Of a stretch of DNA of 64,000 bases, positions 1 through 64,000 are shown piece by piece. Position numbers and translations under genes: made by a program. Position 1 is the first letter of the stretch. Every line of letters starts with the position of its first letter. The notes beneath the pieces are model-generated. The model ran no database searches, was not told the origin of the DNA, and saw only the letters and a list, made by a program, of their open reading frames with translations. Origin of the DNA: an uncultured Spirochaetota bacterium (GTDB taxonomy: Bacteria; Spirochaetota; Spirochaetia; JAFGXN01); contig CALXKN010000008.1 in the NCBI GenBank assembly GCA_944388995.1, positions 17,160 through 81,159 on the forward strand. The letters run 5' to 3'.

Positions 1-1
1 G

Positions 2-826
2 CATTCGGTAGCGTTTCAGGGTGAGCACGGTGCGTTCAGCGAAATCGCACTGAAAAAATTTTTCGATCCTGAAAAATACTGCTCTCTGCCGTGTAAAACT
101 TTTCACGATGTTTTCGAATCGGTTCTGAAAGGCGAAGCCGAATTCGGTATTGTTCCGATTGAAAATTCGCTGGCTGGGTCGATTCATACAAACTACGATT
201 TACTGCTGCGCTATCCCGACCTGACGATTTGCGGCGAAACAAAAATTCGCGTTTCACACAACCTTATCGGTATCAAAACCACAGAATTGAAAAATATCAA
301 ACGGGTTTATTCGCATCCTCAGGCGCTTAGTCAGTGCGCGCGGTTTATCGAAGAGCACGGTTACCGGACATTCGCCGTTGTCGATACGTCGGGCTCCGTC
401 GCCATGGTGAAAGAGATGAACGACCCGCAGGCGGCCGCCATTGCCGGCGACGCGGCGGCCGAATACTGGGACATGAAAATCCTCAAACCGGGAATCGAGT
501 CCGATCCGAAAAATTTCACCCGTTTCTACATCGTCTGCCGCAAAGAAAACAAACCGAAAACCGAAAATCCGGACAAAGTGTCGATTGTCTTTTCAACAAA
601 GGACGAACCGGGCGCCTTGCTGAAAATTCTGAAAATCTTTGCCGACGGCGGCCTGAACCTTTCCAAACTCGAATCGCGGCCGATTTTCGGCAAACCGTGG
701 GAATACCTTTTCTACGCCGCTCTCGATACGGACGGAAAAACCGACACAAAGGGGATTTTCGAAAGCGTCAAAGACCACTCCGAATTTTTTAAAGTGCTCG
801 GCAGCTTTAAAAAAATGCAGGACTGA
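2..826 (+). CDS. pheA: prephenate dehydratase, 5' end cut by window edge (PDT domain + C-terminal ACT domain)
   Basis: Frame 2 is open from base 2. Translation reads HSVAFQGEHGAFSEIA..GIVPIENSLAGSI..YSHPQALSQC..TRFYIV..ESRP, which are typical PDT/ACT motifs. The track ORF 287..826 is only the part after an internal TTG. Confidence 0.85.
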   Translation, partial: HSVAFQGEHGAFSEIALKKFFDPEKYCSLPCKTFHDVFESVLKGEAEFGIVPIENSLAGSIHTNYDLLLRYPDLTICGETKIRVSHNLIGIKTTELKNIKRVYSHPQALSQCARFIEEHGYRTFAVVDTSGSVAMVKEMNDPQAAAIAGDAAAEYWDMKILKPGIESDPKNFTRFYIVCRKENKPKTENPDKVSIVFSTKDEPGALLKILKIFADGGLNLSKLESRPIFGKPWEYLFYAALDTDGKTDTKGIFESVKDHSEFFKVLGSFKKMQD

Positions 827-830
827 AATC

Positions 831-864
831 CGGCGGCAGTCAGCAGACTGTCCGCCGTTTTTTT
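831..864. terminator. stem-loop plus T-run between convergent pheA and the membrane-protein gene
   Basis: CGGCGGCAGTC-AGCA-GACTGTCCGCCG is followed by TTTTTTT. Confidence 0.6.
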
Positions 865-2429
865 ATTTTTCTTTTGAAATACAGATAACCAAATGTTATC
901 GGCAAAAAAGCTCCGATCAGTAATAAGCAGGCATAAAGCGCTAAATTTAAAAAATTCCACTGTATTGTTTTCAGAACGGGAAGAACCTGAAAAAAAACTC
1001 CCGCCGCAATTAACAGAACAAGAACAGAACATCCCCATTTGAAAATCAAAACAAACGGAGACCGTCCTAAAACAATTTTATTAACCGTAAACATCTGTAG
1101 CAAATCATACGTTAAAAACGATACGACAGGAGCTGTACTGACCGTTAAAAGCTGCTTATCCGGCGTTTCAAAAATAAGCAGTCCGACAATGGAAAATGTA
1201 AAAATGACGACAGCCTCAATAACAGCGATATACTTTGTCTTTTTATAATTTCCGGTAATATCGATTAAAATTGTAAAAGGAATCCTTATGCTTCTGAAAT
1301 AGTAGTGCGCGGAAAACAGAACCATCAGTGAAATAATCGAATAATCGGGCTTGTCGTGCAGATACCACTGCATAAACGGATAAAATCCGAACAGCAGTAA
1401 TATTGTAAAACAAGTAATCAGAATAAATGAAAAATTTTCATATTTCTTATATATAAGAGAAAACCGTTCTTTATTTTCGTTAAGTAAATTCCCCAAAGAA
1501 TTTTGAGGCGCCCGCAGCATTAACCCGGCAATAATGCTCACATAACCGATTAGCAAATAATAGACGCTGTATACAGAAACCGTTTTTAATGTAGAGAAAA
1601 ATGACAGCAGAATCGGAATTGTATTAAAAACCAATAAATCCGCTATTTTATGCGGAAGCAAGTCTTTTGTCATTCCGAAAATAGATGTGTCTTTTTCTTC
1701 CTTGTGCCTGTATAAAAACGGATAATGTCTGCGTACATAAGTGACGGTTATCAGCGATGAAAGAAAAGAAATCCCCGCTTTACAACATAAAATAACAATA
1801 TATAAAAAATTTTTATCCGTTTCAGGAAAAAACCGAACCGAATAAAAAATAATAATTGAAACCAACGGAATTCCCAGTGATGAAAAAATTCCTAAAATTC
1901 GTTGAATATAACCCTTTTGATTTGCCGTCAAAAACAACGATTCGGGAGCGGAAATAAAATATCCGTATATAGAAGAAAGACCCAACAGTAAAATTGTTAA
2001 AAAAGGCAAAATAAAAGGGAATTGTCCGCTACGGACATCTTTTATAAGAAAAGGATATAAAAAAGCCGCTGTTATCAACAAGGTTGCAAAAACATACCCT
2101 ATGCGTCTCATAATAATTTTTGCGCCGTTAAAAACAGCGCAAATTCTCAGCGTATCCCGCTCCGCCAACGGCTTGTAAAAATGAAAAATAAAAGCAGATC
2201 CGACGCCTAATTCGATAATATTCAAATAAGCCAAAACCTGCCCGGCTGTGCTTTGCAGTCCGTTGATTTCATCTCCCAGAACGGATAAAAAAAGCCGTAC
2301 TTCAAAAAACTTCAGAAATACGGTTCCGATCATAAACAAAGTCGGTATGAAAAAATTATAAAAGGTGTTTTTCTTTCTGGACTCGCCGGCCATGGAATAG
2401 AGTAAAACACAGAAAGCCGATATTGTCAA
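840..2429 (-). CDS. polytopic membrane protein, oligosaccharide/polysaccharide flippase-like (MOP/Wzx-type, tentative)
   Basis: 529-aa ORF, hydrophobic throughout with a dozen or more predicted TM segments. The size and topology resemble Wzx/MOP exporters. No diagnostic motif was recognised. Confidence 0.45.
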   Translation of the reverse strand: MTISAFCVLLYSMAGESRKKNTFYNFFIPTLFMIGTVFLKFFEVRLFLSVLGDEINGLQSTAGQVLAYLNIIELGVGSAFIFHFYKPLAERDTLRICAVFNGAKIIMRRIGYVFATLLITAAFLYPFLIKDVRSGQFPFILPFLTILLLGLSSIYGYFISAPESLFLTANQKGYIQRILGIFSSLGIPLVSIIIFYSVRFFPETDKNFLYIVILCCKAGISFLSSLITVTYVRRHYPFLYRHKEEKDTSIFGMTKDLLPHKIADLLVFNTIPILLSFFSTLKTVSVYSVYYLLIGYVSIIAGLMLRAPQNSLGNLLNENKERFSLIYKKYENFSFILITCFTILLLFGFYPFMQWYLHDKPDYSIISLMVLFSAHYYFRSIRIPFTILIDITGNYKKTKYIAVIEAVVIFTFSIVGLLIFETPDKQLLTVSTAPVVSFLTYDLLQMFTVNKIVLGRSPFVLIFKWGCSVLVLLIAAGVFFQVLPVLKTIQWNFLNLALYACLLLIGAFLPITFGYLYFKRKIKKRRTVC

Positions 2430-2744
2430 TTATTGCAATAACAAGAAGTTCCGTTCAAGGCGCTCCGGTTACCGGCGTATATTCTCCGGTAAGGGAATAT
2501 TGTTTTACCCGGAAATGCCATGTTTATATGCCTCTCCGATAAACATGAAGAAACAAAAAAGAAAGAATTCTTTTTCCAATATCTTTAAACAAATAAGGAA
2601 TCATTTCTTCCTTTGTTTTCGGAAAAAAAGACCTTCGGAATACAGTTCTTTCTAATTTTGTTTGCGTCAAAATAAACAGACAGCAAAAGTTCGCCAAAGA
2701 AACCCACCAATAATCATACATTGCGGTTGCATTATATAATAAAA

Positions 2745-3389
2745 TTATTTCACCTGCAAGAGACTGATAATCGCCTGGTTGCGGTTTAAAACCGGATTGA
2801 CAAGAGCGTAGTCGTAAGCGGTGCGGCCGGAGTAGTCGGTGAGGGAAATGTCGGCGCCGCCGTTAATCAGAGCGATGATAATCTGCGGATTGTAACTTTC
2901 ATCGGCGGCAATCATCAGCGCGGTCTGACCGTCTTCGTCCTGTAAATCGGGATTGGCGCCCGCTTCCAACAGCGCGACAATGATATCCGGATTGCTATTT
3001 TCCTCAGCCGCACACATCAGCGCCGTTTCGCCGTCTTCTTCGACGGCATTCACGTCGGCTCCGAGACGGATCAGCGTTTTAATGATTTCGACATTACGGT
3101 TTTTTTCAGCCGCCATCATCAAAGCGGTCTTCTGATCTTCCTCGCGGGCGTTGACGTCGATTCCGAGTCCGACCAGCCATTCGATCACTTCGGGATGCTG
3201 ATTGCGTTCCGCGGCAATCATCAGTGCGGTTTCCATGTCATCAAAACGGAAAGTGAAGTCGGCTCCCGCGTCGCGGGCGGCCTGCAACTCCTTCACCGTT
3301 GCAACCCGCAGCAAATCTTCAAGATAATTTGCAAAAAGCAGAGACGGTAAAAATAAAAGAACTGCCAATAAGCCGACTTTTTTCATCAA
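2745..3389 (-). CDS. secreted ankyrin-repeat protein
   Basis: N-terminal signal peptide MMKKVGLLAVLLFLPSLLFA. This is followed by five or more units of the form TALMxAAxxNxNPxIIxxLxxxGADVN. Confidence 0.85.
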   Translation of the reverse strand: MMKKVGLLAVLLFLPSLLFANYLEDLLRVATVKELQAARDAGADFTFRFDDMETALMIAAERNQHPEVIEWLVGLGIDVNAREEDQKTALMMAAEKNRNVEIIKTLIRLGADVNAVEEDGETALMCAAEENSNPDIIVALLEAGANPDLQDEDGQTALMIAADESYNPQIIIALINGGADISLTDYSGRTAYDYALVNPVLNRNQAIISLLQVK

Positions 3390-3448
3390 TTAAAGATACC
3401 ACGAGAAATTCTTTTTGTACAGAGCGGCGGTTTAAATATAATGAAAAT

Positions 3449-3781
3449 TTAATCTGTTTTTAAAGGAATCCACAGCTGGTAAGCGGTTTGTCCGTCCTCA
3501 AAAACCGTCCGGAAAACCGCCTGCTCAGGCCGGATTCCGATATTTTTATGAAGACAGAAGCTCTCCAAATCCGCCCGGTTTTGAGCGATAAAATCATCAG
3601 AAAGCGGTTCCCTCGACTGAAGAAAGACGTAAACGCCGCGGGGAATTGTCTTTCCGCCCTCCGGAGAACGGACGTAAAGCGCGGTTTCGCCGAAAAACCG
3701 GACGGTTTCCGCCGCGTTTTCATGACTTGCGGACGAGTAAAAAAAATCTTCGTACAAGCGCAGCCGTTTCCAGTTCAGCAT
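3449..3781 (-). CDS. hypothetical small protein, overlaps the pepD stop
   Basis: 110-aa ORF whose start overlaps the 3' end of pepD by 7 nt (operon-like). No family was recognised. Confidence 0.4.
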   Translation of the reverse strand: MLNWKRLRLYEDFFYSSASHENAAETVRFFGETALYVRSPEGGKTIPRGVYVFLQSREPLSDDFIAQNRADLESFCLHKNIGIRPEQAVFRTVFEDGQTAYQLWIPLKTD

Positions 3782-5196
3782 AGCGATAAAAGCATTTTCA
3801 GAACTTCGTAGGTACGGTCGGCAGAAGCGACGTCAAGAAATTCGCTGACCGAATGGACGTTTTCTGTCTGCGGTCCGAAGGAAATCATGTCAAGCCGCGG
3901 TTTCAGCGAAGCAAAGATTCCGCACTCCAATCCGGCGTGGATGACGGCAATCTGCGGCGGGCGGCCGGTTACTTTACGGAAGGCGGTCTGCGCCAGCTCT
4001 GACAGCGGCGATCGGGAAGCCGGTTCCCACATCGGATATTCGTCGGTTTTTTCGGCCTGAAAGCCGCAGGCGGCAAAAACGGCCGCGGTTTTTTCTTTGA
4101 CGGCGTTCAGTCCGCCGGCCGTCAGCGATCGGACGGAAACGGTCACCTGAACTTCTCCCCCTTCTTTGCAGCGGACAACCGCGACGTTGGCCGAAGTCTC
4201 CACCGTATCCGCAAAACGGCGGCTCATGGTTCCGACGCCGTTCGGCAGCGACGTTAAAAGCCGCAGAAGCGTTCCGCTTTCGTCAGCCGGAAAACATTCG
4301 GTTTCGGAAACCGGTGAAAGTCTGAATTCCGCTTCTTTCGGTAAAAATCCGGAAAGCCGCATCTGAAGTTCGGCCGCCGTCAGAGCGGTATTGACAACCG
4401 CCGACGAGCGCGACGGAATGACGTTGTGTTTGTCTCCGCCTTCAAAAGAAGCGATCCGAACGGGAGAGGTCCTGTTTACCTCCGCCAACGCTGCGGCGAG
4501 TGCGACAACCGCGTTCGGCCGGTTTTTACCGATGTCGCTTCCCGAATGACCGCCGGGAAGTCCGCTCAGTTCAATCCGGAAAAAACCCGCGGATTCTCCT
4601 TTTTCCCGTCTGATTTTCCGTCGGCCGCAAAACGTCGCGCCGCCGGCGCAGCCGACAATGATGACGCCGTCTTCTTCGGAATCCAGATTGATCAGCCGGT
4701 CGAAAGCAAGCGTTTCGGCGGACAGGGCGGCCGCACCGCAGAGACCTTCCTCTTCGCAGACGGTGAACAGCAGCCGCAGCGGCGGGTGAACGGCCTGCGG
4801 ATCATCGCATAACGCCAGCGCCATTGCCAGCGCTATGCCGTTATCGGCTCCCAACGACGTTCCGTCGGCCGAAAGCCGCTTTCCGTCGTCAATAACCGGA
4901 ATCGGATCGCGTTCAAAATCGACCGGCGAGGTTTCCGTTTTGACGCAGACCATGTCCATATGCCCCTGAATGAGGACGCCCGCATGCGTTTCAAAGCCGG
5001 CCGCCGCGGGAACGTCAATGCTCAGATTGCCGGCGCCGTCAACCGAATGCGCAAATTTTTTTTCTTCGGCAAACCGAATCAAATAACCGCGGATTTTTTC
5101 CTCCTTTCCGGACGGCCGCGGGATTTTCGCGATTTCCAAAAAGTAATCTTTCCAAGTCATCGTTCCGATTATACCGTTTTTTAAAAACGCGGACAA
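3775..5196 (-). CDS. pepD: aminoacyl-histidine dipeptidase (peptidase M20C, PepD-like)
   Basis: 473 aa. IPRPSGKEEKI...GHMDMVCVK...GADNGIALA...EEEGLCGA are motifs typical of Xaa-His dipeptidase. Confidence 0.8.
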   Translation of the reverse strand: MSAFLKNGIIGTMTWKDYFLEIAKIPRPSGKEEKIRGYLIRFAEEKKFAHSVDGAGNLSIDVPAAAGFETHAGVLIQGHMDMVCVKTETSPVDFERDPIPVIDDGKRLSADGTSLGADNGIALAMALALCDDPQAVHPPLRLLFTVCEEEGLCGAAALSAETLAFDRLINLDSEEDGVIIVGCAGGATFCGRRKIRREKGESAGFFRIELSGLPGGHSGSDIGKNRPNAVVALAAALAEVNRTSPVRIASFEGGDKHNVIPSRSSAVVNTALTAAELQMRLSGFLPKEAEFRLSPVSETECFPADESGTLLRLLTSLPNGVGTMSRRFADTVETSANVAVVRCKEGGEVQVTVSVRSLTAGGLNAVKEKTAAVFAACGFQAEKTDEYPMWEPASRSPLSELAQTAFRKVTGRPPQIAVIHAGLECGIFASLKPRLDMISFGPQTENVHSVSEFLDVASADRTYEVLKMLLSLC

Positions 5197-5300
5197 GCGG
5201 AGTTAAAAGAGAAAATCGGGAAAAAACGTCCGGAATTTCTGTTTTAAACCGGAAAATTTCCCCCGCTTGCAAGATTTACTTTAAAAAGGTATAGTCGGTT

Positions 5301-6020
5301 ATGGGCGAATTGTACATGGTGGCCACACCGATCGGAAATCTCGGTGACATTACGCTGCGCGCGCTTGAAACGCTGAAATCGGTCGATTTGATCGCGTGCG
5401 AAGACACCCGCCGCACGCTGCAGCTTTTAAACCGTTTTTCGATTGCCAAAAAACTGATCAGCTGCCGGGCTCAGAACGAAGCGGCCGCCGCGCAAACCGT
5501 CTGCCGCGCCCTGGAAGCGGGGCAGTCGGTGGCCTACTGCAGCGATGCGGGAACTCCCGGCGTCAGCGACCCCGGAGCGCGTCTGGCGCAGACCGTCCGC
5601 CGGAACGGTTTCCGCGTCGTACCGATTCCGGGAGCGTCGGCAGTTACTGCGTTAATCAGCGTCTCTGCAACGGAAAGTAAAGGCTTTCGATTTGAAGGCT
5701 TTCTCAGTCCGAAAGAAGGCCGCCGTAAACGACGTCTCGAAGAGCTGATGAACGGCGACGTTCCGTTTATTCTGTACGAATCTCCGTTCCGCATTATTAA
5801 ACTTTTGCACAACATAGCCGATACAGACAGTGAACGGCTTATTACCGTCGGCCGCGAACTGACGAAACAGCATGAAGAAATCGCCGAAGGAACGGCCGCT
5901 TCGATTCTGAATTTATTTGAATCGAGAAATATGATCAAAGGCGAGTGGGTTTTACTGATAAACGGAAAAAAAGAGTTAAAGTCGGAAATCAAAAAAACCG
6001 ATAATAAAAAAGAGAGGTAA
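5301..6020 (+). CDS. rsmI: 16S rRNA (cytidine1402-2'-O)-methyltransferase
   Basis: LYMVATPIGNLGDITLRALETLKSVDLIACEDTRRT is the canonical RsmI N-terminus. Length is 239 aa. Confidence 0.85.
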   Translation: MGELYMVATPIGNLGDITLRALETLKSVDLIACEDTRRTLQLLNRFSIAKKLISCRAQNEAAAAQTVCRALEAGQSVAYCSDAGTPGVSDPGARLAQTVRRNGFRVVPIPGASAVTALISVSATESKGFRFEGFLSPKEGRRKRRLEELMNGDVPFILYESPFRIIKLLHNIADTDSERLITVGRELTKQHEEIAEGTAASILNLFESRNMIKGEWVLLINGKKELKSEIKKTDNKKER

Positions 6021-6022
6021 TC

Positions 6023-6304
6023 ATGTTGGGAAAAATCAACGGAATCAATCCAATTTCTAATACGACTCGAATCGAAGAAACGGTAAAAACGAAATCGGTT
6101 GCGGGATCCGATTCTATTTCGATTTCTTCCGATGCCGAAAAAATGAGCCGCCTTCACGCCCTGTGCGAAAAAGTAGCTCAAACTCCCGATATCCGCCAGG
6201 ACAAAATCGACGAGGTGATGAATCAAATGAAAAATCCGGACTTCATCAACGACAAGGTTTTATCCGTTGTTGCGGATAAGTTAATGGAGATTTTCAAAAT
6301 CTGA
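6023..6304 (+). CDS. flgM: anti-sigma-28 factor FlgM-like
   Basis: 93 aa. The C-terminal DIRQDKIDEVMNQMKNPDFINDKVLSVVADKLM resembles the FlgM sigma-28 binding helix pattern. Confidence 0.65.
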   Translation: MLGKINGINPISNTTRIEETVKTKSVAGSDSISISSDAEKMSRLHALCEKVAQTPDIRQDKIDEVMNQMKNPDFINDKVLSVVADKLMEIFKI

Positions 6305-6330
6305 AAACCGGCTTTTGCCGGTTTTTTTTT
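6304..6330 (+). terminator. rho-independent terminator after flgM
   Basis: AAAACCGGC-TTTT-GCCGGTTTT is followed by a T-run. Confidence 0.7.
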
Positions 6331-6389
6331 ATCTCCGGCGCGGTGAAAGAAAGGGTTGAAAAAACGAATTTTTCCGTCTATAATGCGTT

Positions 6390-7145
6390 ATGAAGTTGAA
6401 AGAGCTTTGCGCCTATTACGAATCGCTGCTGCGGATTTCCGAAACCGACGACATCAGCCTGAACGGACTTCAGGTCGGCGACGACGAGGCGGAAATCAAA
6501 ACCGTCGCGTTTGCCGTTGACGCGGCGAAGGAAACCATCGGAAAAGCGGCCGATGCGGGCGCCGATTTGCTCTTTGTTCATCACGGTCTGTTTTGGGGGA
6601 AGCCGTACCCGCTGACCGGCTCCGTTTACAGACGTTTTGATTTGCTTTTCCGGCGGCCGCTGGCGTTGTTTGCCGTTCATCTTCCGCTGGATCTGCACCC
6701 GACGCTCGGCAACAACGCCCGGCTGGCGCAGACGCTCGGCCTGCGGAATCTCCGCCCGTTCGGCGAATACCGCGGCGTTAAAATCGGTTTCAAAGGGGAG
6801 TGGAGCCAACCGCTTTCAGTTGACGACGTCCTCGGCCGTTTGGGGCTGACCCGCGGCGACTGCCTGAAAGTGTACGGCTTCGGCAAAAAAGAAGTTCGGA
6901 ACGCCGCCGTCATTTCGGGCGGAGCGGTCGACGAACTCTCCCAAGCGGTCGCCGAAAACCTCGATTTGTACATCACGGGCGACGCCGGACACGAGATTTA
7001 CCACTTCTGCAAAGAATCGCATATCAATATGCTGAGTATCGGTCACTACGCAAGCGAAACTTACGGCGTGAAAGCCGTCGCCGCCCAAACGGAAAAAGAC
7101 TGCGGTTTGAAAACGCTGTTTATCGATTGTCCGACCGGACTGTAG
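6390..7145 (+). CDS. Nif3-like dinuclear metal centre protein (GTP cyclohydrolase 1 type 2 homolog)
   Basis: 251 aa with NGLQVG near the N-terminus, the HHGLFW motif and C-terminal GHYASE. This is the NIF3/YbgI family pattern. Confidence 0.8.
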   Translation: MKLKELCAYYESLLRISETDDISLNGLQVGDDEAEIKTVAFAVDAAKETIGKAADAGADLLFVHHGLFWGKPYPLTGSVYRRFDLLFRRPLALFAVHLPLDLHPTLGNNARLAQTLGLRNLRPFGEYRGVKIGFKGEWSQPLSVDDVLGRLGLTRGDCLKVYGFGKKEVRNAAVISGGAVDELSQAVAENLDLYITGDAGHEIYHFCKESHINMLSIGHYASETYGVKAVAAQTEKDCGLKTLFIDCPTGL

Positions 7146-7153
7146 GAGATTTT

Positions 7154-7795
7154 ATGGGAATCATTGCTAAAAAGAAAAAAGACAAAAAAAGTTTTCAAAC
7201 CGTTTTGAAGGAATTTCCGTCCGAAGTGAAAAAAAATTGGAAAATGAAGACGGCGATTTTGATGATTGCACCGATTGCGCTGCTGATCGATCAGATTACA
7301 AAATCGTTGGTCGTCCGCTTCATTCCGCTTTACGGTTCGCTTTGGGGCGATCCTTACGAAGGGATTCTGCGCATTATTCACGTCCGCAATACGGCGATCG
7401 CTTTCGGTTTGGGACGCGGTTTTGCCGACGAGGTGAAAGCGGTTCTGTTTATTCTGCTGCCGCTGATCATCGTCGTCGCGCTGATTGTTTATTCACTTTA
7501 CAAAAACGAACAGCCGCTTTATCAGCGGATTGCGTTTGCGCTGATTATCGGCGGCGGTTTGGGAAATCTGACGGACCGGATTTTCCGGCCCGGAAACGTC
7601 GTTGATTTTGTTGACACGGTTTGGTTCGGTATCGACGCGCTGCGCGATATTCCGCTTCTCAAGCTGCTGTCGTATGAACGGTGGCCGACCTGGAATTTTG
7701 CCGACGCCTGCGTTGTCGCCGCCGTCGCCATTCTTTTGGTCGGAATGATTGCCGAAGAAATTCAAATGAAGAAAAAAAAGAAACGGCCGGCTTAA
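7154..7795 (+). CDS. lspA: lipoprotein signal peptidase II
   Basis: NTAIAFGLG...GGGLGNLTDRI...VVDFVD...WPTWNFADA motifs. The ATG at 7154 follows AGGAG at 7144-7148. The track start at 7127 overlaps the upstream gene. Confidence 0.85.
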   Translation: MGIIAKKKKDKKSFQTVLKEFPSEVKKNWKMKTAILMIAPIALLIDQITKSLVVRFIPLYGSLWGDPYEGILRIIHVRNTAIAFGLGRGFADEVKAVLFILLPLIIVVALIVYSLYKNEQPLYQRIAFALIIGGGLGNLTDRIFRPGNVVDFVDTVWFGIDALRDIPLLKLLSYERWPTWNFADACVVAAVAILLVGMIAEEIQMKKKKKRPA

Positions 7796-8073
7796 ACGCC
7801 GACTGTTTCCGTTAACGCCGCAGTTTCCGCTTGAAATTCAGCAATCAGTTTTTCTTTTTGCTTTTTTGTCAGCTTTTTCAGGCGCGCCTCTTCCTTTAAT
7901 GCTTCCGGCCAGCCGGCTGTTTCGCGTAAAAAAACGACAGACAGCGGCTGACGGCCGCGGGTGTATTTGGCGCCTTTTCCGCTGCGGTGCTCTTCAAGCC
8001 GCGCCTTCCAGTCAGCCGCGGCTCCGGTGTAAAACGTTCCGTCACCGCAGGCCAGAATGTAAACGAATGCCAT
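7792..8073 (-). CDS. GIY-YIG nuclease-domain protein (UPF0213-like)
   Basis: MAFVYILACGDGTFYTGAAADWKARLEEHRSGKGAKYTRG is a GIY-YIG signature. Length is 93 aa. Confidence 0.8.
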   Translation of the reverse strand: MAFVYILACGDGTFYTGAAADWKARLEEHRSGKGAKYTRGRQPLSVVFLRETAGWPEALKEEARLKKLTKKQKEKLIAEFQAETAALTETVGV

Positions 8074-8076
8074 TTT

Positions 8077-9729
8077 TCAGTACCCGTCTGACTGGCTGCG
8101 GTTGATGTCCTTTTTGTACAGCTCGTTGTAGGCGAATCCGCGGTTTCTCAAATCGTCTTTGATTTCCTGCTTAAACGGCAGATACCGCCAAAAAATCTGA
8201 CGGACTTCCTTGTCAAGTTTCTGAATTCCGTGACTTTCCTTGGTAATCCAAATGACGTAATCGCGGATGAAATAATCTTTCAGATTACCTTTGAGTTTGT
8301 TATCATAAGCCCACTGATAGTAATTGCCGGTAATGCCTTCTTCCATCCAGTATTGAGCCGCCTTTTCCTTGGCAGTTTGCCAACGAAGATCGGCTACCGC
8401 AGTTAATACGGCAAATTCCAAATTTTTCGGATACATCGGAACGGCAACGCGGCCGCGGCTGGTAGCGCGGTTGTATTTTTCAAACGGCTCCCAACAGATT
8501 CCGAAATCCCCGTAACAAGGAACGGCAATGACATACGGTGGAATTCGATACTCTTCCCGTTTATACGGTCGCTTGAAAACCCCCGGTTCGATGTCTTCAA
8601 TTTTTGCCAAAATCCGCAAAATGTTTTCCCTGGTTCCCAAATTGTTTTTATCGGCAACAAAGTATGAAGAAAAGAAAATCGGAAAATGGTTTCCCTGACG
8701 ACCGACGCACATTTTCATCATCTGCCGAACGATTCCGAATTCCTCTTTCATGACATCTTCGTCAAAAACTGCGGAACTGCCGCCGGCTTCTGCAAGCGTT
8801 CCTTTCACCTGTTTGAGATTTTCCCGATACCGCTCCAAACTGTTCATGTCGGCGGTTAATTCGGCATCGATAGATTTGGCTTTTTGCATCAACATTCCGA
8901 ACTGATTAAATAGCTGCTTCTGCTGCGCATCATAAGGAAACAAAACACCGGGATATGACTGCGATTCTTTCTTTTGAAGGAAACAGGTCACCAACCGCTC
9001 CAACTCGGATTCCAGCTCCCTGCGCTGTGAAGATTTGGTTTTCGCATGATCGACGGTTGCCTGAATACTGGCTTCCACCCGCTGAATCTGTGATTCAAGA
9101 TGGCGGTTTTTGTTGTTGGCGTTAACGGTTTTCGTCTCGTCACCGGCAGAAGCTCCGATTTGGTTCTGTGCTACGCATTTCAGCCATTCGTCGACGTAAT
9201 ACACCGGGTTGTCGTTTTCTTTATCCAAAATCACGTGCGACAAAAGCAGTTTCGCATCACTGTTCATCAACGCCAAATTCAATACTCCGAAACGAATCAA
9301 ACCTTCCCGTTCCGGCGTCGGCTGCAGAATCATTTCGCGAATATGGTTTTCCAAAAAATTCCAAAAAGCGGAAATAACCTTTCCGCGGTACATGGTTTTT
9401 TCCTGCGAATCGGTCGCTTTTACGAATGCATTTAGATTTTTATGAAGAGCCGCCGCTTCCGTGCCGCCGTTTTCCAACAGCTTTCGGTAATAATCGGAAT
9501 CTTGGAAAAGACCGTTGGGGTCCGCCGAAAAAAATGAAGTAATTTCTTTGAATTGTGTTTGCGTTAAATCAACTGTCAGCCGCGTTTTTTTCTCTGCCTG
9601 CGGTTCATCCTGAGATCCGACCGTTTCTGAACCGCCGATGACATCGGAAGTTTCCGCATCGCGGTCGATTTGACCTTCAAACCGGTCAAGCATATCGCTC
9701 AAATCACCGAAATCATTCTGTTCGTCCAT
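8077..9729 (-). CDS. large hypothetical protein (acidic N-terminus, coiled-coil middle, Trp/Tyr-rich C-terminal domain)
   Basis: 550-aa uninterrupted ORF with good coding texture. No family was recognised. Confidence 0.6.
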   Translation of the reverse strand: MDEQNDFGDLSDMLDRFEGQIDRDAETSDVIGGSETVGSQDEPQAEKKTRLTVDLTQTQFKEITSFFSADPNGLFQDSDYYRKLLENGGTEAAALHKNLNAFVKATDSQEKTMYRGKVISAFWNFLENHIREMILQPTPEREGLIRFGVLNLALMNSDAKLLLSHVILDKENDNPVYYVDEWLKCVAQNQIGASAGDETKTVNANNKNRHLESQIQRVEASIQATVDHAKTKSSQRRELESELERLVTCFLQKKESQSYPGVLFPYDAQQKQLFNQFGMLMQKAKSIDAELTADMNSLERYRENLKQVKGTLAEAGGSSAVFDEDVMKEEFGIVRQMMKMCVGRQGNHFPIFFSSYFVADKNNLGTRENILRILAKIEDIEPGVFKRPYKREEYRIPPYVIAVPCYGDFGICWEPFEKYNRATSRGRVAVPMYPKNLEFAVLTAVADLRWQTAKEKAAQYWMEEGITGNYYQWAYDNKLKGNLKDYFIRDYVIWITKESHGIQKLDKEVRQIFWRYLPFKQEIKDDLRNRGFAYNELYKKDINRSQSDGY

Positions 9730-9761
9730 TTACTCCTCCTTTTTTCTGTCCTCTTCGGGAT

Positions 9762-10583
9762 TCAATTCACTTTTTCGGCTAAAACGGTTCGTTCGCGTTC
9801 ACTCAAATCGGGTTCTTCACCGGCCAGCAGCGCTTTGACCGCTTTTTTCTCTTTTTCCGACAATTTTACGCTTTTCAAAACGTGGTTACGGAACGCTTCG
9901 CATGCATATGGGCATACTTTTTCAGCAATCATCAGCAGAACTTCGGCATAACTTCGAATTTCTTTTTGCGCATGACCGTCGAGCCGCAATTTTAGAAAGT
10001 GAAACAGATTATGCAAATCGATTTGCCAATACCATTCCGTGTATAAACTGAGCGGCAGGTTGATTCGCGACAGTTCACGTGCAATGTTTTCGCCGATCAA
10101 CTTTTCGTAAGAATCGTAAGCGGCAGTTTGCTGATCAATTAAATTTTGCAGAACCGCTTCCCGAAGCACGGCAGGAACTTCTTCCTCCGAACGCCCTTGT
10201 TTATTATTCTGACTTTGAAACGCAATATCTTCGGCGGCCGGAACGTAAAACTCATTACGCATAACAGAATAACGGCCGGAAATTTCGTTCAGCCGCGCTG
10301 TTCGGTGACGAATCCATTGACGAGCAACAAAAATCGGCAGTTTGACGTGAAATGTGAAAACCACCTGTTCGAACGGAGAAGTGTGTTCGTTTCGCAGTAA
10401 ATAATTGATAAGCCCCTGATCTTCCCGAACTGTTTTCGTTCCGTCGCCGTAGGAAACGCGTGCCGACTGCACAATCCGCGAATCGCTTCCCATATAATCG
10501 ACCAAGCGAACAAATCCTTTATCCAAAACGGGAAACGCTTTGTCCAATACGGCTTCCGCTTCCGGAACGACACAATGCGCCAT
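9762..10583 (-). CDS. thyX: FAD-dependent thymidylate synthase
   Basis: WIRHRTARLNEISGRYS matches the ThyX RHRxxSxxxxSxR motif. Length is 273 aa. Confidence 0.9.
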   Translation of the reverse strand: MAHCVVPEAEAVLDKAFPVLDKGFVRLVDYMGSDSRIVQSARVSYGDGTKTVREDQGLINYLLRNEHTSPFEQVVFTFHVKLPIFVARQWIRHRTARLNEISGRYSVMRNEFYVPAAEDIAFQSQNNKQGRSEEEVPAVLREAVLQNLIDQQTAAYDSYEKLIGENIARELSRINLPLSLYTEWYWQIDLHNLFHFLKLRLDGHAQKEIRSYAEVLLMIAEKVCPYACEAFRNHVLKSVKLSEKEKKAVKALLAGEEPDLSERERTVLAEKVN

Positions 10584-10636
10584 AATCTTACCTCAATTTC
10601 GATTATAATATATTGAACGAAATTTGTCACGTCTTT

Positions 10637-11974
10637 TTAAAAAACAACCGAAACCGCCGGCGCTTCCGGCAAAGGCAGAGCGGCGGCTGGGTTTTCCGCC
10701 GCGCCGTTTTTTTGGACAATGACAACGGAACCGTCGGGCGCGTTTCCGTTGTCCGTATCGTAAGTCGAAAAATTGTACCGGTACAGATAATCCTGCATGG
10801 TGCGGCCGTCGGCGTAAGTATAAACGGCCTTTTCAGGATTTTTCAGTTCGCCGTCATAATAGGAAACGTCGTAGGCGTAGACAAATGTGCCGTCCGCACT
10901 GTAATACTCGCCGCGGACAATGGCAGATCCGTTGACGGCAAAAGTGTAGTAAAAAGTGATTTCTCCGGAGGAAGAGTAGTGGTTTTCCTTAATGGACCGC
11001 GGTGAGCCGCCGCTGTAATTGTAAATCCGTTCCTTTGAAAGAACAAAATACTGCGTCAGAAACTCATTGTCGGACAAACCGGCGCCGGTTTCGTTTTCCG
11101 TTCCCGGACGGCGGGTAAAGTATTCGATCCGTTCGATTTTACCGCTGCGGATGACGCGCCGCTCCGTTCCCTCCCACCGCGTGCGGTCGGGTTCGGTTTG
11201 GTTAAAATCTTTCGAATAATACTGATTGATGTTCAGATAGCGAACCTCCGAATCGGCATTCGCTGTTTCTTCTGTTACTGAGTAATAAAAATGGGCGCGG
11301 TAATGCGACGGCTGTGCTTTCGGATCGGTGTAAATTCCTTCATATCTCAAAAGTCCGTCGCTGTCGTAACCGTAAACGATTGTTTCGATATGCCGCTCTT
11401 CGGAGACGCCCGAAACGGAGGTGTAAAGATAATACGTATCTTCTTTTTTGTACAATCCGTCGTTGGTGTAACTGTAAACCGAATAATTTGAATCATCCGC
11501 CCAGCCTGCTTTGATTTGCTTCAGTTTTTGTGTGAACGTTGTCGGCCGCGACCATGTGACGAAGCGATTGCCGGTCGATTCATTGGAGACGGAAGCGCGC
11601 ACAAAATACGTTCCGGCACCTAAGCGATCCAAATACTGTGAATTGTAGGCAATAAACCAGCCGCCGTTTTGCGTAAAGGTTTCTGTCGTAATCAATCGAG
11701 AGGCGGAAAAAACGCCTTGATAGTTGTCGATATGATATGAAAAATCTTCGTTTTTAGAGAATTCCAGATAATAAACTGAATCGGAAATTGAAGTCCAAAC
11801 GAGGGCAGGATAGTAACACTCCCCGTAATCGGTTTTCGAAAAGACAACCGCATTGGTTCCGATCTCAACAGGAAAACCGACGTAATTTCCGCTTTTCGGA
11901 TCAACGGGATTTTCGAATGCAAAACAGGAAAAAAGAAAAAAAACCGACAATAAGACTAAAATTTTCTTTTTCAC
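10637..11974 (-). CDS. lipoprotein with Tyr/Asp-rich YD-like repeats
   Basis: Signal peptide and lipobox MKKKILVLLSVFFLFSC. Repeated segments resemble YxYDxxG (VYGYDSDGLLRYEG, YAYDVSYYDGE, YTYADGRT). Confidence 0.6.
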   Translation of the reverse strand: MKKKILVLLSVFFLFSCFAFENPVDPKSGNYVGFPVEIGTNAVVFSKTDYGECYYPALVWTSISDSVYYLEFSKNEDFSYHIDNYQGVFSASRLITTETFTQNGGWFIAYNSQYLDRLGAGTYFVRASVSNESTGNRFVTWSRPTTFTQKLKQIKAGWADDSNYSVYSYTNDGLYKKEDTYYLYTSVSGVSEERHIETIVYGYDSDGLLRYEGIYTDPKAQPSHYRAHFYYSVTEETANADSEVRYLNINQYYSKDFNQTEPDRTRWEGTERRVIRSGKIERIEYFTRRPGTENETGAGLSDNEFLTQYFVLSKERIYNYSGGSPRSIKENHYSSSGEITFYYTFAVNGSAIVRGEYYSADGTFVYAYDVSYYDGELKNPEKAVYTYADGRTMQDYLYRYNFSTYDTDNGNAPDGSVVIVQKNGAAENPAAALPLPEAPAVSVVF

Positions 11975-12579
11975 AGACTGTTCCTGTTTAAATAAGTCTG
12001 GCGATATTTTTCTTCAGCTGCATTGATAAATGCCGTCTTTTGAGGTCGGTCTCCGGAAAACAGAACCGCCGCCGCAATCAAAAAACCGCCGGCCGCTGCA
12101 GTGCAAACTCCGGCAGGAACCAGACAAGCAACCGTTTCTTTGCGTGCCTGAACGGCAATCGATGTTTCGACAGCGGCTGTGTAGCGGCTGTACGGAACGA
12201 GCGCACCGCCGAACAAGGCGGCGCCCGCAGCCGCCAGCCCGGCGCCGCTGCCGAGAAACTGAAACGCCAACCGATCACGTTTGCGTCTTGTTTCCAGACG
12301 ACCGATTTTTCCATCGGTTTTTTCGCTCTCTTTTGAAACAATCCGCCTCGATACGTCGAAAAATCGGGCAACAGTCGCCGGTGATTCTTCGGCGATCATC
12401 CGGTCAAAGGCGGCCGTCAGCGTTTGAAATTCATGCAGCAGATCTTCGTCTAAAGGCAGCGGATTCGCCAAAGAGGCTTCGGCTTTTATCAAAAAAAGTT
12501 CCGTCCGGCTGCCGTCAATTCTCTGAGCCGCCGCCGAAAGAGCCGTAAAAAGAAAAACCGTTACAATAAAATTTTTCAT
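11971..12579 (-). CDS. hypothetical secreted/membrane protein
   Basis: An internal ATG at 12579 gives the signal-like N-terminus MKNFIVTVFLFTALSAAAQ. The longer track ORF (to 12693) would overlap the upstream gene. Confidence 0.5.
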   Translation of the reverse strand: MKNFIVTVFLFTALSAAAQRIDGSRTELFLIKAEASLANPLPLDEDLLHEFQTLTAAFDRMIAEESPATVARFFDVSRRIVSKESEKTDGKIGRLETRRKRDRLAFQFLGSGAGLAAAGAALFGGALVPYSRYTAAVETSIAVQARKETVACLVPAGVCTAAAGGFLIAAAVLFSGDRPQKTAFINAAEEKYRQTYLNRNSL

Positions 12580-12643
12580 GCCGCAAAAAAAAGCATCAAC
12601 CGTTATTTTAAACCGATTGATGCTTTTGTCACTGATTTTTATC

Positions 12644-13891
12644 TTATTCGGCAACCGTTTCCGCAGCTGTCTCTTCTCCCGTTCCGGCATCATCGGTTTC
12701 GGTTTCCATCACCGAATCGTCGATTCCGTCATCAACAACGGGGGAATCTTCCGGAGGCAGAACAATCTCTTCCTCTTCCAAAATGATTTCTTCTTCGGCC
12801 GCAAGACGGTCGGCTTCATTGTAAACCACGTCGGCCGCGGCAATTTTCTCGTTGAACTGACGGACAGCTTCCTGATTCAGCTGAAAGCCGGTTTCGATTT
12901 CGGCAAACGCCCGGATTTGATCCAACTCAATCGTGTGTTCGGGAATCATCGAATAAACGTAAAAAACAATATAAGCGTTATAATCACTGTAATCGTACAC
13001 AGCGCTGACGCCGCCGTTCGGAACATCTTTCAATAAATCATCCACGTCTTTTGTGTTCTCGGTGATATAAACAAATCCACGGTTGGCTTTGTAGTCTTTT
13101 CTATCAAAATACGGATTGTCTTTCATGTATTTGGCTGCGGTCTTCATAAAGGCTTTTTCGGAATCGATTTTTGCAATATCCGCTTCCAGTTCTTTGAGAA
13201 GTTTTTCCGCAGCCGTCTCTTCGACAACCTCTTCGACGGTTTCCTCAACGCCTTCCACAATTCCGACCGTTTCTTCCGTTCCGTCGGCATTTTCTTCCGT
13301 AATTTCGCCTTCAATGACCTCTTCCGTTACTTCTTCCTCAACCGGTTTTGTAACAAACAGCTGACTGACATAATAACATTTCGGAACTGTGAAAAAATCT
13401 TCTTTTCTTTCGTCGTACCAACTCCGAACCTGATCTTCCGTCGGTTTTTGGTAAGTGTCGGCATAAATGGTTTCAATCAGTTTGTTCTGTAAAAGCGCAT
13501 CGGCCGTCATCTGACGGACTTCTTCCTTTGTTTTTCTTTCATAATAAGGAAACAACTCTTCGGCAATTTCCAGCGTCGGATAACGGCGGGCGCTTAAAAC
13601 AAAGTAATTGTAAATTTGATCGATTTCTTCATCTTCCAACTGAATCTGATACTCTTGCTGTAATTGCTCTACAACTGTTTCCCGAATAAACTGAGATTCA
13701 ACCATGCTTTTGGCCTGTTCTTCAATTCCCGGAAACCTCTCTTCTTCAGGCGGCAGAATATCTTCTACGGCTTTATTGAATTCGCTGACCGTAATGACTT
13801 TTCCGTTAACGGTCATATACGGACGGTTTCCGCAAGCGGCAACAGTCAAAATAAAAATTACGGACAAAGCCGCAAATAAAGATCTTTTCAT
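12644..13891 (-). CDS. lipoprotein, SurA-N / degenerate parvulin (PpiC)-like chaperone with an acidic low-complexity insert
   Basis: Lipobox LTVAAC. It has a SurA-like N-terminal helical region, an E/V/T-rich tract and a C-terminal parvulin-like segment. It is a paralog of 14693..15718. Confidence 0.55.
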   Translation of the reverse strand: MKRSLFAALSVIFILTVAACGNRPYMTVNGKVITVSEFNKAVEDILPPEEERFPGIEEQAKSMVESQFIRETVVEQLQQEYQIQLEDEEIDQIYNYFVLSARRYPTLEIAEELFPYYERKTKEEVRQMTADALLQNKLIETIYADTYQKPTEDQVRSWYDERKEDFFTVPKCYYVSQLFVTKPVEEEVTEEVIEGEITEENADGTEETVGIVEGVEETVEEVVEETAAEKLLKELEADIAKIDSEKAFMKTAAKYMKDNPYFDRKDYKANRGFVYITENTKDVDDLLKDVPNGGVSAVYDYSDYNAYIVFYVYSMIPEHTIELDQIRAFAEIETGFQLNQEAVRQFNEKIAAADVVYNEADRLAAEEEIILEEEEIVLPPEDSPVVDDGIDDSVMETETDDAGTGEETAAETVAE

Positions 13892-13982
13892 GCGTTTTGC
13901 TCCTTGATATCATTTATTAAATTATAAACCGATTTTCCGCCGCCGTCAAGTCATTTTTACGCCGCGCGGAGATTACGGACCA

Positions 13983-14696
13983 CTACCAACAACCGCCGCG
14001 CTCCAAAATCAATGCCGCGGCGGCGGCCGCTGCCGTTTCGGTCCGCAAAATCCGCTCACCGAGAGCGTAAACGGAAAAACCGTAATCCGCAAACAGCCGC
14101 CGTTCATTGTCGGTCCAGCCGCGTTCACTGCCGACTGCCGCCGTTGCCGGAAGTAAAAACGCACTCTGATGCCGAAACGAAACGGCATTAGGCCGATTAT
14201 CGAAAACAAACCGCGGCTCTTCCGGCGGAAGTTTTTCCAAGGCGGCTTTCAGCGAATAAGGAACGGCAATTTCCGGAAGACGGGTTTCTCCTGCCTGAAC
14301 CGCGCCTTCAATCAGAAATTTTCGATAATTTTCCTCCTTCCACAAAGATCCGGCGCGGTAACTTTTATCGGTCAGTTCGGTCTGTGCAAACCAAATCCGG
14401 CCGACGCCCATGGCGGTTAAATCCTTTAAAAGCCGCCGCGCGGTAATCGGTCTTACCATGCCGACAATCAGGGTCAGTGCAAACAGCGGCGGCGATTCCG
14501 ACTGCGGCTCAAACCGGCAAACGCACTCTTTTCCGTCCATCGCCTCGATGTAAGCCGTTCCTTTCATGCCGTTGACAATACCGGCGGAAAAAGTGTCGCC
14601 TTTGCCTTTTTTCAGGATTTCTTTTAAATGACGGTAGCGTCCGTCATCCGAGGGCAGCACAAATGCCCCCGGTTCGAACAAAATCAGGTTCATCAA
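13983..14696 (-). CDS. rsmE: 16S rRNA (uracil1498-N3)-methyltransferase
   Basis: 237 aa with a PUA-like N-terminus (MNLILFEP) and C-terminal GSERGWTDNE...LGERILRTETAA. This is the RsmE/SPOUT pattern. Confidence 0.8.
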   Translation of the reverse strand: MMNLILFEPGAFVLPSDDGRYRHLKEILKKGKGDTFSAGIVNGMKGTAYIEAMDGKECVCRFEPQSESPPLFALTLIVGMVRPITARRLLKDLTAMGVGRIWFAQTELTDKSYRAGSLWKEENYRKFLIEGAVQAGETRLPEIAVPYSLKAALEKLPPEEPRFVFDNRPNAVSFRHQSAFLLPATAAVGSERGWTDNERRLFADYGFSVYALGERILRTETAAAAAAALILERGGCW

Positions 14697-15718
14697 GCCT
14701 CCGGAACCGCATCGTATTCCAAAGAGAAAACGATTTCGGCATCCTCAAAAAGCAAATCGGTGAGCCGGTAATAAAGATTTTCATTTTTTTGAAGCGTGAG
14801 CAGCAACGCCGCCCAATCCCTCCACTGCGCTTCGGGAAGCGTTTCCGCCGGCAAAATTTCCCCGACATAAAAAACGGAAAAGGAGAGCGGTTCGCCCTCA
14901 TACACGGCGGAACATTCTCCCGGCTCCAACGCCCAAACCGTATCAGTCACGGCCTTTCCGTAACCTCGAAACTCCGGCCAAAAAGCGCCTAAAAATGTTG
15001 CCGGATCATCGAATTCCAAATCAGAGTATTTTTTGACGGCTTTCTCGAATTCCATGCCGTTCTCGACAGCTTTTTTCGCTTTTTCAAGCGTTTTTCGCGC
15101 TTTTTGTTTCCCTTTTTCTGTTCCGTCATGACGTTTCAGAATTTGAAAAACGATTTTGCGCTGCGGTTTTTCGGCAAAAGTTTTTCGATTCTCTTCGACA
15201 AATTGATCGATTTCGGCATTCGTCGGCTTTTCAGCTTCGGGCAAACCGGCTAAAAATTTCATCTTTTTATATTCAATTAAATTATCTCGCAGCATTTCCG
15301 AAACGGGAATATTTTTGTATGCGGCGGCTTTTTCAATCCGGCTTCTGTCTTTGTAAACGAACTCCATAAGAATTTCGGTTTGAGCATCTTCTTCGGCCGT
15401 TGTCATCGTTCCGTTTTCAGCCGCTTTTTGATCAAGCAGCAGCGCTTCGGCTATAGACAGTGCAACGGTTTTTCGAGCGCCGCGAATGTCGTCTTCGCCC
15501 GCAAACGGGTTGTAAATAAGGTAGGCGCCGAGTTTGGCGTCCGTCATGTCTTCCGTGATTTCGGTTCCGTTGACGGTTAAAACGACCTGTTCCGGACTGC
15601 CTTCCGGTACTTCCGGAATATTGTCTGAATTTTCTTTTTTGCAGCCGCTCATCAAAAAGAGGGCGCACAAAACAAACACAATTCTGTTCTTAACAAATAA
15701 ATCCTGCAAAACCGACAT
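14693..15718 (-). CDS. lipoprotein, SurA-N plus parvulin-type peptidyl-prolyl isomerase-like domain
   Basis: Lipobox LMSGC. The C-terminal ENGMEFEKAVKKYSD...ALEPGECSAVYEGEPLSFSVFYV resembles a PpiC-type PPIase domain. Confidence 0.55.
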   Translation of the reverse strand: MSVLQDLFVKNRIVFVLCALFLMSGCKKENSDNIPEVPEGSPEQVVLTVNGTEITEDMTDAKLGAYLIYNPFAGEDDIRGARKTVALSIAEALLLDQKAAENGTMTTAEEDAQTEILMEFVYKDRSRIEKAAAYKNIPVSEMLRDNLIEYKKMKFLAGLPEAEKPTNAEIDQFVEENRKTFAEKPQRKIVFQILKRHDGTEKGKQKARKTLEKAKKAVENGMEFEKAVKKYSDLEFDDPATFLGAFWPEFRGYGKAVTDTVWALEPGECSAVYEGEPLSFSVFYVGEILPAETLPEAQWRDWAALLLTLQKNENLYYRLTDLLFEDAEIVFSLEYDAVPEA

Positions 15719-16703
15719 AATCTCCTTTATAAAATACGCAAAGTTGTCCCGGCGTCACGGCGCGAACCGACGTTTCCCATTCGATAACAATACGACCGTC
15801 GGCTTTCACCTCTTTTACGCGGCCGGGGCGGCCTTCGTCGCGGTAACGGATTTTAACGGTTCCTTCCGTTCCGACGGAACACTCTGTCAGAGCCGAAAAA
15901 TTGACATCACGAATAGTGACTGTTTTGCTAAGAAGCATCTCTTCTTTACCGACGTAAACGGTATCCGATTCGGCGTCAATTTTCAATACAAACAGCGGAT
16001 AGCCGATTCCGATATTTAATCCGCGCCGCTGTCCGACTGTGTAACGGTGAATTCCGCGATGGCGGCCGACTTCTTTTCCGTTCGGCAGCTCTATAAACGG
16101 ACCGTCGGTTTCATCGGAAAAAAACCGTTTGTAATCACCGACGCACAAATCCTGACTCTCTTTTTTTTCGGCTGTCGGAAGACCGGCTGCCGCCGCTATT
16201 TTGCGTACTTCCGCTTTTGTCATTTCTCCCAGAGGAAAAATCGTTTTCGCTAACTGCCGCTGTGAAAGCATCGCTAAAAAATACACCTGATCTTTTTCGG
16301 CATGAGCACCCTTTTTTAAGCGATAGCGCCTCATTTTTTCGTCGTAATCAATGACGGCATAGTGTCCGGTTGCAAAACGGTCGAATTCGATTCCAAGTTC
16401 TTCCGCTTTCTCCCAAAAAATTCCGAATTTAACTTCTCGATTGCAGCGGACGCACGGATTGGGCGTTCTCCCGTTTTCATAATCTTCTTTGACATAAGCG
16501 ATAATTTTTTCGCGATACTCTTTTGTCAAATCAATTTCATAAAACGGGATCTTTAAAAATTCCGCCGTTTTCTTGGCGTCACTGTGGTCATCTTCGGAGG
16601 TCAGTTTCATGGTAATTGCCGTCACATCATGTCCCTGTTGTTGCAGCAAATAAGCACAGACGGAAGAATCGACTCCGCCGCTGAGTCCGATAGCAATTTT
16701 CAT
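15690..16703 (-). CDS. mnmA: tRNA 2-thiouridine(34) synthase
   Basis: MKIAIGLSGGVDSSVCAYLL is the PP-loop motif. The remainder, including NPCVRCNREVKF, is typical of MnmA. Confidence 0.9.
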   Translation of the reverse strand: MKIAIGLSGGVDSSVCAYLLQQQGHDVTAITMKLTSEDDHSDAKKTAEFLKIPFYEIDLTKEYREKIIAYVKEDYENGRTPNPCVRCNREVKFGIFWEKAEELGIEFDRFATGHYAVIDYDEKMRRYRLKKGAHAEKDQVYFLAMLSQRQLAKTIFPLGEMTKAEVRKIAAAAGLPTAEKKESQDLCVGDYKRFFSDETDGPFIELPNGKEVGRHRGIHRYTVGQRRGLNIGIGYPLFVLKIDAESDTVYVGKEEMLLSKTVTIRDVNFSALTECSVGTEGTVKIRYRDEGRPGRVKEVKADGRIVIEWETSVRAVTPGQLCVFYKGDYVGFAGFIC

Positions 16704-16792
16704 GTTGTTATTATAACAGAATTCGTGTAAATTTTAAATATTTTTATTGAAAATTCGCCCGTCATCCTCCATAATAAAAATAGGAGTTTTTT

Positions 16793-17659
16793 ATGAAAGA
16801 GATTAAAGGTATTATTCCGGCAATGGTGACTCCGTTTGACCAAAACGGCGAAGTCAATACCGATTCCGTAAAAAAATTGGTCAACGTTTTGATTGATGAA
16901 AACGCTGACGGGTTTTATGTCTGCGGCAGCACGGGTGAATCGCTTTTGCTTTCCTTAAACGAACGGAAACTGATCCTGGATACGGTTTTGGAAGCCGTCA
17001 ATGGCCGCGTACCGGTTATTACGCAGGTTGGCTGTATTGCTACCCGCGAAGCGGTTGAATTGGCGGCGCACGCAAAAAAAGCCGGCGCCGATGCGGTCTC
17101 TTCTCTTCCCCCGTTTTATTACAAATTCTCCGGAAAAGAGTTGGAGACCTACTACAAAACCGTTATGGATGCTGCCGAACTGCCTATGATTGTTTATAAC
17201 ATTCCGGCTCTGACAGGCGTCAATATGTTTTCCCAGTGTCCGAATTTATTTAAAGATGAGCGCGTTTACGGCGTAAAACACACCACAACAGACTTATACC
17301 AAATGTCGATGTTCAGGGAATTAAACCCGAAACTGAAACTTTATTTCGGAAGTGACGAGCAAATGATTGCCGGACTTTCCATGGGAGCCGACGGCGCCAT
17401 CGGTTCAACATTTAACTTTCAGTGCAAAGAAACCGTCGCTTTATACCGAACGCTGCAGAACAATGATTTCATCGGAGGGCTGCCGCTTCAAAAGAAACTG
17501 AACGAAGCGATTACACTGATTTTGGAAACCGGTTTATATAACTCGATTAAATATATTATCGAGAAAAAATACGGCTTCCCGATGGGAGAATGCCGCAAAC
17601 CGTTCGCTTCTTTGCCCGATGCGGAAAAGACCAAACTGAACCGGTTTTTCGGATTTTAA
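16793..17659 (+). CDS. DapA-family class I aldolase, N-acetylneuraminate lyase-like
   Basis: IIPAMVTPFD...GFYVCGSTGES...YNIPALTG motifs of the DHDPS/NanA family. Length is 288 aa. Confidence 0.75.
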   Translation: MKEIKGIIPAMVTPFDQNGEVNTDSVKKLVNVLIDENADGFYVCGSTGESLLLSLNERKLILDTVLEAVNGRVPVITQVGCIATREAVELAAHAKKAGADAVSSLPPFYYKFSGKELETYYKTVMDAAELPMIVYNIPALTGVNMFSQCPNLFKDERVYGVKHTTTDLYQMSMFRELNPKLKLYFGSDEQMIAGLSMGADGAIGSTFNFQCKETVALYRTLQNNDFIGGLPLQKKLNEAITLILETGLYNSIKYIIEKKYGFPMGECRKPFASLPDAEKTKLNRFFGF

Positions 17660-18252
17660 TTGTTTTCGAGAAAGCGGACGCGGGCGGCTGTCAGTTCCGA
17701 AATTCCGCTTCGAAATTCGCCGGCTTTCGACAGCGGAACAACAACGGAACAGCCGACCGTTTCTCCGAAATTTTCTTTTTGCCATTCGCCGCCGTTTTTC
17801 TCTGCAAAACGGCGGATTTTTTCGTAATCGGCGTAAGAAACTTCAAACGTCACAGCCGCTTTTTCCGTCAATTCTTCGGTTTCCAAATGCGTCAGCAGCT
17901 CTTTGACCGCATCGGAGTATGCACGCACCAATCCGCCGGTTCCCAGCTTGGTTCCGCCAAACCATCGGACGACAGTCACCAAAATGTCGGTCAGTCCGCT
18001 GCCTTTCAAAACTTCCAGCATCGGCCGCCCAGCCGTTCCGGAAGGTTCATGATCATCGGAACAGCCGGCAAACTCTCTTCTTGGGCCGCAAAGGAATGCA
18101 TGACAGACGTGCGTCGCGTCGGGATAACGTTCTTTTTGCCGCCTGATAATTTCTTTGACTTGAGCCGGATTATCAATAAGAAAGTTTTCAGCAAGAAATT
18201 TCGATTTGCAGACAACTGTTTCGCTTTGTCCGCTGCCGACAGCTCTTTTCAT
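17656..18252 (-). CDS. yigZ: IMPACT/YigZ family protein
   Basis: HVCHAFL...DDHEPSGTAGRPMLEVL is the UPF0029/IMPACT signature. Confidence 0.8.
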   Translation of the reverse strand: MKRAVGSGQSETVVCKSKFLAENFLIDNPAQVKEIIRRQKERYPDATHVCHAFLCGPRREFAGCSDDHEPSGTAGRPMLEVLKGSGLTDILVTVVRWFGGTKLGTGGLVRAYSDAVKELLTHLETEELTEKAAVTFEVSYADYEKIRRFAEKNGGEWQKENFGETVGCSVVVPLSKAGEFRSGISELTAARVRFLENN

Positions 18253-19289
18253 ACGATCAGCTTTTCAAATAAACTGCCGATTTTGTTCTTCAATGATGGA
18301 TTTTCATTGAATTTTGAACGAATCAGGCGGGAAATCTCTTCGAAACGATATAAAACAATGCGCTCAAAGTTGAAATGTTTTGCCAACACATCGGCAACGG
18401 CAATTTCCGGTTTGATATAATAACGCAGATTTTTCGGCATAAGACGGCGGTATTCTTCCGATAATCCGGGATTCAGCAGTTTTCCGCGGGCTTTCAGGGC
18501 GCATTCGTCCTCTTCTATAAAATAATCGGTTCCGAAACAGCGGCCGAAAATTTTCAGCGTATCCAAATATCCCAAACGGCAGAAACGATCCAGAAATTCG
18601 CTTTCAAAATCAAAAACGCCGAAAAGCGTCGAAATTTTTCCGAAATCAATCGAATTTTTGATGTAAATCAGATTGACGCCTTCGTAATCGGGCGCTTTAT
18701 TCCGTCCCAATCCGGAAATATCGACGGTAATGATGTTTTTGTATCCGCTGTCGCGGACAATCCGGAAAGGGATATTGTCGGCAATACCGCCGTCCATGCA
18801 CCGTTTTCCGTGAAGCGGCTGCGTTTTGATGCCGGGAAAGGCTGTGGCCGCCAGAAGATACGGAATCAGTTCTCCTTCGGGAATCTCTTCGATAAACAGC
18901 TCTTCCTGCCGAAGCCGGGAGAGGTTAAACGTTGTCAGACCGTAACGGATTCCGCTTGTTCTGATTTTTTTCTCGTCAATATGCCGTTCAAGCAGCCGTT
19001 TCAGAGGCGCGGCGCTGACGCCGAAATTTTTAACAACTCCGATAAGGAAATCTTTTACTCCGGCGTCCGGCGGCAGTCCGAGAATTTTTTCGAGGGTAAC
19101 GGCGCGCCACAACTCAAAGGCCGAATCCCAATCGTTTTGCGCCATCAGAGCGCCGTTTACGGCGCCGATACTGGAACCGATAACAACGTCGTAACAAATG
19201 CCAAGCTCCCGCAACGCTTTCCATACGCCGATTTGGTAAATGCCTTTGGCGCCTCCGCCGGCCAAAACCAGCGCATACCGGTTTTCCAT
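18249..19289 (-). CDS. patatin-like phospholipase
   Basis: LVLAGGGAKGIYQIGV (oxyanion GGG), GSSIGAVNG (GxSxG) and a downstream D-G catalytic Asp motif (MDGGIADN). Confidence 0.85.
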   Translation of the reverse strand: MENRYALVLAGGGAKGIYQIGVWKALRELGICYDVVIGSSIGAVNGALMAQNDWDSAFELWRAVTLEKILGLPPDAGVKDFLIGVVKNFGVSAAPLKRLLERHIDEKKIRTSGIRYGLTTFNLSRLRQEELFIEEIPEGELIPYLLAATAFPGIKTQPLHGKRCMDGGIADNIPFRIVRDSGYKNIITVDISGLGRNKAPDYEGVNLIYIKNSIDFGKISTLFGVFDFESEFLDRFCRLGYLDTLKIFGRCFGTDYFIEEDECALKARGKLLNPGLSEEYRRLMPKNLRYYIKPEIAVADVLAKHFNFERIVLYRFEEISRLIRSKFNENPSLKNKIGSLFEKLIV

Positions 19290-19299
19290 ATACGCCTCC

Positions 19300-20673
19300 T
19301 TAAATCCCGGAATTTTCCTGCCCGATTTTCCGTCTCAGCCGGAAAATCAAGGCGGCCGAAATCAAAAGCGTTACGGCTTCGGCGGCGGGAACGGCCGTAT
19401 AAATTCCGTGAATTCCGAACGCTTTCGGGAAAAAGGTCAGAAACAAAACCGGCAGAACCAAGGCCCGCGCTCCGGAAATCAAAAGCGATTCGACGGGCCG
19501 GTGAACGGCCGTCATCCACGCCGAATTAATCATATTAAAACCGATAAAGAAAAACGCAAACCGGATGTACTTCGTAAATTCGCAGCCGATTTCATACGCC
19601 TTCGAAGATTTGTCGTCCAAAAAGAGATGAACCGCCGCGTCGCCGAAAAACGTTAAGAACAGAATACAGCCGGCGGAAAAGGCAAACGCGGTTATCCTCG
19701 AAATTTTTAAAATTCCGCGGATTCGGTCGCGGCGCCCGGCGCCGTAATTGACAGAAACCAACGGAGTAATGGCGTCGCTGACGGCGTACAAAGTCATTTG
19801 CCCGAACCATAAAATGTAATTGATTGCCGTAAAGGCAGCGACCCCGTCCGTACCAAAACCGGCAATCATAATCCGGTTGAAGAGAAAAACCACCACTCCC
19901 GCCGAAATTTCCGACAGAAATTCTGAGGAACCGTTAAACGCCGCCAGAAGCAGTTCATGCCAACGCCCGTCCGGCCGTTTCAGTTTCAGATTTTTCGAGA
20001 AAAAGAGAATGTAAACCAAAAACACGGCTGTCGGTCCGACCGAAGAGAGTCCGGTTGCCAACGCGGCGCCGGAAACGCCCCATTGAAAACCGACAATGAA
20101 CAGCGCGTCCAAAGCAATGTTAATGACAGCCGTCGATAACAAGCCGAACGTTGCCAGCTTCGGTCTGCCGTCAACCCGGATAAACAACGAAAACGTGTAA
20201 ACGAGTCCCCATGTCAGAAAAAACGGACTGACAGCGCGCAAATAAGCGACTGCCAGCGTGTGAAGCGAACCTTCTTTGGCTCCCAAAAAAGAGGTGACTT
20301 CTTCGGCAAAAACGAAAAAGAAAACCGAGAAAAAAATCATAACGGAAGAAACGGCTACAACCGTTTTTGTGAACATGGCGTGCGCTTTATCAAAGCGGTT
20401 TTCACCCAGATATTTTCCGACCCTCACCGATCCGCCGCTGCCGAAAACCAAATTCAGTCCGCTCATCAGCGACATAACGGGGGAAATCAGGTTGACGGCC
20501 GCCAATGACTCTTTTCCGCAAAAATTCCCGACAAACATGGCGTCGATCATGCTCGCCGACGATAACGCCAACAATGAAATGACGTTGGCAATTCCGAATT
20601 TAAAAAAAAGAGGCGTAATGCTTTTTGTCAGAATTTCGTTTTGGTTTTCATTCATAGCCGAAATGTTCGTCAT
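19300..20673 (-). CDS. MATE family efflux transporter
   Basis: 12-TM protein with a MATE-like repeat organisation. The start is placed at the ATG at 20673, because the longer track ORF would cover the divergent promoter of the next gene. The ATG at 20655 is also possible. Confidence 0.75.
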   Translation of the reverse strand: MTNISAMNENQNEILTKSITPLFFKFGIANVISLLALSSASMIDAMFVGNFCGKESLAAVNLISPVMSLMSGLNLVFGSGGSVRVGKYLGENRFDKAHAMFTKTVVAVSSVMIFFSVFFFVFAEEVTSFLGAKEGSLHTLAVAYLRAVSPFFLTWGLVYTFSLFIRVDGRPKLATFGLLSTAVINIALDALFIVGFQWGVSGAALATGLSSVGPTAVFLVYILFFSKNLKLKRPDGRWHELLLAAFNGSSEFLSEISAGVVVFLFNRIMIAGFGTDGVAAFTAINYILWFGQMTLYAVSDAITPLVSVNYGAGRRDRIRGILKISRITAFAFSAGCILFLTFFGDAAVHLFLDDKSSKAYEIGCEFTKYIRFAFFFIGFNMINSAWMTAVHRPVESLLISGARALVLPVLFLTFFPKAFGIHGIYTAVPAAEAVTLLISAALIFRLRRKIGQENSGI

Positions 20674-20774
20674 TCTATTAAATTTACTCCGAAAAGTAAA
20701 GCAACGGAATATTTTTTTCTTGTTTTTCAAAAAAATCATGGTATAATTTTGTATAATCAAACAAGAGGTATTTT

Positions 20775-21587
20775 ATGCATCCGTTTTTTTCTCCGAACCC
20801 GGTTGTTTTGGCTCACCGCGGCGATTCAAAACGTTTTCCCGAAAATACGATGCCGGCTTTCCGTTCCGCACTGCAAATGAAAGTCGATGTTATCGAAACC
20901 GACGTTCACATTACAAAAGACGGAACGGTTGTTATCTGGCACGACGACGACTTGTCCCGGCTTTGCGGAGAAGCGGTTCCCGTTTACGAAAAAACCTATG
21001 AACAACTGCTGACGTATGACGCCGGCTGTTTTTACGTTGACGAAAACGGAAACAAACCGTTTGAAGGAAAAGGAATCACGATTGCCCGTTTTGACGAGCT
21101 TCTTGAGGCGGATGCGAATCAAAGAATCAACGTTGACATGAAAGACCCTAAACCGGAACTGGTGCGGGCCATGGCGGATCTGCTGCAGAAATACAACGCG
21201 GCCGGACGGGTTTGCGTAGCGTCGTTCCATCCGCAGAATATCCTGCTTCTGAGAAAAATCATGCCGGAAGCGTTAACGTCTTTTACTTCAAAAGAGGTGG
21301 CAAAATATGTTCTGACTGTCAATTTGGGACTCGGATTTTTATGGAAGCGTTTTCCCTCCTGTGTGTTTCAGATGCCGGAACGGATGCCGGAAACCAAACA
21401 CGGAATCCGGCTGCTGACAAAGCGTTTCATCAGATATTGCCATAAAAGAGACATCAAAATTCAAATTTGGACGATTAACGAAGCCGACGAAATGCGGCGG
21501 CTTTTGGCGATGGGAGTCGACGGATTGTTTACCGATGATCCGTCGCTGATGCTCGAAGTTCTGAAACGGCCGGTTCAAAATCCATGA
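20775..21587 (+). CDS. glycerophosphodiester phosphodiesterase
   Basis: VLAHRGDSKRFPENT...ETDVHITKDGTVVIWHDDDL are GDPD motifs. It is preceded by TGGTATAAT/TGTATAAT and an AGAGG RBS. Confidence 0.85.
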   Translation: MHPFFSPNPVVLAHRGDSKRFPENTMPAFRSALQMKVDVIETDVHITKDGTVVIWHDDDLSRLCGEAVPVYEKTYEQLLTYDAGCFYVDENGNKPFEGKGITIARFDELLEADANQRINVDMKDPKPELVRAMADLLQKYNAAGRVCVASFHPQNILLLRKIMPEALTSFTSKEVAKYVLTVNLGLGFLWKRFPSCVFQMPERMPETKHGIRLLTKRFIRYCHKRDIKIQIWTINEADEMRRLLAMGVDGLFTDDPSLMLEVLKRPVQNP

Positions 21588-22246
21588 CACTTTCAATCAC
21601 CGGTATTCTGATTCTCTTTGCCCTTTACGCTTTTTTGCTGGCGGATATTTTTGCCATTTCGTTTCACAAACCGTATTTACGGTGGGTTTTGGGGAAACCG
21701 GAACTGATGCCGATTCTGGCGCTGTTCTACTGGTACAATGCGCCGGAAATCAACCCGTTTATTATGGCGGCACTGTTCTTCGGATGGATCGGGGATCTTT
21801 TTCTTCTGAAAAAAGAAAAAACGGTATGTTTCCTTGCCGGAACGGGAGCTTTTCTCATCGGACATATTTTTTACATTCTGACCTTTGCCGAAATTTCCGG
21901 GTTTTACAAAACCGTTCCGCCGTTTGCATGGCTGATTTTAGCGGTCGGAATCGTTTTGTTGTTCGCCGCTTACTTTATTGTTCTTCAATACAAAAAAATT
22001 ATGATCCTTCCCGGACTGATTTATTATTCAGCCGTTATTTTTCTGAATTTCACTATTGCCTGTTGTTATTCTCATTTAAATCAAACGGCTTTCACTGTGA
22101 CGCTTTTAGGAAGTCTGCTTTTTTTGATTTCCGACTCACTCTTGGCTTTGCGCTCCATCGCCAAAAAACTGCCGCCGCATACGCCGTTGATTATTCTGAC
22201 TTATGTACCGGCTCAGTTTTTATTGATTATGGGAACGCTGCTGTAA
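21584..22246 (+). CDS. YhhN-family lysoplasmalogenase-like membrane protein
   Basis: 220-aa 8-TM protein with GWIGDLFLL and ISDSLLA motifs typical of YhhN/TMEM86. Confidence 0.7.
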   Translation: MTLSITGILILFALYAFLLADIFAISFHKPYLRWVLGKPELMPILALFYWYNAPEINPFIMAALFFGWIGDLFLLKKEKTVCFLAGTGAFLIGHIFYILTFAEISGFYKTVPPFAWLILAVGIVLLFAAYFIVLQYKKIMILPGLIYYSAVIFLNFTIACCYSHLNQTAFTVTLLGSLLFLISDSLLALRSIAKKLPPHTPLIILTYVPAQFLLIMGTLL

Positions 22247-22248
22247 TT

Positions 22249-23049
22249 TTACCGCCACAAATAAATTTTGTACAATTTCCTCGCATAAAAATAATAGACC
22301 GCAAAATACAGAACCGTCAGAACCGCCAGAACGGGAAGCCGGTTCAAGCTGTAAATCGCCAGAAACAGGAACGAAAAAACCAGCTCGGAAAACATCAGCA
22401 GCAAATTGTCTTTCAGAGTGTTGACCTTCCGATCCGCCAGATAAATAACAGCCGTCAGCAATTCCAAAAGAATAAAAAGCAGACAAATGTACAAAAGAAC
22501 ATAAGAACGGTAATAAAGTTCCTTTCCAACGGTTGCCGAATCAATCGGAATCAGAACGGAAAGAAACGCGAATCCGACAAGCAGAACGTAAAAAATGACA
22601 TCAAACCGGTTGTTTTCGCTTCCCAGAGAAAAAAACGCGCCGCAAAACGAGTAGAGCGGAACCAGCAAAATCACCGCATAAAAAATTTTCATCCCGTAAA
22701 CGAAGAAAAAATCAAGTCCGGTTAAAATCGGATAATTCAGAAAAAATGTCTTTAAGTGAATGAACAACAGAACAAAAAGGGACAGAATATGGAAAAAAAT
22801 CTCATTGGACATAATCGTGCGGAACCGGTAATAAGTCAGTCCGATAAAACCGTAAATGAGAATCGTCAGAACAAAGAGAAAAACATAAAACGCTGCTATC
22901 GAAAAAAAATCGGGAAAATCGGCAAAACGGTAATCGTAATGGCTGCGGTTCGTCAAAAAAAAGACAAAGTTGAAAACCGATAGCAGCGGCAAAAAAAGTC
23001 CCGCCGCAAAAACGATTTTCAGCAATCGGTTGCGCATTCGGAGTGTCAT
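22249..23049 (-). CDS. hypothetical polytopic membrane protein
   Basis: 266-aa hydrophobic ORF. No family was recognised. Confidence 0.5.
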   Translation of the reverse strand: MTLRMRNRLLKIVFAAGLFLPLLSVFNFVFFLTNRSHYDYRFADFPDFFSIAAFYVFLFVLTILIYGFIGLTYYRFRTIMSNEIFFHILSLFVLLFIHLKTFFLNYPILTGLDFFFVYGMKIFYAVILLVPLYSFCGAFFSLGSENNRFDVIFYVLLVGFAFLSVLIPIDSATVGKELYYRSYVLLYICLLFILLELLTAVIYLADRKVNTLKDNLLLMFSELVFSFLFLAIYSLNRLPVLAVLTVLYFAVYYFYARKLYKIYLWR

Positions 23050-23126
23050 ACTTCATTATTATAAAAAAACGAAAATCATTCAAGGATTTTTTCGTTTTGT
23101 TCGATAATATAAAGACGGGAGGTTCC

Positions 23127-23804
23127 ATGAAGAAATTCGTTTTTATCGCTTTTTGTCTGCTGTCCGCGTTTTCGGCAACCGCAAACGATGTCGCTTCTTT
23201 TGCCAATTTAGGTTTTTCAAATGATTCCCGGTTCTTTTTGTTTGCCGAAACGGGGCAAAATCTCGAAAAAGGGCAAATTTACGCCAACGGATATTTGGTT
23301 GACGTTGTTAAAAATCAGTTTGTCAGAAACGGTATAAAAAAAGCCGTTTACGAAGGATCGGTCAATGCCGGTTATTCCGATGCGGGCGCTTTATTTAATT
23401 TACTTGCCGAATGGAACAATTTTTTGAAACCGTACGCCATCAACCATTTGAACACCGGCCGTTTGATTTATTCGTTGGAACCGGGAGCCGAAGCGAAGAA
23501 CGTTTTGACTTACCGTGATTTTTTTACAAAGAAAAATTACGAAATCGAGCTGAACCAAATGAAAATCGAAAATCCGTTAAAGTCGTCGTTTTTCATTTCA
23601 GTGAAGGTGACGGACGCCGACGGAAACCGGCTGGCGAAAGCGGTCGGAATGCCCGATTTTCAGCGGGAAAATGTTTCCGATTACTTTATCCGGCAAGTCA
23701 TCATATCTCCGGATAACAAACAGATCGTATTTGTAATAGCAAAAACCGTTATTATTGACGGAGAGACCTCCATTCGTTATATGGTGGAAACGCTTTCGTT
23801 ATAA
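23127..23804 (+). CDS. hypothetical secreted protein
   Basis: The ATG at 23127 follows GGGAGG. The signal peptide is MKKFVFIAFCLLSAFSATA. The track start at 23043 is unlikely. Confidence 0.55.
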   Translation: MKKFVFIAFCLLSAFSATANDVASFANLGFSNDSRFFLFAETGQNLEKGQIYANGYLVDVVKNQFVRNGIKKAVYEGSVNAGYSDAGALFNLLAEWNNFLKPYAINHLNTGRLIYSLEPGAEAKNVLTYRDFFTKKNYEIELNQMKIENPLKSSFFISVKVTDADGNRLAKAVGMPDFQRENVSDYFIRQVIISPDNKQIVFVIAKTVIIDGETSIRYMVETLSL

Positions 23805-23893
23805 TATTGTCTTTGAAAGAAGAACGACGCTTTTGTGAAAACCTTTTCGGTATCGTTGACAAAACGCCGTTCTCTCTTTATAATAATTCCATT

Positions 23894-23980
23894 GGAGAGA
23901 TGTCCGAGTGGTTTAAGGTGCACGCTTGGAAAGCGTGTGTACGGTAACACGTACCGGGGGTTCGAATCCCCCTCTTTCCG
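23894..23980 (+). tRNA. tRNA-Ser (anticodon GGA), long variable arm, no encoded CCA
   Basis: The acceptor stem GGAGAGA pairs with TCTTTCC. The anticodon stem-loop is CACGC-TTGGAAA-GCGTG. The T-arm is GGGGG-TTCGAAT-CCCCC, and the discriminator is G at 23980. Confidence 0.9.
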
Positions 23981-23989
23981 TTTCCCTTG

Positions 23990-24082
23990 GGTAAGACGGC
24001 AGACAAATCGGAGCGGCTCAACCCTGCCAGGTTCGGAAGAAAGCAACAGTCGGCTGTTTCCGGTTGTGCCTGTTTTGTTTTA
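23990..24082 (+). ncRNA. ffs: small (4.5S-type) SRP RNA; ends approximate
   Basis: CCTGCCAGGTTCGGAAGAAAGCAACAG matches the conserved domain IV core (CAGGuxCGGAAGgAAGCAgc) with a GGAA tetraloop. The flanks GGCAGAC..CGGCT and AGTCGGCTG..GTTGTGCC can pair. Its position just upstream of dnaX is common in bacteria. Confidence 0.6.
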
Positions 24083-24108
24083 TTCAAGGGTTTTCTTTGG
24101 GAAAAGCC

Positions 24109-25830
24109 ATGTCCTACGAAGTCACAGCCATCCGAAAGCGTCCCCATACCTTTGAATCCCTCGTCGGGCAGGAATTTGTTGTCTCTGCCTTAACGAATTC
24201 CATTGCCAACGGAAATTTTGCCCGCGCCTACCTTTTTTCCGGTCCCCACGGGGTCGGAAAAACATCCGTTGCGCGTATTTTGGCGGCCGCTTTAAACTGT
24301 GAACACGGTCCGACGCCCCATCCGTGCTGCCGGTGCGCTTCCTGCAAAGAAATCATTGCCGGCAATTCCCTTGACGTTACCGAAATTGACGGTGCTTCCA
24401 ACACATCAGTCAGCGATATCCGCGTGATAAAAGACGAAATTCTTTTTCCTCCGAATTCATCGCGTTTTAAAATCTATATTATTGACGAAGTTCATATGCT
24501 TTCCAACAGCGCGTTCAACGCTTTATTGAAAACCATTGAAGAGCCGCCTGAACACGTTGTTTTTATTTTCGCCACAACCGAAGTTCACAAAGTTTTGCCG
24601 ACCATCCGCAGCCGCTGCCAGCAGTTTCATTTCCGGTTAATCGATACCGACGTCGTTAAAAATCTGCTGAAGGACCGCTGTCTGGAAAGAACCATCCGTT
24701 TCGAAGACGACGCCCTGCTCTGGATTGCGAAGGAAGCGGCCGGTTCCGTGCGCGATGCCTATATGCTTTTCGATCAGATTTTAACCTTTTCTAATGGAGA
24801 AATAACGCTTCAAAAAATCCGGGAAAACATGGGCGTCATCGGGTTCGACCGTATCAACGATTTGGTCGTGCTGATGGCGGAGGGAAAGGAAAAAGAAGTC
24901 TTGGAAACCGCTTCCGCAATTCTTTCAGCCGGCGTTTCCATCGAACAATTAATCAACGATTTGGCCGAATATTTCCGCGGAATTCTGCTGATAAAAACCG
25001 GTATTGAAAAGGAATCTTTAATCGGAGTGCGGAAAGACCGTTATCATGCGGAAGCCGTCGGGGCATTCTCCGTTTCCGGAGTCGAAAACGCTTTATCCCT
25101 TCTGTTTTCTCTTTACAGGGATATCCGCTTTTCCGTCAACCCCCGATTTGAATTGGAATTGATTTTAAGCCGTTTATCCCGTCTAAAAGATTTTCTGACA
25201 AAAACGGAAATTTTGGAAGAACTCGGCATTCTGAAGCAACAGCTTTTAAAACAGATTTCCCTGCACGGCTCGTCCGTTTCTGTACCGGAAAAAGAGAGGG
25301 AAATTCCTGCTAAAACAACGGAGCGTCCTCCTGCCGAAGACTTGCTGTCGTCTCCGGCCGAAACGGTTTTCCGCCAACCGCCTGCCGGGTTCGCGCAACG
25401 GTCGGAGCAACCGCTGCCGGCGGCCGCGGAAACACACTCTGCCGGCGGAACGGCGGAACGGCCGCTGACCTCAAAAGAAATTCTGCCGCTTTTAATCCGG
25501 ATTGCGGTCGAAAACAAAAAACCTCTTTTGAAAACCGTCCTGTCGGAAATCAAAAAAGCGCACGCCGACGGAACGCGGCTGACGCTTTACTGTAAAAATG
25601 ATTACGGCCGGGATGCGGTTTGCCAATCGGCTCCGCTGCTTGAAAGAGAGGTTTTTGAGAAAACCGGTATCGCTTACAAAATCGACGCGGAAACCGCCCC
25701 CGATTTATCGGCCAACCTTCAGACGCCGTCGGAAGCGGCCGAACTCGAACTTTTCAGGCAGGTCTTCAACGCCGAACCGGTCGGGAAGAATCCTGTTCCT
25801 TCCGCAGAAAGCGGGGACTTGAATTTTTAA
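24109..25830 (+). CDS. dnaX: DNA polymerase III subunit gamma/tau
   Basis: FESLVGQEFV...GPHGVGKTS (Walker A), a Cys4 zinc module (CxxCxxC region), DEVHMLS and SRCQQF. The start is placed at the ATG at 24109. Confidence 0.9.
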   Translation: MSYEVTAIRKRPHTFESLVGQEFVVSALTNSIANGNFARAYLFSGPHGVGKTSVARILAAALNCEHGPTPHPCCRCASCKEIIAGNSLDVTEIDGASNTSVSDIRVIKDEILFPPNSSRFKIYIIDEVHMLSNSAFNALLKTIEEPPEHVVFIFATTEVHKVLPTIRSRCQQFHFRLIDTDVVKNLLKDRCLERTIRFEDDALLWIAKEAAGSVRDAYMLFDQILTFSNGEITLQKIRENMGVIGFDRINDLVVLMAEGKEKEVLETASAILSAGVSIEQLINDLAEYFRGILLIKTGIEKESLIGVRKDRYHAEAVGAFSVSGVENALSLLFSLYRDIRFSVNPRFELELILSRLSRLKDFLTKTEILEELGILKQQLLKQISLHGSSVSVPEKEREIPAKTTERPPAEDLLSSPAETVFRQPPAGFAQRSEQPLPAAAETHSAGGTAERPLTSKEILPLLIRIAVENKKPLLKTVLSEIKKAHADGTRLTLYCKNDYGRDAVCQSAPLLEREVFEKTGIAYKIDAETAPDLSANLQTPSEAAELELFRQVFNAEPVGKNPVPSAESGDLNF

Positions 25831-25853
25831 CCGAAATTCTCTTTAATACCGGT

Positions 25854-26174
25854 ATGAATCCTTTTGAAGCCTTTAAAAATTTAGGAAAAATCCAGTCCCA
25901 AATGAAAGAAATTCAGGATAAACTTGACCGCCTGTCTGAAACGGGATGTTCATTGGGGGAAACCGTCCGTGTCACACTGAACGGAAAATTTGAAATGACC
26001 GACATTCAGATCGATCCCACGTCTCTGAAGCCGGAAGATTGGGATTTGCTTCCGCCGCTCATCAAAGCCGCCCACGCCGACGCCGTTGAAAAAATTCGCA
26101 GCGCCGTGCAACGAGAAACGGCCGCTTTAACCGGCAGTTTAAATATTCCCGGTTTTCCCGGATTCGGAATGTGA
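25854..26174 (+). CDS. ybaB: YbaB/EbfC nucleoid-associated protein
   Basis: 106 aa in the conserved position between dnaX and recR, with a YbaB-like sequence pattern. Confidence 0.85.
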   Translation: MNPFEAFKNLGKIQSQMKEIQDKLDRLSETGCSLGETVRVTLNGKFEMTDIQIDPTSLKPEDWDLLPPLIKAAHADAVEKIRSAVQRETAALTGSLNIPGFPGFGM

Positions 26175-26175
26175 A

Positions 26176-26760
26176 ATGGACGCGCTTGACGCTTTGGCAC
26201 TCAGTTTTTCCAAACTGCCGGGAATCGGCCGCAAAAGCGCCCGGCGGATTGCTTTCTCGCTTTTAAAAACCGATGACCGTTTCAACGCGCTTTTGGCTTC
26301 TCAAATCATTGAACTGAAAGAAAAAATCCGGGAGTGTTCGGTTTGCGGCGCTTACTGCGAAGGAGAAATTTGTCCGATTTGCGATAACCCGCAGCGGGAC
26401 AGAACTCAAATCTGCGTTGTGGAACAGTCATCCGATTCGGCTTCGATTGAAAGCACGGGAGAATTCCACGGTCTGTACCACGTTCTGCACGGAACCATTT
26501 CCCCGCTGGACGGCGTCGGCCCTCAGGATCTGACCATTGACAAGCTGCTCAGGCGGTGCGACGGAACCGTCAGAGAGGTGATCATTGCAACAAACGCAAC
26601 GGTTGAAGGCGACACGACAGCGCTTTACCTTGTTTCATTGTTAAAAGAAAAAAACGTCAAAGTTTCCCGATTGGCATCGGGGCTTCCTGTCGGAGGCGAT
26701 TTGGAATACATCGACAAAATCACGCTTTCCCGCTCGCTGCGGGGACGAATTGAATTTTAA
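26176..26760 (+). CDS. recR: recombination protein RecR
   Basis: LPGIGRKSARRIAF (HhH), a C4 zinc finger CSVCGAYCEGEICPIC and a Toprim region. Confidence 0.9.
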   Translation: MDALDALALSFSKLPGIGRKSARRIAFSLLKTDDRFNALLASQIIELKEKIRECSVCGAYCEGEICPICDNPQRDRTQICVVEQSSDSASIESTGEFHGLYHVLHGTISPLDGVGPQDLTIDKLLRRCDGTVREVIIATNATVEGDTTALYLVSLLKEKNVKVSRLASGLPVGGDLEYIDKITLSRSLRGRIEF

Positions 26761-26773
26761 CGCTTTGAATCGC

Positions 26774-29700
26774 TTATTCAGTCAGTTGCTGAACAAGAAG
26801 ATCCATTCGGTATTCAGCCGCTTCAAACGCCGACAGATGACGGAAAAATTCTTTTGCCGCCTTTTCGGGCGCGGCACCGCTCAAAACGCGGTAAAAAGCA
26901 AAAACCGCAATCAAATCAAGCATTTTTTCGCCGCGGAACCAATACTTTTCCCGGTACAGATTGACTTCCGCAAACGACAAGATTTTTTTATCTTTTAAAG
27001 CGGAAGCAAGCGTTTTATCTTTGCGGCACAACAACCGCGCAAAAACCGACAGCAAAGCGAATGTCCGGCTGCGATCTGCCTTAACGGAAGAGCGGCCGTT
27101 CAATGCTTCGAAAACCGTTTCAAACAGAATCTGTCCGTTTAAAAACTCTTCGGTCTCGGGAATACCGGCTAAAAGAGACAAAGCGGCGGTAAACGTCCAC
27201 TCTTCATGATAACCGATAAGAGAAGCCAACCACTCTGTTTGTGACGGAGAGGCGTCCGAAAGCGTTTGAGCAATTTTACCGAGCTTTTCGCAATTTTTCC
27301 CGATTCGGCTGAAAATCCGTTCCTTCCGGGTAAAAAGCGTCTGAAAGCGTTCTTTTTCTTTCAGTTTTTCGGCTGCCTTTTCGGTCTCTTTCCGGATTTT
27401 TTCGTCAAATTTCCACTGCGGAAGCTTTCCGGTTTTTTTTCCGAGAACAACGGCCGTCAGTTTTTCAAAATTCGCTTTATTTTTGTCAAAAAACGGTCTG
27501 AAAAATGCCGAAACTGCTTCAAATTCGAGTTTTTCAGCTTCAAACGCGACATCTTCGCAGCCGCTGCCGTTTAACTTCGCTCTCAGATTTTCATAACGGC
27601 CATCGAAATCTTCAACGATATGAAAATCGGTGAACAACTGATATTCGTAACCTGCCAAAAGGCAAAACAAACCGTTGTCAACCAGATCGCGAGCAGAACG
27701 AATGTACGACAAGCTTTTAATGAAATCGGTAAAAATAACATACCGCCGCTCCGTCTCTTCTATTCCGATAAAATCAGCCAACACAGTGTGTTTCATTTGC
27801 CCATCAGCTTTGTCTTTATATAAAACAGTGTGTTTTATGGTTCCGGCTGTTGATTCGTATTTATTGTTGTAAACAACCAATGCGTTTTCGTTACCGCATT
27901 TATTGGAATAGGCAAAAACATTTTCGTTTAGTCGTCCTTCGGTATCATTGAAATTGTAAAGCCGAAAATTGACGACTTCCGAAAATAGATAGCGTTTGCG
28001 AAAAATGGGGAAAATTTCCCTTTCATGCCGGTCTATCAGCCACTGATCGGGTTTTTCGTCCCATTGCGGACGGGAAAATTCCATTCCGTACTTTTCGTAA
28101 AAACCTTCGATTTGACCGTGACCGATCATCGGTAAACCCGGCATGGTTGCCAGGAGCAGACAAACTCCGAAGTATTTATCTCCTTTTCCGAATTGTTCGG
28201 CAGCAGTCTTTTCATCGGGATTGTTCATGAAATTAACATACCGCTTGAGAATATCGGGATCAAACTCCAGTGTTTCCCGAATCAAATAACGGTATTTCGC
28301 ATTTTCTTCTTTTTTGAGCATATTCATAAAAGCGCTGTTGTAAACGCGGTGCATTCCGAGAGTCCGGACAAAATAACCTTCCATCATCCAGAACGCTTCC
28401 GCCAACAGCAGTGTGTCGGGAACTTCCGCCGCCACTCGATCAACCACTTCCCGCCAAAACTCCTGCGGCATAGCTTTATTGAAATCAACCGTCAGCATTC
28501 CGTGTTCGGCACGCGTCGGAATATCTCCGCCTTGCCCGGGAGCAGGGAACCACAGCCGCTGAATGTGACGCTTGGCAAGCGTCATTGCCGCGTCAAAACG
28601 GATAATTGGAAAATTGCGGGCCACATGAAGAATCACCTGAATGACTGCTTCTTTTGCTTCCGTATTCAAAAAATTAATTTGCGCCGTATCGTTCCACGGC
28701 AAACCGGTCCCGTCGTTTCCATGGTAAATGTAACGGTTTTCATTTTTGTTTTTATCGTAGCGGCGGAACACAACGGCGCAGTCTTCTTTGCTGTAATATT
28801 TATCTTCGATTTGAACCGTAATGTTCGGATCGCCGCTCAGATCGGGTCCGTTAAAGTTGTACTGCGGATACGGATTCTCCGGCAGCTGAAGAAACCAATC
28901 CGGATGGATACTGATCCACCGCGAATCGATGGCCGTATGATTGGGAACCATGTCAGCCGAAAGCCGAATTCCCCGTTTGGAACACCGCTCTTTTAAACGT
29001 GTCAACGCCGGCCAACCGCCGAGCGAAGCGGCAATTTCGTAATCGTAAAGGGAATAAGCTGAAGCTTCCGCATCCGGATTTCCGCAAATCTGTTTGATAC
29101 GCTTGGAAGCGGCACTTCGTTCCCACAAACCGATCAGCCATAATGCTGTAATTCCTCTATCCCGTAAAATATCCAATTCGGCGTCAGGAATTTGATCCAA
29201 ACGGCGGATTTCTTTTTCGTATTTTTGCGACAGCTGCGAAAGCCAAACCAGAGTGCTTTTAGCAATCATAATGACTTTTGGCATCCAGTCGCGGTCTTCA
29301 CTGTACGCTTCAAATTCATCCAGTCCCAACCCGTAATCCGGAATTTCCGATGAACCCTCTTCGCCGCCGCTCCAAGGAAGTTTGTAATCTTCCTTGAGCA
29401 TATTGAGCGCCAGCTGCAGATCGAACAAAAAATCGGGAATTAAATCTGCCCAATTTTCAGCAATAAACGCCAACTGATCAAAAATCGAATTTGGAAAGCG
29501 CTTAAACGGTTCCCTTAAAAAATCATCAAATGAAAGCCCTTTCAATTTTCCTGAAGTTTTAAAAACCGCAGCATCGCTTTTGATTTTTTTCCGGTACAGA
29601 CTGTTTTGAAGAAGTTTTGTATTATCAAAAACCGGTTTGTATCTTAAAAGAGCCGGATTTTCATTATTTAAATCAATAATCAGGGATTTAACAAAAAATC

Positions 29701-30076
29701 CTTCAAATAAATCGAATTTTTCTCTTTTTTCGGGAAATTCGGTAAAAAATTCTTTTTTTAAATCTTCCTGTTCGGTTGTTGTCAAAGCCGCGTTTAACGA
29801 TTTTTCCAATCTTTCAGCCAAATCCGGCTGAACGGTTTCTGTGTAAACGCGGACAATCGTCAGATAAACGGCATTAATCAATCCGATGGCGCTGATTTCC
29901 GCCGGACCGGCAAAAGATGTCTCGGAACGACTGTTTAAAGCAAATGCCAATCTCCGAGCAACCGTTGCCGACTTGATTTTAAGATACGTTTCAGGAGAAA
30001 ACTCAAATTCTGTCAACCGATAGCGGGTAACAGCGTTTTTATTTACGGGAATGAAAGAATCTGCTTTCTTTGCCAT
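26774..30076 (-). CDS. large alpha-amylase family (GH13-like) protein
   Basis: The four GH13 regions are recognisable: DMVPNH, IRFDAAMTL, LLAEAFW and FMNNPDE. Length is 1100 aa. Confidence 0.75.
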   Translation of the reverse strand: MAKKADSFIPVNKNAVTRYRLTEFEFSPETYLKIKSATVARRLAFALNSRSETSFAGPAEISAIGLINAVYLTIVRVYTETVQPDLAERLEKSLNAALTTTEQEDLKKEFFTEFPEKREKFDLFEGFFVKSLIIDLNNENPALLRYKPVFDNTKLLQNSLYRKKIKSDAAVFKTSGKLKGLSFDDFLREPFKRFPNSIFDQLAFIAENWADLIPDFLFDLQLALNMLKEDYKLPWSGGEEGSSEIPDYGLGLDEFEAYSEDRDWMPKVIMIAKSTLVWLSQLSQKYEKEIRRLDQIPDAELDILRDRGITALWLIGLWERSAASKRIKQICGNPDAEASAYSLYDYEIAASLGGWPALTRLKERCSKRGIRLSADMVPNHTAIDSRWISIHPDWFLQLPENPYPQYNFNGPDLSGDPNITVQIEDKYYSKEDCAVVFRRYDKNKNENRYIYHGNDGTGLPWNDTAQINFLNTEAKEAVIQVILHVARNFPIIRFDAAMTLAKRHIQRLWFPAPGQGGDIPTRAEHGMLTVDFNKAMPQEFWREVVDRVAAEVPDTLLLAEAFWMMEGYFVRTLGMHRVYNSAFMNMLKKEENAKYRYLIRETLEFDPDILKRYVNFMNNPDEKTAAEQFGKGDKYFGVCLLLATMPGLPMIGHGQIEGFYEKYGMEFSRPQWDEKPDQWLIDRHEREIFPIFRKRYLFSEVVNFRLYNFNDTEGRLNENVFAYSNKCGNENALVVYNNKYESTAGTIKHTVLYKDKADGQMKHTVLADFIGIEETERRYVIFTDFIKSLSYIRSARDLVDNGLFCLLAGYEYQLFTDFHIVEDFDGRYENLRAKLNGSGCEDVAFEAEKLEFEAVSAFFRPFFDKNKANFEKLTAVVLGKKTGKLPQWKFDEKIRKETEKAAEKLKEKERFQTLFTRKERIFSRIGKNCEKLGKIAQTLSDASPSQTEWLASLIGYHEEWTFTAALSLLAGIPETEEFLNGQILFETVFEALNGRSSVKADRSRTFALLSVFARLLCRKDKTLASALKDKKILSFAEVNLYREKYWFRGEKMLDLIAVFAFYRVLSGAAPEKAAKEFFRHLSAFEAAEYRMDLLVQQLTE

Positions 30077-30181
30077 GATGACTCCTTCCAGATTATAGCA
30101 CAGCTTTTAAATTTCGGCTACTTTTTTATTTTTTCTTTTCAAAAGCCATTTTTTATTGTATAGTGATAATGGAGAGAAATC

Positions 30182-31438
30182 ATGAAACAAATTCAAATAG
30201 CCGAAAATACGTGGAAAATCGGCAGTAATTTGGGAAACGAAGAACTTTTTGAAGGAATTTGGCCGACTCCCGACGGAGTTTCCGTCAATTCGTATTTTAT
30301 CCGTGAAGAGAAATCGGTTTTAATTGATATTGTCAAAAAAGACAGCGGATTCATTGACGAATACGAAGAAGAACTGAACGCCGTCGGCGCTTCCCTGAAA
30401 ACCATCGATTATTTGATTGTCAACCATATGGAACCGGATCACACCGGCGCGCTGCTGCAATTAACCCGCTTCAATCCGGAGGTCAGGATATTCTGCACAA
30501 AAAAATCCGTTCCGATGCTCAAAGCGTTTTACGGAATCGAAAAAAACGTGACCGCCGTTTCCGACGGCGAAACTTTGGATTTAGGCAACGGACGGGTTTT
30601 AACCTTTCTGGAAACGCCTAATATTCATTGGCCGGAAACAATGATGACCTACGATTCAAAAAACCAAATTCTGTTTTCCTGCGACGCTTTCGGTTCGTTT
30701 AAAGCGCTTCCGGAGGGAAAAACCTTCGACGATGAAATGACCGGGCAGGAGATGAATGAATTTCAGGCGGAAACGCTGCGTTATTATTCCAACATTGTTT
30801 CGACTTTTACGCCGTTTGTCATTAACGGACTGAAAAAACTCGAGGCTCTGAAGGTTAAAATCATCGCGCCTTCCCACGGAATGGTGTGGAGAAAAAATCC
30901 GCAAACCATTGTTTCCTGGTACCAAAAACTGTGCGACTTTGCTGTCCGCGGCGGCCGGCGTATCACGGTGATTTGGAGCAGCATGTATGGCAATACGGAA
31001 GCGATGTTAAAAACCGTTACCGATACTCTGAACGAAACCGGAATTCCGTATTCAGTCTACCGCATTCCCGACGAACCGAAACTTTCGTATATTTTGGCCG
31101 ACTGTTGGCGTTCGGAAGGCATCATTCTCGGAATGCCGACATACGAATACCGGATGTTTCCGCCGATGGCGCACGTCATCGATTTGCTTGACAGAAGCCA
31201 CATAAAAAACCGGCTGGCGTTCCGTTTCGGTTCGTTCGGTTGGTCCGGAGGCGCCCAAAAACAGCTTGATGAACTGACAGCCAAACTGAACTGGACGTTT
31301 TTGAATCCGGTTGAATTTCAAGGCGCGCCGAAAGAGGAAGACAAGGCTAAAGCTGCCGCTGAAATCCGCGAAATGGCAAACCGGATTAACGCCGGACGCG
31401 GTAATGATTCTCCGCTGAAAGACGGCGCCGTTTTCTGA
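30182..31438 (+). CDS. FprA-type flavodiiron protein (metallo-beta-lactamase-like plus flavodoxin-like domains)
   Basis: NHMEPDHTG di-iron ligand motif followed by a C-terminal flavodoxin fold (ITVIWSSMYGNTE). Confidence 0.85.
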   Translation: MKQIQIAENTWKIGSNLGNEELFEGIWPTPDGVSVNSYFIREEKSVLIDIVKKDSGFIDEYEEELNAVGASLKTIDYLIVNHMEPDHTGALLQLTRFNPEVRIFCTKKSVPMLKAFYGIEKNVTAVSDGETLDLGNGRVLTFLETPNIHWPETMMTYDSKNQILFSCDAFGSFKALPEGKTFDDEMTGQEMNEFQAETLRYYSNIVSTFTPFVINGLKKLEALKVKIIAPSHGMVWRKNPQTIVSWYQKLCDFAVRGGRRITVIWSSMYGNTEAMLKTVTDTLNETGIPYSVYRIPDEPKLSYILADCWRSEGIILGMPTYEYRMFPPMAHVIDLLDRSHIKNRLAFRFGSFGWSGGAQKQLDELTAKLNWTFLNPVEFQGAPKEEDKAKAAAEIREMANRINAGRGNDSPLKDGAVF

Positions 31439-31450
31439 CGCCCGTCCGTA

Positions 31451-31490
31451 AAAAAAATCCCGCGCCGAAAAAAGCGCCGGGATTTTTTTT
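31451..31490. terminator. bidirectional terminator between the flavodiiron gene and jag
   Basis: A7-ATCCCGCGC...GCGCCGGGAT-T8, a hairpin flanked by an A-run and a T-run. Confidence 0.7.
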
Positions 31491-31509
31491 ACGTTAAAAT
31501 ACCGCGGAA

Positions 31510-32184
31510 TCAGGCGTTGAAATTCTTCTTGTAAATAACCCTTACTTTTTTGTAAAGCCCTTCGCCTTCGCTGATGGTTTCAATATCTTCCCATTCCGCC
31601 AACGTCAAATGAATAATTCTCCGTTCAAACGGATTCATCGGATCCAGTAAATGCGAAGTTTTCGTCCGCCGCACGTGTCTTGCCGTTTTTTCCGCCAAAT
31701 CCTGCAGCGAATGCTCGCGGCGGCCGCGGTAATTTTCGATGTCAACGACGATTTTCAAATCTTCTTTTTTCTTGGAAACAAAAACATTCGCCAATAATTG
31801 AAGCGCGTCCAATGTTGAACCTTTGCGGCCGATTAACAGGTTGGTTTTATCGCTTTCAATATTAATGTGAATTTTGTTTTCTTCCGTTTTGTTGATTTCC
31901 AAAGTCGCCGAAATACCCATTTTTTCAACGATATTTTTCAGAAAATCAACGGTTTCCAGTTCGATTTCCGTAATTTCATACGATTCGGCGGATGATTCCT
32001 CCTCCTCTTCTTCTTTTTCCTCAATCCCGTCGTCAATATAAACCTTGATTTTGACGGGGCCTTTTTTGAAAAAACCTTTTTTTTCTACGACTTCAACGTC
32101 AAAAGCGTCTCTTTCCAATCCGAGCTCGTTGACGGCATTCTGAACGGCTTCTTCTTCTGTTTTTCCTGTAAACTCATATGTCAT
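31510..32184 (-). CDS. jag: Jag/KhpB RNA-binding protein (Jag-N, KH, R3H domains)
   Basis: 224 aa located downstream of yidC. The C-terminal R3H pattern is LDPMNPFERRIIHLTL. Confidence 0.85.
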   Translation of the reverse strand: MTYEFTGKTEEEAVQNAVNELGLERDAFDVEVVEKKGFFKKGPVKIKVYIDDGIEEKEEEEEESSAESYEITEIELETVDFLKNIVEKMGISATLEINKTEENKIHINIESDKTNLLIGRKGSTLDALQLLANVFVSKKKEDLKIVVDIENYRGRREHSLQDLAEKTARHVRRTKTSHLLDPMNPFERRIIHLTLAEWEDIETISEGEGLYKKVRVIYKKNFNA

Positions 32185-32201
32185 ATTTTTCTCCTTAAAA
32201 A

Positions 32202-33974
32202 TTATTTTGCAAACGCTTTTTTCTTTCCGGCAATTTTCTTTCCGCCGGAAGAAGAATTTTTATTCCGGGCATTTTTCTTTACCGCGTTGTAAATCAACTG
32301 CTGAATGACCGACAGAATATTCATGACAATCCAGTAAACAAACAGACCGGACGGCATATTGTAAAGCGTAAAAAAGAAAATAACCGGCAGCAGATACATC
32401 ATGATTTTCATCTGTTTATTGGCCGCCTGTTCCGTTCCGATTTGCATGATTTTCATCGACAAAAGCTGAGTGACAATGAACAAAATCGGCAGAATCCGGA
32501 TACTGTTTTGCGAAAACGCGGTAATTAACGGAATATTCTTTTCCCAAGTATAAACCGAATCGGGCGATGAAAGGTCGGTAATCCACCAAATAAACGGTTC
32601 CTGAAAAAGATCATAATCGGAACGCAGTAAATTGAACAGCGGAATTAAAATCAGCATCTGCAAAATCATCGGCAGACAGCCTTTCATCGGATTGATTTTA
32701 TTATCGCGGTAAAAATTAGCCATTTCGGCCTGCATTTTCTGCGGATTGTTTTTGTATTTATCCTGAATTTCTTTGATTTTCGGTTGGAGTTTCTGCATCG
32801 CCGCCGAAGATTTCATTTGTGACATGGAAAAAGGAACCAAAATCAACTTGATAAAAATCGTCAGAAGAACGATGACCCAACCCCAGTTATGAATGTGAAG
32901 AATATTGTGAAAGAAATTCATCACTCCTTTCAGAGCAACCGAAATGATGCCGCGGCCGGCGCCGGCTTTATCCAGCGACATTCCGCTGTAACCGAATGCG
33001 TTGTCATTGCTGTTGTTGTAAACGGCCAAAAAATGTTTGACGCGCGGACCGATGTAAAACCGGTACGTATCCGTAATTTCGATTTCGTTAAAAGGCTTCC
33101 GTTCAAAGAAAATTTCGCTGAAGACATAACCGTTATCGGAATATTTATCCATAACGATTCTGTGAGTTGTCAGTTTCGGTTCGACGCCGATAGCGGCAAA
33201 ATAACGGCTTTCGATTCCGACCCAATCAACCCGCGTCGTAATCAGAACCCGTTCATAGTCGGAATATTTTCTCAGTTTTTCATCTTTATAGATGATAAAA
33301 TCCCTGTAATTGGCCGAACCGGATTTGTTTTTTTTGGAGGTTTCGACAAACGCCGGACCGATTTGCGGTAAAAATTCCAATGTGTAGGAAGGCTGTTCGT
33401 TGGACAAAAACGGAATTTTCGTTTCCTGACTGAGAATTTCAACGGTCAGTTCAATCATGAACTCACCGTTAAAAATCCTGTATTTCTTGTTCAAAGTGAA
33501 AGGAACGCTGTTTTTATCCGTAAAATCTCGGGTAAAAACAACCGATGTTTCATTTTCCTTCTGTTCAACCGTGTAATCAAAAACGGAATCAATGTCGTTG
33601 CCGCGGTAATTCCCGAATCTCAAATCGAAAGCCTTTTCCGTTCCGTTACCGTGAACCAAATCAATCACTTCCTGAGATTTTTCATTCGGTCTGACAAAAA
33701 TATGGGAAACGGTTCCGCCGACAGGGGAAAACACAATATCGTAGACATCGGTTTTAACCGAAAACTCTTCCTTATCTGCCGCATCCTCTCCGATCGGCAG
33801 AACGGGAACGTTGTTAAATTCAGCGTTTTCCGGCCGCGTATCGGCAACAGCGGATCGGTTTTCGCCGACAGTATTGTTCCGGTTTTCGAACGAACGGTTA
33901 AACCAGAAAATAATCAAAAACGAAACGGTTCCCAAAAAAAGGAAGAACATAAAATTCTTTATAAAATTAACCAC
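32202..33974 (-). CDS. yidC: membrane protein insertase YidC (long, diderm type with periplasmic domain)
   Basis: 590 aa. The C-terminal 60-kDa IMP core is recognisable (NPMKGCLPMILQMLILIPLF...PSGLFVYW). Confidence 0.9.
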   Translation of the reverse strand: MVNFIKNFMFFLFLGTVSFLIIFWFNRSFENRNNTVGENRSAVADTRPENAEFNNVPVLPIGEDAADKEEFSVKTDVYDIVFSPVGGTVSHIFVRPNEKSQEVIDLVHGNGTEKAFDLRFGNYRGNDIDSVFDYTVEQKENETSVVFTRDFTDKNSVPFTLNKKYRIFNGEFMIELTVEILSQETKIPFLSNEQPSYTLEFLPQIGPAFVETSKKNKSGSANYRDFIIYKDEKLRKYSDYERVLITTRVDWVGIESRYFAAIGVEPKLTTHRIVMDKYSDNGYVFSEIFFERKPFNEIEITDTYRFYIGPRVKHFLAVYNNSNDNAFGYSGMSLDKAGAGRGIISVALKGVMNFFHNILHIHNWGWVIVLLTIFIKLILVPFSMSQMKSSAAMQKLQPKIKEIQDKYKNNPQKMQAEMANFYRDNKINPMKGCLPMILQMLILIPLFNLLRSDYDLFQEPFIWWITDLSSPDSVYTWEKNIPLITAFSQNSIRILPILFIVTQLLSMKIMQIGTEQAANKQMKIMMYLLPVIFFFTLYNMPSGLFVYWIVMNILSVIQQLIYNAVKKNARNKNSSSGGKKIAGKKKAFAK

Positions 33975-33990
33975 AACATCTCCTTATATC

Positions 33991-34224
33991 TCATTTTAAA
34001 GGATCGTAACCGCCCGGATGAAAAGGGTGACACTTTAAAATTCTTTTGACAGTCAGAAACAAACCTTTAACCGGTCCGTATTTTTTCAGCGCCTGAACCG
34101 CATAAGCGGAACAGGTCGGATAAAACCGGCAGGTCGGCGGAAAAAGAGGAGAGATGCAAATCTGATAGAAACGAATCGGTAAAATCAAAAGAGCCGAAAA
34201 AAACGAACCGGCTTTAACACACAA
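33991..34224 (-). CDS. yidD: membrane protein insertion efficiency factor YidD
   Basis: [40 protein letters not shown]...[11 protein letters not shown] is the YidD signature. The start is uncertain: TTG at 34224 overlaps the rnpA stop, and ATG at 34278 is the alternative. Confidence 0.75.
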
Positions 34225-34555
34225 AAAATTTATTTTTGAGAATTTTATTAAATTGTTTTTCCCGTTCTTCGTATTCATACAGACCCGGATAAACGATAAA
34301 AACAAAATCAAATCCCGTTTTGATTTTTTTCTTGTTTTTTCTGAAAATTTCTTTTAACTGTCTTCTGATTTTGTTTCTTTTGACGGAACACCCGAATTTT
34401 CTGACAGGACAAATTAAAACACGGCTGTAGTTTAAACCGTTTTTCCGATAGCGTAAACTCATCCCTTCCGCAGAAATTTTTTCCGCCTCCGCAAAGAGCG
34501 TTTTTATGTCTTTACGGAGGCGGATAATTTCTTTCTTAGTAAGGCTTTCTCTCAT
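34214..34555 (-). CDS. rnpA: ribonuclease P protein component
   Basis: 113-aa basic protein directly downstream of rpmH, with an RnpA-like RNR-type basic motif ([14 protein letters not shown]). Confidence 0.85.
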
Positions 34556-34685
34556 CGGAAACGGTTAAATTCTTTCTGCCTTTTTTTCTTCTTCTGGCCA
34601 AAACCAAACGGCCGCCTTTGGTTGCCATTCTCGCTCTGAAACCGAATTTTCTGTTTCTTTTAACCCGACTGGGCTGATAAGTCAT
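34536..34685 (-). CDS. rpmH: 50S ribosomal protein L34 (49 aa; too short for the ORF track)
   Basis: Manual translation gives [49 protein letters not shown]. Its 3' end overlaps the rnpA start by 20 nt. Confidence 0.9.
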
Positions 34686-34793
34686 TTTCATCTTCTTTTC
34701 TCCAATTCAGCAATTTATCTTTATATTAAATTAAGACGATTCAGATTGATTGTCCTGTCAGTATAAATTTTACATCCAAGATTGTCAAGGGCT

Positions 34794-35228
34794 TCAATTT
34801 TCCGATATTATTTTTTTGATTTCTTTTATAACGGAATTTAGTTTTTTCTGTTCTTCTTTACTTTTCGGAATCAAGTCGGAGCAGTAGCGGTCTTTAAATA
34901 AATCGGGACGGGAAACATAAAAAATTTCTTTGAGATTTTCACATCCTTTGTTTTTTCTCAAACCGTCAATGATTTTTCCCTCTATGAATTTCATCGTAAT
35001 TTGGAACGATGAATGGGAAACGGCTGCAATCAGTCTGGTTCCGTTTTTATCAAAATATAAAGGATAACTGTTTTCAGCCAAACCGGCGCCAACAATTTCC
35101 TTCCAGTTATGAAAAGGCGATTTTTTTACAATTTTTGATTCTTCCAGTAAAGAAGCGAGTGAAACCGTTTTTATAACTTTTCCGTATTCTTTTAATTTCA
35201 ATTCTTCAAAAAACGGACGACCGTTCAC
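34794..35228 (-). CDS. DUF721/DciA-like protein downstream of recF
   Basis: 144 aa in the conserved position after recF, overlapping the recF stop. The assignment rests on synteny plus size. Confidence 0.55.
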   Translation of the reverse strand: MNGRPFFEELKLKEYGKVIKTVSLASLLEESKIVKKSPFHNWKEIVGAGLAENSYPLYFDKNGTRLIAAVSHSSFQITMKFIEGKIIDGLRKNKGCENLKEIFYVSRPDLFKDRYCSDLIPKSKEEQKKLNSVIKEIKKIISEN

Positions 35229-36291
35229 TGATTTCTCCTCCTTCGACGAATAAAACCGTTGTCTCTTTCTTCATATAATCGCTGTAATTTTCTTCCGGTA
35301 AAAAAGTAAAAAAAATTTGGTCGTAAAAATTCAGTCGTTTTAAAAATCTTTTTCTTTTTTCGCCGTCCACTTCGAGAATTACGTCGTCAAGAAGCAGAAT
35401 CGGTCTGATTCCGGCTTCTTTTAAAAATTCGGTCTGAATCAGCTTCAAAATAAGCGACAGAATGCGTTTTTGTCCTGTCGAAGCGGTTTTTGAAAAGTCT
35501 TTTTTTTCCGAAACAAAAACAAAGTTGTCGCGGTGAGGCCCTTTTGAAGTTGTTAAAAACCGGATATCGTCGTTTCTGGCCCCGCGGATTTCTTTCAGCT
35601 GTTCTTCTTCCGTTTTTCCTTTTAACGAAGAACGGTAAACCAGCTCAATATCTTTTCTTTGGCCTGTGATGTCTTTATAAATTTCCGAAAACATTCCGTT
35701 GATTTTTTTTACCTGTTCTTCCCTGAAACGGAAAACGGAGAATGCCGTTTGAGACAACTGACGGTCGTAAATATCAAGAAGATGGTAGTTTTTTTCTTTC
35801 AGTAAAGTATTCCTTTGGTTTAAAATCAGTTTGTATCTGCGTTTCAAATCGATATATTCGCAGTGATAAAAACAGATAATCTGATCAATGTATTTCCGTC
35901 TCAAATCCGGTTCTCCGGTAATAATGTGAAAATCCTCATGAGAAAACAAGACAACGGGATTAAGACGAATCATCTCCTTTCTGTCTTTTAAAGGATTTCC
36001 GTTCAGTAAAATCTGACGGTTTTTTTCTTCTTTGAAGCGGATTTCGTTGTCTTCGTCTTCTTCAATATTGAATTTTCCGGTTAAAGAACAGCTGTTGGTT
36101 CCGTATTTTTTGAAAATTTGTTCGCTTTTCCGTTTAAAAGAGGAACCGTAAGAGAGAATATACAATGATTCGAGAATGTTTGTTTTTCCCTGTCCGTTAT
36201 TCCCGACAAGAAAAATTTCTCTGGACGGAAAGCGGACGGTTCCGTTCCGGATGTTGCGGAAATTATAAAATGTAACCGATCGGAAACTCAT
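35206..36291 (-). CDS. recF: DNA replication and repair protein RecF
   Basis: FYNFRNI...GNNGQGKTNILESL (Walker A), the signature TGQKRILSL and LLLDDV (Walker B). Confidence 0.9.
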   Translation of the reverse strand: MSFRSVTFYNFRNIRNGTVRFPSREIFLVGNNGQGKTNILESLYILSYGSSFKRKSEQIFKKYGTNSCSLTGKFNIEEDEDNEIRFKEEKNRQILLNGNPLKDRKEMIRLNPVVLFSHEDFHIITGEPDLRRKYIDQIICFYHCEYIDLKRRYKLILNQRNTLLKEKNYHLLDIYDRQLSQTAFSVFRFREEQVKKINGMFSEIYKDITGQRKDIELVYRSSLKGKTEEEQLKEIRGARNDDIRFLTTSKGPHRDNFVFVSEKKDFSKTASTGQKRILSLILKLIQTEFLKEAGIRPILLLDDVILEVDGEKRKRFLKRLNFYDQIFFTFLPEENYSDYMKKETTVLFVEGGEISERSSVF

Positions 36292-37400
36292 TGAGATGCT
36301 GTCATCGGCATAACGATGTGCAGAAATTTCTCCTGAGGCACGCTGTAAACCGTCACGGCTTTTTCCGGATGAGAAAAACGGATTTCGATGTTTTCGGAAT
36401 CAATGATTTTTAAAGGATCAAGAAGAAACATATAATTCAGTGAAATCGTAACGTTACCGCCGCCGGTATAAACGCACGGAATTTTTCCGAACGCCTTTCC
36501 GAACGTGTTTTCTTTATCGGTTTCGACCGACATTTCATTGTCCGTAATCCGCAAGTTGATTCTGTTGGTCTTATTCTCAATCATAACGGAAATTCTGTTG
36601 ATAACGCTGATCAGCTCGTTTTTATTCACAACGATTGATTTGTCGTCGTCTTTGGGAATGATTCTTTCGTAGTCGGGATAGGAATTATTGATGATAAACG
36701 AATACAGATAAGTGCTGCCGAATTTAAAGACGATTTTTTTATCGCCGATCATAATTTCAAAATCACCATCGTTGCCGGTCAGTCTTTTGAAAAGGGTCAG
36801 CGCTTTTTTCGGAATGATGATGTCTTTAAAGTCGGGAACTTCCGTTTCGGAAGAATCAATAATCGACATCTGTTTCATATCGGTGGAAACCATTCTCAGC
36901 GAAGAGTTTTTTTTGCAGAAGAGAACGCCGGTCAGATAAATTCTGTTTTCGTCGTTGGAAACGGAAAACAGAGTGTGATTAATCATTTTCAGAAATTCTT
37001 TTTGTGAAAATGAAAAAGAAACGACATTCTCATCCATACCGATTTCGGGAAAGGTATCGGAAACAGTCATTTTCAGAGTATAAAAAAGACTGTCGTTGTT
37101 TTTTAAAGATACATTGAAATCCGTATGAACCGATTCAAAAAGAAGTTCTTCATCGGGACAGCTTCTCAGCACTGTTAAAAACTTATCGCAGTAAACGACG
37201 GCCGATCCTTCTTCCAGAACATCGACCTTCAGCGAAGTTTCATAACTGAAATTGGAGTCGGTTGCTTTGATAATCAGTATATTGTCGGCAGCCTGAAGAT
37301 AAACGCTCGACATGAAAGAGGCAAAATTCCTCGAAGAAGCAATTTCGTAAGCGATACCGATTTCTTTTAAAAGAGCTTCTTTTTGACAGGTGAATTTCAT
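36288..37400 (-). CDS. dnaN: DNA polymerase III beta sliding clamp
   Basis: 370 aa between dnaA and recF with three-domain clamp-like periodicity. Confidence 0.9.
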   Translation of the reverse strand: MKFTCQKEALLKEIGIAYEIASSRNFASFMSSVYLQAADNILIIKATDSNFSYETSLKVDVLEEGSAVVYCDKFLTVLRSCPDEELLFESVHTDFNVSLKNNDSLFYTLKMTVSDTFPEIGMDENVVSFSFSQKEFLKMINHTLFSVSNDENRIYLTGVLFCKKNSSLRMVSTDMKQMSIIDSSETEVPDFKDIIIPKKALTLFKRLTGNDGDFEIMIGDKKIVFKFGSTYLYSFIINNSYPDYERIIPKDDDKSIVVNKNELISVINRISVMIENKTNRINLRITDNEMSVETDKENTFGKAFGKIPCVYTGGGNVTISLNYMFLLDPLKIIDSENIEIRFSHPEKAVTVYSVPQEKFLHIVMPMTASQ

Positions 37401-37652
37401 AAAATTTCTCCTTATAAACAGATAACGATTAATATATTAATATATATTAATTCATTATCTTTATTACACTGTTGATTTGTTGATAATCCTTTTAAATCCT
37501 TTTAACATATAAAATAAGCTGTATAACAGTCTGTCAGTTAAAAGTGTTTTCATGTATGTAAATTGTCAGTTTCTCCTTTTTCTTTTAAAAAGCATATTCA
37601 TATCATATCAAAAAAAACAGAGTTTGCACAGTTTTTATATAAGTTATCAACA
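37401..37652. other. candidate oriC (AT-rich dnaA-dnaN spacer with DnaA-box-like sites)
   Basis: The spacer is a very AT-rich ~250 bp. It contains TGTTGATAA (37478-37486) and the inverted TTATCAACA (37644-37652), each one mismatch from TTATCCACA. A possible unwinding tract TTAATATATTAATATATATTAAT lies at about 37429-37451. Confidence 0.5.
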
Positions 37653-39029
37653 GTTTTTCAGACTGTTTTGAATTTCATTGATGTCGGATTTTAAAATGGA
37701 GTCAAACTGAATGCGGTTCGAAATTTTATTTTTTGAATTAATGACTGTTGAGTGATCCTGTCCGAAATACTCTCCGATTTCGGTTGTGGTCAGTTCCGTC
37801 ATTTGAGTTGCGATGTAAACGGCGGCTTGTCTGTGTATGATAATATTTTTTTTTCTGCTTTTTGATTTTATATCGGCGGTCGGAATATTGTAAAAGTCGG
37901 CAACTTTTTTGACAATCAAATCCATGGAAATTTTTGTATTGTTCTGAACTTTGGACATATTTTTATTCTCTTTGATATACTCTTTTGCATCTTCCAAAGT
38001 TCCCGTATCCGAATTAAAATCGATAAAGAAGAGAAAGGATTTTAAAATTCCTTCCAAATCACGGACGTTTCCGAAAATATTTTCCGAAAGATAAAAGTAG
38101 ACCTCCTCTTCCAGTTTTAAATTTTTATGATTGAAGATATTCTCTTTTTTCAGCTGTTCGGTTTTCTGCTTTAAAATTTTGAATTTAACGTCTGCCGTCG
38201 GTTCGGAAATATCAACCGTAATTCCGCTTTTAATCCGCGAAGCCAGTCTGTCGGTAAAATTCGGAAGTTCCGAAATCGGTCTGTCGCAGGTAAAACAAAT
38301 CTGTTTTCCGTTATCTTTCAGTTTATTGAAAAGAATAAAAAGTTCATGCTGAAGACCGTCTTTGCCTTTAAAAAGATGAATGTCGTCAATTAAAAAAGCG
38401 TCGGCATTTTCGAATAAAGAAAAACTTGTGTTGTTTTTTTTATCCATTTTGGATTTTACATTGTCGTAAAGGGCGTCAATTAAATCCTGGGAACTGATAC
38501 AGATGACATTCATTTCCGGATTTTCTTTGAGAATACGGTGGGCAATGGCCTGCATTAAATGGGTTTTTCCCATTCCGACCTGACCTAAAATCAAAAGCGG
38601 GTTACAGGCTTCCGATCCGATGTGTGACGCTGCCAGCAAAGCGATTTTTTTTGCGTGGCTGTTGTTCTGTCCTTCGATAAAAGTTTCGAATGTGTACAGC
38701 GGATTCAATTTACAGAATCTGTTTTCCTTGTTTTGTTTTTCCGGTGTTTCCGACGGGGATTCTTTTTTTGACGGATTCGCTACCGCAACCGGTTCTTCGC
38801 TGATGACGTAGTTTAAGGAAATTTCGTCGTCAAAACTGATGTTCAGATAGTTTTCGATATCGGACTGATAATTTTTTTTGATTTTTGATTCGATGAAAGA
38901 AGGACAGGTGATTGTCAGTGTTTTTCCGTTCAGAGAAAACGAAACATAGTCGAAAAAAGGAGTAAAATTTTTCTTTTTAATCTTTTTCAGATAATCAACC
39001 AAGTCTTCTTTCAACTCATCGTTATTCAT
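37647..39029 (-). CDS. dnaA: chromosomal replication initiator DnaA
   Basis: GQVGMGKTHLMQAI (Walker A), LIDDIH and the C-terminal DNA-binding helix (HSTVINS). Confidence 0.95.
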   Translation of the reverse strand: MNNDELKEDLVDYLKKIKKKNFTPFFDYVSFSLNGKTLTITCPSFIESKIKKNYQSDIENYLNISFDDEISLNYVISEEPVAVANPSKKESPSETPEKQNKENRFCKLNPLYTFETFIEGQNNSHAKKIALLAASHIGSEACNPLLILGQVGMGKTHLMQAIAHRILKENPEMNVICISSQDLIDALYDNVKSKMDKKNNTSFSLFENADAFLIDDIHLFKGKDGLQHELFILFNKLKDNGKQICFTCDRPISELPNFTDRLASRIKSGITVDISEPTADVKFKILKQKTEQLKKENIFNHKNLKLEEEVYFYLSENIFGNVRDLEGILKSFLFFIDFNSDTGTLEDAKEYIKENKNMSKVQNNTKISMDLIVKKVADFYNIPTADIKSKSRKKNIIIHRQAAVYIATQMTELTTTEIGEYFGQDHSTVINSKNKISNRIQFDSILKSDINEIQNSLKNC

Positions 39030-39089
39030 AAATATCCCCTCACCATCATAACACAGGATTTGAAAAAGTCCAAGGAAAAAAAGCGAATG

Positions 39090-39118
39090 TTTACTTTTTA
39101 TCGGAAAAAATGTATAAT
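39090..39118 (+). promoter_or_regulatory. gyrB promoter with extended -10, only 5 nt from the ATG
   Basis: TTTACT (39090-39095), a 17-nt spacer, then TG-T-TATAAT (39111-39118). The ATG is at 39124 and there is no Shine-Dalgarno between them. Confidence 0.5.
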
Positions 39119-39123
39119 GACCT

Positions 39124-41058
39124 ATGCAGAAAGATTATTCGGCAAGTAATATTCAGATTTTAAAAGGTTTGGAAGCGGTCAGAAAAAGGCCTGGTATGTA
39201 CATCGGTACGACAGGCGAAGAGGGGCTTCATCATCTTGTTTATGAGATTGTCGATAACAGTATTGACGAGGCTTTAGCCGGTTACTGCGATCAAGTTGAT
39301 GTTTTCATCGAACAAGGAAATATTATAAGAGTTGAAGATAACGGACGCGGAATTCCGACAGATATTCATCCCGAAGAGGGAGTTAGCGCTCTGGAGGTGG
39401 TTTTAACTAAACTTCATGCCGGAGGAAAATTTGATAAGAATTCGTATAAAGTTTCCGGAGGTTTGCACGGCGTCGGTGTTTCTGTTGTCAACGCTCTTTC
39501 GGAATGGCTGGAAGTAACCGTTTACAGAAACGGAAAGATTTTTTATCAGCGTTATAAAAGAGGAATTCCGGAAAAGGCGGTTGCCGTCCTGGGAGAAACG
39601 GAAAGAACGGGAACGGTTGTCAGATTCAAACCGGACGGGGAAATTTTTAAGGATACGCAGATTTTCAAATTCGACATTCTTTCATCGCGTCTGCGTGAAC
39701 TTTCGTTTTTGAATAAAGGAATCAAAATCAACATTACCGATTTCAGAACTCCCGTTCCGAAAGAAAACAAATTTCTGTTTGAAGGCGGGGTAAAATCGTT
39801 TGTGTCGTTTTTAAACGAGAACAAAAAACCGCTTCAGTCGGAACCGATTTATTTTGAATCCGAAAAAGAGACCGAAAAAGGCGTTGTAAAAATTGAAGTG
39901 GCGATGGAGTACAGCGAGAGCTACAACGAGCTGATTTTGTCTTTTGTCAACAATATCAATACGCGCGAAGGCGGAACCCATCTCAGCGGGTTTAAAACGG
40001 CTTTGACAAGAGTTTTTAACGAAAAGTTAAAAACATCCAAAGTCGGTAAGCGTTCGAAGCTGACCGAACCTTTGAGCGGTGAAGATACCCGCTTCGGTTT
40101 GACGGCCGTCGTCTCGGCAAAAGTTCCCGACCCTCAGTTTGAAGGGCAGACAAAAGCCAAACTGGGAAATACCGAAATCAGAAAAATTACGGAAACAATC
40201 GTTTACGATAATCTGCTGCTGTATTTTGAGCAGAATCCCGATACGGTCGAAGTGATACTTTCAAAAGCGGTGGAATCTTCCATGGCGCGGATGGCCGCTC
40301 AGCGCGCGCGCGCGAATGTGCTTCGGAAAAACAGTCTGGAAAGCGGATCCCTTCCCGGAAAATTGGCCGACTGTTCGGAAAAAGATCCGTCGCTTTGTGA
40401 GATTTACATCGTTGAGGGAGATTCAGCAGGAGGAAGCGCCAAAGGAGGGCGTGATAGCAAACATCAGGCCATTCTTCCTCTTTGGGGAAAAATGCTGAAT
40501 GTCGAAAAAGCCAGAATCGAGCAGGTGGTAGACAACGATAAACTGAAGCCGGTGATTCAGGCTTTGGGAACAAACGTCGGAAAGCACTTTAATTTGGAAA
40601 AGTTACGGTATGACAAAGTCATCATTATGGCCGATGCCGACGTTGACGGTTCCCATATCCGTACACTGCTGCTGGCGTTTTTTTTCCGCTATATGACGCA
40701 GTTAATCGAGACCGGGCATGTTTATCTGGCAATGCCGCCGCTTTATAAAATCGAATATAAAAAAAAGCACCATTACGCATACGACGATAATGAAAAAGAC
40801 CGGATTCTGAACGAGATCGGCGTTTCGGAAGAAGAGAATTCTGTAAAAATTCAACGGTACAAAGGTCTCGGAGAGATGAATCCGGAACAACTTTGGGATA
40901 CAACGATGAATCCGGAAACAAGGCAAATGATGAAAGTGACAATGGAAGATGCCGTTGAAGCCGACAGAATTTTTACCGTTTTAATGGGAAGCGAAGTCGA
41001 GCCCAGGAAAAAATTCATTGAAGAAAACGCGTTGTCGGTCACTAATCTGGATATTTAG
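39124..41058 (+). CDS. gyrB: DNA gyrase subunit B
   Basis: LEAVRKRPGMYIG, HHLVYEIVDNSIDEA, EGDSAGG and PLxGK motifs. Length is 644 aa. Confidence 0.95.
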   Translation: MQKDYSASNIQILKGLEAVRKRPGMYIGTTGEEGLHHLVYEIVDNSIDEALAGYCDQVDVFIEQGNIIRVEDNGRGIPTDIHPEEGVSALEVVLTKLHAGGKFDKNSYKVSGGLHGVGVSVVNALSEWLEVTVYRNGKIFYQRYKRGIPEKAVAVLGETERTGTVVRFKPDGEIFKDTQIFKFDILSSRLRELSFLNKGIKINITDFRTPVPKENKFLFEGGVKSFVSFLNENKKPLQSEPIYFESEKETEKGVVKIEVAMEYSESYNELILSFVNNINTREGGTHLSGFKTALTRVFNEKLKTSKVGKRSKLTEPLSGEDTRFGLTAVVSAKVPDPQFEGQTKAKLGNTEIRKITETIVYDNLLLYFEQNPDTVEVILSKAVESSMARMAAQRARANVLRKNSLESGSLPGKLADCSEKDPSLCEIYIVEGDSAGGSAKGGRDSKHQAILPLWGKMLNVEKARIEQVVDNDKLKPVIQALGTNVGKHFNLEKLRYDKVIIMADADVDGSHIRTLLLAFFFRYMTQLIETGHVYLAMPPLYKIEYKKKHHYAYDDNEKDRILNEIGVSEEENSVKIQRYKGLGEMNPEQLWDTTMNPETRQMMKVTMEDAVEADRIFTVLMGSEVEPRKKFIEENALSVTNLDI

Positions 41059-41067
41059 GAGTCGGCC

Positions 41068-43518
41068 ATGGAAGAAACGCAGCCGGGAAATATCATTCCC
41101 GTATCCATAGAAGATGAAGTCAAACAGTCTTATCTGAATTATGCCATGTCGGTTATCGTCAGCCGCGCGTTGCCGGACGTCCGCGACGGACTGAAACCGG
41201 TTCACCGCAGAATCTTATACGCGATGAATGAACTGGGACTGGCGTCAAATAAAGAAACCAAAAAATGCGCCCGCATTGTCGGTGAAGTTTTGGGTAAGTA
41301 CCATCCGCACGGCGATCAGTCGGTTTACGACGCGTTGGTCCGTATGGCGCAATGGTTTTCGCTGAAGTATCCTCTGATTTACGGCCAGGGCAATTTCGGA
41401 AACTTGGACGGCGATTCGGCCGCCGCCATGCGGTATACCGAAGCCAAAATGGAAAAGTACGCTGAATTGATGATGACAGACATCAATAAAGATACGGTTG
41501 ACTGGATGCCGAATTATGATGAATCGACGCAGGAACCGACCGTTCTTCCTTCAGCTTTTCCGAATTTGCTTGTCAACGGATCAAACGGAATTGCTGTCGG
41601 TATGGCGACGAATATGGCTCCGCATAATATCAACGAAGTCTGCGCTGCTGTTTCCGCCTATATCCGGAATCCCGATATTACCGTTGAAGAATTGATGCAG
41701 TATATAAAAGGCCCCGATTTTCCGACCGGCGGTCTTATTTACGGTACAGAAGGAATTAAAAAAGCGTACAGAACGGGTCGCGGAAAAGTTTTGATTCGGT
41801 CAAAGTGTTCGATTGAGACAATGAAATCCGGAAGGATGTGCATTGTTGTTACCGAAATTCCTTACATGGTCAACAAAAAGTCGTTGCTGGAACGGATTGC
41901 CGATTTGGTGAAAGACAAAAAAATCGAAGATATTTCCGCTCTGCGCGATGAATCTTCCGACAGGGTTGGCGTCCGGATCGTTATTGAGTTGAAAAAAGAC
42001 GCCAATGTCAAATTGGCGCTCAATAAACTTTATCTGCTTTCCGATCTCCAGAAAAGTTTCAGTATTATCAATTTGGCTTTGGTGAAAGGCCGTCCGGAAA
42101 CATTAAATTTAAAACAGCTGATTTTTCATTATGTTGAACACCGGAAAGAAGTGGTTACCCGCAGAACGGTTTTCGATTTGAATAAAGCCAAAGCCCGCTG
42201 TCATATTCTGGAAGGGTTAAAAATTGCGCTTGCCAATATCGATGAAATCATCGCCCTTATTAAAGCGTCAAAAACGGTTGATGAGGCAAGAAAGCGCTTG
42301 ATTGAACGTTTTGCCTTTTCCGAAATTCAAGCCAACGCCATCCTCGAAATGAGACTTCAGAAACTGACCAACCTGGAAACGGAAAAAATCCTGAACGAGT
42401 TGGCGGAAATCCTGAAAATGATTGCGTATTACGAAGACTTGCTGACACATGAAGATAAACTGATGGGGGTTGTACGGTCGGAAATCGAGCAAGTTTCCGA
42501 AGCAAATCAGTCAGACCGGCAAACCGAAATTCTGCTGCAGGAAGCGGAAGAAATCGACGCCGAAGACATGATTGCCGAAGAAAACGTGGTTGTTCTGATT
42601 TCAAACAAAGGTTTTATCAAACGGCAGCCCGTTTCATCATACCGGATTCAAAACCGCGGCGGCGCCGGTTCTTCTTCGACAAAATTTCATGTTGACGATT
42701 TTCTTGAACATCTTTTTATTGCCTCAACTCATGAGTACATCGTCTTTCTGACAAACGAAGGACGGGCTTATTATCTGAAAGTTCACGAAATTCCCGAAAG
42801 CAGCAAAGCGGCTAAAGGAACGCATATCAAACAGCTGCTTTCCATTACCGCAAACGAAGAGATTTCCGCTGTAGTAGCTTTAAAGGAATTTAATGAAACT
42901 TCGTTTTTATTTATGGCAACCGGATGCGGAAATGTTAAGCGTCTGGCTACATCAGAGCTGGAAAACGCCAAAACGCGCGGAAAAATCGTAATCCGTCTGC
43001 AGCAGGGCGACCGCCTTGTCAGCGTTATTCCGACAGACGGAAAACGGGAAATGTTTCTCGTTACAAGAAGGGGGCTTGCCCTCCATTTTAAAGAGGAAGA
43101 CGTCCGCGTTATGGGAAGAACCGCCTCCGGCGTGCGCGGAATCAGATTAACCAAAGGTGATGAAGTCGTTGCCGTTCTGTCTTTTAAGGAAAACGAACAG
43201 CTTTTTCTGATTTCCGAATTTGGATTTGCAAAGAGAACTAATCTTGAAAACAGCACTTCGCACTCGCGCGGATCGAAGGGAATCATTTACTATAAAGCCG
43301 GAGAAAAGACAGGCGAACTGGTCGGCGCTCTATGCGTTTCAGAAAAAGACGAATTGGTCTGCATTACCTCTCAAGGAATGACATTAAAATTGAAAGTTGA
43401 TCAAATCCCCGTATTGGGAAGATCTGCTTCAGGCGTGCGTGCGGTTCGCGTAAAAGAACCTGATTGTCTCGTCGGAGTGGCGCGCGTTGTTAACGAAGAT
43501 GCTCCGGATGAAAAATAA
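41068..43518 (+). CDS. gyrA: DNA gyrase subunit A
   Basis: [21 protein letters not shown], the active-site AAMRYTE and C-terminal beta-pinwheel repeats. Length is 816 aa. Confidence 0.95.
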
Positions 43519-43534
43519 TCCGCAGAACGACATC

Positions 43535-43575
43535 AGCACCCCGAAGCCGAATGGCTTCGGGGTGCTTGTTTTATT
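43535..43575 (+). terminator. rho-independent terminator after gyrA
   Basis: AGCACCCCGAAGCC-GAAT-GGCTTCGGGGTGCT is followed by TGTTTTATT. Confidence 0.75.
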
Positions 43576-43590
43576 ATAAAGACAGTACCG

Positions 43591-43614
43591 TCAATGTTCC
43601 ACGTGGAACATTGA
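43591..43614. other. parS: parS centromere-like site 1 (perfect 24-bp palindrome)
   Basis: TCAATGTTCCACGTGGAACATTGA. The 16-bp core TGTTCCACGTGGAACA is within one or two positions of the classical parS consensus TGTTNCACGTGAAACA. Confidence 0.8.
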
Positions 43615-43643
43615 GAGCTTCTTCACGGCTTTATCGATTTTTG

Positions 43644-43663
43644 AATGTTCCACGTGGAACATT
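43644..43663. other. parS: parS centromere-like site 2 (perfect 20-bp palindrome)
   Basis: AATGTTCCACGTGGAACATT has the same core as site 1. The two centres are 51 bp apart. Confidence 0.8.
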
Positions 43664-43696
43664 GACATGGATTTTTATCCGTGTTAATTATACGGT

Positions 43697-44992
43697 ATGA
43701 AACGGTGTGTTTTTCTATTTTTAACGGTTTTTACGGCGTTCGGTTCGTTTGCTGAACAAAATGGAATTCGGATTGAAATTGACGGATCCGGGGAAAAGAC
43801 CGTTGCTGTTAAAGAATCTGAAGTTGCGGGAACCTCTGCTTTTGTTTTTTCTTTTAAAAAACAAGTCGGGTTATTTGCCGATAAAGTTACCGTTGAAGAT
43901 GCAGTGAAGGGGTTTAAATTTTATTCCGAGATTCGGGAAAAGGCAAATTTATACCGCAAAGAAGAAGAAAAAATTCGCAGCGATATTCTTGAAAAAGAAA
44001 AACATTTCAAAAAGGAAGCTGATCGCTTATATGATATTTACAACAGAAAACTCGAACCTCTTGTCCGAGCATTGACCGTTTTAGAAAAAAGCCGCTCTTC
44101 CGGCGGAGAAGTCGATGTAAATTCGGTTAAACAAAAGATTATTGAGCTGGAAACGGCACGCGATGAGGAAATTGCCGGCGAGAGAAAAAAATATTTTCCC
44201 GACGGATTGCAAACGAATATTGAAGTGACGATTGAAGAAACGGTTGAGGAAAAAATTATCGAAGAGTTCCGGCTGAACCGTTCTTCGTTTTCGGGGACAC
44301 AGATGTCACTTTCCGATGTAAAGAATTCCGTTTCTCTTCAAAATGCTGTACTTTCTTTTGTTCCGGTGAAAAATCTTAAATTGATTTATGAAGACGAAAA
44401 GACGGAAACATCATCAACAGTTTTAAAAAACGCAGCGCCGGACTTTCAAGCCGTAGGATTGCGTTTAAATTTTCCGAATACAGAAAAAACGTTTCGTTTT
44501 GACTGTGAAGAATTTCTTCGTTTGCTTTCGTCTTTTTTTGATTCACAAAACACGGCGCCGGTCGAAGTTCCGAAAACGGCGGCGGCTCAACAGGTCGGTT
44601 ATGTACTGAAAGCAAGGCGCTGCCTTCCCGAGGAATTTGGTTTAAGAAAAACACGACGCATCAGCAAAGAGTTGTTTGTTCCTGTTTCATTTGAAACCAA
44701 AACAGCGAACATTTCCGTTTCAGCGGCTGAGGTCGGCGGAAAGCGTTTTGTGTTTGTTCTTCCCGAAAAACAGGAAGGGAGTTTGGCTGAACATGTTTGC
44801 CTGATTTTTGAAGAAGCCGAAGTTGTCCGTTTGATACGGCTGATTGAAGAAAAACAAAAGTCTGTCGGTACGGTTTCCGTTGATTGGGATTTTCTTTCGT
44901 TCGATTCTGATTTGAAGACGGAAGTCGAAATAACGGATAACGGAGCGATTTTTCCCGAAGAAAAAATGAAGCAGCTGTTTCGGATAAAGTAA
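43697..44992 (+). CDS. hypothetical secreted protein
   Basis: 431-aa ORF with the signal peptide MKRCVFLFLTVFTAFGSFA. No family was recognised. Confidence 0.55.
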   Translation: MKRCVFLFLTVFTAFGSFAEQNGIRIEIDGSGEKTVAVKESEVAGTSAFVFSFKKQVGLFADKVTVEDAVKGFKFYSEIREKANLYRKEEEKIRSDILEKEKHFKKEADRLYDIYNRKLEPLVRALTVLEKSRSSGGEVDVNSVKQKIIELETARDEEIAGERKKYFPDGLQTNIEVTIEETVEEKIIEEFRLNRSSFSGTQMSLSDVKNSVSLQNAVLSFVPVKNLKLIYEDEKTETSSTVLKNAAPDFQAVGLRLNFPNTEKTFRFDCEEFLRLLSSFFDSQNTAPVEVPKTAAAQQVGYVLKARRCLPEEFGLRKTRRISKELFVPVSFETKTANISVSAAEVGGKRFVFVLPEKQEGSLAEHVCLIFEEAEVVRLIRLIEEKQKSVGTVSVDWDFLSFDSDLKTEVEITDNGAIFPEEKMKQLFRIK

Positions 44993-44995
44993 ATT

Positions 44996-45021
44996 TACAA
45001 AAAAAGCGGGCCTTCGCCCGC
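44996..45021 (-). terminator. terminator for the Nfu-like gene (hairpin plus T-run on the minus strand)
   Basis: GCGGGC-CTTC-GCCCGC is preceded on the plus strand by an A-run, which is a T-run on the minus strand. Confidence 0.6.
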
Positions 45022-45038
45022 CTGTCGTTAAATCCGAA

Positions 45039-45257
45039 TTAAACCGATTCGACGCCTTCCAGTTCAGGAATATTGTCTTTTAAGTATTTTTCGATACCGT
45101 TTTTCAGAGTCATTTGAGCCATCGGACAGCCGTGACAGCTGCCTTTCAGTTTTACATAAGCGATGTTTCCTTCCATTTTAACAAATTCTACATCGCCGCC
45201 GTCGGCTTGAAGGGAAGGGCGGACATGCTCGATATATTGTTTGACTTGTTCTTCCAT
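45039..45257 (-). CDS. NifU/Nfu C-terminal-domain Fe-S cluster protein
   Basis: VRPSLQADGGDVEFV...GSCHGCPMAQMTLKNGIE is the CxxC Nfu motif. Length is 72 aa. Confidence 0.8.
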   Translation of the reverse strand: MEEQVKQYIEHVRPSLQADGGDVEFVKMEGNIAYVKLKGSCHGCPMAQMTLKNGIEKYLKDNIPELEGVESV

Positions 45258-45369
45258 AAAAATCTCCTTATTTGCAGTTTAACACTTTTTTTGTGCGGAG
45301 ACAAGAAATTTCGATTTTTTTTTGTTTTTATTGAAGAAAAAATCCTTTTTGACTATTATTATTTATAGT

Positions 45370-46131
45370 ATGAAAACAAAAATTACGGCATTTGTCAATC
45401 AAAAGGGCGGCGTCGGAAAAACGACGACAACAGTAAATCTCGGTGCGTATTTAGCCGACGCGGGGAAAAAAGTTCTTTTAATCGATTTTGATCCACAAGG
45501 AAATCTTTCTTCAAATGTCGGTATTGCCGACGTTGAGAAGGGTATTTACGAATTGCTGGCAGGGCAGGCCGATGCAAATGAATGTGTTTATGAAACGCCT
45601 GTTGACAATCTTTTTGTTTGTCCGACCGATATCAATTTGGCGGGAGGAGCTGTCGAATTGATTTCGGTTGATGATCGGGAATTTGTTTTAAAAGAAGCGA
45701 TGGATGAATGGCGCGGCGTTTACGATTATATTTTTATTGACTGTCCGCCCGCATTGGGAGTACTGACTATTAACGCGTTGACGGCAGCCGATGAGGTGAT
45801 TGTTCCGCTTCAATGTGAATATTTTGCGTTGGAAGGTTTGTCACAGTTATTGGATACGATTGAAATGGTGCGGAATACCACTAACCCGAAATTAACATTT
45901 CCTCGTATACTGTTTACAATGTACGATTCAAGAACCCTTCTTTCCCGCGACGTTGTGGATAATTTGAATCAAAACTATCCGGATCGGCTTTTTAAAACCA
46001 TCATTCCTCGGAATGTCAAGTTGGCAGAAGCGCCGTCTCATGGCGTTCCGATTAATTTATACGACAGTTTATGTCTTGGAGCAAAGAGTTACGAAAATTT
46101 GGCAAAGGAGTATATGAACGATGGCAAATGA
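45370..46131 (+). CDS. parA: chromosome partitioning ATPase ParA/Soj
   Basis: NQKGGVGKTTT is the deviant Walker A motif. The start is placed at the ATG at 45370. Confidence 0.9.
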   Translation: MKTKITAFVNQKGGVGKTTTTVNLGAYLADAGKKVLLIDFDPQGNLSSNVGIADVEKGIYELLAGQADANECVYETPVDNLFVCPTDINLAGGAVELISVDDREFVLKEAMDEWRGVYDYIFIDCPPALGVLTINALTAADEVIVPLQCEYFALEGLSQLLDTIEMVRNTTNPKLTFPRILFTMYDSRTLLSRDVVDNLNQNYPDRLFKTIIPRNVKLAEAPSHGVPINLYDSLCLGAKSYENLAKEYMNDGK

Positions 46132-47029
46132 AAATCGTCCTGCAAGAATGAAACGATCGGGATTAGGAAAAGGGATCGAAAATCTGAAACCGAAGGCAGC
46201 GGCTCCTTCCGTAAAAAAGTGGGAAGAAGAGGCGGCCCAAAACGGCGGTATTCGCGAAATTGCGCTCGATGATATTTTTGCCTATACCGATCAGCCGAGA
46301 AAATATTTTGATGAAGAGTCTTTAAACGAACTGGCCGATTCGATTCGGCAAGTCGGCGTTCTGCAGCCGATTTTGGTTATCAGTCGCGAGTCGCGGTATA
46401 TGATTGTTTCCGGAGAACGGCGTTACCGCGCCGCGGTCAAAGCCGGCTTGAAAACCATTCCGGCAGTGGAAATGTCGTTGACTGACGAAAAAGCGGATGA
46501 AATTGCGGTTATTGAAAATATTCAGCGTGAAGATTTAACTCCACTGGAAGAAGCGCGCGCTTATCAGGCGTTAATGCGCCGTTACGGTTATACGCAGGAG
46601 CAGGTTGCCGAAAAAGTCGGAAAAAAGCGTTCGACAATCACCAATGCCGTCCGTTTACTGAAATTACCTGAAGACATTTTAACCGGATTGGAAGAAAATA
46701 AAATTACAGCGGGACATGCACGGAGTTTGGCCGGGTTAAAAAAAGAATCGGAAATGCGGAAGTTTTATCAGATGATTATCTCAAAAGGTTTAAGCGTCCG
46801 CGATATTGAAAAACTTCTGGCAAAAGACGAAAAAAAGGCGGAACCGACAGCGGCCGCCGGAAAACCGTCCAAATCGGAGGATATTCTCGCCGTTGAATCG
46901 CAGTTGATGGAACGGCTGGGAACTCACGTTCTTATCAACGGAACGGAAAAACGGGGAAAAATTGTCATTGATTATTATTCGCTCGATGATTTAAATCGAT
47001 TGATCGAACTGTTGGGAGGCGGTTTTTAA
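46121..47029 (+). CDS. parB: chromosome partitioning protein ParB/Spo0J
   Basis: DQPRKYFDEESLNELADSIRQVGVLQPILV and GERRYRAA (ParB box), plus an HTH (QEQVAEKVGKKRSTITN). Confidence 0.9.
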   Translation: MANENRPARMKRSGLGKGIENLKPKAAAPSVKKWEEEAAQNGGIREIALDDIFAYTDQPRKYFDEESLNELADSIRQVGVLQPILVISRESRYMIVSGERRYRAAVKAGLKTIPAVEMSLTDEKADEIAVIENIQREDLTPLEEARAYQALMRRYGYTQEQVAEKVGKKRSTITNAVRLLKLPEDILTGLEENKITAGHARSLAGLKKESEMRKFYQMIISKGLSVRDIEKLLAKDEKKAEPTAAAGKPSKSEDILAVESQLMERLGTHVLINGTEKRGKIVIDYYSLDDLNRLIELLGGGF

Positions 47030-47046
47030 CCGCCGCGCAGAGAGTT

Positions 47047-48054
47047 TTAAAATTCCAATTCAATCAAAAGCGGGAAGTGATCCGAAACTCCGGTAAATGT
47101 TTTGGTTGAAAACGAACGCGGTTTTCCGTTCCGGTTGACCATAAAATCGTATTCCGGAATTTCGCAGCGAATTAAATTCGGTTTTTGGGTCGGATCGATA
47201 ATCGGTTCATTGACAAAAATGTGATCGATTTTTTCCCATTCGGAGCTGTAAAAATAGCTGCCTTTTTCCGGCGGCAGTTCGCTCCAAATCGAATACAAAA
47301 CATCGCCTTTTACTTCTTCTTTGTTTTCGGAAAAAACCAAACAGCGATTCCGTTCTTCTTTCGGAATACGGTGCAGGTTCTTTTTCGAAACCAGTGCTGT
47401 CGGGTAACGAAACTCCTGTTTTTTGAATTCATACAGATCTTCGTTTAAGTCGCCCGCCACAATCACCGGCAGCGGGTTATTTTGAATCAGCCGTCTCACC
47501 GTTTGAGCTGACAGTTTGCGTTTTTCTTCGGTCTCTTCATCGCCGCCGAGTTTACTCTTCCAATGGTTGAGGATGATTTCGAATTCGATTCCGCGGTATT
47601 CGAAAAAGACTTCATTAATATTGCGTAAAATACTGCGGCCGAGTTCAAGTCGGTGGGTTTTGACTTCGTTTACCGGAATGCGTGAAATCACGGCGGAGTT
47701 AATATTGGAATTTTCCTGATCCAGACAGTAATTAAAACGATACCCGCGCGTCGGTAAATAGAATCGAACAAGAGAGTCAATACAGTTTTGATTTTCGACT
47801 TCAAATAAAAGAACGATGTCGGCATCGGTTTCTCGAATCACCTCTGCCAAATTGTTCAGTTTGTTTTGAAACATTTCCGAACCCCATTGACCGGATTCGG
47901 GATTGTAATTGTGATATTCTCCGCCGTCGGCAACGTCGTCAAAAAGATTTTGAACGTTGTACGACAAAATGGAAAGCGATTCGGCCGGCACAAAACAGCT
48001 GCACGAAAGCAGAAGAACCAAAATCAAAACCGGGAAAATATTTCTTGTTTTCAT
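47047..48054 (-). CDS. endonuclease/exonuclease/phosphatase (EEP) family lipoprotein
   Basis: LSYNVQNLFD near the N-terminus and SDHFPLLIELEF at the C-terminus. The ATG at 48054 gives the lipoprotein signal MKTRNIFPVLILVLLLSC. The upstream ATGs at 48090 and 48102 overlap corA. Confidence 0.75.
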   Translation of the reverse strand: MKTRNIFPVLILVLLLSCSCFVPAESLSILSYNVQNLFDDVADGGEYHNYNPESGQWGSEMFQNKLNNLAEVIRETDADIVLLFEVENQNCIDSLVRFYLPTRGYRFNYCLDQENSNINSAVISRIPVNEVKTHRLELGRSILRNINEVFFEYRGIEFEIILNHWKSKLGGDEETEEKRKLSAQTVRRLIQNNPLPVIVAGDLNEDLYEFKKQEFRYPTALVSKKNLHRIPKEERNRCLVFSENKEEVKGDVLYSIWSELPPEKGSYFYSSEWEKIDHIFVNEPIIDPTQKPNLIRCEIPEYDFMVNRNGKPRSFSTKTFTGVSDHFPLLIELEF

Positions 48055-48092
48055 ATAAATAATAATGCGGTTTTTAAGCGAATTCTGCATTT

Positions 48093-49121
48093 TTACCACC
48101 ATTTTTTCTTTTTAAAATAAATAATCATTCCGAGTGTCACGGCAGTCATCAGCAAAAGGGCAAACGGATAGCCGAATTTCCAACGCAGCTCCGGCATATC
48201 GGTGAAATTCATCCCATAAACACCGGCAATAAATGACAACGGCATAAAAACAGTTGAAACGATAGTCAGAACCTTCATAATGCGATTGACCGATTGCGCG
48301 TTTTTCGAATCCAAAGAGTCAATTAGAAAAGAAAACGAATCGCGCAGTTTTTCGGTGAGGTTGACTGCCTGTGTGACGTTGTTTGTCAAATTAGCAAACA
48401 GTTTTTTGGTTTTTGAAGAAGCGAATGAAAATTCCGGTTGACAGATTTTGTTCAGAATAACAAGGAGAGGCATCAATGAACGGGAGAGTCGTGTCACTTG
48501 TTTCCGAAATGCGTGAAGCTTCGAAATGTCGTCAAAATCGGAGAAAAAAAGCTGTTCTTCCAAATCATCGTAGTAGTCAAGCATGCTCTTTGCCGTTTTG
48601 TACGCATTGTCAATCAAAAAATTGAGAATCGAAAAAAGTAAATAATCAGATCCGAGGGTACGTACGTTGGAAGAGGGGTCGGTTAATCTTGTTAACAAAA
48701 AGTTTAAATCGCTATTGGCTGCTTCGGAGAGCGAAATCAGCAGTCGTTTTTTCCATAAAAAAGACATTTGATTTTCTTCGATACAGTGTTCCTGCTCGTT
48801 CCAATCGACGGCGTTGAGCGTTAAAAAACAGCTGTCGTCATATTCGTCCAGTTTCGGCGGCTGAGGCACGACGGCGGCGTCTTCGAGAATCAGTTTGTTG
48901 AAGCCGAATCGTTTTCCCAATCGGTCGGTGAGTTCCCGAGAAATGCCGCTGCCGCATTCGATCCACACATTATCGGGTTCCGGCAGTTCACTGAGTTCCG
49001 GTAAGTCTATTCGGCAGGCGTATTTTTCTTTCGAGTACTGGTGATAGAGAATTTTTGCCTCGCCCCTCTCTTTGCGTTTGGAAACAGCGGCCGGCGGCTT
49101 CTGTTTTTGTAAAGAATTCAT
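48093..49121 (-). CDS. corA: CorA-family magnesium/cobalt transporter
   Basis: The YGMNF motif plus two C-terminal TM helices. Length is 342 aa. Confidence 0.85.
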   Translation of the reverse strand: MNSLQKQKPPAAVSKRKERGEAKILYHQYSKEKYACRIDLPELSELPEPDNVWIECGSGISRELTDRLGKRFGFNKLILEDAAVVPQPPKLDEYDDSCFLTLNAVDWNEQEHCIEENQMSFLWKKRLLISLSEAANSDLNFLLTRLTDPSSNVRTLGSDYLLFSILNFLIDNAYKTAKSMLDYYDDLEEQLFFSDFDDISKLHAFRKQVTRLSRSLMPLLVILNKICQPEFSFASSKTKKLFANLTNNVTQAVNLTEKLRDSFSFLIDSLDSKNAQSVNRIMKVLTIVSTVFMPLSFIAGVYGMNFTDMPELRWKFGYPFALLLMTAVTLGMIIYFKKKKWW

Positions 49122-49195
49122 AAAAAACTCCGAAATACGAAAAACCGATGGAAAAAATTTTTCCTTTTATATATTATATCGGCAAGAGGGAAAGA

Positions 49196-50356
49196 ATGAA
49201 ACAGAAAATTGTTTATATTGCCGGCTTTCGTCAGCATGCCGGAAAAACAACCACCTCGCTCGGCATGATCCATTCGTTGAGCCGAATTTTCGATCCCGAC
49301 GACATCGGCTACATTAAACCGGTCGGTCAAGAAACCGTCGAAATCGAGGATGGAAAAAAAATCGATAAAGACGCGGCTGTCATCAAAAAATTCTGTCTGC
49401 CCAATCTCGACCTACGCTATGTTTCTCCTGTTCAAATTGCTTCCGGCGTCACGAAACAGTATTTGACTTCAAAGCATAAATCGCATTTGACAAAAGAGTA
49501 TGCGCAGAAAATTGCCGACTCCGTCGAAAAAATGAAAGATAAAAAAATCATTATCGCTGAAGGAACCGGACACCCCGGCGTCGGCAGCCTCATCGGATTA
49601 TCGAATGCCGACGTCAGCAAAATGCTGAAAGCGCCGGTTTTGTATTTAGCAGGCGGCGGCTTGGGTAAAAGCCTCGATATGCTTTCGCCCGATTTGAGTT
49701 ACTTCACCGTCAACGGCGCCGATTTCCGCGGTGTGATTTTCAATAAACTTTTTCCGCAAAAATTGGATGAGATGAAAGGATACCTCTCCGAAAAAAATAT
49801 CAACGACATTTACCGCCGCCGTCGCTCACTGTCGGTGCTCGGCTATTTTCCCGAAGACGATATTTTGAATCAGCCGTCAATGGCGCTGTTGGTCCGCAAA
49901 TTTCCCAATGCGTATTTAACGGAAATTGTCAGTGAAAAACAGTGGGAGAAGCCGTCGCGTTCGGTAAAAATCATCACTCTTCCTCATCAAATTTTCGAAC
50001 CGGAAGAGTATCTTCATGCCGGAGATATTGTTCTTCTGAATGCGGCTTCGACAAGAAGGTTAAAGAAGATTTTGGAATTCAACAGTGTTCTTGAAGATAA
50101 ACTCGGCGGCATCATCCTCTCTTGCAGTGACAAACAGCCTCGGGAGGTTTTAGAGGAAAAAGCAAAGCTGCTTGAAAAACAGAATCTGCCGTTCTTTTTC
50201 GTTCCGCTGACAACAAGTGAAATTGAGACAACAGTCAGAAAAGCCGCTGAAAATACAAAATTGCAAATCTACGACGATGATAAAATCGCCAAAGTCAAAG
50301 CCATGTTCGATCACTATTTTGACTTGGAAAAATTTCGGAGAATTTATAAAATATGA
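49196..50356 (+). CDS. stand-alone BioD-like P-loop plus DRTGG-domain protein (like the N-terminal half of long phosphotransacetylases)
   Basis: The ATG at 49196 follows AGAGGGA. IAGFRQHAGKTTTSLG is the P-loop. The architecture resembles the Pta N-terminal regulatory region, and no PTA catalytic domain is present. Confidence 0.55.
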   Translation: MKQKIVYIAGFRQHAGKTTTSLGMIHSLSRIFDPDDIGYIKPVGQETVEIEDGKKIDKDAAVIKKFCLPNLDLRYVSPVQIASGVTKQYLTSKHKSHLTKEYAQKIADSVEKMKDKKIIIAEGTGHPGVGSLIGLSNADVSKMLKAPVLYLAGGGLGKSLDMLSPDLSYFTVNGADFRGVIFNKLFPQKLDEMKGYLSEKNINDIYRRRRSLSVLGYFPEDDILNQPSMALLVRKFPNAYLTEIVSEKQWEKPSRSVKIITLPHQIFEPEEYLHAGDIVLLNAASTRRLKKILEFNSVLEDKLGGIILSCSDKQPREVLEEKAKLLEKQNLPFFFVPLTTSEIETTVRKAAENTKLQIYDDDKIAKVKAMFDHYFDLEKFRRIYKI

Positions 50357-51177
50357 AAAATCCCAATGAAGACTTTAAACGCATTACGGTTGACCAAAAT
50401 CTCTTCGACACCATTCGCCGAAAAAACGCCTTTATCTGCGATATGGATGGTGTTCTGTATCACGGCAATCGCCTGATTCCCGGCGCCAAAGATTTTATCG
50501 AGTGGCTGAAACGGGAAAAGAAAAAATTCCTGTTTCTCACCAACAGCTCCGAACGATCACCGCAGGAGTTGGCTGACAAACTGCACCGGTTGGGAATTGA
50601 TGTTGATAAGGAGCATTTTTATACCAGTGCTCTGGCGACAGCCGAATTTCTGGCGTCCCAAAAACCGGGCGGCAGTGCCTATATTATCGGGGAAGCAGGA
50701 CTGATTAATGCTCTTTACAATGTCGGATATACAATCAATGATGTCAATCCCGATTATGTGGTAGTCGGAGAGGCCCGAACCTACAATTTGGAGGTACTGA
50801 CTCATTCCGTCAATCTGGTTCGACGCGGCGCACGGCTGGTCGGCACCAACCCCGATATTACGGGACCGGTTGAGAAAGGAATTATGCCGGCGACGGGAGC
50901 GCTGGTCAAACCGATCGAGCTGGCAACGGGGAAAAAATGCTACTTTGTCGGAAAACCGAATCCGCTGATGATGCGCACCGCTTTGAAAAAATTGGGGTGT
51001 GTGCGGGAAGAAACGGCGATTATCGGCGACCGGATGGATACCGATATCCTCGCCGGCGTCGAAACCGAAATGGATACCGTTCTCGTCTTATCCGGCGTCA
51101 CATCGCCCGAAGAAATCGACACCTATGCTTACAGGCCGAAAATTGTTATCAATGATGTCGGGGATTTTGCCCGGTAA
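50353..51177 (+). CDS. HAD-IIA family hydrolase (NagD-like)
   Basis: FICDMDGVLY (DxDG), LTNSS and GDRMDTDI motifs. The start overlaps the upstream stop by 4 nt. Confidence 0.8.
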   Translation: MKNPNEDFKRITVDQNLFDTIRRKNAFICDMDGVLYHGNRLIPGAKDFIEWLKREKKKFLFLTNSSERSPQELADKLHRLGIDVDKEHFYTSALATAEFLASQKPGGSAYIIGEAGLINALYNVGYTINDVNPDYVVVGEARTYNLEVLTHSVNLVRRGARLVGTNPDITGPVEKGIMPATGALVKPIELATGKKCYFVGKPNPLMMRTALKKLGCVREETAIIGDRMDTDILAGVETEMDTVLVLSGVTSPEEIDTYAYRPKIVINDVGDFAR

Positions 51178-51324
51178 CAGATAACCGGGTTATATCCGAA
51201 AAAAGAGAAAAAAACGGACGAAATATGAACGTCCGCTTTTTTTATATTGACAGAAAAATGAACATAAATTATATTTGTAGTGAGTGTATCACTCATTTTA
51301 AAACATTTTTTATGAGAGGAAGAG

Positions 51325-53007
51325 GTGGAGTTTATGGGAAGTTTTTCTGTTCGGAAACGGAAACAGTTCGTTTGTTTTTCTGTATTAAAAGCGTTGACAG
51401 CAGCAGCCGTCTTAACGGTCATGTCGTGCGGCGGAGCCGTAGCTGTCGAAAATGTCAAAGTCACGCCGACGGCACTGTCGCTGGGCATCGGCGAAACGGC
51501 GGTTTTAAAAGCGGAAGTGGAACCGGCAGACGCCTCCGTGAACGCGGTGCTTTGGAGCGTTACGCAAGGAACGGCCGTCACGGTGGACGGATACGGCAAG
51601 GTCACGGCAATGACAGCCGGTACGGCAACCGTCACAGCGGAAACGGTCGACGGCGGTAAAACGGCTTCGTGTACGGTGACGGTCGGCAGTATCAGCGACG
51701 GAACAGGCGGAACAGACGGAACAGGAGAAACAGGCGGAACGGTGGCCGTTGAATCCGTTACGCTTGACCGTTCGTCGGTGACGCTGGGAGTCGGCAACTC
51801 GGTCACGCTGCAGGCAACGGTCGAACCGGCGGAAGCAGCCGCCACGGTGGTCTGGAGTCTGGCTTCCGGTGACGGCATTGTGACGGTCGACCAGAAAGGA
51901 CGTATTACGGCAAAAGCGATCGGTGCGGCAACTGTGGCTGTCGAAGCCGGCGGTGAAACGGCCACCTGTCTGGTTACGGTCATTCGGGAAGGTGTCATTG
52001 CCGATTTGGCTTTTATTGACGCGGTTGAAAGAGATATGCAATCAACTTGGGGCCTTAACGACGGTTGGGTTAAAGAAATTGACGGAACCGTACGGATGAA
52101 TTGGCGAAATATGAAAATCGTTAAAGAGGTTACAGAATTGTACTTGAGTAATGAAAATCTTTCTTCTTTGGACGGAATCGAATATTTTACCGGTTTGGAA
52201 TTGTTATCCTGCAGCAATAACCGGCTGACAGCATTGGATGTCGGAAATTTGCACAATTTAAAAACATTGTATTGCGGTAACAATCAGATAGAAACAGGGA
52301 AGCTGATTTTACCGCCGCAGCTTACCTATTTGAGCTGCTCTGATAACCGGTTGGAACAACTGGATGAAACGGTATTACCGGCCGGTCTGACGGAATTGTA
52401 TTGCCAAAATAATCCGCTGACAAAATTGGAAGTGGGAACGCTTACGAAACTGACAAAATTGGACTGTGCCGGAGGACAATTAACACGATTATCGGTAAAC
52501 GGATTAACCGAATTGACCTATCTGGCCTGCGGTTTTAACAATCTTTCTCATCTGGATATAGCAATGGGTAGAGAAGAAATCAATTCAAATCTGGAAACAT
52601 TGTACTGTCAGTATAATAATTTGGCTTATATAAACGTATATGAAATAAAGACATTGAAAGTTCTTGTCTGTGACAATAATAAAATCAGCAGTTTGAACCT
52701 ACCGTACTCGACTTCCACAGAGCAAAGTCCGTTGTACTATCTGACATGTTCCGGAAATAATATAAGCCGGCTGGATGTGGCAAAGTACATAAAGCTCAAC
52801 GCTCTGGATTGCGAAAAAAATGAAATAACCGAATTAAATATTACTAAGCTGACCGGTTTAACATCAACATCTTTTTTCCGCTGCGGAGGGCAGAGAAATG
52901 AAAGCAATCAAATGGTTTTACATCTGACAAGTGATCAGAATACTTTATGGACAAAGAATTGGAAAAAATATAACAACGGTGTCGAAACCCGAATCGCAGA
53001 GCCGTAA
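51325..53007 (+). CDS. surface lipoprotein with three Big_2 Ig-like domains and a C-terminal leucine-rich-repeat array
   Basis: Lipobox LTVMSCGG. There are three units of the form VxVxPxxxSLxxGETxxLxAxVEPAxA...TVTA. These are followed by about ten 22-23-aa LRRs (LxxLxCxxNxLxxLDV). Confidence 0.8.
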   Translation: MEFMGSFSVRKRKQFVCFSVLKALTAAAVLTVMSCGGAVAVENVKVTPTALSLGIGETAVLKAEVEPADASVNAVLWSVTQGTAVTVDGYGKVTAMTAGTATVTAETVDGGKTASCTVTVGSISDGTGGTDGTGETGGTVAVESVTLDRSSVTLGVGNSVTLQATVEPAEAAATVVWSLASGDGIVTVDQKGRITAKAIGAATVAVEAGGETATCLVTVIREGVIADLAFIDAVERDMQSTWGLNDGWVKEIDGTVRMNWRNMKIVKEVTELYLSNENLSSLDGIEYFTGLELLSCSNNRLTALDVGNLHNLKTLYCGNNQIETGKLILPPQLTYLSCSDNRLEQLDETVLPAGLTELYCQNNPLTKLEVGTLTKLTKLDCAGGQLTRLSVNGLTELTYLACGFNNLSHLDIAMGREEINSNLETLYCQYNNLAYINVYEIKTLKVLVCDNNKISSLNLPYSTSTEQSPLYYLTCSGNNISRLDVAKYIKLNALDCEKNEITELNITKLTGLTSTSFFRCGGQRNESNQMVLHLTSDQNTLWTKNWKKYNNGVETRIAEP

Positions 53008-53042
53008 TCCGCACCGGACTTATTGATTCAACAGATAAAACG

Positions 53043-53068
53043 AAAACGGCCCGGATTCGGGCCGTTTT
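53043..53068 (+). terminator. rho-independent terminator after the LRR gene
   Basis: AAAACGGCCCG-GATT-CGGGCCGTTTT. Confidence 0.7.
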
Positions 53069-53403
53069 CGATAAGGAATATTGTGCGGAAAGCGGATCAT
53101 AAAGAGAGAAAACACTCATTATAAATGAGATAAAAATTCAATTTAAACAAGGACAAAAAAGAAATCCGTTCGGGCATTCCGAATACTTTAATGAGTACAT
53201 TAATCATTTAAAATGAGTAAACCGGCCGTCTTCCGGGTTGCGCCGGAAAAATGTCTGTTTGTCCTTGGCAGAAATCACTGCCGTCGGAAAGAATCGCCGA
53301 CAGGTTAAACTGTCGACGGTCTGATTCGGTCGGCATGGTTTTACAGCGGCTTTTCAAACCGATCGAGGCGGCGCCATTCTGCCTGAGCACTCATAAATGA
53401 TTC

Positions 53404-55218
53404 CTATTCTTTTTTTTCGAAAACGTATCTGATGTCAAAACTGTCGAGAGCATCAAATGTCACATTTTCCCATTTATTGCGAACGGCCAAAAACGCATAC
53501 GGCCGCACCAGATAAACCAGCGGCACCTCTTCCCAAATGATTGACTGGTAACGGTCCCACAACGCTTTCGCCTTTTCGGCATCCGCGGTGTAGGAGGCTT
53601 CCGTATACAGACGGTCGATTTCGGCTTCCCATTCGGTTGCCGGCGTTTTCTGATTTGGATACCACATATGGAGGTTGCCGCCGCTCGGCCACACGTTGAC
53701 GCCCTGGCTCGGAAACAGGTTGCTGCCGGAAAGCGCAATCGACAACGACTGCCAATCGAACGAGTAGAGGAGGGAGTCTACCATTTTCGCAAAATCGACC
53801 GTGCGGATTTCCATCGCAATTCCCTGTTTTTTCAAATCATCGGCATAAATGTTGGCAATGTCCGACAGCTGCGGATTGTCAGCGGAAATCCAAAAGTCAA
53901 ACGCGACGGCGTTGCCCTCTTTATCGCGTAAAACGCCGGCAGAGTCCTTCTCCATTCCGATAGACGTCAACAGCGCGGCCGCTTTTTCCGGATTGTAAAA
54001 ATAGTTGAAAACAAGACTCTCCTCAAACACCGGCGAGGCTTCATGAAAAAAGTGGGTGACCGGTTTCGCTAAACCACGGTAAACATTGCGGATGATTTTT
54101 TCCCGATCCAGAAGGCAGCTCATTGCCTGCCGGAACTCTTTCTGTGAAAACCAATTATAATACTTGCGAGGCAGCGCACTGCGGTTAGGGTTTTGATTCC
54201 ACGTGATAAAAGCCGCTGTCGGAGCCGGACCGCCGTTAATCACCTCGTAACCGCCTTTTTCCTGTTCGGACAGCACGGAATCCAAATCGGCAGGCATCAC
54301 CGACAGCGTTTCCAGTTCGCCGTTTTTGAAAAGCAGCAGCTGCGTTGAAGGATTGGAAACGAACGAAAAACGCACCGTATCAAGGTAGGGCAGCCGCTGA
54401 CCGACGCTGTCTTCCAAAAAATAGTGCGGGTTGCGCCGCAGCTCCAAAACCAGTCCGGGCGTGTAACGGCTGATGTAAAACGGTCCGGCAGTCGGAACGG
54501 TGCTCGGATCGGTATTAATGGTAATAAAATCAATGACACGTTGAGAGCCGCCTTCCTTCTTTGCCGCCTCATAAAGAAACCGCGGCCCGATTTGCAGATT
54601 CGCCGCCAACAAAGGATCGGCGACAATTCGCGGAAAAGTCAGCCGAAACGACGAATCGGTCAGCTTCTCCGCGGTAATTTCGCCGCGGCTCCCGTCCGGC
54701 ATCGGCACAAACATCCCCGAATATTCAGCCATATTCAAAGCCGGATCTTTGATGATTTCCTCAATCCAAAAAACAGCGTCGTCGGCATTGAATGCGATTG
54801 TTTCGCCTGTCTTCGGCACAAACCAACACAAACCCGACTTAAATGTGAAATCAACCTCGGTGACCTGACGCTGCTCATCAACACGGACTTCAAAATCGGC
54901 AATGTGCCCCGACCATTTTTTTTCATAAACATCATATTCCAACAAATACGGACAAAGGTAACTCATCACAGCGCTCGTTGGTAAATCATTGATACGCGTC
55001 AAATTGAATGTCGACGGGTCCGACTCCATCGCCTCGTTCCAAACCCCACCGTAACGTCCGATTTTCCGCTCTCCGCCGCCCGGCCGAACCGTCATCTGCG
55101 ACAGAAAGCCGTTTTGGGCTTCCGCCCGCAAAGCCGCCGCCTCCTGCGTCGACACTTCCTTTTTCGGACCGCATGAAACTGCAGCCGCCGCCAAAACCGC
55201 CAAAAAAAAGCCCTTCAT
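53404..55218 (-). CDS. ABC transporter substrate-binding lipoprotein, family 5 (peptide/nickel, OppA/DppA-like)
   Basis: Lipobox AAAVSCGP. The 604-aa size and sequence texture fit SBP_bac_5. No cognate permease genes lie in the window. Confidence 0.75.
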   Translation of the reverse strand: MKGFFLAVLAAAAVSCGPKKEVSTQEAAALRAEAQNGFLSQMTVRPGGGERKIGRYGGVWNEAMESDPSTFNLTRINDLPTSAVMSYLCPYLLEYDVYEKKWSGHIADFEVRVDEQRQVTEVDFTFKSGLCWFVPKTGETIAFNADDAVFWIEEIIKDPALNMAEYSGMFVPMPDGSRGEITAEKLTDSSFRLTFPRIVADPLLAANLQIGPRFLYEAAKKEGGSQRVIDFITINTDPSTVPTAGPFYISRYTPGLVLELRRNPHYFLEDSVGQRLPYLDTVRFSFVSNPSTQLLLFKNGELETLSVMPADLDSVLSEQEKGGYEVINGGPAPTAAFITWNQNPNRSALPRKYYNWFSQKEFRQAMSCLLDREKIIRNVYRGLAKPVTHFFHEASPVFEESLVFNYFYNPEKAAALLTSIGMEKDSAGVLRDKEGNAVAFDFWISADNPQLSDIANIYADDLKKQGIAMEIRTVDFAKMVDSLLYSFDWQSLSIALSGSNLFPSQGVNVWPSGGNLHMWYPNQKTPATEWEAEIDRLYTEASYTADAEKAKALWDRYQSIIWEEVPLVYLVRPYAFLAVRNKWENVTFDALDSFDIRYVFEKKE

Positions 55219-55224
55219 GCCGCC

Positions 55225-55253
55225 ATAGTAAAAGAAAGCCGCCGTCCTGTCAA
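55225..55253 (-). promoter_or_regulatory. sigma70-type promoter abutting the start codon of the SBP gene (leaderless geometry)
   Basis: On the minus strand the sequence is TTGACA, 17 nt, TACTAT, GGCGGC, then ATG (55218). No Shine-Dalgarno is present. Confidence 0.5.
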
Positions 55254-55254
55254 C

Positions 55255-55421
55255 CTTTTCGTTTTTTGGGCGCGCGCCCCTGCGGGGCGCCGGGCTTTCC
55301 GCTGCAATTCGCAGCCTCCCTGCGCCTTCACCGCGGCAAAGCTGCCGCTTTGCCCTGCGCCTTCTCTCCGTCGGCAGCTCATTTCCGCTTCAATCCCTCG
55401 CGCCTTCGGCAAGGTGCTGCG
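55255..55421. repeat. GC-rich structured repeat, copy A (167 bp)
   Basis: Identical to 56426..56591 apart from one extra T. It contains the hairpins GCGCCCC-TGC-GGGGCGC, GCTGC-AATTC-GCAGC and GCGGCA-AAGC-TGCCGC, plus internal sub-repeats (TTTCCGCTnCAAT, CCTGCGCCTTC). Confidence 0.9.
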
Positions 55422-55631
55422 GAAATCGGCATTTTATTGTTTTAGTGTAAAAATGGGAACTTCCGAAAACAGTCAACCGTTTTTCGGAAAAATAACTGCC
55501 CTAAACGTATTTTTGTGTTATAATAACTCCAATAAAAATTTCGTATGGCAAACACAGCAAAAGCAAAACCCGAAAAAAACGCCGATTAAAACCGGAGCGG
55601 AAGATTCGGGAGAAACTTGGAGCGATCGGGT

Positions 55632-55922
55632 ATGAGCTGTAATCTTCCTGAAAGCGTGGTTTTCGATATTGAACGATTCGCAAAGAAAAACAAGATTAAA
55701 AAGGTCGTTCTGTTTGGCTCCCGCGCGAGGGGCAATCATTCGGAACGAAGCGACATTGATTTGGCGGTCAGCGGTGGAAACGCGGCGGATTTTTATTACG
55801 ACGTCAATGAAGAAGCGCGGACTCTTTTAATTTTTGATGTGGTCAATCTGGACGGACCGGTCAGCGGCGAACTGCGCGCCGAAATAGAAAAGGACGGAGT
55901 TTTACTCTATGAAGAAATTTGA
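55632..55922 (+). CDS. minimal nucleotidyltransferase (MNT), antitoxin partner of HEPN (HI0073-like)
   Basis: LFGSRARGNHSERSDIDLAV carries the GSxxRG...DxD NTase motif. The ATG at 55632 is used, whereas the track uses an upstream TTG. Confidence 0.85.
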   Translation: MSCNLPESVVFDIERFAKKNKIKKVVLFGSRARGNHSERSDIDLAVSGGNAADFYYDVNEEARTLLIFDVVNLDGPVSGELRAEIEKDGVLLYEEI

Positions 55923-56304
55923 CAATTTTTGCAAAGCGCTTTCGAATTTGCGGGAAGGATTGCAGCTTGAAGAACCGTATTCTGTCGTCGAACGGACGGG
56001 CATCATCGGGCTGTTTGAAATTTGCTTTGAGCAGGCATGGAAGCTGATGAAAGCGGTTTTGGAAGAGCACGGCAGGACAATCGACCGCGTCGGTTCCCCG
56101 AAAGTTGTCATTCAGCTTGCATATCAGAGCGGGATGATTGACGACAGCGAAAAATGGCTTTCCCTGCTCAGAGATCGAAATATCCTTGCTCACACCTACA
56201 GCGACGAAGATTCGCTTGCCGTGATTCGAACGTTAAAGACGGACTACGAGCCCTTGTTCGCCACCCTCAAAGAAGAGATTGAAACGCGCCGGCTTTCGGC
56301 GTAA
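55909..56304 (+). CDS. HEPN-domain toxin / nucleotidyltransferase substrate-binding protein (HI0074-like)
   Basis: 131 aa. It overlaps the MNT gene by 14 nt and carries the RNILAH Rx4H HEPN motif. Confidence 0.85.
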   Translation: MKKFDNFCKALSNLREGLQLEEPYSVVERTGIIGLFEICFEQAWKLMKAVLEEHGRTIDRVGSPKVVIQLAYQSGMIDDSEKWLSLLRDRNILAHTYSDEDSLAVIRTLKTDYEPLFATLKEEIETRRLSA

Positions 56305-56425
56305 AGCGGAGGCGCGAAACAACTGAGTCCGGTATGAAAGTAGAAGAAATGGGAGCGAAAACTCTTTCAATCGCCACTGATTCTGCCAGCATCTTTACAT
56401 TTGGCTCCGCCCCCCCTCGCTGAAT

Positions 56426-56591
56426 CTTTTCGTTTTTTGGGCGCGCGCCCCTGCGGGGCGCCGGGCTTTCCGCTGCAATTCGCAGCCTCCCGCGCCTTCA
56501 CCGCGGCAAAGCTGCCGCTTTGCCCTGCGCCTTCTCTCCGTCGGCAGCTCATTTCCGCTTCAATCCCTCGCGCCTTCGGCAAGGTGCTGCG
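56426..56591. repeat. GC-rich structured repeat, copy B (166 bp)
   Basis: A direct repeat of 55255..55421 in the same orientation, on the other side of the MNT/HEPN pair. Confidence 0.9.
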
Positions 56592-56655
56592 AAAGAGGCG
56601 TCTGAAAACTATAAATATGAGAACAATCTCATTTAAACCTCATCCATTTTTATCT

Positions 56656-59541
56656 TCAGCAGAAATGCGCCATATCGCGCGGATAATACTTGCAGTCGTG
56701 CAGTTCCGTGTCGTCAAGCCCCAGCGCCTTTACCAGGGCAGCAGACGCTATGCACCAGTACCCGCGGTACTGGTTCTTTTTCAAGTCAAATTTTGTTATA
56801 AGCCCATCAGTCTTCGTGTGAATCCACTGTCTTTTAAGATACCGTTTTAACCGCTCAACAGCCGCCGCTTTATTCTCTTTTGAAAGCAGTACCACCTCAT
56901 ATACCGCATTGGAATATTTCGGACAGCAGAGCTTTTCCGTGCGTATCTGCCAGGATGAGTCCAGCGTCTGCATAAGGAAATCCAGATAAAAATCCCGCTG
57001 TTCCGATTTTTGTAACAATTTTCGATAGTCATCCAGAAATTCAGTCCTGTTAAAAAGCATAATCAAGTACAGAACAGTTTCCATATCTTCATAATTATCA
57101 TTGCCGTCCTGTGCGTCTATCAAATGACGCAAAATCAGGTCTACTTCGGGAAGCAGCTCATGCATATCTAGCCCTAAGGAATATCCTGTATAAAATTTGT
57201 AAAATGCATAAGTATATATTTGATATTTAAACGCTCTTATGTCCGATTCTGCCTGATGTTCATCAGTCTCAATATTATGATGATGATACGTTTGCAGTAT
57301 TTCTTTCAGCTTTTGGGAATCTTTCTTGAATCTTTCGTCAAAATATTCCTGGGGTTTGACTTTATCCCTCATCATTCTTACCCGGGGCGGAAGTTTTTCC
57401 CGCTCCTCCTCCGTAAGAAATTGCGACAGTTCAACTAAAAAGGGCTCTATAAACTCCGACATGAGTTTCGCTTTATTCCCGGCTGAGTGATCATAAGGTA
57501 TTTCAATTGCCGATGTCCGCCGTTTCTCATCCTTCCACAAGCGTCCTATTTTAATAAATGAACCGCCTTTCTCAAATATGTACAACGATATAATCAGTGT
57601 GCAGTCTTCATACTCACATTCTATATAATCTTGCTCCCCCAAGCAGTAATCTCTGTAGGTAAGATTCCTCAAAGTGGTTATTATCCAGGGTATCCACTCT
57701 TTTTTGATGACAACACTATCCCATGACTGCCATGACCCGGTACCGAAACGGCTGCCGGTTCTGGTGTTGATTCGTAGTTCGCCTTTGGGACTCCAGGGCG
57801 TGGGAAGTTTTTTCCGTTCTTCTTCAGGAAGAAATTGTGACAAGGCCACTAAGAAGGGTTCTATAAATTCCGACATGATTTTCAAGTCGTTGTCCGATTC
57901 TTCAAAATTAAATTCGAAACGGGTATAACGCCACTTTGATGTCAGGGTATAACTCTGCTCATTTTTTGCATGCCAAGGAAAATAAGGTATTTCAAGTGCC
58001 GGCGATATCTTCTTTTCATCCTTCCACATGGGAAATATTTTTATATAGGAATACCCATCCCCTATAGGACAGATACTTAATGTTAATTGGCACGTTCCCC
58101 ATTTATTTATGATGCTTTCAACTCCTGTTTGATAATTATCAACACTAAGATTTCTCAATGTGCTTATTATCCAGGGTATCCGGTTTTTTTGTATAACAAT
58201 ACTTTTCTGCTGCCCGCCGCCGAATGTACCGGTTCTTTTTCCGTTAATCCGTAATTCATCGTTATCTAATTCCTCGAAGCTGTATTCAAAATCGGCATTC
58301 AGAGTTTTTTTGCTTTGATATTTTGTTATCTTCTCTATTTTGGCTACTATCGATTCGTCGTCCGACTTATCGGTTTCGCCTGCATACCAATCTTTGCCTT
58401 CGAGCCATACCCCGAACCAGAAAGGAAGATCCCCCCAAGGTCTTTGACAGAGTTCTTTCTTTTCGTTGACACTCCAGGGGGGCGACAGTTTACCCCTTTC
58501 TTCTTCCGTGAGAAACTGCGACAATGCAACCAGAAACGGCTCTATAAATTCCGACATTAATTTTGTTTCTTTCCGGGATACATAGGGTATTTCAATATTC
58601 CATGAACTCTTATTTTCATTTTTCCAGACAGGATAAATTTTGATATAGGAATAATCAAAGGGTACTACATTTATAATAAAACTTAAATTACAGTAACCGT
58701 ATTCATATACGAGAGTTTGCGGGGTGTTATAATCGTCGATAGTGGCATTTCTTAGTGTGGTAATGATCAAAGGTATCCACGCTTTTTTTATGATAATACT
58801 TTCCCATTGTCCCCTGCCGAATGAATCTGTTCGCTTTGCATTGATTTCCAACTCGTCATCATTTAATTCTTCATTGTCAGCTTTTTCCTCAAAATAAAAT
58901 TCGAAATGAACATTCCCGCCCTTACTGATCAGGTATTCTTTTTCTGCCAGTCCGTATTGTGTTATACCGGTCATTGCTTTGAAAAAATTGAGGGAACCGC
59001 TTTCCTTATCGGCAAAAATGATGTTCTGTTTTTTGTTTTCCCTCCAGGGAGGCGGAAGTTGTGTTCTTTCTTCTTCGGTAAGGAATTGTGCCAATTCAAC
59101 CAAAACAGGTTCGATAAATTCCGCCATTAACCTGCTTTTATCCCAGGGTAGATATGGTATTTCAATAAACGGTGTCGTTTTTTCCTTCGGTTCCTTCCAT
59201 ATGGGCATTATTTGAAGGGTCGCATAATCTTTGGCAGATGGTAAAAACTCCAGATTGACTTGACATTCTTCATATTCGTGAACGATATGTCTGTTCCAAA
59301 TCCCTTCCGGAAAGTTGATGTCGTAATCCTCAAAAGGAAGGGTTCTCAGTGTGGTGATAATCCGGGAAATCCACGCTTTTTTTATGACGATACAGTAATA
59401 CAAAGGCATACGTTCCGCTTCATCCAACAATGGAAAGGTTATTTTTTCGAAAATCCGTATTTCGTCGTTGTCCGATTCCTCAAAATGAAATTCAAAGGTA
59501 TCGGATATTTCGGCATCTCCCCTTCTGCCTGTAATGAACAT
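56656..59541 (-). CDS. 961-aa fusion protein: four tandem copies of an unrecognised ~150-190 aa module plus a C-terminal PoNi-like (DUF1910/DUF1911) immunity domain
   Basis: Repeats lie at about aa 15-166, 212-356, 417-523 (+541-583) and 588-719. They share FEFxFEExDNDELRIN, IIKKAWIPxIITTLRN, YIKIxPxWKDEKK, IEIPY and KLMSEFIEPFLVxLSQFLTEEERxKLPPPW. Residues 723-961 begin MRDKVKPQEYF and end YRGYWCIASAALVKALGLDDTELHDCKYYPRDMAHFC. Confidence 0.65.
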   Translation of the reverse strand: MFITGRRGDAEISDTFEFHFEESDNDEIRIFEKITFPLLDEAERMPLYYCIVIKKAWISRIITTLRTLPFEDYDINFPEGIWNRHIVHEYEECQVNLEFLPSAKDYATLQIMPIWKEPKEKTTPFIEIPYLPWDKSRLMAEFIEPVLVELAQFLTEEERTQLPPPWRENKKQNIIFADKESGSLNFFKAMTGITQYGLAEKEYLISKGGNVHFEFYFEEKADNEELNDDELEINAKRTDSFGRGQWESIIIKKAWIPLIITTLRNATIDDYNTPQTLVYEYGYCNLSFIINVVPFDYSYIKIYPVWKNENKSSWNIEIPYVSRKETKLMSEFIEPFLVALSQFLTEEERGKLSPPWSVNEKKELCQRPWGDLPFWFGVWLEGKDWYAGETDKSDDESIVAKIEKITKYQSKKTLNADFEYSFEELDNDELRINGKRTGTFGGGQQKSIVIQKNRIPWIISTLRNLSVDNYQTGVESIINKWGTCQLTLSICPIGDGYSYIKIFPMWKDEKKISPALEIPYFPWHAKNEQSYTLTSKWRYTRFEFNFEESDNDLKIMSEFIEPFLVALSQFLPEEERKKLPTPWSPKGELRINTRTGSRFGTGSWQSWDSVVIKKEWIPWIITTLRNLTYRDYCLGEQDYIECEYEDCTLIISLYIFEKGGSFIKIGRLWKDEKRRTSAIEIPYDHSAGNKAKLMSEFIEPFLVELSQFLTEEEREKLPPRVRMMRDKVKPQEYFDERFKKDSQKLKEILQTYHHHNIETDEHQAESDIRAFKYQIYTYAFYKFYTGYSLGLDMHELLPEVDLILRHLIDAQDGNDNYEDMETVLYLIMLFNRTEFLDDYRKLLQKSEQRDFYLDFLMQTLDSSWQIRTEKLCCPKYSNAVYEVVLLSKENKAAAVERLKRYLKRQWIHTKTDGLITKFDLKKNQYRGYWCIASAALVKALGLDDTELHDCKYYPRDMAHFC

Positions 59542-59780
59542 TGCATCTACCAGTTTAAGAAAAGCTTTTGTATCAGCGGATTGGGCAGATTCTTCATGTT
59601 GATCGTCTTCTTTATTATATTTTATTCCGACTCCTAAGGAACGCAGCCGTCATATCGAAGGGGTGCAACGGTATGACGGCCAACACTCCGCTTTCACGCG
59701 GTGGTCTTATGCTGTTCATGTCGATACCGGACCGCTTCCGACACAACCGAATGAAGTTTTCCGATTTTCCGAATCAATTT

Positions 59781-60486
59781 CTAACAGAAATGGGTCATAT
59801 CGTAGGGATAGTATTTACAGTCTTTCAGTTCCGTATCGTCAAGTTTGAGGGCTTTTACCAAAGCGGCGGCGGCGATGCACCAATACCCCCGGTACCACCC
59901 TATTTTCAGATCCCGGTTGGTTATAACACCTTCGGTTAATGACATAAACCACTGCCTTTTAAGATACCTCTTTAACCGCTGGACGGCTTCCGCCTTGTTT
60001 TCTTTTGACAGCATTACCACCTCGTATACCGAATTGGTCTCTTTGGGGCAACGAAGTTTTTCCGTACTTATCTGCCATGTGGAGTCTACTATCTGTACAA
60101 GATAATCCAGGTAAAAATCCCGCATTTTCGATTTTTGTAATAACTCCTTATATTCATCCAGAAATTCTGTCCGGTTAAAAAGAATGATTAAGTATATAAT
60201 CATTTCCATATCATCATAACCTCTGTCCCTTTCTCTCGTTGTATCAATCAAATTTCTTATGATAAGGTCTACTTCGGGAAGCAGCTCATTCATACCAAGC
60301 CCCAGGGAATAGCCTGCATAAAATTTACAAGCTGCTTCCATATATATGTGATATTTAAACGACCATACATTATATTTTTCCGGATGGCTTATTCTCTTCA
60401 TATTTACTCATCCGTTCAGCAAGATCAGACGCATCCTTATTATATCTTTCCCTAAAATATTCTTCTGTTTTTATGGTGTCTCTCAT
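59781..60486 (-). pseudogene. PoNi-like (DUF1910/DUF1911) immunity gene, apparently split by a 1-nt frameshift; the 206-aa ORF 59781..60401 may still be expressed
   Basis: ORF 59781..60401 aligns with aa 770-961 of the 961-aa protein. The missing N-terminus (MRDTIKTEEYFRERYNKDASDLAERMSKY) is encoded at 60486..60400 in another frame and stops at 60370. Confidence 0.6.
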
Positions 60487-60489
60487 CTG

Positions 60490-60630
60490 TTATTCCTTGT
60501 GTATTTTGTAAATTTTTGGTTTATTCTCGTTATACATAACATTGCCATTTTCATCAAGTTGGTAATATGTTACTTTTCCTCCCTTCGGAACGCCTGCGGC
60601 GTGGCTACAATCCTTTGTGCGAGAAGATTT
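60490..60630 (-). pseudogene. start-less 46-codon remnant, probably the C-terminal tail of a toxin, ending 3 nt before the PoNi-like ATG
   Basis: The open frame KSSRTKDCSHAAGVPKGGKVTYYQLDENGNVMYNENKPKIYKIHKE* has no ATG/GTG/TTG. It begins right after TGA TAA at the edge of the 58-bp repeat. Confidence 0.4.
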
Positions 60631-60642
60631 TTATCAATGGTG

Positions 60643-60700
60643 TCCGTACACACCCATTGATGTTGTCAAAGAACTCCTTCTGTACGGAGATAGGGGGAGG
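60643..60700. repeat. 58-bp junction repeat, copy 1
   Basis: TCCGTACACACCCATTGATGTTGTCAAAGAACTCCTTCTGTACGGAGATAGGGGGAGG is identical to 63943..64000. It contains the 8-bp inverted arms TCCGTACA and TGTACGGA separated by 30 nt. Confidence 0.9.
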
Positions 60701-60701
60701 G

Positions 60702-60929
60702 TTATTCAAAAGTTATTACCATATGCGAACCTGCCGTTTTTTCGGTTACTTTCTGTATAATCTCTTTTTTGTCATCTTCAGTTAATGGCTCGTTTTCTGG
60801 AACAAGCCAATTTTTCATTGAACTTTTATAACAGACAAAACCGCCTACTATCATTTCGCCTGCGATTCTCGCAGTTCTGCCATCGAGTTCTACATCTATG
60901 TATGTGTTTGTTCCGGTTATTTTTGTCAT
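60702..60929 (-). CDS. small hypothetical protein (75 aa) in the immunity-gene array
   Basis: The ORF lies 9 nt downstream of the DUF600 gene. Its first 10 codons are duplicated at 62353..62324. Confidence 0.5.
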   Translation of the reverse strand: MTKITGTNTYIDVELDGRTARIAGEMIVGGFVCYKSSMKNWLVPENEPLTEDDKKEIIQKVTEKTAGSHMVITFE

Positions 60930-61036
60930 ATATTAATCCTATGCATTATCCCATTCGTCTTGAAGAGCCTGATCCCATTCAAAGGTCATATCAAAGTGAC
61001 CGTTCTTTTCAAGGGTGTAAATAGCTTTGTTCCATT
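60899..61036. repeat. 138-bp segmental duplication, copy 1
   Basis: Matches 62323..62460. The first 64 bp are identical and the rest is roughly 85 percent identical by eye. It spans the 3' end of a DUF600 gene, the spacer and the 5' end of the 75-aa gene. Confidence 0.85.
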
Positions 61037-61271
61037 GTGCAAAATGTAACTCTTTTGCACTATTATGAAATTTTATTAAATCAATTTTTGTTTCTCGATT
61101 AAGTGCTAAGTTTAAAGCATTTTTCCATTCTCCATTAATCTGATATTTTGCATTCGTACCAATATATTTATCACTACATTCAATATTCAGTTCAATTTTA
61201 TCCCAAGAGGAATCAATACTATCATTCAATTGCGAACCAATATTTTTATATATATCTTCAATATTTTTCAT
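60939..61271 (-). CDS. DUF600 / YezG / EsaG-type immunity protein
   Basis: 110 aa, starting 11 nt after the nuclease-domain stop with an AGGAG RBS. The overall pattern (acidic, WDKIELNIE...W..A.Y.L...G.F...F) fits DUF600 antitoxins of EsaD/YeeF nucleases. It is a paralog of 62363..62686. Confidence 0.7.
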   Translation of the reverse strand: MKNIEDIYKNIGSQLNDSIDSSWDKIELNIECSDKYIGTNAKYQINGEWKNALNLALNRETKIDLIKFHNSAKELHFAQWNKAIYTLEKNGHFDMTFEWDQALQDEWDNA

Positions 61272-61282
61272 AAATACTCCTA

Positions 61283-61648
61283 TTAATTTAAGAAGAACAA
61301 ATTTTCTGTTTTTTCTATTTTTCCATCCGATGTTTTTATAATGTATGTTACATCAAAATCTGTCGGTCTTAGATTATCAGCATAGTTTATTTTTATATCA
61401 ACTTCAACCTTTTTTCCCTCTGAAAGTGCATCGTTCCATTTTTTTTCCATGGTTTTCCATTCACCATTATTTAGTGTGGCGGTTTGTGGAACATAATTTA
61501 TTTGTTCTCCAGGACCATTGAAAATTCTTGCAATAATATGTCCGCCCTGGTCATCACCTTTAATACCATCTTTTATATCAACTGATTTTCCTTGTTGATA
61601 AACATTTCTGTCTTTTGTTTCAAGTTTTAATTCTCCGCTTACTTTGTT
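61283..61648 (-). pseudogene. orphan, start-less C-terminal nuclease toxin domain (EsaD/YeeF-type, Endonuclease_NS_2-like)
   Basis: Manual translation gives NKVSGELKLETKDRNVYQQGKSVDIKDGIKGDDQGGHIIARIFNGPGEQINYVPQTATLNNGEWKTMEKKWNDALSEGKKVEVDIKINYADNLRPTDFDVTYIIKTSDGKIEKTENLFFLN*. The frame opens after a TAA at 61649-61651 and has no ATG/GTG/TTG until codon 68, so it is absent from the ORF track. Confidence 0.7.
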
Positions 61649-61731
61649 TTACAACTATTTTCTTTTACTTGCAATTGTTCCAAAACGATTAAGTGCAGCA
61701 ACAATATCTTCATAATCAGCATCTATTTCAT

Positions 61732-62262
61732 CTAACTGTCCCAGATTTCCTTAAATTTTAAACCTTTGATACTGTTTTTCTTAACAATATCTATAAACTC
61801 ATCTGTTACAAAATAATCTCGAATAATTAATTGATTTTGTAGTTTAACTTGAAAAAGAGGTGGATAATTGTTTTCCTTAAAATAATATTGCTCAACACCT
61901 AAAATATCATTCTCAAAATACTTATATTTAGTTTTTTTTCGATCTAAGCAGTCCAAAACAGTTAAATTATTTAATAGTACAAAATCGTCATTAAGCGGAA
62001 CAAATCTTATATTTATTTGAGAAATGTCAGAAAGTACTGCCATAAATTTTTTATTTATGAAGAATCCTCTACAATCATAACATTCACAAATATCCCCTGC
62101 AGGATTATTAGAATCTCTATCGTATTCTAATTGAAAATCAGAAGGAATGCTTATTTCTATACCTTTATTAAACTGACGTAAAATTTTTCTATCAGTTTCT
62201 TCGTTTTTTATATAGCATCCTTTGTAATTATCAATATCTGTTTCTAAAATGTATATTTTCAT
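61732..62262 (-). CDS. hypothetical 176-aa protein, immunity-protein-like by context (family not firmly recognised)
   Basis: An AT-rich ORF within the immunity array. Its size and composition resemble DUF1629/Imm-type proteins, but no diagnostic motif was identified. Confidence 0.45.
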   Translation of the reverse strand: MKIYILETDIDNYKGCYIKNEETDRKILRQFNKGIEISIPSDFQLEYDRDSNNPAGDICECYDCRGFFINKKFMAVLSDISQINIRFVPLNDDFVLLNNLTVLDCLDRKKTKYKYFENDILGVEQYYFKENNYPPLFQVKLQNQLIIRDYFVTDEFIDIVKKNSIKGLKFKEIWDS

Positions 62263-62299
62263 ATATCCCCCCCCTAATTGTGAATTTTTAAGAAACCAC

Positions 62300-62353
62300 T
62301 CAATAATTCCTTTCGGATTGTTTGTATGTGTTTGTTCCGGTTATTTTTGTCAT
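62300..62353 (-). pseudogene. 17-codon relic of the 75-aa gene
   Basis: MTKITGTNTYKQSERNY*. The first 10 codons are identical to 60929..60900, after which the sequence diverges and stops. Confidence 0.6.
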
Positions 62354-62460
62354 ATATTAATCCTATGCATTATCCCATTCGTCTTGGAGAGTTTGATCCC
62401 ATTCAAATGTCATATCAAAATGACCATTCCTTTCAAGAGAGTAAACAGCTTTGTTCCATT
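62323..62460. repeat. 138-bp segmental duplication, copy 2
   Basis: See 60899..61036. Confidence 0.85.
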
Positions 62461-62686
62461 TATGCTCAGGCGACATAGATTCTTGAAGTTCAAAAACGCT
62501 ATCCATTAAAGTATTTACAGTTAATAAAGGAAACTTTAATTCTTTTTTTTCAAACGATGATAAAGTATATTCTGCCTGAAATGAACACATTTTATTTAGA
62601 CTTGATTCTATTTTTACAGTCACTTTTTCCCATTTACCGGAAATATTATCTTGAACCGCCTTGCCTAATTCTTTATATAAATCCAT
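62363..62686 (-). CDS. DUF600 / YezG / EsaG-type immunity protein, second paralog
   Basis: 107 aa. The C-terminal KWNKAVYSLERNGHFDMTFEWDQTLQDEWDNA is nearly identical to the C-terminus of 60939..61271. Confidence 0.7.
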   Translation of the reverse strand: MDLYKELGKAVQDNISGKWEKVTVKIESSLNKMCSFQAEYTLSSFEKKELKFPLLTVNTLMDSVFELQESMSPEHKWNKAVYSLERNGHFDMTFEWDQTLQDEWDNA

Positions 62687-62732
62687 AGCATCTCCATTAA
62701 TTGTTGAATATTTTTTTGAATAGTTGGCTCAT

Positions 62733-63842
62733 TTATTTCTCTTTATTTAAAATAAACAGATACTCAGAGACGTGTATATTACGGTTATTCAAATTTCTGC
62801 TTCCCCGGAATGTATTATAAGTCATTTCAACGGTTTTCAGTTTTCCGTAGTGTTCCAGCATTGTTTTCATTTGCTCAAAAGTAATAAATCCTTCAGAATT
62901 ATAAGAGATAATGACAAACTTTGAATCAATTTTATCTATGATTTTTTCCATGGATTTTAAGGCTGAATAAGGTTTGTTGAATTCCGAGCGGTTCCAATCC
63001 TGAGTTATCCCTGAAACTTTACTGATTTCAGCATCCAGCCTGTTCTTTATGATAAGATTCAGCATAAAATAATTTGAACCATAGGGATGCTGGTTATACG
63101 GGGGATCCAGATAAGTAATATCTATTTTTTTTAATTCCCCGGCAAGTTCCACAGCATCTTTTTTATAGATTTTAACCTTTGAATTGAAATTGCTTAAAAC
63201 CGGCTCTTTCAGTTCTATTTTTCCAAAAATGCGGGTTAAAGCGTTTTTCCCGGCAGCGCCGAAACATCCGATTCCGGTATTTTTGTCCTTGTAAAACCCT
63301 TTGAAAACCCCGCTTGTATTGACATGAACCGAAGCCTCCGTTACGAGCGGCGCTAAAAAAAATTTTTTCATGTCTTCTTCCTGCACCACTTTATCAATCA
63401 GACTGCGGTAAGTGTCGATTAACAGAGCGTTCTCATGGGTATAAAAAACCCTTTCTCCTCTTTGAATATTTCCGTCATCCTGAGGGGCATAATTTTTTGT
63501 GATAATTCTCGGTTCTTTTTTGCTGCGGCACATTTCTTCTATTATTGATTTATATTCCCGCCATTTTTCATGCGGAAAATCTTTTTTGTCAGTCAGATAG
63601 CATTCATTGATGAGGCGGGAATATTCTTCCAGATCATTGGCAATTAAAACACTGCTGTATTTTTTCAGCATCCGGGCAACAATTCCCGAACCGGAGAAAA
63701 TATCCGCACAAACAAGTTTTTCTTTTCCCAATAAACCGGCAATTTTTTTGACTTCTTCTTCTATATTCCTGATAAGCTGCCGTTTGTTCCTGATATAAGT
63801 AATGATCTGTGCAGTAAGATATTCTTTATTTTCTTCTTTCAT
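62733..63842 (-). CDS. N6-adenine DNA methyltransferase (SAM motif then DPPY), no cognate endonuclease visible
   Basis: DIFSGSGIVARML (FxGxG, motif I) near aa 48 and YLDPPYNQHPYGSNY (motif IV) near aa 244. Length is 369 aa. Confidence 0.8.
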   Translation of the reverse strand: MKEENKEYLTAQIITYIRNKRQLIRNIEEEVKKIAGLLGKEKLVCADIFSGSGIVARMLKKYSSVLIANDLEEYSRLINECYLTDKKDFPHEKWREYKSIIEEMCRSKKEPRIITKNYAPQDDGNIQRGERVFYTHENALLIDTYRSLIDKVVQEEDMKKFFLAPLVTEASVHVNTSGVFKGFYKDKNTGIGCFGAAGKNALTRIFGKIELKEPVLSNFNSKVKIYKKDAVELAGELKKIDITYLDPPYNQHPYGSNYFMLNLIIKNRLDAEISKVSGITQDWNRSEFNKPYSALKSMEKIIDKIDSKFVIISYNSEGFITFEQMKTMLEHYGKLKTVEMTYNTFRGSRNLNNRNIHVSEYLFILNKEK

Positions 63843-63877
63843 GGCTGTAAAGATTTATATTGTTCCAAATTTCCGGT

Positions 63878-64000
63878 TTATTCTATGCTTTTTGACAGAC
63901 CTTTATACTCAGTATCCCTCTCCGCAAAAATCAACCCGGATTTCCGTACACACCCATTGATGTTGTCAAAGAACTCCTTCTGTACGGAGATAGGGGGAGG
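63878..64000 (-). CDS. 3' end of a gene whose body lies beyond the window edge; its last 40 codons include the 58-bp repeat
   Basis: Only one minus-strand frame is open from 64000: PPPISVQKEFFDNINGCVRKSGLIFAERDTEYKGLSKSIE*. It stops 35 nt before the methyltransferase ATG. Confidence 0.45.
   Translation of the reverse strand, partial: PPPISVQKEFFDNINGCVRKSGLIFAERDTEYKGLSKSIE
63943..64000. repeat. 58-bp junction repeat, copy 2 (may extend past the window)
   Basis: Identical to 60643..60700. Confidence 0.9.

Follow-up and report, generated by a model that had tools for sequence, protein, structure and literature searches.

Toxin-antitoxin (TA) pairs are common cargo of integron cassettes. Flavo-1 (RF01705) is a structured RNA motif that has been represented in Rfam since 2010, when it was described by Weinberg et al. 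(2010; PMC2864571), who found it in Bacteroidota. In the transcriptome of Flavobacterium, Flavo-1 hits lie in sense, in antisense, and outside of transcribed regions (PMC9723704). MITE-type repeats have been reported to be abundant in Spirochaetes (PMC11602168). Here, we analyzed a 64,000-nt stretch of DNA from an uncultured Spirochaetota bacterium (the window), which contains a natural case of two structured repeats flanking a defense-type TA pair that is present or absent by strain, with one repeat copy remaining. The features of the locus are collected in Table 1.

Table 1. Features of the repeat-bracketed TA locus and its flanks, in window coordinates.
Feature	Position	Strand	Evidence and remarks
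SBP_bac_5 lipoprotein gene, conserved flank	53404..55218	-	Profile hits, gene calls
Sigma-70-like SBP promoter, TTGACA-17-TACTAT	55225..55253	-	Promoter scan; first two bases inside copy A
Repeat copy A	55252..55422	-	Full-length Flavo-1-class element; sense strand is the window minus strand; lies just ahead of the SBP promoter
P3 hairpin of copy A (GCGCCCC-TGC-GGGGCGC on the plus strand)	55275..55291	-	Copy B equivalent 56446-56462
Box 2 of copy A (AUUGCAGCGGAAA)	55296..55308	-	Rfam alignment, fold pairs; copy B match 56467-56479
Box 1 of copy A (AUUGAAGCGGAAA in the sense strand)	55382..55394	-	Rfam alignment; copy B match 56552-56564
Unique 1,000-bp segment between the copies	55423..56422	+	TA promoter, MNT, HEPN, 118 nt of 3' flank
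Extended -10-like TGTTATAAT upstream of MNT	55516..55524	+	Read in the sequence; missing from the promoter scan list
MNT-type nucleotidyltransferase (antitoxin), 96 aa, GSRARG...SDID	55632..55922	+	PF18765 E 3.4e-16, PF01909 E 5e-10
HEPN/HI0074-type protein (toxin), 131 aa, RNILAH (Rx4H)	55909..56304	+	PF08780 E 3.4e-29, PF01934 (HepT-like) E 1.2e-5
Repeat copy B	56423..56592	-	99.3% identical to copy A
PoNi-type immunity-like protein, 961 aa, internal repeats	56656..59541	-	Other flank; starts a polymorphic-toxin immunity island

The first-pass annotation had placed the two direct repeats at 55255..55421 and 56426..56591 and had described them as differing by a single T. This T lies at 55321, and the repeats proved to be slightly wider, with 171 nt in copy A and 170 nt in copy B; at their 5' edge, three further bases bring in one C/T mismatch (55254 versus 56425). 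Both copies recur in at least nine independent metagenome assemblies, confirming that the arrangement is real, and a 28-mer of the repeat occurs exactly twice in the window and in none of 100 shuffles. As had been noted before, the repeats are far richer in GC than their surroundings (0.64-0.67 versus ~0.38-0.52 in the flanks), carry the internal sub-repeat TTTCCGCTNCAAT twice per copy, and contain the hairpins GCGCCCC/GGGGCGC (55275-55291), GCTGC/GCAGC, and GCGGCA/TGCCGC, all of which are found in the sequence and in the minimum free energy (MFE) fold. Copy A sits immediately upstream of the -35 box of the divergent SBP gene, whose promoter abuts it. On either side of copy B a gene ends: the stop of the PoNi gene, which shares its strand, is 63 nt away, and that of the HEPN gene, which does not, 118 nt; copy B is downstream of both. 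Model R1, which was built across copies from Bacteroidota and spirochaetes, places the core of copy A at 55265-55405 (minus strand, 93.1 bits, a score to be read with the caveat that copy A belonged to the alignment from which R1 was built) and the core of copy B at 56436-56575 (minus strand, 91.9 bits).

The repeat family is predicted, with good support from covariation, to fold as a three-way junction whose sense strand is the minus strand of the window. On this strand the architecture comprises P1 (GCGnn/nnCGC), a long rod P2, an apical insert, P3, and a GCCC-AAA tail. Two near-invariant boxes AUUGnAGCGGAAA, paired together, form the base of the P2 rod; box 2 and box 1 build a pseudo-symmetric helix with purine-rich 3x3 internal loops (pairs 13-14/122-123, 18-19/117-118, and 23-25/111-113 in the family alignment). 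Because the boxes were fixed in the search pattern, their constancy among the pattern matches is partly given by construction. The apical insert varies from 26 to 105 nt across the family, and P3 is a small variable hairpin whose stem is kept among family members as its sequence changes (CG, GC, and UA swaps in helix 5). RNAalifold, run on an unguided MAFFT alignment, recovered P1, P2a, the GC pairs of the boxes, and P3, and paired cells amount to 84% in the family alignment. Compensatory changes are seen in P1, with CG 13, UA 11, and AU 2 at one pair and GC 11, UA 7, and AU 6 at the next. The covariation score was 0.316, compared to 0.113 in shuffles, none of 500 of which scored as high, and to 0.06-0.16 in slid controls. 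The MFE z-scores of the repeat are weak (plus strand, -1.9; minus strand, -1.3). In copies from the Spirochaetaceae MAG CBDDOY01, the conserved flanks form a further AU-rich extension of the basal stem.

The window repeats are long-insert relatives of Flavo-1 that lie below the Rfam threshold. Both copies align on the minus strand to the full RF01705 model (positions 1-76) with 21.6 bits and an E-value of 0.17. Their score is lowered by an insertion of 71-72 nt where the model has 26 nt; every core pair of the alignment is standard, and both boxes (GAUUGnAGCGGAAAU / AUUGnAGCGGAAAGC) match the consensus. The first-pass annotation had considered that the element might match a known RNA family: as a Flavo-1 relative it is indeed not a new element, but the match does not reach the curated gathering threshold of 42 bits. 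Copies from Bacteroidota MAGs with the same GCGnnAGGG...GCCCGA-hairpin-nnCGCCCAAA architecture (L054, L061) score 59-62 bits against RF01705 and Flavobacterium copies 70-73 bits, and model R1 gives spirochaete copies 40-98 bits. These scores form a chain of homology that joins the window copies to bona fide Flavo-1 members. Besides Flavo-1, no other Rfam family scored inside the repeats, and the whole window contains only a tRNA and an SRP RNA at the Rfam gathering threshold.

A two-box pattern scan (ATTGNAGCGGAAA-N50-80-ATTGNAGCGGAAA) matched more than 108 stretches and turned up Flavo-1-class copies in Spirochaetes. Among the matches listed, at least 14 element loci are found in BRZ_M__bin37, the representative MAG of the species, one contig of which is 96-97% identical to the window flanks; dozens of copies are found in CBDDOY01, and further ones in Leptospira and Bacteroidota. 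The element is therefore not confined to this locus, a possibility that the first-pass annotation had raised. Model R1 detected 81 copies in 523 kb of loci around copies and, within the window, only copies A and B. Two loci (L087 and L102) share 175 nt at 99.4% identity, and 100% over the R1-defined core, between unrelated flanks; in all, element pairs other than A and B reach 98-100% identity at unrelated loci, the median pairwise identity being 85.8% (16 copies). Such near-identical copies at unrelated loci indicate that the element spread recently in the source species. The A/B repeat starts at most 2 nt from the start of similarity to an independent copy (L040); at the 3' end, similarity to this copy stops 11 nt short of the repeat end, in the A-rich tail. 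Copies are mostly solitary and occur in both orientations. Their orientation relative to genes is biased in one genome only, in which a co-oriented gene precedes 31 of 42 copies according to heuristic gene calls. The structured, REP-like element that had initially been offered as an alternative is thus supported by copy number and by the covariation-backed fold.

The TA side of the locus is ordinary: an accessory MNT/HEPN module on the margin of a variable immunity/defense island. In agreement with the earlier description, the repeats enclose only this module, the domains of which were confirmed by Pfam, and the extended -10 is present in the sequence. The HEPN gene overlaps the MNT gene by 14 nt and, by its domains, motifs, and this overlap, the pair is predicted to be an MNT-HEPN type VII TA of the HI0073/HI0074 kind. 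In its closest relatives (~70% identity), the pair is part of type I R-M operons of the order hsdM-MNT-HEPN-hsdS. Homology to these relatives begins ~38 nt before the MNT ATG, and this upstream stretch may be an N-terminal extension of MNT instead of an hsdM remnant. We rejected the idea that the TA travels with the repeat, since the nearest HEPN relatives lie in these operons with no boxes within 4 kb.

Comparison of related loci revealed that this site is a variable hot spot. In two independent assemblies (L099 and L126), the PoNi stop is followed by 63 nt, one repeat copy, and the SBP promoter, and the 1,000-bp segment and one repeat copy are absent. TA-less alleles with exactly one copy between the same flanks, i.e., the empty site that the first-pass annotation had envisaged, do exist. 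On the PoNi side, 2,949 nt of L126 match the window at 100% identity, and on the SBP side seven SNPs separate the two in 1,848 nt; therefore, L126 represents a distinct strain and not a collapsed assembly of a TA-carrying strain. Both TA-less alleles were assembled from short-read metagenomes, one of them with 3.9x coverage, and an assembler could in principle skip the repeat-TA-repeat loop. Other assemblies in the same sample series resolved the loop or broke there, and none skipped it. A further variant (L138) carries a TA that is 96.7% identical and, on the HEPN side, a different, 3'-truncated family copy, which means that the bracket is older than the near-identity of A and B and that its history comprises more than one event. 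In L142, a type I R-M hsdR fragment adjoins the SBP gene and homology to the window breaks at 55258. In sister species, purL lies 70 nt from the SBP gene, with no element.

Each of the two repeats is a full-length, non-autonomous element of a structured, multi-copy intergenic family of the Flavo-1 class. The MNT/HEPN pair forms a 1.0-kb accessory segment between these copies, which are directly oriented and 99.3% identical, and lies at the border of a strain-variable immunity/defense island, upstream of the conserved SBP gene. Taken together, we consider it probable that these are dispersed repeats of a REP/ERIC/MITE-like element which spread recently, and that the accessory TA was lost by recombination between the copies. 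Homologous, RecA-type recombination between the 171-nt copies would loop out the TA together with one copy, which would explain the TA-less alleles with a single copy; in the reverse direction, the circle would restore the bracket by entering a resident copy in a Campbell-type reaction. The earlier proposal that the TA module was captured or is mobilized by recombination between repeat copies is accordingly supported for loss, by L099 and L126, but not for capture or mobilization to other sites: no second site carrying this TA was found, its nearest relatives are without such repeats, and the other direct pairs of the element inspected hold no TA-like cargo. The element itself would most likely be a REP-, ERIC-, or MITE-type selfish or structural hairpin of transcribed intergenic regions, which is the weakest step of the proposal. 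A trans-acting protein presumably binds the conserved, pseudo-symmetric boxes, and the element probably has no specific link to TA function.

In one alternative, the two copies are independent insertions flanking a pre-existing TA, no recombination took place, and the TA-less contigs are assembly artefacts or alleles exchanged by flanking homology. That the element spreads alone is evident from the identical copies at the unrelated loci L087 and L102; each window repeat is a complete element, L138 has a different family member on one side, and the low coverage of one TA-less contig also fits this scenario. However, two independent assemblies join exactly one copy to both outer flanks, L126 has its own SNPs on one flank, and assemblies of the same series resolved the loop or broke at it instead of skipping it. 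Moreover, homologous recombination acts efficiently on direct repeats of this kind (171 nt, 99% identity), and we regard independent insertion as unlikely. If this locus alone had undergone a simple tandem or segmental duplication, the near-identity of A and B would be accounted for, but the TA segment itself is single, the repeat boundaries coincide with element boundaries, and the element occurs at 14 or more other loci in the MAG of the species and in many genomes; given this dispersal, we ruled local duplication out and assign it practically no probability. A role of the repeats as cis- or trans-acting regulatory RNAs (a HEPN/PoNi terminator or insulator, an antisense source, or an SBP 5' leader, duplicated since each junction needs one) is suggested by the position of copy B between the convergent HEPN and PoNi 3' ends and of copy A between divergent promoters, by weak promoter-like hexamers just upstream of the copies on the sense strand (56637-56608 and 55459-55431), and by the orientation bias in one genome. 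Yet the terminator scan scored no site within either copy on either strand, so that the P3 hairpin was rejected as a terminator; the sole plus-strand terminator site listed (55411-55435) shares just 12 nt with the end of copy A and is distinct from P3, and the sense-strand tail is A-rich, not U-rich. The presence of the element at many unrelated loci in all gene contexts and the distribution of Flavo-1 hits in the Flavobacterium transcriptome also count against a regulatory RNA, which we judge to be very improbable.

The element could also be a dedicated recombination site of the attC or IMU-MITE kind, at which a trans-acting recombinase or transposase moves repeat-cargo-repeat or cargo-plus-repeat units. 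The folded hairpin with conserved internal loops and variable terminal structure is superficially attC-like, the cargo is a TA pair, presence/absence is precise with one copy remaining, and the pseudo-two-fold symmetry of the boxes may suggest a dimeric binding protein. Against this, inspection of the repeat sequence by eye found no RYYYAAC/GTTRRRY cores, and we rejected an integron attC/cassette, as core sites, integrase, and array are all absent. Among the genes called on the SBP side (~9-10 kb) and on the PoNi side (~6 kb), there is no integrase or transposase. When 367 ORFs located within 1.5 kb of copies were compared with each other by BLASTP to find a transposase, only spurious ORFs over the element and ordinary paralogues came up; no protein family recurs beside the copies, which stand mostly alone and in either orientation. 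Target-site duplications were found neither at the window nor at the L087/L102 or CBDDOY01 copies. Initially, recombinase, terminal inverted repeats, and target duplications had been described as not evident; the ends of the element are complementary solely within its hairpin. For the whole unit, blastn gave no match in plasmid or phage collections, and the TA relatives are not located beside such elements. Nor do direct pairs generally carry accessory cargo, an idea we rejected on the mixed contents of five paired loci in CBDDOY01 (assigned by eye): a putative nuclease/transposase-like ORF, an integrase-core fragment, and, as ordinary cargo, an aminotransferase with a tRNA and a CCA-adding-type enzyme. 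Close pairs of elements are about as numerous as expected from element density. We found no sign of a dedicated cassette system and see very little likelihood of a dedicated site. Similarly remote is the idea that the Flavo-1-class boxes, which are strongly conserved across Bacteroidota and Spirochaetota, are the site of a conserved dimeric protein, a recombinase or HUH-type enzyme that acts in trans, spreads the element, and lets pairs of copies capture and excise small accessory cassettes such as this MNT/HEPN pair; if true, this would be a cassette system of the integron or IMU kind in which no integrase is linked.

With loss by recombination between dispersed copies as the preferred reading, the locus is a tidy example of known genome plasticity and not a new system. 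To the long-established Flavo-1 motif it adds evidence of recent spread within a genome and a GC-rich, long-insert spirochaete subclass with an outer helix and a side hairpin. The spread of the element and the presence or absence of the TA with a copy left behind point to a family that behaves as a mobile, recombinogenic repeat rather than as a dedicated sRNA gene. A search for the presumed trans-acting partner can start from the boxes, the strand, and the polymorphic loci.

Among described systems, the pair resembles MNT-HEPN type VII (HI0073/HI0074, HepT/MntA) in its Pfam domains, its GSx(n)DxD and Rx4H motifs, and its overlapping genes with MNT first; unlike its closest MNT-HEPN relatives, it stands alone with its own promoter. 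With integron cassettes and MITE-bracketed units, the locus shares small accessory cargo between two structured repeats and precise presence/absence, whereas attC cores, IntI, a co-oriented array, and a target duplication flanking the unit are absent. The TA-less site keeps one repeat and therefore fits homologous recombination and not insertion of a composite unit. REP elements are imperfect palindromes of 20-40 nt with a GTAG/CGTC head, whereas the window element measures 140-175 nt and has no such head, and neither RAYT nor transposase was found among the ~8-kb loci around copies. It differs from MITEs in that no clear terminal inverted repeats beyond the hairpin and no target-site duplication were detected, and in having boxes conserved in two phyla, something unusual among MITEs. 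Like REP/BIME, ERIC, and MITE elements, it is non-coding, intergenic, and hairpin-forming, with tens of copies per genome and near-identical copies at unrelated loci, and it probably serves as a substrate for ectopic recombination and deletion. Compared to Flavo-1, the window copies have an insert of 72-73 nt with its own sub-repeats instead of ~26 nt, a GC content of about 68%, and an outer P1 helix and a P3 hairpin that are absent from the paired positions of the RF01705 structure line (cmscan). They share with Flavo-1 the paired boxes GAUUGnAGCGGAAAU ... AUUGnAGCGGAAAGC, the purine-rich internal loops, and the variable hairpin between them, and both Flavo-1 and the window family (Bacteroidota, Spirochaetes) are multi-copy and intergenic.

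The two GC-rich direct repeats that bracket the MNT/HEPN toxin-antitoxin (TA) pair are real. Within the coordinates of the first-pass annotation copies A and B differ, as it had claimed, at T 55321 alone, and the wider span listed in the table brings in one edge C/T mismatch. One 28-mer taken from the repeat has exactly two occurrences in the 64 kb window and none in shuffles. GC content is 0.64–0.67 versus about 0.4–0.5 in the surroundings, and the three hairpins described earlier are all present, as is the internal sub-repeat TTTCCGCTNCAAT, found twice. The A/B repeat starts within 2 nt of the start of similarity (95–96%) to an independent copy, L040, which shows that A and B are two complete elements and not an arbitrary segment; at the 3′ end this similarity falls 11 nt short of the repeat end, inside an A-rich tail.

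Inspection of the locus also bore out its described layout. The 1,000 bp between the copies hold just the MNT/HEPN pair, preceded by the extended -10-like TGTTATAAT at 55516–55524, and copy A abuts the promoter-like TTGACA-17-TACTAT of the SBP_bac_5 lipoprotein (SBP) gene. On the minus strand (55216–55253), just 6 nt separate the end of the -10 hexamer TACTAT from the annotated ATG, which may leave the SBP mRNA without a leader; in other assemblies the product has 599 aa, its start being called five codons later.

Coordinates of features in the window and in loci from other assemblies (L-numbers)
Feature	Location	Strand	Remarks
Copy A	55252-55422		direct repeat
Copy B	56423-56592		direct repeat
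MNT gene	55632-55922		PF18765, E 3e-16
HEPN/HI0074-type gene	55909-56304		overlaps MNT; PF08780, E 3e-29; HepT-like, E 1e-5
Second PoNi_C gene	59781-60401	minus	after 961-aa PoNi-type ORF
tRNA gene	23894-23980	plus	Rfam gathering threshold
Small SRP RNA	23990-24087	plus	Rfam gathering threshold; directly after tRNA gene
SBP_bac_5-adjacent locus	L070 2207-5964		
SBP_bac_5-adjacent locus	L119 6817-7998		
SBP_bac_5-adjacent locus	L099 436-2244		
Poly-G variable copy	L017 7552-7645		MAG CBDDOY01
Poly-G variable copy	L063 1365-1459		MAG CBDDOY01
Poly-G variable copy	L119 6660-6752		MAG CBDDOY01

Using the pattern ATTGNAGCGGAAA-N50-80-ATTGNAGCGGAAA on one genome per species, we matched more than 108 stretches, a lower bound in which a few matches are plainly false positives from coding repeats; the invariance of the boxes, the two conserved strings, among these matches is partly by construction, since the pattern fixes them. 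Among the matches listed, the MAG "uncultured Spirochaetes BRZ_M__bin37" has at least 14 loci and the Spirochaetaceae MAG CBDDOY01 dozens of copies, with further copies in Leptospira, termite-gut spirochaetes, Flavobacterium and other Bacteroidota. One BRZ_M__bin37 contig is 96–97% identical to the window flanks, indicating that this MAG is the window's species or a close relative. Occurrence at so many loci and genomes makes the element a dispersed family and rules out local duplication as the origin of the repeats.

All type-B copies share one layout (window minus strand): GCGnnAGGG, AUUGnAGCGGAAAU, a variable hairpin insert, AUUGnAGCGGAAA, GCCCGr, a small variable hairpin, nnCGCCC and AAA. 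The "nn" positions co-vary (GCGCAA/UUGCGC, GCGUU/AACGC, GCGUG/CACGC, GCGAU/AUCGC, GCGCG/CGCGC), and GGG/CCC is swapped for GCG/CGC or AGG/CCU among copies. When 28 diverse copies were aligned with MAFFT, unguided, and folded with RNAalifold, the outer helix P1, the base of the long rod P2, the box GC pairs and the small variable hairpin P3 were recovered. Double changes were numerous and broken pairs nearly absent; 84% of cells were paired in an explicit count. The covariation score was 0.316 versus 0.113 in shuffles, none of 500 shuffles scored as high, and sliding the partners by 1–3 columns gave 0.06–0.16. Paired with each other, the two boxes form a helix of pseudo-two-fold symmetry that contains 3x3 purine loops. 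This pairing, a few G-U pairs and the orientation of the Rfam model point to the window minus strand as the functional strand; RNA and single-stranded DNA fit equally. In CBDDOY01, copies otherwise near-identical carry apical-loop poly-G tracts of about 6 to 16 G in the insert, which could reflect a hypermutable tract or long-read homopolymer error.

The repeat-TA-repeat arrangement was found in at least nine independent metagenome assemblies; several of these contigs end within the repeat, as expected when a repeat exceeds the assembler's k-mer. Two further assemblies hold an empty site with the same flanks, one copy and no TA: L099 (BRZ_M__bin37, about 3% diverged) and L126 (sample BRZ_FB, with a protein identical to that of PoNi, the immunity-like gene beyond copy B). 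Both read PoNi stop, 63 nt, one element, SBP promoter. On the PoNi side, L126 and the window are 100% identical across 2,949 nt; on the SBP side, L126 differs by 7 SNPs in 1,848 nt, whereas the TA-carrying contigs are all identical there. These SNPs indicate a different strain and speak against assembly collapse. The one copy in L126 combines a B-type outer flank with an A-type indel state and an A-type outer flank. A crossover between two direct copies would leave one copy and remove the TA, as in L126; in the reversal, a circle with the TA and one copy would re-enter, Campbell-type. We conclude that the TA is an accessory module, probably lost via recombination between the flanking copies and perhaps regained in the same way.

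Capture or mobilisation of the TA by repeat recombination had been proposed in the first-pass annotation. The TA-less one-copy alleles support recombination as the route of TA loss, but the copies and loci analysed gave no indication of a system dedicated to mobilising cassettes. The nearest HEPN relatives, only about 70% identical, are embedded in hsdM-MNT-HEPN-hsdS operons with no family boxes nearby, and thus give no sign of the TA travelling with the repeat. In another sample, the 1,047-bp contig L138 carries a 96.7% identical TA with the same junction to copy A and, on the HEPN side, a different, 3′-truncated family member, so the history of the locus is not one event.

The TA site is a strain-variable hot spot. 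In a third allele (L142 1691–3218; ENA ERZ16268042 scaffold_8614), a C-terminal fragment of a type I R-M HsdR adjoins the SBP gene (96.6% identical to the window's), 100 nt upstream of it; the allele is homologous to the window as far as 55258, exactly at the edge of copy A and the -35 box, retaining just a GCGCCCCAAAGG remnant similar to the tail of the element. In sister species (SBP 79–81% identical), purL lies 70 nt upstream of the SBP gene; island and element are both absent. Across the TA from the SBP gene begins an island made up of PoNi, Imm74 and nuclease-fragment genes. Its 961-aa PoNi-type ORF (56656–60401 region) has three internal repeats of about 490–600 nt (families D1, D3, D5, D7), and related contigs also carry Imm74 and Endonuclease_NS_2 fragments beyond the PoNi genes. 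These genes form a polymorphic-toxin immunity island without counterpart in the sister species. Beside the SBP gene, a Big_2/LRR surface-protein gene (51325–53007 versus L002/L005) encodes 528 versus 557 aa between strains; in L099 it is mostly replaced, with about 3.4 kb in place of 0.9 kb.

Pairwise identity among sixteen copies from the window's species has a median of 85.8%, with near-identical pairs at L087/L102 (100%), A/B (99.3%) and L025/L056 (98%). In BRZ_M__bin37, L087 4390–4564 and L102 7095–7269 have just 175 nt in common, at 99.4% identity, and are unrelated to either side of it, so the element itself was copied recently. L102 and L056 share an upstream flank of 75 nt or more, but their P3 hairpins and downstream flanks differ. 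Together these patterns suggest copying of the element plus exchange of parts among copies. In a termite-gut Spirochaetia MAG (L120 528–662, L062 1438–1802), one element's box lies inside or adjoins another copy; these are nested or tandem copies. As noted before, no target duplication was found, here at the window, L087/L102 and CBDDOY01 copies; no recurrent protein lies beside family copies, and plasmid and phage collections gave no match. An orientation bias was seen in CBDDOY01 only, with 31 of 42 copies downstream of a co-oriented gene (heuristic ORF calls). CBDDOY01 copies also adjoin SBP_bac_5 paralogues, like the window locus (two flank one L070 copy), which may be chance, spirochaetes having many SBP genes.

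The tRNA and small SRP RNA are the sole Rfam matches at gathering threshold in the window. At relaxed threshold, the repeats gave one meaningful lead, the Flavo-1 motif (RF01705): both copies align on the minus strand across the entire model at 21.6 bits (cut-off 42), matching the conserved strings GAUUGAAGCGGAAAU ... AUUGCAGCGGAAAGC and carrying a 71–72 nt insertion where the model has 26. Against the same model, Flavobacterium copies score 70–73 bits, above Rfam's own threshold, Bacteroidota-MAG copies with the P1/P3 architecture of the window copies 59–62 bits, and spirochaete copies fall under the threshold. A covariance model (R1) built across these copies scores the window copies at 93 and 92 bits, partly by construction since copy A is in its training alignment, with no further match in the window (next best 13 bits) and 81 copies in 523 kb of retrieved loci; its alignment of L062 1550–1802 carries a very long insert.

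Flavo-1 is listed among candidate Bacteroidetes sRNAs (PMC2864571), and a Flavobacterium transcriptome has sense and antisense matches as well as matches outside transcribed regions (PMC9723704); the literature gives it no function. Abundant MITE-type repeats have been reported from Spirochaetes (PMC11602168). Lasting interest lies in the function and mobilising enzyme of the repeat family rather than in the TA bracket. The alternative first offered, a structured ncRNA or REP-like element, holds as to a structured dispersed repeat and not as to novelty, the class being already known. GC-rich and with a long insert, the window element is related to Flavo-1 and falls outside formal Rfam membership only on score; the repeats are two full-length copies of this known structured dispersed class in a new long-insert spirochaete variant.

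Follow-up and report, generated by a model that had tools for sequence, protein, structure and literature searches.

We analysed a 64,000-nucleotide stretch of DNA (hereafter, the window) from a gut Treponema; a 961-aa protein encoded in it shares 98% identity with MBU3850056.1 of Candidatus Treponema excrementipullorum. The genes dnaA, dnaN, gyrB, gyrA and yidC lie at 32-43 kb, as expected from the origin setting proposed in an initial annotation made from the sequence. All substantial open reading frames (ORFs) at 56656-64000 are on the minus strand, and ORF and Pfam analysis agreed with the annotation that these ~7.3 kb contain no metabolic genes. Besides one DNA methyltransferase, this island consists of immunity genes and toxin stumps (Table 1), with no full-length toxin; Pfam does place its ORFs in toxin and immunity families. 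Neighbouring genes include an MntA/HepT-like (MNT/HEPN) pair. Promoter-like and terminator-like sites were no commoner than in shuffled sequence, and neither the window nor contigs L001 and L002 revealed a recombinase; these two contigs have different heads, and the continuation past 64000 was inferred from them.

Table 1. Features of the island (window positions)
Feature	Positions	Strand	Basis
961-aa polyimmunity protein	56656..59541	-	four PUR-like-fold domains + PoNi
Free-standing PoNi gene, frameshifted	59781..60486	-	Pfam PoNi_C 6e-20, tblastn, frame translations
PoNe-like toxin tail, 46 codons + stop	60490..60630	-	alignment to L007 toxin C-terminus
58-bp exact repeat, copy 1	60643..60700		distal end of 311-bp Imm74 duplication (60643-60953)
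Imm74	60702..60929	-	Pfam Imm74 1.3e-15
138-bp repeat	60899..61036 and 62323..62460		93% identity
YezG-like/DUF600 paralogue, 110 aa	60939..61271	-	weak Pfam, 20.8 bits
Endonuclea_NS_2 (NucA/EsaD-type) start-less toxin relic	61283..61648	-	Pfam, tblastn, frames
176-aa immunity-type gene	61732..62262	-	Imm11-like, sub-threshold
Junction debris	62277..62353	-	tblastn + frame translations
YezG-like/DUF600 orphan paralogue, 107 aa	62363..62686	-	Pfam 23.4 bits
Solitary type II N6-adenine DNA methyltransferase	62733..63842	-	Pfam MethyltransfD12
58-bp exact repeat, copy 2	63943..64000		at window edge

The 961-aa gene had been described as a PoNi fusion, and Pfam indeed located PoNi_N and PoNi_C at residues 725-957 (PoNi_C, 1.4e-17), the whole PoNi domain occupying residues 724-961 (56659-57372). 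Overlooked in that description, an unannotated immunity-type domain of PUR-like fold occurs four times (residues about 14-166, 210-356, 416-585 and 589-720) and accounts for ~720 residues of the protein. The free-standing PoNi gene is split between a called ORF (59781-60401, 206 aa) and its first ~32 codons in another frame (60391-60486); it shares 68% identity with the PoNi of the 961-aa protein and 62% with PoNi-239 from L007, a contractile injection system (CIS) locus. Three PoNi copies had been claimed; these two are real, and tblastn with three PoNi queries found two. The toxin tail next to the frameshifted gene was also recognised correctly: its 46 codons (60493-60630) align with 47% identity over 45 residues to the end of a 481-aa toxin (pairwise E=1e-9) and share its stop position. 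That toxin (L007 8084-9529) lies directly upstream of PoNi-239, and by this alignment the tail is the apparent stump of a toxin that formerly preceded the PoNi gene.

Two DUF600/YezG paralogues had been predicted, and Pfam recovered both with weak scores: the 110-aa protein falls below the cut-off of 21.7 bits and the 107-aa protein above it. The two are 44% identical. In L104, L105 and L106, nuclease toxins of 214 and 282 aa, both intact, are followed by genes identical to the 110-aa one, and the window protein is the putative cognate of the nuclease relic directly upstream. This relic is start-less, as had been reported: 61286-61648 is 96% identical (tblastn) to residues 162-282 of the intact 282-aa toxin in L106, stop codons lie directly upstream, and the sole ATG-initiated ORF is a 55-codon tail (61283-61450) comprising the last 40 Endonuclea_NS_2 positions. 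Imm74 confers immunity to ADP-ribosyl-cyclase toxins, and its pairing with Tox-ARC is documented (PMC3482391).

Both reported internal duplications exist. By ORF coordinates, the 138-bp repeat takes in ~98 nt at the end of a YezG-like gene, a spacer and ~31 nt at the start of Imm74. The 58-bp match never arose in shuffles of the window; it forms one end of the 311-bp duplication (93% identity), which spans the entire Imm74 gene; contigs 99.9% identical to the window carry the second Imm74 gene immediately past 64000. A role for the 58 bp as a toxin junction, as first proposed, was rejected, since aligned junctions elsewhere break at differing points after Imm74.

The 176-aa gene scores 19.8 bits against Pfam Imm11 (cut-off, 22.1 bits) and is 40-45% identical to 180-aa genes located directly after AHH toxins (L001, L007-L011 and L104), a position that suggests an AHH nuclease immunity gene. 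In the adjacent debris, an AHH toxin tail of 18 codons (62277-62330) overlaps an Imm74 start fragment of 14 codons (62312-62353). The initial annotation had named the other two toxin relics and missed this third one, together with the Imm74 fragment.

The methyltransferase, also called correctly, matched a type II MTase in PADLOC (392 bits). In L011 an 81%-identical counterpart has an EcoRI-family endonuclease and an IS3-type transposase as partners; the window enzyme is a passenger outside the toxin/immunity logic. With the MntA/HepT-like pair, the methyltransferase might point to an anti-phage or toxin-antitoxin island acting inside the cell, in which these genes and the nuclease would be the actors. 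However, PADLOC and PHROGs matched only the methyltransferase within the island, this enzyme belongs to an EcoRI-type restriction-modification unit elsewhere, and only stumps of the nuclease are present in the window. Endonuclea_NS_2 and DUF600 are best studied in EsaD/EsaG and YeeF/YezG, which could instead indicate a T7SS/LXG toxin-immunity locus or its trace. Yet neither the window nor any Treponema homologue showed an LXG, WXG or T7SS component; none of the Treponema proteins examined has an LXG or WXG domain, such N-termini appearing only in distant Tox-ARC carriers, and the carrier of the full-length relatives, which adjoin injection-system genes, is a different one. We consider either version, intracellular defence or T7SS, very improbable. 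The Firmicute T7SS/LXG flavour initially ascribed to the island is unsupported because the families are pan-bacterial, spread across spirochaetes and several secretion routes: DUF600 (Imm36) with NucA-type toxins, Imm11 with AHH, and Tox-ARC have been catalogued in spirochaetes, the same toxin and immunity families serve several secretion routes (both PMC3482391), and PoNe is used by T5SS, T6SS and T7SS (PMC6688995).

The island cassettes match polymorphic toxins of other gut Treponema. These relatives have the intact counterparts at the 3' ends of CIS clusters, where they immediately follow eCIS_core/DUF4157 genes. The full-length toxins have a ~290-residue N-terminal carrier with membrane helices, then one or two warheads (a PoNe-like nuclease; an ADP-ribosyl cyclase plus an AHH or NucA-type nuclease; or a new ~230-residue domain), and each is followed by its cognate immunity gene(s). 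L007-L010 and L016 encode a sheath, T4_gp19 tube, CIS_tube, gpD-like protein, AAA ATPase and gpV-type spike together with an eCIS_core gene, toxins, PoNi and Imm74; no Pfam-recognisable baseplate wedge protein was present in the 20 kb examined. In L037, a Treponemataceae chromosome, eCIS_core is followed by a 702-aa toxin (Endonuclea_NS_2, 5e-33) and a YezG-like gene (1e-24). In L106, an eCIS_core gene precedes the 282-aa nuclease and its 110-aa YezG-like partner by a few genes, and in L107 the order is eCIS_core, a 787-aa toxin, a PUR-like unit and an orphan copy of the toxin/PUR-like pair. This gene adjacency makes CIS particles carrying these toxins a candidate delivery route.

Profile searches identified the N-terminal extension of the 282-324-aa nuclease homologues as a Tox-ARC domain, with matches to PDB 9ro8 ("ADP-ribosylcyclase toxin"; E=8e-61) and the Aplysia cyclase 1lbe (1.5e-4). 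The full-length P0396 (659 aa) combines carrier, ARC and AHH. Over residues 1-287 it shares 96% identity with the carrier of the 481-aa toxin, whose gene immediately follows an eCIS_core gene. In relatives, composite ARC/nuclease toxins are followed by the nuclease immunity gene and then Imm74, which explains the gene order at 60702-61648.

The distal 3.4 kb of the window have a foreign composition (GC3 18-38% vs 42-60%). Imm74, both YezG-like genes and the 176-aa gene have a GC3 of 18-30%, the backbone 42-60% and the two PoNi genes 43-46%. The same 3.4 kb recur in other genome backbones at 98-99.9% identity, and backbones with GC contents of 30% and 58.6% carry a block comprising the AHH stump, the 180-aa gene and Imm74 at 98.6-99% nucleotide identity. 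Cassette content varies among strains (L104, L105, L001 and L002). The locus is not invariant, and toxin homologues are present elsewhere; this comparison and the Pfam placement, the two checks named in the initial annotation as able to refute it, both speak for the annotation. Past 64000, where a full-length toxin had been suggested as a target of search, the 99.9%-identical contigs showed none. L001, 99.94% identical to 60839-64000, reaches housekeeping genes about 2.3 kb past 64000. Its head gene encodes a 212-aa nuclease whose start Met lies inside the last ARC residues, so that the protein has neither carrier nor ARC; as the catalytic domain is intact and the start codon kept, it could still be active. 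The far flank of L001 has 30% GC and is 98% identical to the backbone of another species (L104).

This flank, the sharp composition shift (GC3 18-30% vs 42-60%) and several metagenome contigs that break exactly at repeats raised the question of a metagenomic chimera, in which the distal low-GC part (about 60.6-64 kb) would come from another genome, joined at the Imm74 duplication or the 138-bp repeat. By contrast, four independent assemblies span the transition at 60.5-60.7 kb. L012 (a 212-kb contig) and L013 (54 kb) have the window backbone to 62409 and 62377, respectively; L003 and L004 share the order methyltransferase, 206-aa PoNi, start of the 961-aa gene, spanning about 59.5-64.2 kb by gene position, not by alignment to the window. 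Furthermore, the repeats are merely 93% identical or, at 58 bp, shorter than a read, and the presence of the same cassette block in a third backbone (58.6% GC) means that real transfer clearly happens. An assembly artefact therefore seems a poor explanation, and we give it little credence.

Taking these results together, we favour, with somewhat better than even confidence, an acquired orphan array of polyimmunity genes and toxin relics that would protect against injected toxins. In warfare between bacteria, the most likely role of the island is that of a shield and not of a weapon, given that intact versions of its toxins adjoin phage-tail-like injection machines in related Treponema. What remains of the toxins is three dead stumps, and the retained immunity comprises two PoNi, four PUR-like domains, Imm74, two YezG-like genes and one Imm11-like gene. 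The orphan-immunity or displaced-toxin array initially proposed is supported, with no full-length toxin in the window. The annotation had left a choice between an undescribed delivery route and a purely defensive arsenal; the former now has a concrete CIS candidate in relatives, and the latter is the reading that we prefer. The anatomy and the comparison with relatives suggest that the array was built by serial recombination of toxin C-terminus/immunity cassettes, each event leaving the prior toxin stump and its immunity gene downstream, with horizontal transfer as a second route. The intact immunity proteins would bind and neutralise matching toxins injected by neighbouring Treponema, and the protected cell would not itself fire these toxins, by analogy with the acquired interbacterial defence (AID) clusters of Bacteroidales, which are directed against T6SS toxins.

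The island might instead be a reservoir of orphan cassettes for an active toxin locus and CIS elsewhere in the genome or past the retrieved sequence, with stumps and immunity genes as spare parts recombining into the main toxin gene. Relatives do have orphan toxin-C-terminus/immunity pairs directly after full-length toxins (L107; L007-L010), and the ~360-nt nuclease relic, 92-97% identical to intact genes, is a possible recombination substrate. However, the 64-kb window contains no CIS or carrier sequence (CIS proteins gave no match at E<=0.01), the L001 extension ends in housekeeping genes with a 5'-truncated head nuclease, and foreign composition with cross-species identity suits acquisition better. 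Candidatus T. excrementipullorum is also absent from the best 80 spike-family genomes, a set chosen with a pattern pre-filter in which the species has one representative, possibly incomplete genome. We regard a reservoir as unlikely, though less so than a chimera.

An acquired orphan immunity array is a known kind of locus, analogous to Bacteroidales AID. Like the polyimmunity loci of Zhang, Aravind and co-workers (2012; PMC3482391), the island has immunity genes of unrelated structure, tandem and co-oriented, with no matching full-length toxin and is strain-variable, and like their polyimmunity proteins it fuses domains, here four PUR-like and a PoNi, in one polypeptide. In that survey, extended polyimmunity loci were found only in Proteobacteria, Bacteroidetes, Firmicutes and Actinobacteria, whereas the host here is a spirochaete and one domain family is unannotated. 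With three recognisable toxin stumps, the island resembles a toxin locus in decay no less than a pure array of immunity genes. The AID and rAID-1 clusters of gut Bacteroidales, which counter T6SS effectors and lie on mobile elements or beside a XerD-type recombinase (bioRxiv 10.1101/471110), similarly combine a gut host, orphan immunity genes, skewed GC and high identity across species. Protection against neighbour-injected toxins is predicted here too; unlike in AID, the corresponding toxins are associated with a phage-tail-like injection system that includes eCIS_core genes.

Orphan C-terminus/immunity modules also occur downstream of rhs and cdiA genes. As in those modules, the principle of which has been described (PMC3482391), start-less toxin C-termini stand in series, each with an intact immunity gene after it, and share a conserved 5' segment able to recombine with the main gene. 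By contrast, there is no main rhs or cdiA gene here, the L001 head gene is truncated, and the carrier of the full-length relatives is a membrane-helix N-terminus encoded beside DUF4157. Like eCIS/PVC toxins, the related Treponema toxins end sheath/tube/spike/AAA clusters, adjoin eCIS_core/DUF4157 (PVC-metallopeptidase) and swap C-terminal domains in the manner of polymorphic toxins. Most described eCIS toxins have no adjacent immunity genes (PMC8213781 and PMC3482391), whereas the Treponema ones consistently have immunity genes and orphan arrays; unlike in eCIS toxin fusions, DUF4157 is a separate small gene, and the window has none of the machinery. The cited parts of this literature do not mention nested ARC and nuclease warheads that precede a nuclease immunity gene and, after it, Imm74. 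The immunity families of the window are those of PoNe/PoNi, EsaD/EsaG, YeeF/YezG, Tox-ARC/Imm74 and Tox-AHH/Imm11, and the pairings match the literature, although in the window the immunity halves alone are intact.

ORF calling placed every sizeable ORF between positions 56656 and 64000 on the minus strand, and none of them was a metabolic gene. The organism is a Treponema. In Candidatus Treponema excrementipullorum, a protein annotated as "DUF1911 domain-containing protein" shares 98% identity with the 961-aa protein of the island. The origin-region genes dnaN, dnaA, gyrB, gyrA and yidC lie at 32-43 kb. Six immunity genes stand in tandem on the minus strand of the island, encoding the 961-aa polyimmunity protein, a frameshifted PoNi, Imm74, two YezG-like proteins and an Imm11-like protein. 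Toxins are represented in the window by three stumps only, that is, by dead 3' remnants of toxin genes. With at least four tandem co-oriented immunity genes or domains, variable content and no full-length cognate toxin, the island belongs to the heterogeneous polyimmunity loci and also keeps toxin relics; this kind of locus was described in 2012 (PMC3482391, in excerpt).

Features of the island, listed in the direction of transcription
Feature	Position	Strand	Remark
58-bp repeat, copy 2	63943-64000		first in transcription direction
Type II N6-adenine methyltransferase	62733-63842	minus	Pfam D12 class; PADLOC type II MTase, 392 bits
YezG-like/DUF600 gene, 107 aa	62363-62686	minus	
14-codon Imm74 start fragment and 18-codon AHH toxin tail	62277-62353	minus	found by tblastn
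176-aa gene	61732-62262	minus	Imm11 match below threshold
Endonuclea_NS_2 domain without start	61283-61648	minus	
Second YezG-like gene, 110 aa	60939-61271	minus	
Imm74	60702-60929	minus	Pfam 57.6 bits, cut-off 27.1
58-bp repeat, copy 1	60643-60700		
Toxin tail, 46 codons	60490-60630	minus	
PoNi gene, frameshifted	59781-60486	minus	
961-aa gene	56656-59541	minus	C-terminal 238 residues form a PoNi domain

The gene inventory of the initial annotation largely stood, with four corrections. It had counted three PoNi domains; tblastn with three PoNi queries found two, with PoNi_C scores of 64.9 and 72.5 bits (Pfam cut-off 25) and a PoNi_N score of 22.7 bits (cut-off 22.4). Its nuclease relic and 46-codon toxin tail were both confirmed, and the AHH tail is a third stump that it had missed. 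The 58-bp repeat is real but forms the end of a longer duplication (311 bp, 93% identity) that takes in the entire Imm74 gene. The large PoNi fusion protein was also correctly recognized, except that its N-terminal ~720 residues, which are four repeats of another domain, had been overlooked. The 176-aa gene product scored 19.8-20.4 bits against Imm11, below the Pfam cut-off of 22.1 bits, and its 180-aa homologues matched nothing; its position directly after AHH toxins in relatives makes it a candidate AHH immunity gene. Rfam at E<=0.1 matched no non-coding RNA across 54500-64000, and promoter-like and terminator-like sites in the region were no more frequent than in shuffled sequence.

The four ~150-residue units of the 961-aa protein belong to a family of stand-alone 170-200-aa proteins, which we call PUR-like after their fold. 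The family has no Pfam domain and comprises 90 proteins, all from metagenomes and MAGs. In one related metagenome contig (L107), the start of a stand-alone unit coincides with the stop codon of the gene for a 787-aa toxin, and this toxin gene directly follows an eCIS_core gene, a family marking extracellular contractile injection systems (eCIS). Just downstream lie an orphan copy of the last 262 residues of this toxin and a truncated unit. An equivalent coupling of a unit with a 234-aa toxin stump was found in L023. These two couplings indicate that the PUR-like unit is the immunity partner of a ~230-residue toxin domain (L107 7300-8001; L023 136-840), for which Pfam and PDB sequence searches gave nothing. 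Four PUR-like units joined to PoNi make the 961-aa protein a polyimmunity protein in the sense of Zhang et al. (PMC3482391, in excerpt). Stand-alone units in L020-L022 adjoin secreted F5/8-type-C proteins, a neighbourhood with no bearing on the role of the unit. The junction of units 3 and 4 is rearranged (window 57787-58030, residues ~505-585), running from the unit 4 head (RFEFNFEESDND) through the unit 3 tail (LKIMSEFIEP...PWSPKG) to the unit 4 body, and this order is conserved in the 987-aa protein MBU3850056.1.

Intact toxins related to the stumps were found in other loci. In L007-L010, an AAA ATPase, a gpV-type spike, a DUF2997 protein, a pentapeptide protein and a 1113-aa protein are followed by eCIS_core/DUF4157, a 442-aa toxin and PoNi. 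An AHH gene comes next, with a 180-aa gene and Imm74 after it, and then a further set of eCIS_core, a 481-aa toxin and PoNi. Upstream of the spike, L016 carries genes for FHA, VWA, phage sheath, T4_gp19 tube, CIS_tube, a gpD-like protein and a radical-SAM protein. This set is a contractile injection system (CIS) cluster. None of the genes seen in L016 or L008 had a Pfam baseplate domain of the wedge type (gp25/gp6-like). The cluster (L016 1-15000, L008 1-7200, L018) also includes a ~1100-aa protein without a Pfam match. The 46-codon tail in the window, all that is left of a PoNe-like toxin upstream of the PoNi gene, aligns with the end of the 481-aa toxin, and the PoNi domains of the window are 58-62% identical to the PoNi that follows this toxin. 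The island thus resembles known PoNe/PoNi loci in having PoNi genes and differs from them in that the preceding toxin is a stump. In the 442- and 481-aa homologues, the PD-(D/E)xK motif was recognized by eye alone; neither protein has a Pfam match.

The nuclease cassette has a similar setting elsewhere. In the Treponemataceae chromosome L037, a 1075-aa protein and eCIS_core precede a 702-aa toxin ending in Endonuclea_NS_2 (5e-33) and a YezG-like protein (1e-24). In L106, eCIS_core lies four genes upstream of a 282-aa nuclease, and the next gene encodes the very 110-aa YezG-like protein of the window. Homologues of a 212-aa nuclease found in L001 share their first ~29 residues with AHH toxins, and such common starts with different C-termini are the signature of polymorphic toxins. 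The full-length toxins have an N-terminal carrier of ~290 residues with membrane helices, for which no Pfam or PDB sequence match was found. Separately, the 128-aa protein P0077, present on 56 contigs, has T4_gp19 tube and Endonuclea_NS_2 Pfam matches together and may be a tube-toxin fusion, by analogy with Hcp-effector fusions.

Some of these toxins carry a composite warhead, the toxic C-terminal part. In an exhaustive HMMER search, the first 77 residues of the database protein P0089 corresponded to the C-terminal end of hundreds of polymorphic toxins with RHS, PAAR, LXG, WXG, DUF637 or PT-TG N-termini. The domain profile matched PDB 9ro8, "ADP-ribosylcyclase toxin" (8e-61), Aplysia ADP-ribosyl cyclase 1lbe (1.5e-4) and CD38, which identifies the domain at the P0089 N-terminus as Tox-ARC (ARC, ADP-ribosyl cyclase). 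Tox-ARC is typically coupled with Imm74, according to an excerpt of Zhang et al. (PMC3482391). Two full-length Treponema-type proteins, P0396 (659 aa) and P0397 (785 aa), consist of carrier, ARC, linker and AHH, and residues 1-287 of P0396 share 96% identity with the carrier of the 481-aa toxin. In relatives, the first gene after a composite toxin encodes the nuclease immunity protein and the second encodes Imm74, which explains the order of nuclease relic, 110-aa YezG-like gene and Imm74 in the window. No ARC sequence is left in the window itself; the island shares Imm74 with Tox-ARC/Imm74 systems, whereas the ARC toxin domain is found in the full-length homologues of relatives. We had considered the 212-aa L001 nuclease as an intact toxin at the head of the island, its upstream end beyond 64000. 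This was dropped, since its first methionine lies in ...DPDTMAETVIFERKAG, the final ARC residues; carrier and ARC are absent, so it too is a 5'-truncated remnant.

The initial annotation had given the island a T7SS/LXG flavour. No LXG, WXG100 or T7SS core (EssC) Pfam match was found in the island, and delivery by a T7SS is not supported: the full-length Treponema homologues have another N-terminus, and their neighbours are genes for sheath, tube and eCIS_core proteins. The T7SS label is a product of which examples are best studied and does not describe the biology of this island. Spirochaetes had already been recorded as carrying Tox-ARC and the combinations of DUF600 with NucA-type toxins and of Imm11 with AHH (PMC3482391, in excerpt). 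We regard a T7SS-type locus, or an intracellular defence or toxin-antitoxin island, as extremely improbable. An anti-phage island or prophage was also considered and rejected: PADLOC and PHROGs matched the methyltransferase only, plus a neighbouring MNT gene in PADLOC.

Exact-protein look-ups gave other metagenome contigs, from which we infer the continuation of the island past 64000 (99.9% match to the window). L012 and L013 match at 99.9% over 51731-62409, L001 over 60839-64000 and L002 over 60576-64000, the latter two extending further. L003 and L004 have the gene order of the window from the methyltransferase to a 206-aa PoNi (~59.5-64.2 kb by gene position, not by alignment). The PoNi ORF is called as 186 aa in L012 and 206 aa in L013. 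In L001, the island is ~2.3 kb longer, with a second Imm74, a 180-aa paralogue of the 176-aa gene, a 142-aa chimera and the 212-aa Endonuclea_NS_2 protein, followed by an AT-rich gap and housekeeping genes in divergent orientation. In the chimera, a YezG-like N-terminus is followed by the second half of an AHH domain, and the AHH motif is absent. The heads of L002, L005 and L006 differ from that of L001, and L104 and L105 hold 4-6-gene versions only, the one in L105 in another genomic context. These differences in heads and gene content indicate that the island turns over between strains. The initial annotation had raised the case of an invariant, syntenic locus, and this is not what we found: cassette content differs between strains (L001, L002, L104, L105).

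Small chimeric ORFs in L002 (666-965) and among database proteins (P0080-P0096) have a PUR-like unit that runs into the C-terminal ~37 residues of the nuclease toxin at ...WKDE/VDIQIIY.... Judged by these junctions, the ORFs show apparent illegitimate recombination between immunity and toxin cassettes in other strains.

The distal cassettes are foreign in composition. GC3 is 18-30% in Imm74, both YezG-like genes and the 176-aa gene, compared with 42-60% in backbone genes, 43-46% in the two PoNi genes and 38% in the methyltransferase. CIS-bearing loci have an overall GC of 29.5% (L007, L008, L016 and L025) or 34% (L107). The far flank of L001, at 30% GC, shares 98% identity with the backbone of L104, which comes from another species of low GC, and the block of AHH stump, 180-aa gene and Imm74 is 98.6% identical in L011, whose backbone has 58.6% GC. 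Island blocks are thus 98.6-99.9% identical to copies in backbones of 30% and 58.6% GC. From the foreign GC3 and these near-identical blocks in other species, we read the cassettes as probably having spread recently between species. That the join of the low-GC cassettes to the backbone is an assembly chimera is quite improbable: the composition changes sharply there, but four independent contigs cross the transition. Backbone GC is itself uneven across window 1-64000, from 33% to 59% per kb (36-39% at dnaA/dnaN, 59% at 4-5 kb).

Skewed GC and near-identical copies in other species are features that the island shares with the acquired interbacterial defence (AID and rAID-1) clusters of Bacteroidales. 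Those clusters also reside on mobile elements or beside a XerD-type recombinase, and their intergenic repeats are integron-like. Gene calling in the window, L001 and L002 gave no recombinase adjoining the island, and the intergenic repeats of the island are the 58-bp and 138-bp duplications only. An IS3-type transposase adjoins the related block in L011, and L104 and L105 have a Mor-like gene. An integron cassette array was considered and rejected: the 58-bp repeat has an 8-bp inverted repeat, yet there are only two copies, both ends of the Imm74 duplication; other loci break elsewhere after Imm74, and no integrase gene was called nearby. In L011 (11261-16978), a relative of the window methyltransferase (81% nucleotide identity) is paired with an EcoRI-family endonuclease, an MFS transporter and the transposase. 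An inverted partial Imm74 3' end with 45 bp of the 58-bp repeat adjoins this transposase.

Searching the window with CIS proteins by tblastn gave zero matches at E<=0.01, including for sheath, tube, spike, AAA ATPase and DUF4157/eCIS_core, all of which occur in the related loci (L007-L010, L016, L037, L106, L107). The window is therefore not an eCIS/PVC-type toxin locus; its cassettes match the toxins of such loci. We scanned species-representative genomes with a spike alignment and took the best 80 genomes. The spike family was present in many Treponema MAGs (from rumen, horse, chicken and other sources), in Candidatus T. scatequi and in the cultured T. lecithinolyticum ATCC 700332 and Breznakiella homolactica RmG30; the nearest of its more distant relatives outside spirochaetes were in cyanobacteria, Methanoperedens and Chloroflexi. 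Candidatus T. excrementipullorum was not among these best 80 genomes. Together with the lack of CIS matches in the window, this favours a defensive, AID-like role, which we consider the probable function of the island. Orphan immunity arrays have been shown to be protective in Bacteroidales (bioRxiv 10.1101/471110). The immunity genes of the window would then be expressed and protective, and the injection system of the relatives would deliver these toxins into bacteria. The same two results count against the island being an orphan reservoir of an active toxin locus elsewhere in the same genome, which we think rather unlikely.

The antibacterial reading is helped by the gene in immunity position that follows every toxin seen in the related loci, and by lipoprotein genes after toxins of cell-wall type. 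One or two such genes lie downstream of the CIS-linked toxins at L025 16266-19599 and L106 1868-3682, whose C-termini appear by eye LD-transpeptidase-like and M23-like, respectively (Pfam is silent on the L106 toxin). This arrangement suggests that the targets are in the cell wall and that immunity acts in the periplasm. The CIS-linked toxins of the uncultured gut Treponema loci that we inspected consistently had immunity genes as partners. According to excerpts of PMC8213781 and PMC3482391, immunity genes are missing for most eCIS toxins, and the pairing seen here bears on why this is so and on whether eCIS are used against bacteria.

A joint reading can be offered tentatively. Host-associated Treponema, in the gut and elsewhere, may use CIS against bacteria, with toxins loaded through a small DUF4157 partner and a membrane-helix carrier; some toxins would combine ARC and nuclease with nested immunity genes, and others would hit peptidoglycan, with lipoprotein genes in immunity position. 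The island would then be the first recognized acquired shield against CIS-delivered toxins, including a new PUR-like immunity family fused four times to PoNi and cognate to a new ~230-residue toxin domain. New here are the lineage, the PUR-like immunity family and its toxin partner (two families without annotation), the fivefold fusion protein and the putative link to an undescribed Treponema CIS whose toxins come with immunity genes; our literature search found no paper on Treponema CIS. Spirochaetes thereby join the lineages that keep extended orphan-immunity arrays, which suggests that the defensive logic of Bacteroidales AID is also at work in Treponema of animal and non-industrialized human guts. 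The weapon pointed to, outside the window, is a more interesting lead than the island itself, and it is testable. CIS clusters occur widely across Treponema genomes and MAGs.

Between the island and an ABC substrate-binding gene, we also observed an MntA/HepT-like (nucleotidyltransferase/HEPN) toxin-antitoxin pair (55617-56304, plus strand). It is bracketed by two GC-rich 173-bp direct repeats (55252-55424 and 56423-56594) that are 98-99% identical and the sole copies in the window, and pair and repeats together look like a small inserted cassette.

Follow-up and report, generated by a model that had tools for sequence, protein, structure and literature searches.

Introduction

Proteins that carry several immunity domains in one chain have been described before. 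The definition of polyimmunity proteins dates from 2012 and covers polypeptides with as many as 10 immunity domains (Zhang, Aravind et al., PMC3482391), and the part of that survey drawn on here already notes that Treponema has many immunity genes and few toxins. One relevant immunity family is PoNi, which binds and neutralises the PoNe toxins. These are PD-(D/E)xK DNases, about 90% of PoNe genes have a PoNi gene downstream, and orphan copies of PoNi are anticipated as well (Jana et al. 2019, PMC6688995). A third point of comparison is structural, as immunity domains with a PurA/Whirly-like fold were reported in 2022 (PMC9424270).

Here we describe a gene on the minus strand (56656..59541) of a 64,000-nucleotide stretch of DNA, the window, with an ORF that starts at an ATG and encodes 961 aa: four units of predicted PUR/PC4-like topology, then a PoNi domain. 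We consider it probable that the gene encodes a cytoplasmic polyimmunity protein, with four units of a small, unnamed immunity family joined to PoNi. A sequence-only reading of the gene had regarded such a multi-valent arrangement as novel, which conflicts with the 2012 definition of polyimmunity proteins in the part of PMC3482391 used here. The protein class is already known; the repeated domain, its putative partner toxin and the internal rearrangement are new.

Results

Four related units precede a complete PoNi domain

Self-BLAST of the 961-aa protein gave the identity match alone, and the repeats were detected by segment-wise Smith-Waterman alignment. Local alignment of the four segments, R1-R4, shows pairwise identities of 40–53% (z = 28–55 against shuffles), while the same comparison of R1-R4 with the C-terminal 239 aa shows no resemblance (z about 0). 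All motif blocks named in the sequence-only reading occur four times at the places it gave, in agreement with four divergent copies. The unit length of 150–190 aa proposed there holds at its lower end, given a conserved core of about 150 aa, and its upper range came from counting linkers. For mapping, a profile HMM built from R1 and R2 was run over the protein. R1 (aa 13–168, 59038..59505; this and all other features of the window described here are on the minus strand) is complete, matching profile positions 1–157 with 303 bits, and has a pI of 4.6; R2 (aa 210–358, 58468..58914), the unit that was modelled, is also complete, with a complete profile match. The R3 core (aa 415–531, 57949..58299) covers only profile positions 2–124, its terminal helix missing from the usual place, and the remainder of R4 (aa 586–722, 57376..57786) runs from the second strand to the terminal helix (profile positions 22–155, match aa 586–723). 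As the sequence-only reading anticipated, the unit can be assigned to no curated family, including any well-characterised non-immunity family, in Pfam-A or NCBIfam.

The C-terminus from aa 723 had been proposed to be a PoNi protein fused in frame, and it is indeed a complete PoNi domain (DUF1910 plus DUF1911; aa 723–961, 56659..57375). PoNi_C (PF08929, DUF1911) matches aa 849–957 over profile positions 2–107 of 107 (64.9 bits, cut-off 25; E 1.4e-17), and PoNi_N (PF08928, DUF1910) matches aa 725–831 from the first profile position (1–106 of 117), marginally above its cut-off with 22.7 versus 22.4 bits. The domain also resembles the stand-alone PoNi protein encoded next to it, which starts MRDTIKTEEYF at 60486, and is 64% identical to the intact orthologue of that neighbour (L002/L003). 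Compared with the PoNi (Imm-PA2201) proteins of PMC6688995, the C-terminal 239 aa thus match both profiles end to end, but here 722 aa of other immunity-like domains precede PoNi.

R3 and R4 are joined by an interleaved junction

The scrambled block order noticed between repeats 3 and 4 is real, because motif positions and profile mapping agree. The elements run R3 (strand 1 to strand 7), R4 (strand 1), R3 (helix), R4 (strand 2 to helix), so that parts of two adjacent domains alternate at the junction; a circular permutation, in which the ends of one domain would be exchanged, is a different arrangement. The relocated first strand of R4 (FEFNFEESDND; aa 539–553, 57883..57927) lies ahead of the R3 helix and matches the unit profile weakly (positions 3–15, 0.9 bits, i-Evalue 0.45), its assignment coming mainly from the FEFNFEE motif at aa 542; it is a predicted strand (residues 133–139 of the R3-R4 model) and is conserved in all homologues. 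The relocated terminal helix (IMSEFIEPFLVALSQFLPEEERKKLPTPW; aa 554–585, 57787..57882) lies inside the R4 beta1-beta2 hairpin and matches profile positions 123–156 with an i-Evalue of 2.3e-13 (match aa 548–585). It is predicted to be helical with pLDDT blocks of 82–84, and aa 556–570 have a column entropy of 0.00 across 17 homologues. In the R3-R4 model (pTM 0.55), the strands and helix of the R3 core follow the canonical order and the connector is disordered.

The junction had been interpreted as a footprint of unequal recombination between the repeats. This does not agree with its distribution, since it is identical in every relative with three, four or five units and is under purifying selection. 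In-register unequal crossing-over alters copy number only, and the R3/R4 order is beyond its reach. Taking the homologues together, the segment swap at the R3/R4 junction is old and fixed, and no recent unequal crossover. The helix blocks are conserved in protein sequence and not at synonymous sites; recent gene conversion was considered as the source of their strong conservation and rejected, with the DNA 67–74% identical and about half of the identical residues using different codons. Insertion of the R3 terminal helix into the first hairpin of R4 probably ties both domains into one interlocked module. The pattern among relatives is best explained by R3-R4-PoNi being the constant core of the family, with units gained and lost at the N-terminus to give three, four or five. 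We know of no description of such a segment-swapped tandem architecture for immunity proteins.

R4 also contains a hypervariable patch (aa 631–675, 57517..57651), located in its second beta-sheet and swapped between alleles as a segment. Its entropy is 0.74–1.0 versus 0.0–0.4 in the flanks, and dS is 1.0–1.7 in the patch versus 0–0.06 in R3 and the junction for the same gene pair. Three sequence variants of the patch occur on near-identical backbones. By this pattern of divergence, the predicted R4 surface patch is exchanged between alleles by recombination.

The full-length frame is maintained, with a lesion at the start of the window copy

A gene with a rearranged interior, in a locus with visible damage, could be a decaying fusion pseudogene or an assembly chimera, in which case only the internal PoNi part (start near 57375) would be functional. 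Several observations are compatible with this: the canonical ATG is gone from the window copy, the neighbouring PoNi gene has a 2-bp frameshift, L018 holds a frameshifted relative, and the scrambled junction resembles a rearrangement scar. Nevertheless, the protein has 23 homologous clusters (90% identity) from many samples, one of them with 136 member sequences, and the frame is intact in all. The dN/dS ratio is 0.14–0.53 in every region of the gene, all unit regions included, at dS values of up to 0.7–1.6; the 961-aa frame is under purifying selection. Given, in addition, that the junction is the same in the three-, four- and five-unit forms, all of which come from chicken-gut Treponema, and that the relocated helix is the best-conserved block of the whole protein, we regard a pseudogene or chimera as very improbable. 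The window copy itself, with its mutated start and frameshifted neighbour, may be decaying or poorly expressed; alternatively, both lesions may stem from metagenome assembly errors.

The lost start also clarifies the 5' end, which had been called uncertain on the grounds that the frame stays open for 36 codons upstream of the ATG and lacks a start codon. Translation confirms exactly 36 codons (59542..59649) without a stop and without ATG, GTG or TTG. These codons correspond, by homology, to the linker that follows the first unit of the five-unit L015 protein, and the open frame is a relic of such an inter-unit linker. In the orthologues, the start codon is an ATG that has a Shine-Dalgarno sequence; those in L002 and L014 read AGGAGTCGGA-ATG where the window has ATA (59623–59625, behind an AGGAG Shine-Dalgarno) plus a 3-nt insertion.

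The units are predicted to have a PUR/Whirly/PC4-like topology

The predicted topology of the unit is beta-beta-beta-alpha followed by beta-beta-beta-beta-alpha, i.e. two halves of a beta-sheet plus a helix, the first sheet being three-stranded, as in the PUR/Whirly/PC4-like (sPC4L) fold. Each unit of about 150 aa is best explained, on the basis of the models, as an independently folding domain with this topology. The closest described immunity proteins are sPC4L-Imm1/2 and the CdiI proteins 4NTQ_B and 5FFP_A (PMC9424270; Pfam CL0609). The likeness lies in the PurA/Whirly-like fold of two helices and two sheets, the first of them three-stranded, which is predicted here, and in a gene position directly 3' of a toxin C-terminal domain, which here is true of free-standing homologues (see below). 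The units differ in having no sequence match to any Pfam family of clan CL0609: none of 14 units matched a Pfam-A model of the PC4 clan, PurA (PF04845) included, even at E values up to 10.

The same topology raises the question whether the units are PUR-like nucleic-acid-binding domains, through which the protein coats or is tethered to DNA or RNA. Such a protein could place PoNi at the chromosome, protect DNA against DNase toxins, or be a regulator like Borrelia Bpur. However, the units share 9–12% identity with the PUR proteins (Pur-alpha, Borrelia Bpur) and with Whirly/PC4, and they are acidic (pI 4.6–6.0, net charge −1 to −15) where those are basic. The absence of PurA and PC4-clan profile matches points in the same direction. 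Moreover, the fold as such is already known as a toxin-binding scaffold (PMC9424270), and unit genes lie behind toxin-like domains, mostly overlapping them, and behind orphan cassettes, a toxin-immunity context and not that of a regulator. We therefore consider a nucleic-acid-binding role improbable and continue with the units as candidate immunity domains.

Free-standing units follow a toxin-like C-terminal domain

An exhaustive HMMER search for unit homologues yielded 42 representatives, several of them free-standing at 150–195 aa. The C-terminal tail of free-standing units resembles the PoNi N-terminus, and it also aligns with the inter-unit linkers. That free-standing units might be truncated unit-PoNi fusions was considered separately and rejected, as a transposase-like remnant and not PoNi follows the unit in L003.

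The sequence-only reading had suggested looking for free-standing unit genes next to toxins, and such genes are found directly 3' of a toxin-like C-terminal domain, mostly overlapping it. In L005-L007, an 801-aa protein is followed by a unit gene that overlaps it; in L008, a homologous C-terminus (47% identity, E 9e-110) is likewise followed by an overlapping unit gene. In L010, an orphan C-terminal cassette overlaps a unit gene, a second cassette, present as a remnant, is separated by about 14 nt from the next unit gene, and a third unit gene follows; in L011 a toxin remnant lies about 14 nt ahead of the unit gene. Searching from the toxin side gave the same picture, with a unit directly downstream and stop and start overlapping in all three look-ups (L021-L023, L024, L025). 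Because these free-standing homologues (L005-L008, L010, L011, L021-L025) lie directly downstream of a toxin-like C-terminal domain, the unit is best read as an immunity domain; the fused Treponema genes do not occupy this position and are orphans. Metagenomes of a single study series (BRZ samples) contain both the toxin-unit pairs and one fusion locus.

The toxin C-terminal domain has no sequence match in Pfam, NCBIfam or the PDB, and all 17 of its homologous clusters are unannotated. Ntox44 was not accepted as its identity: one of three C-terminal domains matched at E 0.047, with no match for the remaining two. eCIS_core genes are present upstream in L005-L007 and L021-L023, and in L003 the unit has sheath, tube and baseplate genes as neighbours. 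Based on gene neighbourhoods, the free-standing members of the unit family are best explained as cognate to an unnamed toxin C-terminal domain that occurs on polymorphic toxins linked to contractile injection systems.

Alternatively, the unit could be a chaperone or adaptor that stabilises the neighbouring effector or loads it onto the contractile injection system, with the Treponema fusion as a remnant or a multi-cargo adaptor. The details of the arrangement make this unlikely. The unit always comes after the C-terminal domain of its partner, with stop and start mostly overlapping; it stays with orphan C-terminal cassettes that have no delivery part, and its paralogues are arrayed in tandem (L010, L025). 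The Treponema version is joined to a bona fide immunity domain, with Imm74, Imm11-like and YezG-like genes around it, and the window has neither injection-system genes nor an effector. Immunity is the reading that we follow below.

The gene lies in a toxin-free polyimmunity locus

Next to the 961-aa gene, a set of minus-strand immunity genes extends over 59781–62686. The first is the stand-alone PoNi gene (59781..60486; PoNi_C E 6e-20), broken by a 2-bp deletion: in alignment to the intact 237-aa orthologue of L002 the frames switch after codon 31 (GAAGAG--AATAAG versus GAAGAGGTAATAAG). It is followed by an Imm74 gene (60702–60929; Pfam E 1.3e-15, above the cut-off), a YezG-like gene just below its cut-off (60939–61271; 20.8 versus 21.7 bits), an Imm11-like gene, also just below (61732–62262; 19.8 versus 22.1 bits), and a second YezG-like gene (62363–62686; 23.4 versus 21.7 bits). 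The GC content falls to 33–34% over 60702..62686. Neither the window nor the Treponema fusion loci yielded a partner toxin or a PoNe-like toxin; an HMM of the partner toxin had no match in the window, and no large toxin-like ORF adjoins the gene in the window, L001, L002, L014, L015 or L018. Toxins adjoining the Treponema genes were considered and rejected, the neighbours being SH3_3, WG-repeat and housekeeping proteins. As judged from the neighbouring ORFs, there is no PoNe gene nearby, and the PoNi domain here is an orphan.

This small, co-oriented set of immunity genes without toxin genes corresponds to the polyimmunity loci described in the part of PMC3482391 drawn on here. At the protein level, four units and a PoNi in one chain correspond to a polyimmunity protein, the unit being taken as an immunity domain from gene adjacency, and the combination of tandem copies of one family with an unrelated immunity domain is shared with the proteins in that part of the survey. 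The differences, within the same part, are that the repeated unit is outside the listed families (SUKH, SuFu, Imm-ank, Imm11 and others), that such a PoNi (Imm-PA2201) fusion is not listed, and that the array here has an internal segment swap.

Discussion

A multi-valent immunity protein, as proposed by the sequence-only reading, is the best explanation for the 961-aa protein, given the free-standing units directly 3' of a toxin-like domain, orphan cassettes included; the decoy suggested as an alternative has no specific support. Binding, neutralisation and the specificity of single units are inferred, as are a toxic activity of the partner domain and the interlocking of R3 and R4. In the proposed mechanism, each unit would block a single variant of the partner toxin domain by binding to it in a 1:1 ratio, and the array of four diverged units, together with the recombining patch, would cover several toxin variants. 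The PoNi domain would add protection against PoNe-type DNases. Because the locus has no toxin gene, the protein would be pre-emptive orphan immunity, directed at toxins that nearby chicken-gut bacteria would deliver. Somewhat tentatively, the units may form an immunity family of their own, as new as the toxin domain that it would counteract and that contractile injection systems would deliver. The Treponema arrays would then be modular, broad-spectrum proteins, their specificity re-assorted by R4 segment swap and N-terminal gain and loss of units around an interlocked double-domain core, with the helix of one domain passing through the first hairpin of the next.

To our knowledge, the antibacterial effectors and immunity proteins of contractile injection systems are still poorly catalogued. 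The present work adds a putative toxin-immunity pair that no database names, and the predicted unit fold would extend the PurA/Whirly-like fold as a recurrent toxin-binding scaffold. The array is compact and experimentally tractable: its units number three to five and have diverged, one segment-like patch is hypervariable, and the interleaved junction is fixed. It could serve to study the evolution of polyvalent immunity and the tolerance of tandem domains to a non-circular rearrangement. For the ecology of these bacteria, the findings suggest that chicken-gut Treponema carry orphan immunity against the toxins of their neighbours.

Architecture of the 961-aa protein and its permuted junction

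Segment-wise Smith-Waterman comparison of the 961-aa protein (ORF at 56656-59541, minus strand, ATG start) identifies four related segments (R1-R4) with pairwise identities of 40-53% and z values of 28-55 relative to shuffles, bearing out a sequence-only reading that described four divergent copies of one unit; the conserved motif blocks named there each occur four times. The C-terminal 239 aa resemble none of the four segments in this comparison. They correspond to the PoNi-like immunity domain that had been proposed, with Pfam matches to PoNi_C at aa 849-957 (E 1.4e-17) and to PoNi_N at aa 725-831, the latter from profile position 1 and with a score barely over the cut-off; aa 1-722 had no match in this Pfam search. 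With a profile HMM made from the two regular units, complete units map to aa 13-168 and aa 210-358, followed by an R3 region without the terminal helix (aa 415-531, profile positions 2-124), a first strand (aa 539-553, positions 3-15), a terminal helix (aa 548-585, positions 123-156) and the remainder of R4 (aa 586-723, positions 22-155). This mapping confirms the scrambled block order noted for repeats 3 and 4; the match of the first strand is weak when taken alone (0.9 bits, i-Evalue 0.45), and its assignment is carried mostly by the FEFNFEE motif at aa 542. In a structure model of aa 410-724 (pLDDT 72.8, pTM 0.55), both units have the canonical order of elements. The relocated helix is modelled confidently (blocks at 82-84). 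The prediction also renders the relocated strand as a strand, with a short additional one ahead of it, and the 17-residue connector is disordered.

Using aa 1-722 as the query against 5.8 billion proteins returned only 23 clusters, and the PoNi fusion is present in all that span the C-terminus (P0006 and P0012 are truncated gene calls). In a genome scan, relatives were confined to three chicken-gut lineages (Candidatus Treponema excrementipullorum, an uncultured Treponema sp. and Candidatus Gallitreponema excrementavium), with one contig 100% identical across R2. PoNi is preceded by three (713-754 aa), four (962-988 aa) or five units (1,138 aa, locus L015, 6879-10295); one three-unit version is split by a frameshift into 115 and 626 aa (locus L018, 7463-10228) and has a free-standing unit gene directly after it. 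Copy number varies on the N-terminal side; R3, the junction, R4 and PoNi form a constant core, and every member, whether of three, four or five units, has the same permuted junction. This permutation is both old and fixed. Its earlier interpretation as a footprint of unequal recombination between repeats does not hold, since in-register unequal crossing-over cannot yield it; it would take several illegitimate events, or else an insertion and a subsequent loss.

All regions are under purifying selection (dN/dS 0.14-0.53, with dS up to 0.7-1.6). The four helix blocks share 67-83% identity at the protein level and only 67-74% at the DNA level, with about half of the identical residues encoded by different codons. 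Together these data show that the repeats are old duplicates kept by selection. Neither recent gene conversion nor an assembly artefact accounts for them.

The unit and its variable patch

Fourteen units gave no match to Pfam or NCBIfam models even at E values up to 10, in agreement with the initial view that the unit belongs to no recognised family. The fold predicted for it, PurA/Whirly-like with a three-stranded first sheet, is that known from the sPC4L-Imm1/2 immunity families and from two CdiI proteins (PMC9424270). The units are acidic (pI 4.6-6.0), so nucleic-acid binding is not suggested. A marginal sequence match to PvuII was unsupported by fold searches. In five free-standing units (P0024, P0025, P0032, P0038 and P0039), a Lys/Glu-rich spacer leads into a conserved C-terminal tail ([IL]x[FY][VL]xEIxPx[DE][YL]F). 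The tail can be aligned with inter-unit linkers of the 961-aa protein (aa 181-196 and 369-387) and is also similar to the R4-PoNi junction (aa 719-733) and the PoNi N-terminus (VRMMRDKVKPQEYF). It may act as an additional strand, supplied in cis or in trans, to complete the three-stranded sheet.

Variability among homologues peaks at aa 631-675, in the second beta-sheet of R4 (entropy 0.74-1.0 vs. 0.0-0.4 in the flanks). Compared with the fusion locus L001, the window shows no protein difference in R3 or the junction (dS 0-0.06), whereas the patch has a dS of 1.68 and 44% identity. Three variants of the patch occur on otherwise near-identical backbones. The patch is a recombination mosaic and plausibly a specificity determinant.

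Free-standing units follow an unannotated toxin-like domain

Run exhaustively against 1.84 billion representatives with HMMER, the unit profile retrieved 42 proteins, among them free-standing single units of 150-195 aa. Looked for near toxins, as proposed from the sequence alone, such units lie downstream of a toxin-like C-terminal domain at L005-L008, L010, L011 and L021-L025. At L005-L007 an eCIS_core gene is followed by an unannotated 801-aa protein, whose stop is overlapped by the start of the unit gene, and at L008 a homologous protein (47% identity, E 9e-110), represented by its C-terminal 365 aa, shows the same stop/start overlap with a unit gene. L010 has an orphan 134-aa C-terminal cassette of this family with an overlapping unit gene, then a second cassette remnant ending ~14 nt ahead of a second unit gene, and a third unit gene after that; at L011 a toxin remnant lies ~14 nt ahead of the unit gene. 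At L003 a stand-alone PoNi gene and then a unit gene adjoin baseplate, sheath and tube genes.

The reverse search, from the toxin side, found 17 clusters of C-terminal domain homologues, all without annotation; in three of three look-ups the stop codon is overlapped by a unit gene. A 266-aa protein precedes a 192-aa unit (E 4.5e-61) at L021-L023, with eCIS_core upstream, a 234-aa protein precedes a 175-aa unit at L024, and a remnant precedes three tandem units at L025; eCIS_core genes thus lie upstream of the partner toxin in two lineages. The domain family (L006 2374-4779, L008 1-1098, L010 799-1203, L021 4409-5209 and L024 334-1038) shares the motifs FAWVTDPY, YDYTGASxLFxGxG, NIERGF and FRFEV, always has the unit gene downstream, and has no match by sequence in Pfam, NCBIfam or PDB. 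The middle region of the 801-aa form is hydrophobic and transmembrane-like. A gene placed immediately downstream of a C-terminal domain, its persistence beside orphan cassettes, and tandem arrays of paralogues jointly mark toxin-immunity modules in polymorphic toxin systems, as is well established (PMC3482391). The toxin-like domain is absent from the window and the Treponema fusion loci. The Treponema-type free-standing unit directly after the L018 fusion gene bears, by eye, a close likeness to the L021-L023 unit paired with the 266-aa toxin, and L021-L023 and L001 come from metagenomes of one series (BRZ samples).

A heterogeneous polyimmunity locus

Upstream of the 961-aa gene on the same (minus) strand are a disrupted PoNi gene, Imm74 (over the Pfam cut-off), a YezG-like gene (60939-61271) and an Imm11-like gene (61732-62262), both barely under the cut-off, and a second YezG-like gene (62363-62686, over the cut-off). 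Together with the 961-aa gene, they form a heterogeneous polyimmunity locus. The two YezG-like ORFs are mostly divergent and almost identical in their C-terminal ~30 aa (WNKA[IV]Y[TS]LE[KR]NGHFDMTFEWDQ[AT]LQDEWDNA), pointing to a site of recombination or to a tail conserved for its function. GC content is 33-34% at 60000-64000, against 41-55% elsewhere in the window. The low-GC stretch, which takes in the polyimmunity genes along with a D12-class adenine methyltransferase (62733-63842), would fit an island gained by horizontal transfer and running past the window end. Unit fragments are also joined to the Imm11-like family in two database proteins: P0054 combines a truncated unit with a part near-identical to ORF 61732-62262, while in P0061 a unit is linked with a related Imm11-like C-terminus. 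The unit therefore accompanies other immunity genes elsewhere too, and these joins indicate further fusions or fragments in related polyimmunity loci.

Beside the immunity gene, two GC-rich direct repeats of ~173 bp (55252-55424 and 56423-56594, plus strand; 98-99% identical, 1,170 bp spacing), the only two copies within the window, flank a toxin-antitoxin pair of the MNT/HepT type (nucleotidyltransferase 55617-55922; NTase_sub_bind/HepT-like 55909-56304). The arrangement may represent a small mobile cassette or a duplicated insertion target. Several Treponema loci (L001 7656-8576, L002 1-900, L015 5754-6689, L018 3818-7360) encode, just upstream of the fusion gene, proteins that end in a bacterial SH3_3 domain, with none so placed in the window.

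The 36 codons upstream of the ATG are, as first described, both stop-free and start-free. Together with the first ORF residues (...ADTKAFLKLVDAMFITGRRGDAEISDTFEFHFEE) they are homologous to the linker following unit 1 in the five-unit L015 protein (...ADNRKAFLKFVEAMFVKNKRGEAKMSDAFEFYFEE) and are therefore a relic of an inter-unit linker. In the orthologues at L002 and L014 (99% identical), translation begins at AGGAGTCGGA-ATG, 27 codons further upstream; in the window this canonical start site (59623-59640, minus strand) reads ATA followed by a 3-nt insertion. With the canonical start lost, the next available ATG at 59541, which has no obvious Shine-Dalgarno sequence, must serve, or initiation is poor. 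Compared with the intact 237-aa L002 orthologue, the stand-alone PoNi gene (59781-60486, minus strand) is split by the deletion of 2 bp after nt 93 (near 60393), making it either a pseudogene or an assembly error. Both lesions mean either that the locus is starting to decay in this strain or that the assembly contains errors.

Implications for immunity in chicken-gut Treponema

The best-supported explanation, and one we consider probable, is that the 961-aa product is a multi-valent immunity protein, as had been suggested; binding, neutralisation, toxin activity and the junction geometry are what we infer from these data. An arrangement of this kind is already known, contrary to the initial claim of novelty, as the product fits the class definition of polyimmunity proteins given in PMC3482391. 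What is new is a putative immunity family with a PUR-like fold that lacks a database model; the partner toxin domain, which is unannotated and has a link to contractile injection systems; arrays of three to five units ending in PoNi in chicken-gut Treponema; a conserved interleaved junction; and a segment-like variable patch.
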